Source of the DNA: an uncultured virus (IMG/VR IMGVR_UViG_3300012954_000006) | Taxonomy: Duplodnaviria; Heunggongvirae; Uroviricota; Caudoviricetes | Direction: 5' to 3' (one strand) | Virus record (IMG/VR): IMGVR_UViG_3300012954_000006 | Length of the DNA stretch: 39,418 nt | In this document: positions 1 through 39,418 of the stretch, piece after piece | Position numbering within the stretch: position 1 is the first letter of the stretch | Layout: each line of letters begins with the position of its first letter | Made by a program: the position numbers and the translations under genes | The notes under the pieces: generated by a model | Seen by the model: the letters and a program-made list of their open reading frames with translations, nothing else | The model's database searches: none | Told to the model about the DNA's origin: nothing

Positions 1-2892
1 GACTTCGCCTAAAGCAGTAATAATTTGATAGCTGACATCTCCTCCTGTATATAACTGCCCATCACACAACACATGAGCAACTACATCAGCGATATCACCT
101 ACACAGTTTTGCTCAACAAGCACCAACTCATAGTCATTTTCGCACTCCTCGCTACAAGGCTCACAGTCCGAAGGTTCGCAGGGGTCACAACAAAACACAT
201 CTACTGGTGCCGAGGTTTTCCAGTCCGAGTATAAGATGTTACCATCACTATCAATGCCACACACAGAACGCACTCTAATAACATATACTGTACAGCCTAA
301 TAGAATATTGGGGTCAATATACAAATCTACTTCATCATTGTCGCCTATATTGATAGTAGGTGTAAGATAATCCTGCCATGATAACGCATTTCCAGCAGCA
401 GGGCGATATTGTACCTCAAAGTTTTGCGAGATGCTTTGGGCGTTAAAACGTAAATTAACCCCCCCTTGTCTATCAGCCGTGGCGACTGTATCGCTAGGAC
501 TTTGGCACGCACATTGTTTAACAATAGTGAAATTCTTTTTTTTGACACAGCCCCCACTCTCAACAGTTACAGTATATACATTCGGAGACAACTCTAAGCC
601 TACAATAGCAGGAGCGGGGTCAGTAGGTGTGCTACTAACAGCAGCCATAATGATGTTAAAGTCCGTGCTAGTGACAGTAATGCTATACCCCCCTACATTG
701 CCTACAATATCAGTTATATTAGCTGTACCTACCTTAGCATCGCAAGGAGCGTTAGTTGTAGCAATTGAAAAATCTAAATCTGCACACGCATCGCCACAAT
801 CAAAACATATCTTGCGATATGCTACTCGCACCTCATCATCACAGCCTTTTAACACTTGCACTACATACAAACACTCATTGATAATGTCGCTATACAATAT
901 ATCAAAAGGAGCTAAAGGCGTAACAGGTGTGACTAGTTGTGGAAATATCTGTAATTCAAATTCTTCAAATGAATCGGTGTTTGCTCCATACCCTACAAAA
1001 AAATTGTTGCCTGTAATTTGCGAGCCTCCTAAACTATTATCTATAATAGTAAAACTTTGCCCCACAACGCCTGCACTTTGGTCTATACACGAGATAGCAA
1101 GATTAATAACCGCATCCTGTGCTGGCACATTAACAACTTGCGATAGTTCCCTAATAATACAATGCCCATTGTACTCAAAACTGACTTTCACAACCACCGT
1201 TACCGATTCTGCATAATCCAAGTTCATGATACTGTTGTTAGCTAAGACAGTATGATTGTCATTAAGGTGGTGTTGGATGAGTATATTGGTGCCGCCAAGT
1301 AATAATATTTCAGAAACAATACTAGCAATAGAAGTAGCTAGTGACCATGTTCTATTGACGGTATCTAAGACGACCTGCCCAAACACAACAGTCTGTGAAA
1401 AATCAGCACAATAATCAGGTTCTTCAATAGATGCAGCCGTTAAATTAAAGCCTGCTTTAATTAAGCAAGTTCCAAAATTGAGTGGTTTAATAGTAATCAA
1501 CTCGCAATTGTCAGGCAAGGTAACCACTAATCTCACAAAGCCATTGAAGGTAGAGTACTGCCCAGTAAACAGGGTGGCTTGTGAATTATTACCACCAAAA
1601 GACTGCCACGGCGATGTTAAAGAGGTCGTATAACTCCATTCGTATGTTAAAGTAGGTAGGAACTCATTACTAAAATTGGTTTGGAATATTAATGCTCGAG
1701 AGGGTTCGCTTGGCTCAAAGTCATTCAAAAAACACTGCATGGTAAAATCCAAAGGATTGCCTAATATATTGGTCTTGACGAAATACTCTATATAATCAAT
1801 AGTATTGCTACATGGATTATCACTAGGCAGTAAAGGAGCAAAAACATTATCCTCTTGTATATAGGCATTATAACCTACTACGGAACTCTCTAGTAGCTCA
1901 AACTCACTTAAAACAAGATTGTTGTATATTGTACCATCTTGCAGCACCAAGTTGGCACACCAACTACCTGTTAGTGTTGTTCCTTTAGGCACACAGAGAA
2001 AACTATATAGCGATTGACGAATGCAAGCACTCAAATGAATATAGTGTGATGGCATATAAGTCATAAACTTGGTAGGAATAATATCTCCATAGTCACAGTT
2101 ACAAATATACGATAAGCTGCTGTGCCAGCAGGCGTTATTTACGGCATTGATAATCTGAAAACGGATGCCACTAGGCTGTATATCACTTTCTATTGTTCTG
2201 CCATTAGCCAACCTCCAGCTATATGAAGCTCGAACCTCTATGCAACAAGTAGCATCCTTTAACACTACGAATCCATTATCTTCTATTGGAGTGCAAGTAA
2301 ATAGTTTCTGTAAAATGCCTTGCAAAGCGACAGTAAACTTGTTTTCACCGTGTTCATTAATGATGGGTCTTACTCCATTTAGTTTTTGCAGCAGTAGCGT
2401 ATGTCCGTTCTTTACTTGATATAGATAGTAGTTTACCTTATAGTTATTCCGTAATCTACCATCACTACCTTGCTGATAAGTATTAATCGTGATAGTATCA
2501 CTCGTAGTATCAATATTCAATGTCACATCATTAACACCTTCATTGACGGCCTCTATACATATTACGGTGTCATTTTCTGGGTTGACATAGATATTATATT
2601 CTAGTAAGCTAGGATTGCTGCTTAGTTTCTGTATGATGTTCTGTATTTGGCTATCTATATCTGTGCCAACTATTATGCCCTCTTGCTCTTGAAAATCGCC
2701 AAAGGTATAAGTCATTCCTGCGATAGTCAGCGTATCTCCAAAATCAGCAATGCCTATCACTCTAATTTGTGCTTTTTCTCTTACAGGGTCTTCAAGAAAT
2801 AGGTTGTTGCTACTGACGCATACTTCTAAGCATTCATCAAAAGGAGAGTGGAGGCAAGCATCTGGATAATCTATAAAATTTAATAATGGCAT
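1..2892 (-). CDS. Large Cys-rich protein with fibronectin type III/Ig-like domains, 3'-truncated by window edge; possible virion/tail or adhesin protein
   Basis: ATG at 2892 (MPLLNFIDYPDACLHSPF...); frame open to position 1 (>=964 codons), so absent from the ORF track. FN3-like segment FEVQYRPAAGNALSW...YVIRVRSVCG...YSDW at ~200-500, then CCDPCEPSDCEPC. Promoter directly upstream. Confidence 0.85.
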   Translation of the reverse strand, partial: MPLLNFIDYPDACLHSPFDECLEVCVSSNNLFLEDPVREKAQIRVIGIADFGDTLTIAGMTYTFGDFQEQEGIIVGTDIDSQIQNIIQKLSSNPSLLEYNIYVNPENDTVICIEAVNEGVNDVTLNIDTTSDTITINTYQQGSDGRLRNNYKVNYYLYQVKNGHTLLLQKLNGVRPIINEHGENKFTVALQGILQKLFTCTPIEDNGFVVLKDATCCIEVRASYSWRLANGRTIESDIQPSGIRFQIINAVNNACWHSSLSYICNCDYGDIIPTKFMTYMPSHYIHLSACIRQSLYSFLCVPKGTTLTGSWCANLVLQDGTIYNNLVLSEFELLESSVVGYNAYIQEDNVFAPLLPSDNPCSNTIDYIEYFVKTNILGNPLDFTMQCFLNDFEPSEPSRALIFQTNFSNEFLPTLTYEWSYTTSLTSPWQSFGGNNSQATLFTGQYSTFNGFVRLVVTLPDNCELITIKPLNFGTCLIKAGFNLTAASIEEPDYCADFSQTVVFGQVVLDTVNRTWSLATSIASIVSEILLLGGTNILIQHHLNDNHTVLANNSIMNLDYAESVTVVVKVSFEYNGHCIIRELSQVVNVPAQDAVINLAISCIDQSAGVVGQSFTIIDNSLGGSQITGNNFFVGYGANTDSFEEFELQIFPQLVTPVTPLAPFDILYSDIINECLYVVQVLKGCDDEVRVAYRKICFDCGDACADLDFSIATTNAPCDAKVGTANITDIVGNVGGYSITVTSTDFNIIMAAVSSTPTDPAPAIVGLELSPNVYTVTVESGGCVKKKNFTIVKQCACQSPSDTVATADRQGGVNLRFNAQSISQNFEVQYRPAAGNALSWQDYLTPTINIGDNDEVDLYIDPNILLGCTVYVIRVRSVCGIDSDGNILYSDWKTSAPVDVFCCDPCEPSDCEPCSEECENDYELVLVEQNCVGDIADVVAHVLCDGQLYTGGDVSYQIITALGEV

Positions 2893-2917
2893 ATTTAATA
2901 CAGTCTTTTTAGGTAGG

Positions 2918-2949
2918 CAAAAATAAGTATATTTGATGTATTATGCAAA
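2918..2949 (-). promoter_or_regulatory. Bacteroidota housekeeping-sigma promoter
   Basis: TTTG-N20-TATTTTTG upstream of ATG 2892. Confidence 0.7.
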
Positions 2950-2985
2950 AAAGCACAATAACAGTAATGTTGCTGCTATTGTGCT
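2947..2985 (-). terminator. Intrinsic terminator
   Basis: AGCACAATA...TATTGTGCT stem followed by T-run on minus strand. Confidence 0.7.
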
Positions 2986-3056
2986 GGTGTACGAAGTAGC
3001 TATTTATTGAAGTGAAAGCTTTTGTGCTAAGAAAATCAAGATATGACACTAAAAAC

Positions 3057-3104
3057 TTCTGTGTTCTATAAATAGAACAAGCGTTCTAAAAGTAGAACAC
3101 AGAA
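3057..3104. repeat. Palindromic repeat family A, copy 1
   Basis: TTCTGT-GTTCTA-TAAA-TAGAAC-AAGC-GTTCTA-AAAG-TAGAAC-ACAGAA; near-identical to 3426-3473. Confidence 0.9.
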
Positions 3105-3126
3105 AATAATTTACCTTTTGGACTAA

Positions 3127-3396
3127 TTAATCTATTTCAGCACATTCAAATTTATCTAAAATGTCTTTAATGTTTATTGTAAACAAATACCCATTGTATT
3201 TAAAGCAACGCTGCCCTTTAACCATCTTATCAAAAACCATTCTATATTCTATCAACGCATCTAAAGTAATTACTTTAGTCCTGATAACATTTCTTAGTCC
3301 TTGATTTAACTTCAAATCTACTGTGTTTTTGAAGCACTCGCTTTTTTATTTGGAAGATAGTGATGAGTAATACCTGTTTTTAGTTTCTTTTGACAT
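3127..3396 (-). pseudogene. Small hypothetical gene with one in-frame TAA (3346-3348), bracketed by repeat A copies
   Basis: MSKETKNRYYSSLSSK*KSECFKNTVDLKLNQG... continues in frame into ORF 3127..3315. Confidence 0.55.
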
Positions 3397-3420
3397 TGTT
3401 TTGTTTATTGATTGTACCTA

Positions 3421-3478
3421 AAGATTTCTGTGTTCTATAAATAGAATAAGAGTTCTAAAAGTAGAACACAGAAATCTT
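3421..3478. repeat. Palindromic repeat family A, copy 2
   Basis: AAGATTTCTGTGTTCTA...TAGAACACAGAAATCTT, abutting the stop of the upstream gene. Confidence 0.9.
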
Positions 3479-3882
3479 TAATAGAAAGCCACGACATATT
3501 GAACATCCTGCACCCCTTCCCAAGCACAGTTATCAGATTGTTGAGTAAACTCATCAAAAAAGCTACCTCTAAAAGCGGGCATGTAATTATCTATATAGTG
3601 TCCAAATTTTTCATCTATCCAGTTATGCAATATTTTTATTTCAGCACTATTTAGATACGTCACGCCAAAAGACTCTTGCTCATGGTGCAAAATCCATCTC
3701 GTTAGAAATGACGTTTCAACAGGCAGTCCTCGACTTGACATATTTTCATGTATCAAAGTAATATCATCAACTTGTGCTATCTTCTTAAAAATCTGATAGT
3801 TTCGTTTAGGATAAGCAGTAGCATAGTGATGAAACTGACCGTTTATCTTTACTTCTGCATGAATTTGAATATTTAATCCCAT
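3478..3882 (-). CDS. Hypothetical phage protein
   Basis: Likely start MGLNIQIHAEVKING; RNY and RGLP motifs resemble common phage hypotheticals. Confidence 0.7.
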   Translation of the reverse strand: MGLNIQIHAEVKINGQFHHYATAYPKRNYQIFKKIAQVDDITLIHENMSSRGLPVETSFLTRWILHHEQESFGVTYLNSAEIKILHNWIDEKFGHYIDNYMPAFRGSFFDEFTQQSDNCAWEGVQDVQYVVAFY

Positions 3883-3899
3883 TGGTGTATTTGTTTTTA

Positions 3900-4490
3900 C
3901 TATTGCGTGAGTAACTTTATTTCTTGAACTAGCTGTTGTAGTCTTCGCATTTCTTGCCAAACTTCAATAAATTCAAAATCTCTCTTTTTCCATATAGGAA
4001 TATATGTCTTTGTTTCTTGGCAAAAGTAATGGTCGCCTGCTTCAAGCTGATGTTGCTTATGGTCGCTTATCTTTTCTGCAATGTGCTTTATTGTTGCTTG
4101 TTTTTCCATACTTACATTGTTGCATGTCCAGCCATATCCAGCACTAAAGCAATTATCGTGAATCCATTGACTTAGTGCCAAGCGTTCAAGTGTTTTACGT
4201 TCATATTCAGTAGCATCATTATGAATTTCCACATCTATCAAATCATTCTCTTTAAAGCCTTCAGTAGTAAATGAAATAACCATTTGATGAACAGTAGTGC
4301 CTTTTCTTTTAGGCACTATACCACTATGAATATCATCAAGTCTGCGTAACTCTCTGATAAATTCAGCAGTTAATTCTATTTCTTTATCAAAGAGTTTCAT
4401 ATCTTCTGGATTACCCCAATCGGTAATCTCCGCTCTATTATCTTTTAAGACCTTGAGCCTGTCTGTGTATTTTTTAATCAAGTTCTTCAT
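3900..4490 (-). CDS. Hypothetical protein
   Basis: 196 aa ORF in packed operon. Confidence 0.75.
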   Translation of the reverse strand: MKNLIKKYTDRLKVLKDNRAEITDWGNPEDMKLFDKEIELTAEFIRELRRLDDIHSGIVPKRKGTTVHQMVISFTTEGFKENDLIDVEIHNDATEYERKTLERLALSQWIHDNCFSAGYGWTCNNVSMEKQATIKHIAEKISDHKQHQLEAGDHYFCQETKTYIPIWKKRDFEFIEVWQEMRRLQQLVQEIKLLTQ

Positions 4491-4854
4491 AGCTTATTAT
4501 TTTCTCTAAATTGTCCAATATATTGTAGGCTTGGCATTTCAGCAGTTGGTTGTATATTTGAAAACACAATATACTATAACCACTCACATCTCTAATATCT
4601 TCTGTAAGACTAGCATCATATACATTGGTATGAATAAAGTCCAAGTCACTTAGTATTTGAATACGGCAAGCATTTACCAAAGCATCAATGATACCTTTTT
4701 CCTTTGATGTAATGATACCTTGTAGGTCATCATCACTTAGCTCATATTCTAAAAATCCACTTCCTTTTTGAGTAATGGTTAGTGATTTTTCTTTCGCATC
4801 TATTACATAGCTAAGACGATAATGCTTAAATACATCTTTTAGTTTTACAAACAT
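4474..4854 (-). CDS. Hypothetical protein
   Basis: 126 aa ORF in operon. Confidence 0.7.
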   Translation of the reverse strand: MFVKLKDVFKHYRLSYVIDAKEKSLTITQKGSGFLEYELSDDDLQGIITSKEKGIIDALVNACRIQILSDLDFIHTNVYDASLTEDIRDVSGYSILCFQIYNQLLKCQAYNILDNLEKIISYEELD

Positions 4855-4860
4855 AATTAT

Positions 4861-5272
4861 CTAATCTTCGTTTAAGTATAACTCATATTTATCCGCAACA
4901 GCTTGTAATGTGCTACGGACTTCATTTACCACGTTTTCATATTCGAGTGCTACATTCTTTTTTTGTCATAAAAAAGATTTCCCAAAGCCAGCCTCGCAAC
5001 TCGCTTAATGTTTCAAAGTCCGACATGATGTCTAGCTGGTTTTCACATCAAATTCTTAGTTTCATTAAATCAGTTATTTTTTGTTTAAACATATCTATAT
5101 CAGAATAGGATATGGTCATAAGATAAGAGAGTTCTGAATCTACTAATCCTGAATCTACTAAAATGTTTGTGTCCATTTTTTCTCCACCAATCACTTCTAT
5201 TGCAAAAAAGAATAGCGTGTCGCAACATTGCCATGTCTCTCCAATATATGACTTTACTGTTTCTTTTATCAT
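4861..5272 (-). pseudogene. Hypothetical gene interrupted by TGA (5048-5050) and a homopolymer frameshift near 4970
   Basis: ...LMKLRI*CENQLDIMSDFETLSELRGWLWEIF then another frame YDKKKNVALEYENVVNEVRSTLQAVADKYELYLNED* fills the gap. Confidence 0.55.
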
Positions 5273-5329
5273 TTTGTTTTATTTTTTAAAGTACCTACTC
5301 TATTTTTTAAAACGCTTTTCGGCTACCTC

Positions 5330-5356
5330 TTTTTATTTGTCTCAAATTTAAGTTTA
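5330..5356 (-). promoter_or_regulatory. Putative promoter (-7 box TAAATTTG), motif shared with 34166-34192
   Basis: tttttatt[t/g]gtctcaaatttaag[t/g]tta occurs at both sites, each upstream of a gene. Confidence 0.55.
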
Positions 5357-5869
5357 AAGTAAAGAGACAAGATATGCTATATCTATCCCATCGCTATAAT
5401 AAAAATGTTTGATTTTTGATTGACTATCATCTTTAGCAAAGCACATATAGGTCACATCACAGTCCTCATCAATAGCTAAATTATTAAAACAGCCACTATG
5501 TTTTCGCCATATTACAATTTGCTCGTCAGATGTACCTTTAATGCAGACATTATATTTTTCTACGGAAATAGCATATCGCAATACATCATTCACAAACCCA
5601 ATAATACACTCCTCATCTTCAAAGTGGTAGTTACAGCACAATTGCCACACCTTAGCCAAACTCTGTTCCATAAATATTTCTATGAGTTGATTAGCGTTAG
5701 TCATATTATGTAGATTTGGCAATGGCTCAACTATTGTATTATTGCCATTGAGATATACAACAATTCCATTATTTAACTCGATGGCATGGTCGCAATTAGG
5801 CTTGCTAATAGGCTTTAGTCCATACAATTTAGCCAGTTCATCTGCTAACCCATTAATATTCTTTTTCAC
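5354..5869 (-). CDS. Hypothetical protein
   Basis: 171 aa ORF, start uncertain. Confidence 0.65.
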   Translation of the reverse strand: MKKNINGLADELAKLYGLKPISKPNCDHAIELNNGIVVYLNGNNTIVEPLPNLHNMTNANQLIEIFMEQSLAKVWQLCCNYHFEDEECIIGFVNDVLRYAISVEKYNVCIKGTSDEQIVIWRKHSGCFNNLAIDEDCDVTYMCFAKDDSQSKIKHFYYSDGIDIAYLVSLL

Positions 5870-5956
5870 AGTCTATTTTTATGACGCATAACCACTATAA
5901 CATTTCATGTAAGCACTTGCACATCTAACTTAACTTATTTAATGATAGTCTGCTTT

Positions 5957-6409
5957 TTAATTATTACAGCAATCATTTAGACTATCTATAATGTCGTTAT
6001 AGACAAAATAAGACAAATCTTTGCTTGCTTGCTGCTGATTTAGATTAATCCCAGATAATATTTTGGCGGCAATACTTTTAGATGACCTTGAACTTGTTAT
6101 GCTATTAGAAATATACTTAGCTATCGACATGGCAAAAAATTTCTCTTGAAGTTTCCAAAAAGGTTTAGATACTACAACCTGATAATCGTCATCAAAGAGT
6201 TTGAAGAAATAAAAAACAAGATAACGCTTATCCTTAGCAGCTATTGAAACACAAAGTCTTTCTTTGTCAGAACTATTGAATGCCTGTAAAGACTCCATTA
6301 ATTTGTTTTTTTCGCTGGGCAATATTATTTGTTTTGCAAGAATACCCTGCATCTTTTTTATATTCTCTTTTCCTTGTAAGTGAAACTGTATTCCATCTGT
6401 TACTTTCAT
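5957..6409 (-). CDS. Hypothetical protein
   Basis: 150 aa ORF, 4-bp overlap with upstream gene. Confidence 0.7.
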   Translation of the reverse strand: MKVTDGIQFHLQGKENIKKMQGILAKQIILPSEKNKLMESLQAFNSSDKERLCVSIAAKDKRYLVFYFFKLFDDDYQVVVSKPFWKLQEKFFAMSIAKYISNSITSSRSSKSIAAKILSGINLNQQQASKDLSYFVYNDIIDSLNDCCNN

Positions 6410-6936
6410 AATGTGACTACTTTTCTGATAGTGATTTTAAACCTGCCATCAAACAAGTCATGGATAGCAGTATGAATTTGATTACTGTTTGTATCTGTAA
6501 TGCCTTCAAGGTTTGATGTATGGCTCAATATTACATTATTTAAACTTGTCGGAAACAAAGTTGTATCATGCTTTTTGATGCTCTCGAGAATTGCTGCTAT
6601 TGGTGTTACTTGACAGCTATCATAATTGTATTCTAGCTGGGTATTAGCATCATATACTACCACACCATATTTAACCTTGTTTGTTTTTTGATAAGCCAAA
6701 CGCTCATGCAACTCCAAAGCGATTAAGGCAACTGTCTCGTACACTTGTGTAAGCGTGGGTGTGCTATCTGGATAAAGCTGTTGACAAATGGCATATATAT
6801 TGCTACCACCCGAAATAGCTTTATTTTCATACTCATTTAATATAATACTTATATCTGATAAGCTTAGATTTTTTATGATATTTGGTATTATCATTTTTAT
6901 TTTTTGTAAAGATACTATTTTTCTTTGATTTTTCAT
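6406..6936 (-). CDS. Hypothetical protein
   Basis: 176 aa ORF. Confidence 0.7.
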   Translation of the reverse strand: MKNQRKIVSLQKIKMIIPNIIKNLSLSDISIILNEYENKAISGGSNIYAICQQLYPDSTPTLTQVYETVALIALELHERLAYQKTNKVKYGVVVYDANTQLEYNYDSCQVTPIAAILESIKKHDTTLFPTSLNNVILSHTSNLEGITDTNSNQIHTAIHDLFDGRFKITIRKVVTL

Positions 6937-6981
6937 ATTTTTTAGTCAAAAAGTGGGATTAAAAAGTAGTGAAATTTTTAC

Positions 6982-6989
6982 TATCTTTG
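6982..6989 (+). promoter_or_regulatory. -7 promoter box for the terminase-like gene
   Basis: TATCTTTG 14 bp before ATG 7003; no clear -33 box. Confidence 0.45.
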
Positions 6990-7002
6990 TAATAAAAAAG
7001 AT

Positions 7003-7821
7003 ATGACTAACAAAAATCTACCCTTAATAGAATTTTGCAATATTGTAATGCCTGACTATCAGGCTACATGGTTTCATAAACTGATTGCTTCCAAACTAGA
7101 AACCTTTTTAAAAGATGATATTAAACACCTTATTATTAATCTACCTCCTCGTCATGGCACTACGGAGTTGTGTGTGCGAAAATTTATTCCCTACGCCATT
7201 GATACACAATCGCCTATTCGCATCAATTTTCGCTCCTACAACCGATGTCTTACAGATTCAATAATGCGTGACTTGTTTCGGCATTATGTTAGTCGTTATA
7301 AATATACATTTGGCTTACCTAACTGTGTAATAACTGAAGGTGTAGGAAGTCCAACAAATATTCTTTTTAGAAATGGCTCTAATATTAGTGATGATATATC
7401 CATTGAGACAGATGCTGATATTTATATTTATGATAGCATCGAAAGCAGAAAAGTGTCATTAGACTATATTTATGAGCCTGTGAAATGCAATACGATTTTA
7501 GAATCAGCAAAGTAAGGGAAAGTCTTATTTCTTAGCCATAGGTATGCATACAATGATTACACTAATAGACTATTGAAATCTAATATAGGAAGTTTGTTTG
7601 AAGTGGTTAGTATTCCTGCTATTAAGACAGCAAATAGCGACTGTAAAGAAGATAATAGAAGTGTGGGTAAGGCATTATGGCATAACAGAGATAGCCTTTC
7701 ATATTTGTTGCAATTAAAAAACGAGGACTTGGCACTATTTGAAACCTTTTATCAACAGCAGCCAATGAGCCAAATTGATTTGGAGCGATTGGATGAGTTG
7801 AAACAGAAAATGAAACTGTAA
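7003..7821 (+). pseudogene. Degenerate terminase large subunit ATPase domain only, split by in-frame TAA at 7513-7515
   Basis: YQATWFHKLIASKLE...LIINLPPRHGTTE (canonical PPRHGKS/T); frame continues *GKVLFLSHRYAYNDYTNRLL...FEVVSIPAI...GKALWHNRDSL...FETFYQQQP; stops before any nuclease domain. Confidence 0.75.
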
Positions 7822-7827
7822 AAAAAT

Positions 7828-7860
7828 AAGGAGTAGTAATCAATTTGAATACTACTCCTT
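7828..7860. terminator. Bidirectional terminator between convergent genes
   Basis: AAGGAGTAGTA...TACTACTCCTT. Confidence 0.7.
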
Positions 7861-7892
7861 TCACTATTTTTCAACAACCAAAATGCTTTATT

Positions 7893-7994
7893 TTAACCTA
7901 TGGCAAACATCCTCTTTAATGCTGACAAATCATTAATACTAAGTAAGTTTGCTATTCTTTTTATTTTACCTACTGTCCTGTAGGCTGTATCCAT
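7893..7994 (-). CDS. Small hypothetical protein (33 aa)
   Basis: MDTAYRTVGKIKRIANLLSINDLSALKRMFAIG starts 2 bp after the upstream stop. Confidence 0.4.
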   Translation of the reverse strand: MDTAYRTVGKIKRIANLLSINDLSALKRMFAIG

Positions 7995-7996
7995 AC

Positions 7997-8434
7997 TTAA
8001 AACTTTATCCTAAAATCTGTTAAATCATAAGAAAAACTAGCTAAATATTTGCTACCACTCTTTACATAAAAAGCCTTAGCAGTATCTATTACATAAGTTT
8101 TATGTTGTGGCACTTGATAGGCTCGAATCATATTGTATAATTCTTCATTTTCCATCATTATCCCCCATTTAACAAAATGGCCGCTAAAATGTCCATCTAA
8201 ATATCCTATTGTCTTATCTTTATATGAATCCCAATCAGGAGCATCCATAAGTTGTCGGTTTACTACACTAACAGCGTCATATAGTTTTTTTGAAATTTTT
8301 ACTTTTTGAACGTTGCCTTTATCATTTTTAAAGGACATTGTATATACCGCCTTCTTTTTTCCAGAGGAAAAACTAAATGTTGGTACATGAATTACTGCTA
8401 ATACTCCTTCTGATTTGGCACTTAAAACTGACAT
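7997..8434 (-). CDS. Hypothetical protein
   Basis: 145 aa ORF behind promoter cassette. Confidence 0.75.
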   Translation of the reverse strand: MSVLSAKSEGVLAVIHVPTFSFSSGKKKAVYTMSFKNDKGNVQKVKISKKLYDAVSVVNRQLMDAPDWDSYKDKTIGYLDGHFSGHFVKWGIMMENEELYNMIRAYQVPQHKTYVIDTAKAFYVKSGSKYLASFSYDLTDFRIKF

Positions 8435-8600
8435 AGTGGTTTGATTTTTATTTTATTAATAATAGCCTTTCTCTGAAAGGTCTGATGCAAATATAAAGCG
8501 TTTTGTTGGATTTTCCAAATATTTCATAATTATTAACTGCTTTTTTTGATATTTATTTTACATTTTTTTATCCAACATGTATTAAGTGTTGATTATCAAT
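8435..8600 (-). promoter_or_regulatory. Duplicated promoter/leader cassette, copy 1
   Basis: TTTG-N20-TATATTTG (8488-8519) then hairpin CCTTT-CAGAG-AAAGG; block similar to 14903-15070. Confidence 0.85.
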
Positions 8601-8603
8601 AAG

Positions 8604-8634
8604 AAAAGCAGTAACTACTCCAATAGCTACTGCT
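8604..8634 (-). terminator. Intrinsic terminator
   Basis: AGCAGTAGCTA...TAGTTACTGCT-TTT on minus strand. Confidence 0.65.
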
Positions 8635-8666
8635 CTATTTTATACCCAAAAACATTTTACACTTTA

Positions 8667-9308
8667 TTATGACTTATTCTTCAATGTATTTAAGACAAAG
8701 GCTGCTTTACCAAATGTTTTAGTATCAGCATGATAAAACTTATCTTTGGTGAAATGTCTTTTAGCACGAGATTGTAAATCTTCTAGCTCAAAATGATACG
8801 CCTTATTGCCTTTGTTTTTCATGTTGAAATTATCTGCAAACAAGCATGGCAAAAATGTCTGAATATCACAAGGTTTTGCATCTACCGTAACTTGTGTCGT
8901 AACTCCGCACATTTTAAAATATTGATAAAGATAAACGTCTGTAAATTCTTTACAGAAAGATTCTGTTGATGCAAAAAACAACTCGTCAATATGCTTTGTC
9001 AAAAAGCTTTCCTTAAAAAGTTCAAAAGCAAGTATCTTGAGCATATTGGTTTCGTACTTTAACGTTTCAATATCAACATTTAGATAGCAGGGGTTAAAAA
9101 CTGTATCGCCTAGATAATAAATCTCATCAAGCGTTAGCACCTTTTCAGAACCTTTCATTTTTATCTGAACAAAATCATGGATTCTAAAAGTAAATAACTT
9201 GAAACGCTCAAACAATGTTTTAATACGCTTTATTTTAAGGTCATACTTTATTTCCTTTTCAAACCCTAAGTAATAGCTTGTCGCAAATAAATGGTTTTTT
9301 TTATTCAT
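8667..9308 (-). CDS. Hypothetical protein
   Basis: 213 aa ORF. Confidence 0.75.
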   Translation of the reverse strand: MNKKNHLFATSYYLGFEKEIKYDLKIKRIKTLFERFKLFTFRIHDFVQIKMKGSEKVLTLDEIYYLGDTVFNPCYLNVDIETLKYETNMLKILAFELFKESFLTKHIDELFFASTESFCKEFTDVYLYQYFKMCGVTTQVTVDAKPCDIQTFLPCLFADNFNMKNKGNKAYHFELEDLQSRAKRHFTKDKFYHADTKTFGKAAFVLNTLKNKS

Positions 9309-9328
9309 GTTTTTAAATTTAAGTCTTA

Positions 9329-9384
9329 TTTTGCGTAGCGTCAGCAGTAACTATATTTATAGTTGAAAGCGATGCTTCGCAAAA
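9329..9384. repeat. Hairpin repeat family B, copy 1
   Basis: TTTTGCGTAGCGTCAGCAGT-AACTATATTTATAGTT-GAAAGCGATGCTTCGCAAAA; second copy 26284-26335. Confidence 0.9.
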
Positions 9385-9392
9385 AGTTATTA

Positions 9393-9728
9393 TTATTCTA
9401 CTGTATTGATTAGTTCTTCAATCGGTATGTCCAACGTTTTTGCTATCGTGACAACTTCCATTTGAATTTCTTTGATATTATTTTTAACAACCTCAAAGTG
9501 ATTGTCATTCTCAACGTTTGGCTCGGCTTTATGTTTTTCATGCAAGGCAAGCCAGTCATTATAAAAAGCTATTTTGTCTTGTAATTTTCGCCACAAAACA
9601 AACTTATCGAAACTGTTTCGTTGCTCTTCATATAAATCTCGTACCTTTTCTATATAGGTCTTTCGCTTTTCAGCGTTAGCACCCATTTGATACTTTAGAA
9701 TATCTATTTTCTCTTGAATATTTATCAT
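9393..9728 (-). CDS. Hypothetical coiled-coil protein
   Basis: Helical, charged ORF of ~111 aa. Confidence 0.7.
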   Translation of the reverse strand: MINIQEKIDILKYQMGANAEKRKTYIEKVRDLYEEQRNSFDKFVLWRKLQDKIAFYNDWLALHEKHKAEPNVENDNHFEVVKNNIKEIQMEVVTIAKTLDIPIEELINTVE

Positions 9729-9731
9729 CAA

Positions 9732-10856
9732 CTAATATATTTTAAATTGTTGTGCTTGTGCTGTTAAAAAATGAAGTTGCTTGTCTGTCTCTAATTGAGA
9801 CAATATATAGTTCCCAAGTATCTTTCCTATGGAATCATTAGAAGCAGTTTCAATATCAATATTATTATTACGCAACACCTGCAATGCTTGACTTGTCAAA
9901 ATTTCGTTATTGGGTTTTGGCTCGCTATATCGTGATGGCATACTCAATAAATTGTAATCAATATAAACAAAGCTACCCTCTATTTCAAAGTAGCTGTTAC
10001 TATCCATATTTATTAACGATGTTTCATAGCGATAGCTACCATCAAGGCTTAGCCGAATACAATTGCCACCTACAACTGACTTGCACTCATGGTATGCCAA
10101 ATTAGGAAACTGCCCTTGTAAAACTTTGTATATGGCATGAAAAATAGATGTTACCTTGAGTTCTTTTACAATATCCTCAATACTATTAGACAAAGGAATA
10201 CGCCTTCCCCAGCCTGTTTTTGAGCTATCAGAAAAGTTATTGTAAATAATGGTATCAGAATACGCACAAAAACGCAATTTCTTTCCATGCCCACAAGCAT
10301 AGGCTTGTGTTTCATCTATTGTATTATAATCTTCCAGCAGCACCAAAAAGCCATTATCTCTCAAAGCAGCAGTCAGTTGGCGGTGCTTGGGATAGTGTGC
10401 TTTATCAAAATTTTCATCATATCCATCTATATCTGCTTCAAATTCCAAAGGACTAAAGTTGTTGTTTTTTTGGTGGTAGCGATAAGTGTCCGTTCCTTGC
10501 CACCCATCATAAAGCAAGAAACGACTACCAACAGGTATGTTCTTTATCTTCTGCAATCGTCTAATCATTGCTTTTAGCGACACTCTTTCCTTCAATATAG
10601 GATATATTGTCACTTCATGGCTAGTAAATAGTGGATAACGGGTGGTTCTCTTGTCGGTATGCAAACAAGGTAATCCTTGATTGTACCTAAAACACTGCTC
10701 TGTTTGGCTGTAAAAAGCGTTTAATTCTTTACAATACTGTATGTCATAACCAAACACATTGATGTATTCTTGTTTTTCTAGTACAGCTTCCAAAAAATAC
10801 CTTTTAATCCGCTGTTGTCTAGGCAGTAAATATCCTATCTTTTTATTGTTACTCAT
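9732..10856 (-). CDS. Hypothetical protein
   Basis: 374 aa ORF. Confidence 0.8.
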   Translation of the reverse strand: MSNNKKIGYLLPRQQRIKRYFLEAVLEKQEYINVFGYDIQYCKELNAFYSQTEQCFRYNQGLPCLHTDKRTTRYPLFTSHEVTIYPILKERVSLKAMIRRLQKIKNIPVGSRFLLYDGWQGTDTYRYHQKNNNFSPLEFEADIDGYDENFDKAHYPKHRQLTAALRDNGFLVLLEDYNTIDETQAYACGHGKKLRFCAYSDTIIYNNFSDSSKTGWGRRIPLSNSIEDIVKELKVTSIFHAIYKVLQGQFPNLAYHECKSVVGGNCIRLSLDGSYRYETSLINMDSNSYFEIEGSFVYIDYNLLSMPSRYSEPKPNNEILTSQALQVLRNNNIDIETASNDSIGKILGNYILSQLETDKQLHFLTAQAQQFKIY

Positions 10857-11218
10857 TCTTCTACATCCTCAAAATCGACGTAATCAAAGTCATTGATACC
10901 ATTAAAGCCTCTTTTTAGTCGGTGCGATTGTGGTATAGTGGATTCTTTTTTGGGTACTTGAAAGTCGAACTTAGGTATTTTATGTAGATTATCCATCAAA
11001 GCTTGCAAAATTCTGTTATGTTCCACATACATATTTTCGCTAGTTAGGCGACCCATCATCATGTCATTTTCAGCACGTTTGTAACGTAATTGAAATAGGT
11101 TAAAAAAGCTTTTTAGCTTTTTGTCATTGGTGTGTCTCAAAGCTTTATCTATTTCCTCAAAAGCTTTATTTACTTCATTTGCTGAAATTAAATCTCTTAT
11201 ATACTGTTGAAATTCCAT
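10853..11218 (-). CDS. Stand-alone effector-associated domain (EAD11-like) protein
   Basis: IRDLISANEVNKAFEEI...FNLFQLRYKRAENDMMMGRLTSENMYVEHNRILQALMDNL matches the EAD11 pattern (LI..G..E.A.E.L...RY...E.....G.IS.E....E.NRI..ALL). Confidence 0.75.
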   Translation of the reverse strand: MEFQQYIRDLISANEVNKAFEEIDKALRHTNDKKLKSFFNLFQLRYKRAENDMMMGRLTSENMYVEHNRILQALMDNLHKIPKFDFQVPKKESTIPQSHRLKRGFNGINDFDYVDFEDVEE

Positions 11219-11222
11219 AAAT

Positions 11223-11792
11223 TTATTTTTTGATTTTTTTTATAATAAATGTTTCTACTTGTCGTAATACGCCATCTTTAAGGTGTAGAAATACCTTGCT
11301 ATGCAATAAAAAGTTTTTGTGGTGGCTGACAATCACTAAATAGTCTGTAGCTTTTTCTCGCTTGACATATTCTTTTACATAAAGCGATACAGGATTTTGC
11401 ACCAGTTCATTATTATAGAGTAACGTACCATCTTCGTCTGTAAGTGTTCCTAAGTAGTATTCAGATATAATCCTAAAGTCTAATTTTTGAAACCTTAGTT
11501 TGCCATTATAGCATACCACAAAGCCAAATACTTTTTGAGGATGATTAGCGTAGTTACTCAACTCTAACAATCCAAACAGCACCTCGTAAATGTAATCCCA
11601 ATTATACTGAAATAGCGGTGTGCCATATTTATCAAAAATATTATAGCTACTCCCTTGTTTATACCAATACCTGCCTATTTTGGCTTCTAATGGCAACTTT
11701 GTTCTATCAAAGGTTTGCACTAATGTCTGAAACCTTTTCTTTTTAAAGTGTCTTATAATACAATTCATGGCTAATAAATTAAGTCGGAACAA
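11223..11792 (-). CDS. Hypothetical protein
   Basis: 189 aa ORF, start uncertain. Confidence 0.65.
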   Translation of the reverse strand: MFRLNLLAMNCIIRHFKKKRFQTLVQTFDRTKLPLEAKIGRYWYKQGSSYNIFDKYGTPLFQYNWDYIYEVLFGLLELSNYANHPQKVFGFVVCYNGKLRFQKLDFRIISEYYLGTLTDEDGTLLYNNELVQNPVSLYVKEYVKREKATDYLVIVSHHKNFLLHSKVFLHLKDGVLRQVETFIIKKIKK

Positions 11793-12184
11793 TCCGATGG
11801 TTCTAACACGAGTAAGCAGTCAGGACATTGCAGTTGCTCTTGCTCTTGATTTATTTTGTGGAAAAAGACTCTGTCACAGTCCCCACAACAGACTACATTT
11901 ACGCCTGCCTTTTCTCTTATATCGTTAAGCAGTTCTAGCTGTTGAGTTTCTAATTGTAATTTTTGATATTTTTTTGTTTTCATTGTTTTTCCATTTACTG
12001 ATAATGTAACTATTGCTTGCAACGGTATTGCTTGGTTGGTTTTGCGTCTCTTTTGTAGCAAGAATTTCATGTCACCCAAAGACATTCCATCTAAATTAGC
12101 TATTTCATCCCACACTTGTTGCACCTCATCTATAGACATTTCATCAAGTATAGCTTTTAATTTTTTGGACAGTTCTGATTTCAT
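11771..12184 (-). CDS. Hypothetical protein with C-terminal zinc ribbon
   Basis: CGDC...CPDC pairs. Confidence 0.7.
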   Translation of the reverse strand: MKSELSKKLKAILDEMSIDEVQQVWDEIANLDGMSLGDMKFLLQKRRKTNQAIPLQAIVTLSVNGKTMKTKKYQKLQLETQQLELLNDIREKAGVNVVCCGDCDRVFFHKINQEQEQLQCPDCLLVLEPSDCSDLIY

Positions 12185-12732
12185 CGTAATATATATTTTA
12201 TTTTAAACAACACATCTTGAAACTCAATATTTGGACACCTGATAAGACAAGCATTACAACCGCAAAGCTGTAAATGTCGTACTTCAGGTTTAGTGAAGTC
12301 TTTAAAGCGTTTACCTTCAAAAGCTCGATAAAACAGCAAGTCTTTGAGTGCAAAATTACCTGTCGTAAAATCAAGCAAGCAACAAACCCATACGCCACTC
12401 TCAATAATATCAGAATACCCATAGCATTGTCGGATATATATAGTTGGTAATGATAAGTCTATTAACATAGACTCTATGGTTTGTATTTTTTGAAGCATCG
12501 ACCAACGACCATAATCTTCCCAAAGAGCGTTAGAAATCTGAAACGTTCCATCTTCTATATTCCCTAGCCCCCAACCTAATGTACCGTTATGCTTTTGGAC
12601 AGATAACTTAGATACGCATGGAAATGTATCTATTTTTCCTCTTTTTTCTAACAGCCACGTTGTTAGCGATTCTTTTGTTTCCCTAGCTAAAGCTCCATCT
12701 ATTTGTTGTTCTAGCTTATTTAAGTCTAACAT
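12181..12732 (-). CDS. Hypothetical protein
   Basis: Likely start MLDLNKLEQQIDGALARETKESLTTWL. Confidence 0.7.
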   Translation of the reverse strand: MLDLNKLEQQIDGALARETKESLTTWLLEKRGKIDTFPCVSKLSVQKHNGTLGWGLGNIEDGTFQISNALWEDYGRWSMLQKIQTIESMLIDLSLPTIYIRQCYGYSDIIESGVWVCCLLDFTTGNFALKDLLFYRAFEGKRFKDFTKPEVRHLQLCGCNACLIRCPNIEFQDVLFKIKYILR

Positions 12733-12830
12733 TGCTTTAATTTTAATCAACAGGTGCCATATTATTTCTTTTTTGAAACTTTATTTTTTTTAACGCTAGT
12801 TTACAACTAGCTATGCGTTTCATTACAACA

Positions 12831-13010
12831 TTAGCAATATTGCTTGTACATATCTATATGCTTGACTATAAAAACTGTTGCATTAGCTCCGTCACAAGCA
12901 CCTGACTGTGCATTTGTTGGGTTGTATAGCAATACCTTATATGTAAGGTCTGAAAAATAAGCAGTATCATTAACTATTATTTTTTGCCCTACTTCTCCAC
13001 AAAATGCCAT
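12831..13010 (-). CDS. Small hypothetical protein (59 aa)
   Basis: MAFCGEVGQKIIVND...KQYC, below ORF track cutoff, fills gap. Confidence 0.45.
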   Translation of the reverse strand: MAFCGEVGQKIIVNDTAYFSDLTYKVLLYNPTNAQSGACDGANATVFIVKHIDMYKQYC

Positions 13011-13042
13011 TGTTATTATTTAATAAGTTATGTAAAATAATC

Positions 13043-13759
13043 TTACTTTACCAAAGGAATATGTTGGTAGTTTTCAGACAAATAATAAGCTACTTGCTTT
13101 TTCCATGCGTCACTATACGGAGTATCTTGATAAGTGTCTTGATTAAAAGTTTCATCAAGACATGTGTTGCCCCGCCACAAACCAACCATTACCTTACCAT
13201 TTTCATAGATGTGGATAGTTGTTTCTACAAATCCTTTTGGACAATTATCCTTAAATGAAACATATTGCTTTACACGTTCATGATTCTTAACAGTTTCTGA
13301 TACATCAATCTTTGGCGACCTTCTATTTGGATAAAGTATATTACGGTCTTCATCATCGCCAAATTGCAAAATGAATATTCGCTTAATCTCCAATGTATCA
13401 TCTCTATCTCTGCCTTGTGCATACGCCATGACACTAGCTATTCCATGTAAAGCATTATACCCGCCATCATTATTTTTTGCTATCGCAAATCCATTGTTTA
13501 GCTGTATTGGTAGTGCATCAAAATTATTTTGCTCCCACTCATACAAAGCATTCATCAACGCTGTGGCACTAAGTACAGGTATAGCATTGACAAGCTTAAC
13601 AAAATCAGTAGCTATTTTTATGCTATAATGCTCTTTAAAAGACAGATACATTTTCTTTAGGCGTTCGTAATTTAGGTCAGACGTTGTCGCACCACGCCCA
13701 GAGTATGCCGCAGGTCTTGAAGACATACCTGTGTGAATTAAAATGTTATGTATGTTCAT
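13043..13759 (-). CDS. Hypothetical protein
   Basis: 238 aa ORF preceded by CGTATCTTTA motif (13776-13785). Confidence 0.8.
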   Translation of the reverse strand: MNIHNILIHTGMSSRPAAYSGRGATTSDLNYERLKKMYLSFKEHYSIKIATDFVKLVNAIPVLSATALMNALYEWEQNNFDALPIQLNNGFAIAKNNDGGYNALHGIASVMAYAQGRDRDDTLEIKRIFILQFGDDEDRNILYPNRRSPKIDVSETVKNHERVKQYVSFKDNCPKGFVETTIHIYENGKVMVGLWRGNTCLDETFNQDTYQDTPYSDAWKKQVAYYLSENYQHIPLVK

Positions 13760-13810
13760 TTTTGTATTATTATTTTAAAGATACGATTTTTATAATAAAA
13801 AATTATCAGT

Positions 13811-14017
13811 TTAATTATTTTTCTTTTCAAAAAAAGCAAGTAATTCGGCTCGAATAGTTATCACATTCCAAGAAAGCAGTAAAAATACTTGCTTGCTATT
13901 TAACAACTGCCATATAGGGCAAGTGCTTTGCCACACAGTAGCTGTTTGGCTATCATGCCATTCCCAAATGGTAACACTACCATCATCGGCTGTACTCTTT
14001 AGTGAAATTGAAATCAT
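13811..14017 (-). CDS. Small hypothetical protein
   Basis: 68 aa ORF with own intergenic region. Confidence 0.5.
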   Translation of the reverse strand: MISISLKSTADDGSVTIWEWHDSQTATVWQSTCPIWQLLNSKQVFLLLSWNVITIRAELLAFFEKKNN

Positions 14018-14094
14018 AACCTATTATTTATAGTTTCTGCAAAAAAAATAGTTTTTTCATGTTTTTCAAATTATTCAAGCCTTTTTTATAAATG

Positions 14095-14122
14095 AAAAAA
14101 GCACTCCCCAAAAGAGAGTGCT
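14095..14122 (-). terminator. Intrinsic terminator
   Basis: AGCACTCTC-TTTT-GGGGAGTGC-TTTTTT. Confidence 0.75.
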
Positions 14123-14155
14123 AAATATGACTTTGTCAGTATTGATGCCGTTGTA

Positions 14156-14902
14156 CTATTCTACATCTACATATAGCGATACCTTACCAACTTCAAAAAT
14201 AATGCTCATTACTGTGCAAGTGCCATGCACCACTTCTTTAACACCATCTTCATTGTATGTAGCCGAGCCTTCAAACTTGTTATCTACCTTATAGCCATAC
14301 TTAGCTATATAACCCTCATAAGTATCTATTAGCTGTTTTGCTATCTCTAAATTTGCTGCCCACTCTTCTACACAAGCTACCCAAATTTCATTGTTATTTC
14401 CTGAATCCTCTTCTAGTTCATGTCCTTTGTAGTTGTAAAAAACACTACCATCAATATCACATACCGTTTCCTTATGACTACCAACAGTTTCTGCTATCTC
14501 AATAGCTAATACTATTTCGCAATTATCGTAAACTAAATCTTCATCACTATTCATTTCTGCTTCATACTCTTCAATTGCATCTAATTGATTGCTAAAATAG
14601 TCTAAAATCTCATTACCAACCAATGTCGAACACGCATTATCATAATCAAACTCTTCTTTAAATTCCGCTCTGTACTCATTAGCCTCTTCTTGTAAGTTAC
14701 AATCAAAATGATTGACTTCAAAAAATATTGTTTGCAAATTATCATCATACAAGTGATTAGGAAAATAATCTCTCAAATTAAAGTATGCTCTTTTAGTATC
14801 TCCTACTAATGCTACATAAGAACAATCACTTCCATTGTCTTCAATGGTGTTAGCTACTCTTGCTAATACTTCTAACTCTACTGTTTCTGCTAAATAAGTC
14901 AT
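14156..14902 (-). CDS. Highly acidic hypothetical protein
   Basis: Hand count ~55 D/E vs ~14 K/R in 248 aa; monocistronic. Confidence 0.8.
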   Translation of the reverse strand: MTYLAETVELEVLARVANTIEDNGSDCSYVALVGDTKRAYFNLRDYFPNHLYDDNLQTIFFEVNHFDCNLQEEANEYRAEFKEEFDYDNACSTLVGNEILDYFSNQLDAIEEYEAEMNSDEDLVYDNCEIVLAIEIAETVGSHKETVCDIDGSVFYNYKGHELEEDSGNNNEIWVACVEEWAANLEIAKQLIDTYEGYIAKYGYKVDNKFEGSATYNEDGVKEVVHGTCTVMSIIFEVGKVSLYVDVE

Positions 14903-15070
14903 GTTGATTTGTTTTTATTTTATTGATAATAGCCTTTCTCTCAAAGGTCTGATGCAAATTTAAAGCGTTTTATTGGATTTTCCAAATATTTCATAATTTT
15001 TTGAGTATTTTTTTTTGATATTTATTTTACATTCTTTCATCCGTCATACATTACTCGCTGATTTTCAATA
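14903..15070 (-). promoter_or_regulatory. Duplicated promoter/leader cassette, copy 2
   Basis: TTTG-N20-TAAATTTG (14955-14986) then hairpin CCTTT-GAGAG-AAAGG. Confidence 0.85.
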
Positions 15071-15103
15071 AAAAAGGGCTAACTATTACAGTTAGCCCTT
15101 TTT
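15070..15103 (-). terminator. Intrinsic terminator
   Basis: AAAAAAGGGCTAACT-ATTAC-AGTTAGCCCTTTTT. Confidence 0.8.
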
Positions 15104-15106
15104 CTT

Positions 15107-15535
15107 TTATTTTAAAACCTTATTAATTAAAGTTTGTTCTCTTTTTAAGAGATTGCAGTTTTTAAGATTGCCTAATTCGCAATGTGTAGTAACAGCAGGA
15201 CAAGCGCCATTATAAATGATAAAGTCAATACTAGATATGGTTTTATCTAGCAATTCTAGATTGTAAGACGTGCCACCGCCAAAACCTCGTTCTTCAACTA
15301 AGGCATCTTTGCTATGCCCAACGATATTAATACTGTCTATGCCAGCACCGACACTAACCATTATCATCTTGCCACCATTATTATCTTCGCAATAACAAAT
15401 GTCAATACTATGGATTTTCGCAGGTACATTACAGTCATCATCTAACTGTCCATTAGATAAGGCTTTGGGTATGTTTATAAAAAACACACATAATAATAGG
15501 AACAGGAAACGGATGTTTTGTTTATTATTTTTCAT
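15107..15535 (-). CDS. Putative secreted Cys-rich protein
   Basis: Signal peptide MKNNKQNIRFLFLLLCVFFINIPKALS. Confidence 0.7.
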   Translation of the reverse strand: MKNNKQNIRFLFLLLCVFFINIPKALSNGQLDDDCNVPAKIHSIDICYCEDNNGGKMIMVSVGAGIDSINIVGHSKDALVEERGFGGGTSYNLELLDKTISSIDFIIYNGACPAVTTHCELGNLKNCNLLKREQTLINKVLK

Positions 15536-15610
15536 TTTATATATAATTATTGCTTATTTTGGGATTTTAACGGTAATAAGCGACCGTTATAAGTAAATAT
15601 TGTTATATTA

Positions 15611-16126
15611 TTAATATTCATACTCTGCTGCAATGCTGTCTTGTAGTAAATCATTTAAAAAATCCATCATCTCTGACGAATAGACAGTAATGATGTGATA
15701 ACTCATATCCTGAATATTATTAATTAAGGTAGTCCTAACATCATTCAGGTAGCATTCCTCATCTACTCCTGTGGGCAATTCAAATAATACCAAATAGCTA
15801 TCATTATCACAATAAGCATTACTCCAGTTGCTAAATATAGATTTTGCCGTTTCAAAGATTTCTTGATTATTCAATACCAAGCCTACGGCACGAATATCTA
15901 AATAGCTACTATATAGTACCTGCCAAGCAGGAATAAATGTTTGACTAACACGACATGACAAAACTGTGCCATGTGTAAGTGAATATCCTACATAATTAGT
16001 CGCTAATATTTCCGCTACTTTTTTACCAAAAATATTGTGGATAAATGGGTGAAGTGTTTGGGCAGCTATATTAAGCAGCCTAATAATATCGGGAAGTTCC
16101 ATTAATGGATTTACTACATTATTCAT
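15611..16126 (-). CDS. Hypothetical protein
   Basis: 171 aa ORF behind promoter. Confidence 0.75.
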   Translation of the reverse strand: MNNVVNPLMELPDIIRLLNIAAQTLHPFIHNIFGKKVAEILATNYVGYSLTHGTVLSCRVSQTFIPAWQVLYSSYLDIRAVGLVLNNQEIFETAKSIFSNWSNAYCDNDSYLVLFELPTGVDEECYLNDVRTTLINNIQDMSYHIITVYSSEMMDFLNDLLQDSIAAEYEY

Positions 16127-16201
16127 TGTATTTTTATTTTATTGATACTGCCTTCTTATAAGGCTTGGTGCAAAGATAGAGAACTTTTCATTTTTTTCAA
16201 A
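16127..16201 (-). promoter_or_regulatory. Promoter with leader hairpin (diverged cassette copy)
   Basis: TTTG-N19-TATCTTTG, hairpin GCCTT-ATAAG-AAGGC, same ATCAATAAAATAAAAA pre-start. Confidence 0.75.
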
Positions 16202-16209
16202 TTTTTTAC

Positions 16210-17187
16210 TTATTTTTCTGCATAAATAATTGCTTTCTCTTCAATAACACTTACCTCTTCAAAGTAAGCCTCAAAATATCCTAGCAACAAACCATTTAGT
16301 GACTCAAAGTAATTAATAATATCTTTATGCTCTACAAGAAGATTACAAGGATATTTGTATGCCTGCTGTTCTGTATATGCCCAGTCAATGATAGTTCCAT
16401 AAGCATAATACCTGTAAATACCTTCTAAAACGGTATGTGCTTTCTCTATATAATAGCTATTTCCATCTATCTTGCGTATTAATTTGCTAATATGGTTGTG
16501 AAAAAAACCATAATAACGATACAGCATAACCAAATAATGATGTGGGCTATTGTGTTTCTCCATAACCATACCACTAATCGTTCTGTGTGTTTGCTGCAAC
16601 CATATCGAATGTACTTTAAAAGGAGTCCAATCCTCTAATGGTATATGTGACTTGGAAGACTGCCACAATTGCAAAGGTGTAGGTCGTTTTGGTATTAACG
16701 GTGTCTCTATCTGAAAGGGATTATTTCGGCTTTGACTCCACAGCCTTTTTATTATACCATGCTCACTAGAGTCAAAGTCTGCTAATATTGCTTTTAATTC
16801 GGTATATTTTTTGTAGAAAAAATAGGTAGCGATACCTTGATTATTTGCTATGCTTATCATAGGAGCAAGCTTTTTATCGCTCTCGTCTTCTTGTGTGACC
16901 ATACCCAACATATCTAATCTTGTGAGTAAACAAATTTCAAGTGGCAAATCACTAATTTTGTTATAGCTCAAATTCAATAGCTGCAACTGCTTTAAATTGC
17001 CTATCTTACGAGATATGGTTTTAATACGGTTGTGCGAAAGGTCTAACTCTAATAGGTGGTGGCACTCATATACAATCTCTGGCACGCTTTTAAAGTTGCA
17101 ATTAGGCAATACAATACCTGTTATCCCTAAAGGGTCTCCACCATACAATAACTCTTTAAGTTGTTGCTTTGATGTAATGTATGTCAT
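16210..17187 (-). CDS. LRR protein with degenerate Roc-GTPase-like C-terminal region
   Basis: LLELDLSHNRIKTI, LQLLNLSYNKISDLP repeats (clear); APMISIANNQGIATYF / ELKAILADFDSSEHGIIKRL / KVHSIWLQQ resemble the Roco linker, G1 and G3 positions (tentative). Confidence 0.7.
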   Translation of the reverse strand: MTYITSKQQLKELLYGGDPLGITGIVLPNCNFKSVPEIVYECHHLLELDLSHNRIKTISRKIGNLKQLQLLNLSYNKISDLPLEICLLTRLDMLGMVTQEDESDKKLAPMISIANNQGIATYFFYKKYTELKAILADFDSSEHGIIKRLWSQSRNNPFQIETPLIPKRPTPLQLWQSSKSHIPLEDWTPFKVHSIWLQQTHRTISGMVMEKHNSPHHYLVMLYRYYGFFHNHISKLIRKIDGNSYYIEKAHTVLEGIYRYYAYGTIIDWAYTEQQAYKYPCNLLVEHKDIINYFESLNGLLLGYFEAYFEEVSVIEEKAIIYAEK

Positions 17188-17196
17188 ACGATGAGT

Positions 17197-17892
17197 TTAA
17201 AATAATGCGATTTGGTTGGCTTGTAAATGATAGAGATAGTTAGACCAGATACAAGTATGATGACTTTGGCTACGCTGCCCTTTCGCTGTCAAAAGTCGCT
17301 GAAAAGGAAGCCAAGTCGCTTTGTTGTTTTCACACACCAACACCTGTCCTTTGCGTTCCTGACACCACCTAGCAAGCTGACGATAATGAATATGCTGATA
17401 AATATGAGTAGTCCTTGTATGTTGGTAAGGAGCGTCAATAAACCATGTAGCAGTAACATCTGGAGCTTTGCGGTAGTCACCTTGTATAACCTTCCAATGT
17501 CTAATTTTAAATAAGCTTTCTGCTATACTTACCTTCTTGTACTCCCAGTAATCTGCCATACCCTTATATGTGCCTGCTGTCATGGCTGGCTTAGGAGTGC
17601 CTCTGTTAGCACAAAAACGCACCAAATTAGCGGCTGGCGTACATAGTTCTGGTAATAGCAATTTTTGAGCAGGGGCGATAGGTGGTAAGCTTAAAATGTC
17701 CTTCTTGGATGCTTGTATAAGGTACTTCCAAATATCCGTAATTACTTTATACCTGTCTATCAAAGTAATGTCTCTATCAAAATACAACAAAGCATACCTC
17801 GCACTGCCCGCAAAGGGTTCTACAATAGTGTCAAAAAGAGGGCGTGGAAAACTTTTAATATACCTGCTTTGGGAAGTATAATAACTAAACAT
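17197..17892 (-). CDS. DNA adenine methyltransferase (Dam/D12-like), motif variant
   Basis: EPFAGSA SAM-binding motif; FIDAPY in place of DPPY; FSYYTSQ in place of YxGxK. Confidence 0.8.
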   Translation of the reverse strand: MFSYYTSQSRYIKSFPRPLFDTIVEPFAGSARYALLYFDRDITLIDRYKVITDIWKYLIQASKKDILSLPPIAPAQKLLLPELCTPAANLVRFCANRGTPKPAMTAGTYKGMADYWEYKKVSIAESLFKIRHWKVIQGDYRKAPDVTATWFIDAPYQHTRTTHIYQHIHYRQLARWCQERKGQVLVCENNKATWLPFQRLLTAKGQRSQSHHTCIWSNYLYHLQANQIALF

Positions 17893-17967
17893 AGCCTATT
17901 ATTTTATAGTGGGTTTTACACTTCGTTTATAAAAAGTGCTTTTTGCTAAGGCAATAGATAGGTGTGC

Positions 17968-18075
17968 TTATGCTGTGATTTCATTTTTTGGCACAACACT
18001 TTTTTTCTTCTTCTTTTTCTTCTTCTTTTTTTCGTGGTGCTTGACTTCTAGTGTCAGATTAATACGATACTCCAT
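17968..18075 (-). CDS. Small Lys-rich peptide
   Basis: MEYRINLTLEVKHHE-K11-SVVPKNEITA. Confidence 0.35.
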   Translation of the reverse strand: MEYRINLTLEVKHHEKKKKKKKKKKSVVPKNEITA

Positions 18076-18121
18076 CAATTGTGTTTTTATGAATGAACGA
18101 TGTAATATATTATTTTTATAT

Positions 18122-27147: not shown

Positions 27148-27951
27148 TTATACTGCTATTTCGCCTCTCACAAAGCTATGAGACTGATAGTCTTTAATTT
27201 GTATATCGCTATACTTTAAGTCGCTTAAATCGCTTATTTCCTTTACCCTATCACTTATTTCAATGCTGGGCAAAGACAATGGGTTACGTTTCAATATCAA
27301 TTCACATTGCGAAATGTGATTAGTGTAAATATGAGCATCACCAAGCGTATGAATAAACTCGCCTGCTTGCAAACCACATATTTTGGCTATGATATGTAGC
27401 AATATACTATAACTAGCAATATTAAAAGGCACTCCTAAAAATACATCCGCAGAACGTTGGTATAGCTGACATGATAACTTGCCATCAGCTACATAAAACT
27501 GAAATAAGCAATGACAAGGTGGCAACGCCATATTTGGTAAATCCGCTACATTCCAAGCATTGACAATATGTCTTCTACTGTGAGGGTCTTTTTTGATGTC
27601 TCTTATGATATTAGTTATCTGGTCTATCGCTTCGCCATTAGGTATTGGCCAGCTTCGCCATTGATAGCCATAGATATTACCTAAGTTTCCATCTTTGTCT
27701 GCCCACGCATCCCAGATACCTACCTTATGTTTTTTGAGATAGGCAGTATTGGTATCGCCACGCAAAAACCACAATAGCTCATATATTACAGAACGTAAAG
27801 TAGTTTTTTTGATAGTTACTACTGGCAAACCTTTGGTAAGGTCATATCGACTTTGATACCCAAACACAGACTTTGTGCCTACGCCTGTTCGGTCTTGTTT
27901 TAATGTGCCATTACCTAAGATGTGGAGGAGGAGTTCTTTGTATTGTCTCAT
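27148..27951 (-). CDS. thyA: Thymidylate synthase
   Basis: [52 protein letters not shown] all intact. Confidence 0.98.
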
Positions 27952-28031
27952 AATAGTATCTTGAACTTGATTAGGCTAAACTTAATTTGCATTTTTGAGA
28001 TGCTGTATTATAAGTGTGTAAATATTTTATT

Positions 28032-28622
28032 TCATCGCATGTCTTGATAACTTAAAATTAAGTCCAAGATAGGTACATAAAAACGCTCTTGTTCTTGCTC
28101 CAATAAACTTAAAAAATTCCAATCATGTTTCGTGATTTTCTTTTGACCAACAATTGCATCGATATACTCTTCTATGTAGTCGTCATTAAGTAGTGATGTT
28201 TTTAATATCGTACCATAAATGCAACAAGTTAGGTAGCTTGTGCTTTCTTGAGAACCCCAGCCACCATCAAATAACTTATTTTCAATACAATCCTCTGCTT
28301 GCATTTTTGCATAAGCTCGAATATACGCACAAGTCATATCCAAATTTTCTAGTTCTGCAATAGCATCAATGATACCCTTAGTATTTTCCAACATTAAGGA
28401 CTGTATTTTTGCGACTGCCTCATAGCTAAAATTACTATCTTCATCCATATAGTTAGTAGATTCCGGGAAATGCTTATCTACAACATTCCAAAAACACTCA
28501 AATATAGCCTTATGTACCTGCCCACTCCCATACACGTCTTTACTTAACCAACGAGGGTTGCTTAATTCCTCGCTCTTTGACGCAATAATCGAATTTACTT
28601 TTTTTAGCATTTGCTCATTCAT
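28032..28622 (-). CDS. Hypothetical acidic protein
   Basis: 196 aa ORF. Confidence 0.75.
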   Translation of the reverse strand: MNEQMLKKVNSIIASKSEELSNPRWLSKDVYGSGQVHKAIFECFWNVVDKHFPESTNYMDEDSNFSYEAVAKIQSLMLENTKGIIDAIAELENLDMTCAYIRAYAKMQAEDCIENKLFDGGWGSQESTSYLTCCIYGTILKTSLLNDDYIEEYIDAIVGQKKITKHDWNFLSLLEQEQERFYVPILDLILSYQDMR

Positions 28623-28670
28623 ATTATACTTATTTTCTTTTTAATTAAACTAATGCAGTACATGGTACTT

Positions 28671-29129
28671 TTAGTAGTATTCAGTTAAGAATGCAGCAGC
28701 ATTTTCTATATTGAGTAAATGCACATTGATAGAATATTTGCGACTTGCTACATTAACATGACGGCCTGGCAAGTCTGGAAATGCTATTATCATAGCACGA
28801 TTTTCTTGAAATAAATAATCGTCTTCATCTTTACCAGCTTCCTCGCATTGAGGAGCTAAAGCCAATACTAACCTACCTTCATACTTCTTTTGTAGTGCCA
28901 TTCGTCTTTCTGGCTGAATATCATGATTGAGTAGTAAAAAGAAACTATATTCCTGTGACACCTGCACTCGCTTTTGTTTCATAGCTATCTTGAGTAAATA
29001 AATATATTTTCCCTCAGTAGCTAATCGACAACTTTTAATACTTAAATTGTCCATACCTTTCGCCAAAACCTTAAAAGGTACATCATAAACTGTAATACCT
29101 TCTTTTACGAAGAGTTTTTTCAATGCCAT
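28671..29129 (-). CDS. Hypothetical protein
   Basis: 152 aa ORF. Confidence 0.7.
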   Translation of the reverse strand: MALKKLFVKEGITVYDVPFKVLAKGMDNLSIKSCRLATEGKYIYLLKIAMKQKRVQVSQEYSFFLLLNHDIQPERRMALQKKYEGRLVLALAPQCEEAGKDEDDYLFQENRAMIIAFPDLPGRHVNVASRKYSINVHLLNIENAAAFLTEYY

Positions 29130-29144
29130 ATTTTATTTTCATTA

Positions 29145-29726
29145 TCAATCCCTACTGATTTCTAAAAAATCACTATATTTTTCTCGACTAATACTATTCA
29201 TTACCTTTATACATTCCTGTATAATAGGATAGGAACGCTCATCTACATAATGACCTATCTGAAAGTCAGCAAATATGAGTCTTCTCCTAAGTAAAAACAT
29301 GGCATTTAATATTTTAGCTACTATATCATAAGGTTCTATATCTATTTGAACCTTGCAAATATCCAGCACCGCTTTTTTATGAAACAACACTAGCTTAGGG
29401 TTTAATTGTTGATGGCTTTCAATTGAACCAGAACCATTATATACATCAAAGCCAACACTTACAAAAGGGTTGGTAGCATAGACGATAACACAATCAGCAT
29501 CTATTTCGGCACTTACCTTTTCATGTTCCGTTGTGGCTAGTTTTACCTTTTCCAACAACTCTTTTCGCTTCTTAAAGCCATCATAATATCTAAAAAAGTT
29601 ACTAACAACAGTCAGTATATCTATGTTGTAACCTAATGTGAGTCTGTTAAACTCCAGATAAAAGACATCGTCTTGCTCTTCTATTGGTAATCCTGTTAAG
29701 TTACAAGTGGTGCTAAAAGTTCCCAT
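29145..29726 (-). CDS. Hypothetical phage protein
   Basis: MGTFSTTCNLTGLPI N-terminus, 193 aa. Confidence 0.7.
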   Translation of the reverse strand: MGTFSTTCNLTGLPIEEQDDVFYLEFNRLTLGYNIDILTVVSNFFRYYDGFKKRKELLEKVKLATTEHEKVSAEIDADCVIVYATNPFVSVGFDVYNGSGSIESHQQLNPKLVLFHKKAVLDICKVQIDIEPYDIVAKILNAMFLLRRRLIFADFQIGHYVDERSYPIIQECIKVMNSISREKYSDFLEISRD

Positions 29727-29739
29727 ATTTGTGATATTT

Positions 29740-30516
29740 TTAATAGTTTCCTATAGAGTAATTAGTATGTCTATAAAAAACCAATTCGTAATTTAAGGCA
29801 TCTCCTTCTTTTGAAGCTATCCATGGCATATCTTTCTGCGTATAATCTTGCATTGCTGCTGCCGAACAATCTGCAAACTGCTCAATAACATAGTCAATAA
29901 CTGCTGTTTCGCTGGCCTTCAAAGCTGTCAAATCTGCCTTTACTAAAGGAATATATTTTATTTGTTTACGCTTGTTACATAAGACTTTTATTCGCTGTAT
30001 CTGTTCATTATCTATCATTTCTTGCAAAATGCTATCTAATTTTTCGGGTTTTGGGCCGTTCAATATTTTGCGATAAGTCGCTCCTGTTAGCTGTTCTTCA
30101 TACAATTCATAATAATTGAAATCGACAAAATATAGCATTTTATTCAAAATACTTTTATGGACTTTTGGCTTTCCTGCACATTTTTCGAGCATATACAACA
30201 ATACATTTTTAAATTTTTCAAGCTTTAAAAAAGGCTCTGAAATACGCATTTCAGACTTTTGTGTTTCATCTTTTTTTTGTTCTAGCTGTTCTGTTAATTC
30301 AAAATTTTCTGCAAAAAAGTTTTGTAACGAAAAGCCCAATTGATAGGCTAATTTTTGAAACTCCAACAAATTTACATTTCTTTTTCCCAGCTCAATTTGC
30401 GTCAATGACGGCCGTGAAATATTGATATTTTGAGCCAAATCCGCCTGTGATAAACCTTTGAATTTTCTTATTTTTGCTATCCGTACACCTATTTCTTTTT
30501 TTGATAATGGAATCAT
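29740..30516 (-). CDS. XRE-family HTH fused to DUF4065 (Panacea/SocA-type antitoxin) domain
   Basis: IAKIRKFKGLSQADLAQNINISRPSLTQIELGKR HTH; LNKMLYFVDFNYY...LTGATYRKILNGPKP...DMPW. Confidence 0.85.
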   Translation of the reverse strand: MIPLSKKEIGVRIAKIRKFKGLSQADLAQNINISRPSLTQIELGKRNVNLLEFQKLAYQLGFSLQNFFAENFELTEQLEQKKDETQKSEMRISEPFLKLEKFKNVLLYMLEKCAGKPKVHKSILNKMLYFVDFNYYELYEEQLTGATYRKILNGPKPEKLDSILQEMIDNEQIQRIKVLCNKRKQIKYIPLVKADLTALKASETAVIDYVIEQFADCSAAAMQDYTQKDMPWIASKEGDALNYELVFYRHTNYSIGNY

Positions 30517-30595
30517 TTTTTTAATTTAATGTCTTAAATATAAGGCAAAAACATCTTATGTTAGTAAGATAAAGTTATTTCAGACTTTGATAAAT

Positions 30596-30617
30596 AATAA
30601 TCGACAAAATCAATAAT
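30596..30617. promoter_or_regulatory. Imperfect palindrome repeated at 34249-34272; candidate operator
   Basis: aataatcgacaaaa(ag)tcaataat at both sites. Confidence 0.45.
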
Positions 30618-30629
30618 AGATTATTACTA

Positions 30630-31175
30630 TTATAGAATTAAATTTCGTTGCAATTTTGCTATCTCTGCTTTGATGCGTTGATTATGTTGAGTGTTATCAA
30701 TAGGAATACATTTTAACTCTAACATATCCAAACAGATATTCACAGCTTCTATCTTTTCGTAAACTCCTGCCTGTGTTACATCGCTTGTGTAGCCATTTTC
30801 TCTAGGTCTATAATACTGTCCTCGCTTTTTGATATAGCAATGTGTAACGTTTGAGTTACTCAATAACTGTCGCTTCAAAGCATTATCATTAGCAAGGTCT
30901 ATTTTGTATTGCACTAGATAACGTTCTATCTCTTCGCCCTCAAACAACACCTTGTCATTATTTGGACTTCTTACAATAGGAATATTAAGGTAATCTACCT
31001 CCTCGCCATTACTTAGAAATAAATCTTCATGCTGATATTTTTTCAACAACTGTTGTCTTGCTTCGTTTCTCGTTTTAGCAAAAATAGTAGGAATGTCATA
31101 CATCCAATACTCTTTAAGTTTACTAGTATTTAAACACCATGCCTTTGCTGTTATTTCAAGTTTTGTTGTTTTCAT
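30630..31175 (-). CDS. Hypothetical phage protein
   Basis: 181 aa; YYRP..GYT....AGVY motif. Confidence 0.75.
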   Translation of the reverse strand: MKTTKLEITAKAWCLNTSKLKEYWMYDIPTIFAKTRNEARQQLLKKYQHEDLFLSNGEEVDYLNIPIVRSPNNDKVLFEGEEIERYLVQYKIDLANDNALKRQLLSNSNVTHCYIKKRGQYYRPRENGYTSDVTQAGVYEKIEAVNICLDMLELKCIPIDNTQHNQRIKAEIAKLQRNLIL

Positions 31176-31182
31176 TTTTATT

Positions 31183-31467
31183 TTATTTAATTGTAAATCC
31201 TAACGTTTGTATTAGGTATTTTTGCTTTACATCATTTAAGTCTAGTATGTGTTGATACAGTTTCATTGCATATTGAGGGTTCTTTGTCTCATACTCTAGG
31301 CAATAATCGTCATTGCCTGTTGCAAACACCTTATATATATTACTACCATCTTGATATTTCAATATCCCTACCTTAACATATTTTTTAGTCCAAAGTGAAT
31401 GTGTAAAACTTCCATGCCAATTATCAGAAGTTGGCATTAATAATTCATCTTTTTTAAATTCAATCAT
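31183..31467 (-). CDS. Hypothetical phage protein
   Basis: 94 aa; PTSDNW...GNDD motifs. Confidence 0.7.
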   Translation of the reverse strand: MIEFKKDELLMPTSDNWHGSFTHSLWTKKYVKVGILKYQDGSNIYKVFATGNDDYCLEYETKNPQYAMKLYQHILDLNDVKQKYLIQTLGFTIK

Positions 31468-31605
31468 ATCTACTTTAGTATTTTAAATAAGGTTAAAATT
31501 ACTACTCCTAAGCCTTGAAACAATAAATAAATATCTATAATATGAGCATAATCAAAACACAAATAGAGCGTTATTATCAGCACATTACAGGTTACAATAA
31601 TCTCA

Positions 31606-32178
31606 TTAGAAAGTAGTTTTAAAAATATGTTTAGTATTTCCGAATCGCTCATCATCTATAAAATGCTTTTTTAAGTCCATAAATCTAGCTCCTGTTATTT
31701 GATTGACTAACTTAAAATGGCGTTGATATACTTTTATTGCATCTGTTAGAAGTTGTCGATTAAAAGTAGTTTGAAAGACCGCTCCAACATTCAAACGCTC
31801 TTTGGCATAAGAAATATCAAATACTGCTGAAAAGAAGTCTTTTACGTCAAAGGCACTACGGTATTCTATGGAAGTTATATTTTCTTGCAATCGCATTTTC
31901 ATTATCGCATCAAAAAAGAACTCATAGTTAGTAGAAAGACTATTGATTTGCCTATCCATACCAAATAAGCTTAGGTTACAATATGGTAATATTGGAATAT
32001 GTGGAGTTAATACATCTACCTTTACTTGACTATCCAAAAGAGCCATGCAATTGGCGATAGCAAACTCAACAGTAATAATATCATACATTTTTAACACCAG
32101 TGCATTGTAGTTGATATTATCCTGTACAATCATTTTTTTGTCTATTGATAAGTTTTCTAGGTACGGTTTTATTACCAT
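31606..32178 (-). CDS. Hypothetical protein
   Basis: 190 aa ORF. Confidence 0.7.
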   Translation of the reverse strand: MVIKPYLENLSIDKKMIVQDNINYNALVLKMYDIITVEFAIANCMALLDSQVKVDVLTPHIPILPYCNLSLFGMDRQINSLSTNYEFFFDAIMKMRLQENITSIEYRSAFDVKDFFSAVFDISYAKERLNVGAVFQTTFNRQLLTDAIKVYQRHFKLVNQITGARFMDLKKHFIDDERFGNTKHIFKTTF

Positions 32179-32193
32179 ACCTAGAAAATATTG

Positions 32194-32868
32194 TTACTTA
32201 GTATTAATGATAACATTATTAGCTCCTGCTTTAGCTTCAATGATTTTTCGCCCAAACTCTTACTCGCCGTTGGCTTTATAAAAACGCAAGGCCGACATCA
32301 CGTCTAACGCTTCCTCTGCTTGCTGACTCAAGGTAACATCAATAGACATATTCATAAAAGCTACTCCTCTTTCTGCAAAAGAAGAATCCACCAACACTTG
32401 AAGCTCTCTTTCAATAGTCGCTTCATCAATATCTCTTGCCTCAACATTAGGGGTGTATGCTCGTATAATATCCATCAACATCTTATCAACAACAGCATTC
32501 TCAATACTTTCTAACTTATCTGGGTCGACTTTTCTATCATCTGAAGTGTCACTACTAACAAGACTTTTCGCAGAACCTACAAACTCAATAGGGTCAGTAA
32601 TCTTCCATTGATAAGCACACTCTATATTTGCTGCCAAGCGATGTGCAAACTTTGTGCCCACTTCAAATTCGGCTGACAATTCAGTAGCTGGCAAAATGAT
32701 ATACCTATCACACTTTGTCAAAAGTTTTGGTAGCGGTTTGCCTGCTTTTAGTACACTCATAGTGTTCCAGCATGTTGCTGTTGAAACTACCCATTCATTA
32801 GGGTTTGTTGTTGCTCTGCACGATGCAAATAACCATGCTACTATGCATAATAAAAAATACTTTTTCAT
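32194..32868 (-). CDS. SPFH/band-7-like lipoprotein; in-frame TAA at 32260-32262 near C-terminus
   Basis: Lipobox LFASC; YQWKITDPIEF and FAERGVAF motifs; frame continues *EFGRKIIEAKAGANNVIINTK. Confidence 0.65.
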
Positions 32869-32883
32869 GTTTCTTTTTATACT

Positions 32884-33417
32884 TTATAAAGTAATTAATT
32901 TTAATGCTTTGCAAATATCTAAAAGCATTTCTTTAAAATCTGCTTTTAGTTCAAGTAAGTTACCATACCCCTTAATATCTCCATACTCATGAGTAAAACA
33001 ATCGTCTAGGAATCCATATCCATCATTAAAAACAAAAAAGCCACCATGTCTTACTGTACCTATCTGACAACCGTTAAGCTCAATGACTGATTCTATGAAT
33101 CGGTCATTATAAGGATTAAATGCAACTTGTGACTTATCTTTAACAGAAAATAAAAAACAGTTATCCAATTCTTTCAATACATTTACTATTTCAAACTGGA
33201 AACTTTCTACCATATAATAATATTCATCCTCGACAATAGAATCGAAAGTATCTGATGAAAATATGATATTCAAGAAATAGAATTGTTCTTCAAAAAAAGG
33301 AATATAAGTGCTATCGTCAGTTAATTTTAACCTTCCTAAATGATGACCATTATAATACATATCATAATAGATGTTGTTTTCTGTAATATGTGGTTTTAGT
33401 ATCATATCCATAATCAA
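32884..33417 (-). CDS. Hypothetical protein with internal duplication
   Basis: YNGHHLGRL...FEEQFYFLNIIF vs LNGCQIGTV...FNDGYGFLDDCF. Confidence 0.65.
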   Translation of the reverse strand: MIMDMILKPHITENNIYYDMYYNGHHLGRLKLTDDSTYIPFFEEQFYFLNIIFSSDTFDSIVEDEYYYMVESFQFEIVNVLKELDNCFLFSVKDKSQVAFNPYNDRFIESVIELNGCQIGTVRHGGFFVFNDGYGFLDDCFTHEYGDIKGYGNLLELKADFKEMLLDICKALKLITL

Positions 33418-33418
33418 A

Positions 33419-34156
33419 TTATTTATGTAATTTCATTACAGTAGGCAATACGCTTAGTTGAATAATAGTATTTTTTAGGCGTTCTATGTGACTACTCAAA
33501 TTACGAATATCAGTACAAACCACTTCTAACTCCCGCCTACCACTCCATTGCACCCTATTAGCCTGTAATATCTCCTTAAAAAGTGGCATTTCTACTATCT
33601 CCTGCACATCCAATTCATGCTCATTAAAATAGCGTTCAATAGCACCGCTATCATTAATTTCAAACACTTCTTTTGAAGGACGCAAGATATGTAAGCAGAC
33701 ATCAAAAAAGGGTAGCAATTTCGCAAACTTAATATTTGCCCATGTCGCATTACCTTCTGCCGTGCCATATTCAAACACTAAGTTGCTTTTGTATTGTGCC
33801 AAATACTTATTTAATAAAAATAGCGTATCGCTACAATGCTCCCACCCTGCTAACCGTAGCAACTCAAGCAGCTTAGACCTTTTGGCGGACATCTCTTTTT
33901 CCACTACCTGTTTAGCTTTTTCTAGTCGGCTATTATATGTAGCGGTACTTTCAAAAAAGTAATTCTTAACCGATTTAGATAAGTAAATATCAGTTACTTC
34001 GCCATATTTAAAGTAAATTCTAAAACTGCAAATCCAGCCTGTTTGAAATTTGTGCTGATATAAACTAGGTAAAGGTAACATGGTAACATTACCAACATAT
34101 TTTACATTTTCAACTAAAAAAGAATGTTTTTCAAAATTAATTTCTTGATTCTCCAT
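33419..34156 (-). CDS. Hypothetical protein; N-terminal domain paralogous to 34286..34681
   Basis: 245 aa ORF. Confidence 0.75.
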   Translation of the reverse strand: MENQEINFEKHSFLVENVKYVGNVTMLPLPSLYQHKFQTGWICSFRIYFKYGEVTDIYLSKSVKNYFFESTATYNSRLEKAKQVVEKEMSAKRSKLLELLRLAGWEHCSDTLFLLNKYLAQYKSNLVFEYGTAEGNATWANIKFAKLLPFFDVCLHILRPSKEVFEINDSGAIERYFNEHELDVQEIVEMPLFKEILQANRVQWSGRRELEVVCTDIRNLSSHIERLKNTIIQLSVLPTVMKLHK

Positions 34157-34165
34157 TTTGCTCGT

Positions 34166-34214
34166 TTTTTATTGGTCTCAAATTTAAGGTTAAAAACCTC
34201 GTACTTTAGTACGA
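34166..34214 (-). promoter_or_regulatory. Promoter (-7 TAAATTTG) with upstream palindrome
   Basis: caaattta 34179-34186; TCGTACT-TT-AGTACGA 34199-34214. Confidence 0.55.
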
Positions 34215-34285
34215 TAAATTCATTTCAACCTTTGAAAAAATAATTTTGAATAATCGACAAAAAGTCAATAATGGTGTTTGATGCG

Positions 34286-34681
34286 TTAGCAAAAATGCAA
34301 CGGCACGCAAACTAGCGTAAGCAAGCATTTCAAGACTTTCAGTCGCCAAAGTAACCTACCTACTTCTAGTAGGTAGTATTTAAGTTGACATATTAAACTA
34401 TCTCTTTGCTGCATGATACGTTTTCTAGTAGTATCATACAACGCTTGTTTCTTTTCATTAAAATTCCAAACAGGAAAAAACATCAAGATATAGCGTTCCA
34501 GCCAACAAGACCAACAATCAACATCTAAAATGTTACCATTGTAGAAATGCACTCGAAATACTCCTCTGTATCTTATACAGCCAAACATCCAAGTAGTCTG
34601 TATTTCAATATCGCCAACAGCTCGAATATCACTAGCGATAAACTCTTCGCCATTTATCTTAATAAACTTATAATTATTCAT
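34286..34681 (-). CDS. Hypothetical protein
   Basis: 131 aa ORF. Confidence 0.7.
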   Translation of the reverse strand: MNNYKFIKINGEEFIASDIRAVGDIEIQTTWMFGCIRYRGVFRVHFYNGNILDVDCWSCWLERYILMFFPVWNFNEKKQALYDTTRKRIMQQRDSLICQLKYYLLEVGRLLWRLKVLKCLLTLVCVPLHFC

Positions 34682-34690
34682 AACTTGTAT

Positions 34691-35119
34691 TTATTCCTCG
34701 ACACGTTCCATTGTATAATCAACATTCATAAAGGTATGTAACTGCAAATTACTTAAAAGTATAGCTACTTCATTCCTCGCCTGTTCCAAATTATATGCGT
34801 ACACATAATAAGTTTTAACTGACGTGTCTGATATTTTCAGAGCAACAGCGTATTTATACTTTGGTATTTTTAGACGTACTTTTGCATATACAACTTCCAA
34901 TCCTTTAAGGTAATTTCTATCTAGCAACCATCTTAAATAGTTGTTTGGGATAGATAGGAATTTTTGCCCTTTATATTTACCAAACTCTAATCTCCTTTCT
35001 GCAATATTGCTGTATCGTCTTTTTTTTACCTTAGATTTTTTGACCTGCGTTTTAAAGGCATCTGTCCAAGATTTTCTTTTCATAATTCTTTTCTCTTTTT
35101 CCGTACTGCTCTTAGCCAT
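34691..35119 (-). CDS. DUF3820-like (FGKYKG motif) protein
   Basis: LEFGKYKGQKFLSIPNNYLRWL; start possibly MKRKSW. Confidence 0.75.
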   Translation of the reverse strand: MAKSSTEKEKRIMKRKSWTDAFKTQVKKSKVKKRRYSNIAERRLEFGKYKGQKFLSIPNNYLRWLLDRNYLKGLEVVYAKVRLKIPKYKYAVALKISDTSVKTYYVYAYNLEQARNEVAILLSNLQLHTFMNVDYTMERVEE

Positions 35120-35277
35120 TTCTTTTCTGACATTTCAACAAAACCATTCGTACTTAAATTTTCGCCTATTTGTTCCCCAAAATATCAAAAAAGTATATTG
35201 GAATGTCTTCAATTAATGTATCTACAACGGTATGTCTTTTCATTAAGTCACCTGTGTTGGAGTTCTTATAATACTTC

Positions 35278-35622
35278 TCATGTATTTAGTATGGTATTAA
35301 TATTTTTCAATATGGTAAACTGCCTTTCTCGTTCCCCTTTTTGTATGGCATTACAAAATTTCACCCACGACTTAGTAGTAATATGAGCTTTTAAAATATC
35401 TAAGGTAAATGACAAACACCAAGCATCAAGATAACCTTTCGTTTTATTTGTATGGTAGTATATAGTAGCATAATATTTGCATCCACAAAACACATTGCTT
35501 TTAAACAGCCTGCTGTTTCTGGTAGATGCACTACATTCAGACACAGGTACAACTTTCACTATGACATAGGTAACATTGACGTTACGTTTCTTGTCTTTCA
35601 TATTTCTTTGTTGATGTAGCAA
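35278..35622 (-). CDS. Hypothetical protein (boundaries uncertain)
   Basis: 114 aa ORF; coding-like sequence continues in other frames to ~35100. Confidence 0.5.
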   Translation of the reverse strand: MLHQQRNMKDKKRNVNVTYVIVKVVPVSECSASTRNSRLFKSNVFCGCKYYATIYYHTNKTKGYLDAWCLSFTLDILKAHITTKSWVKFCNAIQKGERERQFTILKNINTILNT

Positions 35623-36191
35623 TCAATAAAGATAGCCGCTTTACGATACAATAGGCTATCATACTTTTTATCAAAAACCTGATTGTTTTCCAAAATATCA
35701 CTCATTATTCGACTAATGTTGTTTGCCATCTCAAAGTGTTGTTGAGTGTCATAATTCATTATAGACTCTAATACAATAATATCCAGCACTATACCTAAAA
35801 CGGAATACGCATCTTGCAATAGTTTTATCGTATCGTAGCCTGTCGCTTTATCTATCATGGCATGAATAGTAGATTTCGGTTTTGGCGGAGGCTCAATGAC
35901 AGCCTTTATATTAGACTGCAAATTACTATGTAAAACCATTAATATACTATCTATGGGTGCGTGATTACTTTTGACAAAAGATTTTAGAAACACCTTTTTA
36001 TGTGGATGCTGAAAAGAGCGAGTCAACTTATTAAAGGTCTTGTAGAATGATGTACTAGCCGAAGACTTCAAATACCTACGATTATCGCCATTTCCATCAA
36101 GTATCATAATACTCTTATCAGTTTCCTTCAACACATCTACAATATTTATTTTAAAGTATTTTTTCTGTTTGGTAAGTTGTAAGTATATCAT
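35598..36191 (-). CDS. Hypothetical protein
   Basis: 197 aa ORF. Confidence 0.75.
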   Translation of the reverse strand: MIYLQLTKQKKYFKINIVDVLKETDKSIMILDGNGDNRRYLKSSASTSFYKTFNKLTRSFQHPHKKVFLKSFVKSNHAPIDSILMVLHSNLQSNIKAVIEPPPKPKSTIHAMIDKATGYDTIKLLQDAYSVLGIVLDIIVLESIMNYDTQQHFEMANNISRIMSDILENNQVFDKKYDSLLYRKAAIFIDCYINKEI

Positions 36192-36499
36192 CTGTTATTG
36201 CGTTTACTCTTTTTAGACGCTTTTCGCTTCTTTTTTCGCTTCTTTTTCTGTTGGCTGTTTAATAGGGTACGCTTTTTTGGTTTGTCAATCTCAAATTTAA
36301 AGATATTTGGATTAGTTTTTCTTATGGCAGCCAAATATGCGGACATAACCCCAACATCATTATTAATGTCAGAAACAGGCTCATCGACAATTTTGTAATC
36401 TTGATGGCTGTTTTCTGCTATTACATCAAATGCTACTTTATGTCCTTGCGAAGCATCACCAATAACAGCGATTTTAGCCTTGTCTTTCACTTCTTTCAT
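36188..36499 (-). CDS. Hypothetical protein with basic C-terminal tail
   Basis: ...KKKRKKKRKASKKSKRNNR. Confidence 0.7.
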   Translation of the reverse strand: MKEVKDKAKIAVIGDASQGHKVAFDVIAENSHQDYKIVDEPVSDINNDVGVMSAYLAAIRKTNPNIFKFEIDKPKKRTLLNSQQKKKRKKKRKASKKSKRNNR

Positions 36500-36500
36500 G

Positions 36501-36980
36501 CTATATTATTTTATACTGTTCTGAATCAAAGTAAGGGTATTTTAATACATCTACTTCAAACGCTTGCCATCTCACATTCTCCTCAATAAAGGCATAATGA
36601 GTAATCACAAAATGTAGCAACTGCAACCCTGTTTTAAGATATTTATCAAATTGAGCATATATTTCCTGAAACCACAAAGATGAACTACCATTTAGCTTTT
36701 TAGTAATTAACCTTCCATAAACAGCTACTATCAAAATATCTTGATGCCATTCTTGGATATGGTTAGCAAGTATGATGTCATCCTGTAATAACATCACACC
36801 ATTATCAAAACACGACTTTGCTAATAAACAAGCTTCATTTAACAAAAGCATTCTATCCTTCAACAAACAAGCTTCTACCTTTGCTTTTAAGTCATCAATA
36901 CTAATATTGTCATCAATACCTAGTACATAAGAGTGTAGTTTTATGTCTATTTCACTAAACAGCAAGTCACTTAATTTCAT
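36501..36980 (-). CDS. Hypothetical protein
   Basis: 159 aa ORF behind promoter. Confidence 0.75.
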   Translation of the reverse strand: MKLSDLLFSEIDIKLHSYVLGIDDNISIDDLKAKVEACLLKDRMLLLNEACLLAKSCFDNGVMLLQDDIILANHIQEWHQDILIVAVYGRLITKKLNGSSSLWFQEIYAQFDKYLKTGLQLLHFVITHYAFIEENVRWQAFEVDVLKYPYFDSEQYKII

Positions 36981-37001
36981 GGTATGTCTTTTTAGTTAAT
37001 G

Positions 37002-37032
37002 CAAAGATACATTTTTTTTCTGATTTTTCACA
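37002..37032 (-). promoter_or_regulatory. Bacteroidota-type promoter
   Basis: TGTG-N19-TATCTTTG. Confidence 0.65.
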
Positions 37033-37043
37033 TTTTTTTTAAT

Positions 37044-37077
37044 AAAAAAGCAGTTAATCTTTTTTGATTAACTGCTT
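37044..37077 (-). terminator. Intrinsic terminator
   Basis: AAGCAGTTAATC...GATTAACTGCTT plus T-run. Confidence 0.8.
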
Positions 37078-37084
37078 AGTAATT

Positions 37085-39418: not shown

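Follow-up and report, generated by a model that had tools for sequence, protein, structure and literature searches.

Homotypic contacts between effector-associated domains (EADs) are proposed to join core proteins to effectors, as the preliminary description of the present locus had stated and as the available text of two studies states (PMC7159879, PMC8195603), with 10 such domains counted in the available 2020 text (PMC7159879) and 12 in that of 2021 (PMC8195603). The locus analyzed here raises the question of what a protein composed of an EAD and little else would do on a phage-like element. The preliminary description had taken the product for a stand-alone EAD11-like adaptor in a phage and had proposed that it competes with EAD11-EAD11 recruitment. 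The gene lies in a stretch of DNA of 39,418 nucleotides (the window), which represents 39 kb of a 192,865-bp contig; the features discussed below are collected in Table 1.

Table 1. Features of the locus and of the window (positions are those of the window).
Feature	Coordinates	Strand	Description and basis
EAD11-only protein gene	10853..11218	-	121 aa; ATG 11216-11218, TGA stop 10853-10855
EAD11 domain	10973..11212	-	residues 3-82, predicted four-helix bundle; Pfam PF19964, independent profile, AlphaFold2 (pLDDT >90 over most of domain)
Predicted disordered tail	10856..10972	-	residues 83-121; basic middle (KK, HRLKR), then acidic/aromatic tip; AlphaFold2, composition, no family match
C-terminal acidic/aromatic tip DFDYVDFEDVEE	10856..10891	-	residues 110-121; sequence
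ATGA overlap	10853..10856	-	stop of EAD11 gene / start codon of 374-aa gene; sequence, ORF coordinates
374-aa ORF downstream of EAD11 gene	9732..10856	-	possible partner or cargo; no family assigned
189-aa ORF upstream of EAD11 gene	11223..11792	-	ends 4 nt ahead of EAD11 start; no family (Pfam, PHROGs, PADLOC, NCBIfam)
Terminase-ATPase-like frame	7024-7773	+	alignment with the large terminase of a Microcystis phage (its residues 39-311; E 4.6e-17)

Comparison of the 121-aa protein (MEFQQYIRDL at the N-terminus, ...NDFDYVDFEDVEE at the C-terminus) with Pfam, the hmmscan check that had been suggested for it, yielded EAD11 (PF19964) at 43.7 bits, where the curated cut-off is 26, and an E value of 2.6e-11. 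This match covers positions 2-80 of the 80-position profile, and the runner-up families, CENPU and RapH_N, stayed under their cut-offs at E >= 0.02. As an independent check, an HMM based on alignment A2 restricted to its 15 non-phage rows was run on 403 six-frame segments of the window; it detected the ORF at 10853-11218 alone (E 1e-17, 58.2 bits), the next segment having an E value of 0.3, and there is thus no second EAD11 among the 403 segments. All positions conserved in the family are kept in the phage copy (alignments A1 and A2). Pfam, PHROG and PADLOC gave no other family for the protein, and NCBIfam gave nothing credible. Of the features that make up the EAD principle, we observed the terminal location (residues 3-82 of 121), whereas fusion to an effector, signaling or core domain is absent. 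As in EAD11, the domain is small, non-enzymatic and all-alpha, with four predicted helices and no enzymatic family match. Only a 39-residue tail, predicted to be disordered and without family match, follows the domain, and the make-up is that of an adaptor alone, with nothing beyond the domain homologous to a bacterial immune adaptor. The helical domain of about 80 residues, the short tail with an acidic end and the lack of an effector that had been read from the letters are therefore all borne out.

The structure of the protein was predicted with AlphaFold2 from a 16-row alignment, giving a mean pLDDT of 85.8, with 76 residues above 90, and helices at residues 3-12, 16-28, 33-54 and 60-76. 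The model shows the tail (residues 83-121) without secondary structure (pLDDT of 57-69 by 10-residue block); it contains 9 Asp/Glu and 6 Lys/Arg residues, with acidic and aromatic residues at its tip. A tail motif common to the phage protein and the bacterial EAD11-only proteins described below was apparent in one alignment and absent in another, and it was dropped. Foldseek searches with the model returned no match at E <= 0.001 in the PDB and likewise none in BFVD, and in a wide search with VIA-align the best match (Z of 9.5) was a designed helical cage, where the bar of the tool for helical bundles is about 13. There was no Death-fold chain among the structural matches listed, and the model has four helices. 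The predicted fold is thus a four-helix bundle of generic type, for which these searches gave no specific relative.

A bundle of so general a kind is also what would be expected if the protein had no immune role, being either a neutral leftover or an adaptor fold that was captured and put to use in some unrelated protein-protein contact of the element's own biology. The protein is moreover a singleton among 15 billion proteins, so that conservation cannot be demonstrated. The ORF is nevertheless intact and tightly packed within its gene array, and its composition (GC 0.328, GC3 0.295) matches that of the window (0.335), which indicates a resident gene and not a fresh fragment. Together with the retention of every family-conserved position and a score well over the cut-off, which argue against decay, these properties make a protein without immune function improbable.

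To place the phage protein among its relatives, we searched 1.84 billion representative sequences by HMMER with the single phage sequence and obtained four other proteins at E <= 0.001. These are an EAD11-only protein of 85 aa, one with five copies of EAD11 (P0003), an EAD11-Roc-COR protein (P0004) and a TIR-EAD11-Roc-COR protein (P0005). Word-indexed profile searches, the scope of which was proteins of nearly the same length as opposed to fused EAD11 forms, added two others with alignment A1 and three others with alignment A2. The nearest relatives of the phage protein have 32-36% identity to it.

We also sampled bacterial genomes for the domain. In the phylum of a Lishizhenia handle, which we take to be Bacteroidota, 5 of 401 genomes contained EAD11 over the cut-off, with 15 matches in all (7, 3, 2, 2 and 1 per genome). 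Samples of 401 genomes each from the phyla of a Rhizobium handle and of a Priestia handle had 1 and 0 such genomes, respectively. The enrichment in Bacteroidota that the preliminary description had noted is weakly suggested by these counts (Fisher test, pooled p of 0.018, with single comparisons at 0.22 and 0.06). A Pfam scan of 14 of the 15 ORFs (all except L093) showed the domain fused to SIR2_2 in four, to CHAT in two, and to TIR and to Roc-COR in one each. Five further ORFs combine EAD11 with an unannotated remainder in proteins of 213-392 aa, and the last one is a complete 125-aa protein with no partner (L083, in genome G076).

One operon of genome G356 encodes a CHAT-EAD11 protein, a SIR2-EAD11 protein and an nSTAND1-LRR NTPase; the locus in G317 comprises an EAD11 protein, a SIR2-EAD11 protein and an nSTAND1-WD40-TPR NTPase, and that in G045 an EAD11 protein and a TIR-EAD11 protein, with a PycTM protein two genes downstream. 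EAD11 partners are adjacent in three of the four multi-copy genomes examined. A domain that occurs in several copies, fused to effectors and beside nSTAND1 NTPases that have LRR or WD40-TPR sensors, fits an immune adaptor, and the clustered bacterial loci show the pattern that Kaur et al. named the EAD principle. In two of the three clustered loci, however, the STAND core lacks EAD11, so that a model in which the EAD11 of a core binds the EAD11 of an effector does not fit all systems.

Short EAD11-only proteins of 74-134 aa were also found on metagenome contigs of 602-2576 bp (P0002, P0006, P0008 and P0009), and these may be fragments. Given that EAD11-only proteins are found in bacteria as well, the solo form is not a phage invention, and it may itself serve in regulation. 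Identity between EAD11 copies is low both within genomes (mean of 20.5% over 19 pairs) and between them (mean of 19.2% over 59 pairs), and the phage copy is 13-32% identical to other copies. Since copies that share a genome average only about 20% identity, the divergence of the phage copy lies within the range of presumed partners.

Taken together, a docking domain that stands alone, and that in bacteria sits on suicide or immune enzymes and their NTPase partners, is most economically read as a decoy or cap. The phage protein would then be a free-standing copy of the adaptor that bacteria fuse to TIR, SIR2, CHAT and Roc-COR. It would bind the EAD11 domains of a host conflict system, the occupied docking surface would uncouple effectors from the NTPase core or cap the assembly, and abortive infection would be blunted as a result. 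The acidic and aromatic tail might contribute, for example by blocking further oligomerization, and we infer the element to be an active phage. By analogy with viral decoys of other adaptor families, it is plausible that the protein would compete with EAD11-EAD11 recruitment and so inhibit it. That an EAD11-only protein on this phage-like element occupies the EAD11 docking surface of its host and so blunts abortive infection we propose tentatively, giving it somewhat less than an even chance. More doubtful is a specific version, in which the protein caps TIR, SIR2 and CHAT effectors linked to Roc-COR or nSTAND1 in marine Bacteroidota, its tail halting assembly, and represents, in minimal form, a class of phage counter-defense proteins not yet published. 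A complex was modeled between residues 1-121 of the phage protein (A2) and the EAD11 of P0005 (A4, residues 176-263), a stand-in and not a host protein; the scores of 0.22 and 0.23, obtained without controls, are under the mark of 0.32 and speak neither for nor against binding.

The arrangement of the EAD11 gene with its downstream neighbor bears on a different function. Their ATGA stop/start overlap is, by its sequence, a typical pattern of translational coupling, and the 374-aa protein could be a real partner of the EAD11 protein. This would suit an adaptor that recruits and does not block, bringing a phage factor such as the 374-aa protein to host EAD11, perhaps through the tail, or redirecting the effectors; the distinctive tip of the disordered tail could be a short binding motif. 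Overlaps of this kind are nonetheless common between unrelated phage genes, and 5 of the 52 gene junctions in the window overlap by 4 nt. The 374-aa protein has no recognizable family (Pfam, PHROGs, PADLOC and NCBIfam), no usable Atlas match and no confident fold, it is the sole member of its own cluster, and nothing ties it to the tail. A recruiting role is on this evidence unlikely, and we retain the decoy as the preferred reading.

The rest of the window was examined for signs of a phage. Of the 57 ORFs scanned, 55 are on the minus strand, and Pfam families were assigned to only 7 of 49 ORFs: ThyA, an HTH+SocA/Panacea protein, three LRR proteins, QSregVF_b and, as a borderline match, DXP_synthase_N. 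The first part of the terminase-like frame has 84 phage matches, several of them annotated as terminase, and PHROG matches as well. An in-frame TAA at 7513-7515 interrupts this frame, searches of the whole window gave no match to a nuclease domain, and none of the 57 ORFs was recognized as a virion gene. Recoding of the stop codon was rejected as an explanation, because TAA is the commonest ORF stop here (34 TAA, compared with 10 TGA and 9 TAG).

Relatives in phage collections were sought by several routes. The region 9000-14000 of the window had no megablast match in INPHARED, and neither did the EAD11 protein, P0002, L083 or P0006 by tblastn. Nor could a relative be confirmed in IMG/VR by pattern scans based on the EAD11 protein, on P0002 and P0006, on the TerL fragment and on alignment A5; these scans require near-exact motifs of 7-10 residues and so have low sensitivity, and the A5 pattern is one that the motif of the phage protein itself would not match. 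A metagenome scan with six word patterns matched 43 stretches, of which L112 (1471 bp) alone passed tblastn; the contig of the window itself was not among them. L112 has in common with the window only the eight residues NDFDYVDF, which fall within an acidic zinc-ribbon ORF of no relation, and it was rejected as a chance match.

The interrupted terminase frame with no nuclease domain in the window, the lack of recognized virion genes and the lack of matches in phage collections would suit a bacterial genomic island or a degraded prophage, in which case the protein would be a host-side solo EAD11 regulator such as that of G076. Against this are the TerL ATPase-like segment with its many phage matches, the near-uniform strand and the small share of ORFs with a Pfam family, such a density of unassigned genes being typical of large phages. 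We accordingly regard an island or degraded prophage as very improbable. The statement that the protein is in a phage is only partly borne out: it is favored by phage-like surroundings (ThyA, a homolog of the TerL ATPase, and dense ORFs of no assigned family on one strand of a 192,865-bp contig) and qualified by the interrupted terminase frame and the absence of a recognized virion gene; the window very probably belongs to a phage or a phage-derived element.

The host of this element was considered from its sequence. ThyA is about 58-63% identical to proteins from several phyla and is uninformative as a host marker. The one DNA sequencing run listed as containing this sequence is labeled marine metagenome and may be its source, and no RNA run is listed. 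Shine-Dalgarno-like 4-mers precede just 3 of the 53 ORFs, and adenine makes up 52% of the leaders. Weak Shine-Dalgarno sequences and A-rich leaders are a pattern associated with translation initiation in Bacteroidota. The leaders thus hint at a Bacteroidota host, a hint that is weak given a GC content of 33%.

Besides the EAD11 gene, the window contains other genes of conflict type, namely the HTH+SocA/Panacea gene, a gene for a ParB-DUF262-like protein and the LRR genes. A neighbor at 12181-12750, which has a PADLOC match to NsnA, was considered as a second decoy and rejected: the match falls in the ParB-DUF262 part of NsnA, which is described as such a domain in the available text of the Menshen paper (PMC12065111).

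Genes of this type are among the grounds for a further alternative, in which the EAD11 protein belongs to a conflict system of the element itself, for example one for superinfection exclusion, and acts as an adaptor or regulator that pairs with an EAD11 core or effector elsewhere on the element. Dispersed EAD11 copies do occur in bacterial genomes, the 125-aa solo among them, and with the window covering 39 of 193 kb, a cognate EAD11 or an NTPase core could be encoded in the other ~153 kb. The window itself, on the other hand, contains neither a second EAD11 nor any Roc-COR, STAND, TIR, SIR2 or CHAT domain, and in the bacterial loci examined the partners are mostly adjacent, as noted above. 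An element-borne system is on balance also rather unlikely, and the decoy remains the reading that we carry forward.

Precedents for a phage-borne EAD were sought in the literature. The main texts of PMC7159879 and PMC8195603 do not contain the term 'EAD11' (full-text search), and there was no phage-encoded EAD among the listed full-text matches for EAD11 or effector-associated domain. Searches combining phage, EAD, homotypic and anti-defense terms found the work on pCARD and no EAD case. As far as the available text extends, no phage-borne EAD and no EAD serving as phage counter-defense appears in PMC7159879, PMC8195603, a survey of jumbo phages (PMC7824862) or the preprint of the EVADES anti-defense catalog, the supplements of which may list architectures, and in the accessible part of the EAD literature we found no experimental demonstration of EAD11 pairing.

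Systems in which an NTPase core and TIR, SIR2 or CHAT effectors are coupled through small adaptors of the EAD type are so far known from comparative genomics alone. An EAD11-only cap would, if real, be the first inhibitor directed at the conflict systems with EAD coupling that Kaur et al. predicted, and the first experimental handle on homotypic EAD pairing. An enzyme-less EAD11 carried by a virus would show by natural example that the adaptor surface can be attacked, and it would serve as a probe reagent in the way that DED-, pyrin- and CARD-only viral proteins do for animal death pathways and pCARD does for bacterial gasdermins.

How the phage protein compares with known systems can be followed outward from its own family. 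It resembles EAD11 (PF19964) in a match over the full length of the domain and in being small, all-helical, non-enzymatic and terminal, but it differs in lacking any effector, signaling or core fusion, in being carried by a phage-like element and not a bacterial chromosome, and in having no second EAD11 in the visible locus of 39 kb. The EAD11-only proteins of bacteria and metagenomes (L083:1483-1857, P0002, P0006, P0008 and P0009) share with it an N-terminal EAD11 and no tail or a short unannotated one. Over A2, however, the identity of P0002, P0006 and L083 to the phage protein is 19-32%, and P0008 is 28% identical by BLASTP; none of the five has the DFDYVDFEDVEE tip, and L083 is on a bacterial contig in a genome with six further EAD11 genes.

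Beyond the family, viral DED-only proteins (vFLIPs) and CARD-only inhibitors block homotypic recruitment in animal cell death. Viral pyrin-only proteins are another animal counterpart of adaptor-only inhibition, cited as such in the available text of Wein et al. (bioRxiv 10.1101/2023.05.28.542683). These inhibitors share with the proposed EAD11 decoy the logic of an adaptor alone, but they come from eukaryotic viruses and use Death-fold domains, and the likeness seen here is one of logic. The closest parallel is pCARD of Acinetobacter phage 133, a 141-aa CARD-only protein that, according to the accessible text of the same preprint, reduces gasdermin cleavage and defense. Both are small phage proteins consisting of an adaptor domain alone (141 aa for pCARD, 121 aa for the EAD11 protein), and interference with a homotypic immune assembly is proposed for both. 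As far as that text describes pCARD, it has a six-helix CARD-like domain, whereas four helices are predicted for EAD11, and it is backed by plaque assays and gasdermin cleavage, whereas the EAD11 protein is known from its sequence alone. Adaptor-only decoys are thus an established viral strategy, and what would plausibly be new here, by analogy, is the adaptor family, with EAD11 extending the use of such decoys by phages to a second, unrelated adaptor fold.

The EAD11 gene lies within a block of genes (8667-13759) that is flanked by terminator-like hairpins at 8605-8636 and 14100-14122 on the minus strand, and the whole block, the EAD11 gene included, may form one transcription unit. Eight terminator-like sites were found in the region, against 2.4 expected from shuffled sequences. 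A Shine-Dalgarno-like 4-mer was present between positions -20 and -5 in only 3 of 53 minus-strand ORFs of the window, and the leaders of these ORFs are 52% A. The scarcity of such 4-mers, together with the A-rich leaders, is consistent with a Bacteroidota-type host, although it is not proof of one.

The second gene upstream of EAD11 encodes a 189-residue protein whose match to the PADLOC family NsnA (Menshen) spans NsnA positions 34-170. Because NsnA is described as carrying a ParB-DUF262 domain in the Menshen paper (PMC12065111), this product is probably a stand-alone ParB/DUF262-like protein. For the neighboring 137-residue protein, Pfam gave weak hints only (Zn_ribbon_TOP3B, E 0.08).

Features of the element and of the bacterial EAD11 loci
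Feature	Position	Strand	Evidence or source
TerL ATPase-like frame	7003-7821	+	Alignment to Microcystis phage TerL residues 39-311
137-aa protein	11771-12184	-	Zinc-ribbon-like end, CxxC...CxxC
NsnA-like protein, 189 aa	12181-12750	-	PADLOC NsnA, E 1.3e-11; phrog_2598
Leucine-rich-repeat protein	16210-17187	-	
Leucine-rich-repeat protein	21081-22439	-	
HTH_3 + SocA/Panacea protein, antitoxin-like	29740-30516	-	Panacea, E 2.3e-16
142-aa protein	34691-35119	-	QSregVF_b, E 1.3e-6; phrog_3628
Leucine-rich-repeat protein	37085-38218	-	
SIR2-EAD11 + nSTAND1 NTPase locus	L099 5233-11276		Genome G356
SIR2-EAD11 + nSTAND1 NTPase locus	L101 8837-15162		Genome G317

Part of the acidic tip, the word NDFDYVDF, is also present at 191-274 of a 1471-bp metagenome contig (L112, 27% GC), inside an unrelated acidic zinc-ribbon ORF. 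The contig has nothing else in common with the window, so the recurrence is probably due to chance in a very large collection.

Elsewhere on the element, an in-frame TAA (7513-7515) interrupts the TerL-like frame, and no match to a nuclease domain was found anywhere in the window; the frame may belong to a pseudogene or to a gene that is split, or the stop may stem from a sequencing error. QSregVF_b, matched by the 142-residue protein, is a family of putative quorum-sensing-regulated virulence factors. The element encodes three leucine-rich-repeat proteins, and the nSTAND1 NTPase adjoining the EAD11 effectors of G356 likewise has a leucine-rich-repeat sensor.

In both bacterial loci, which come from genomes of the Bacteroidota sample, the nSTAND1 NTPase gene begins directly at the end of the SIR2-EAD11 gene, and the NTPases, which have leucine-rich-repeat or WD40-TPR sensors, themselves lack EAD11. 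In these systems EAD11 may dock the effector to the STAND N terminus rather than to another EAD11.
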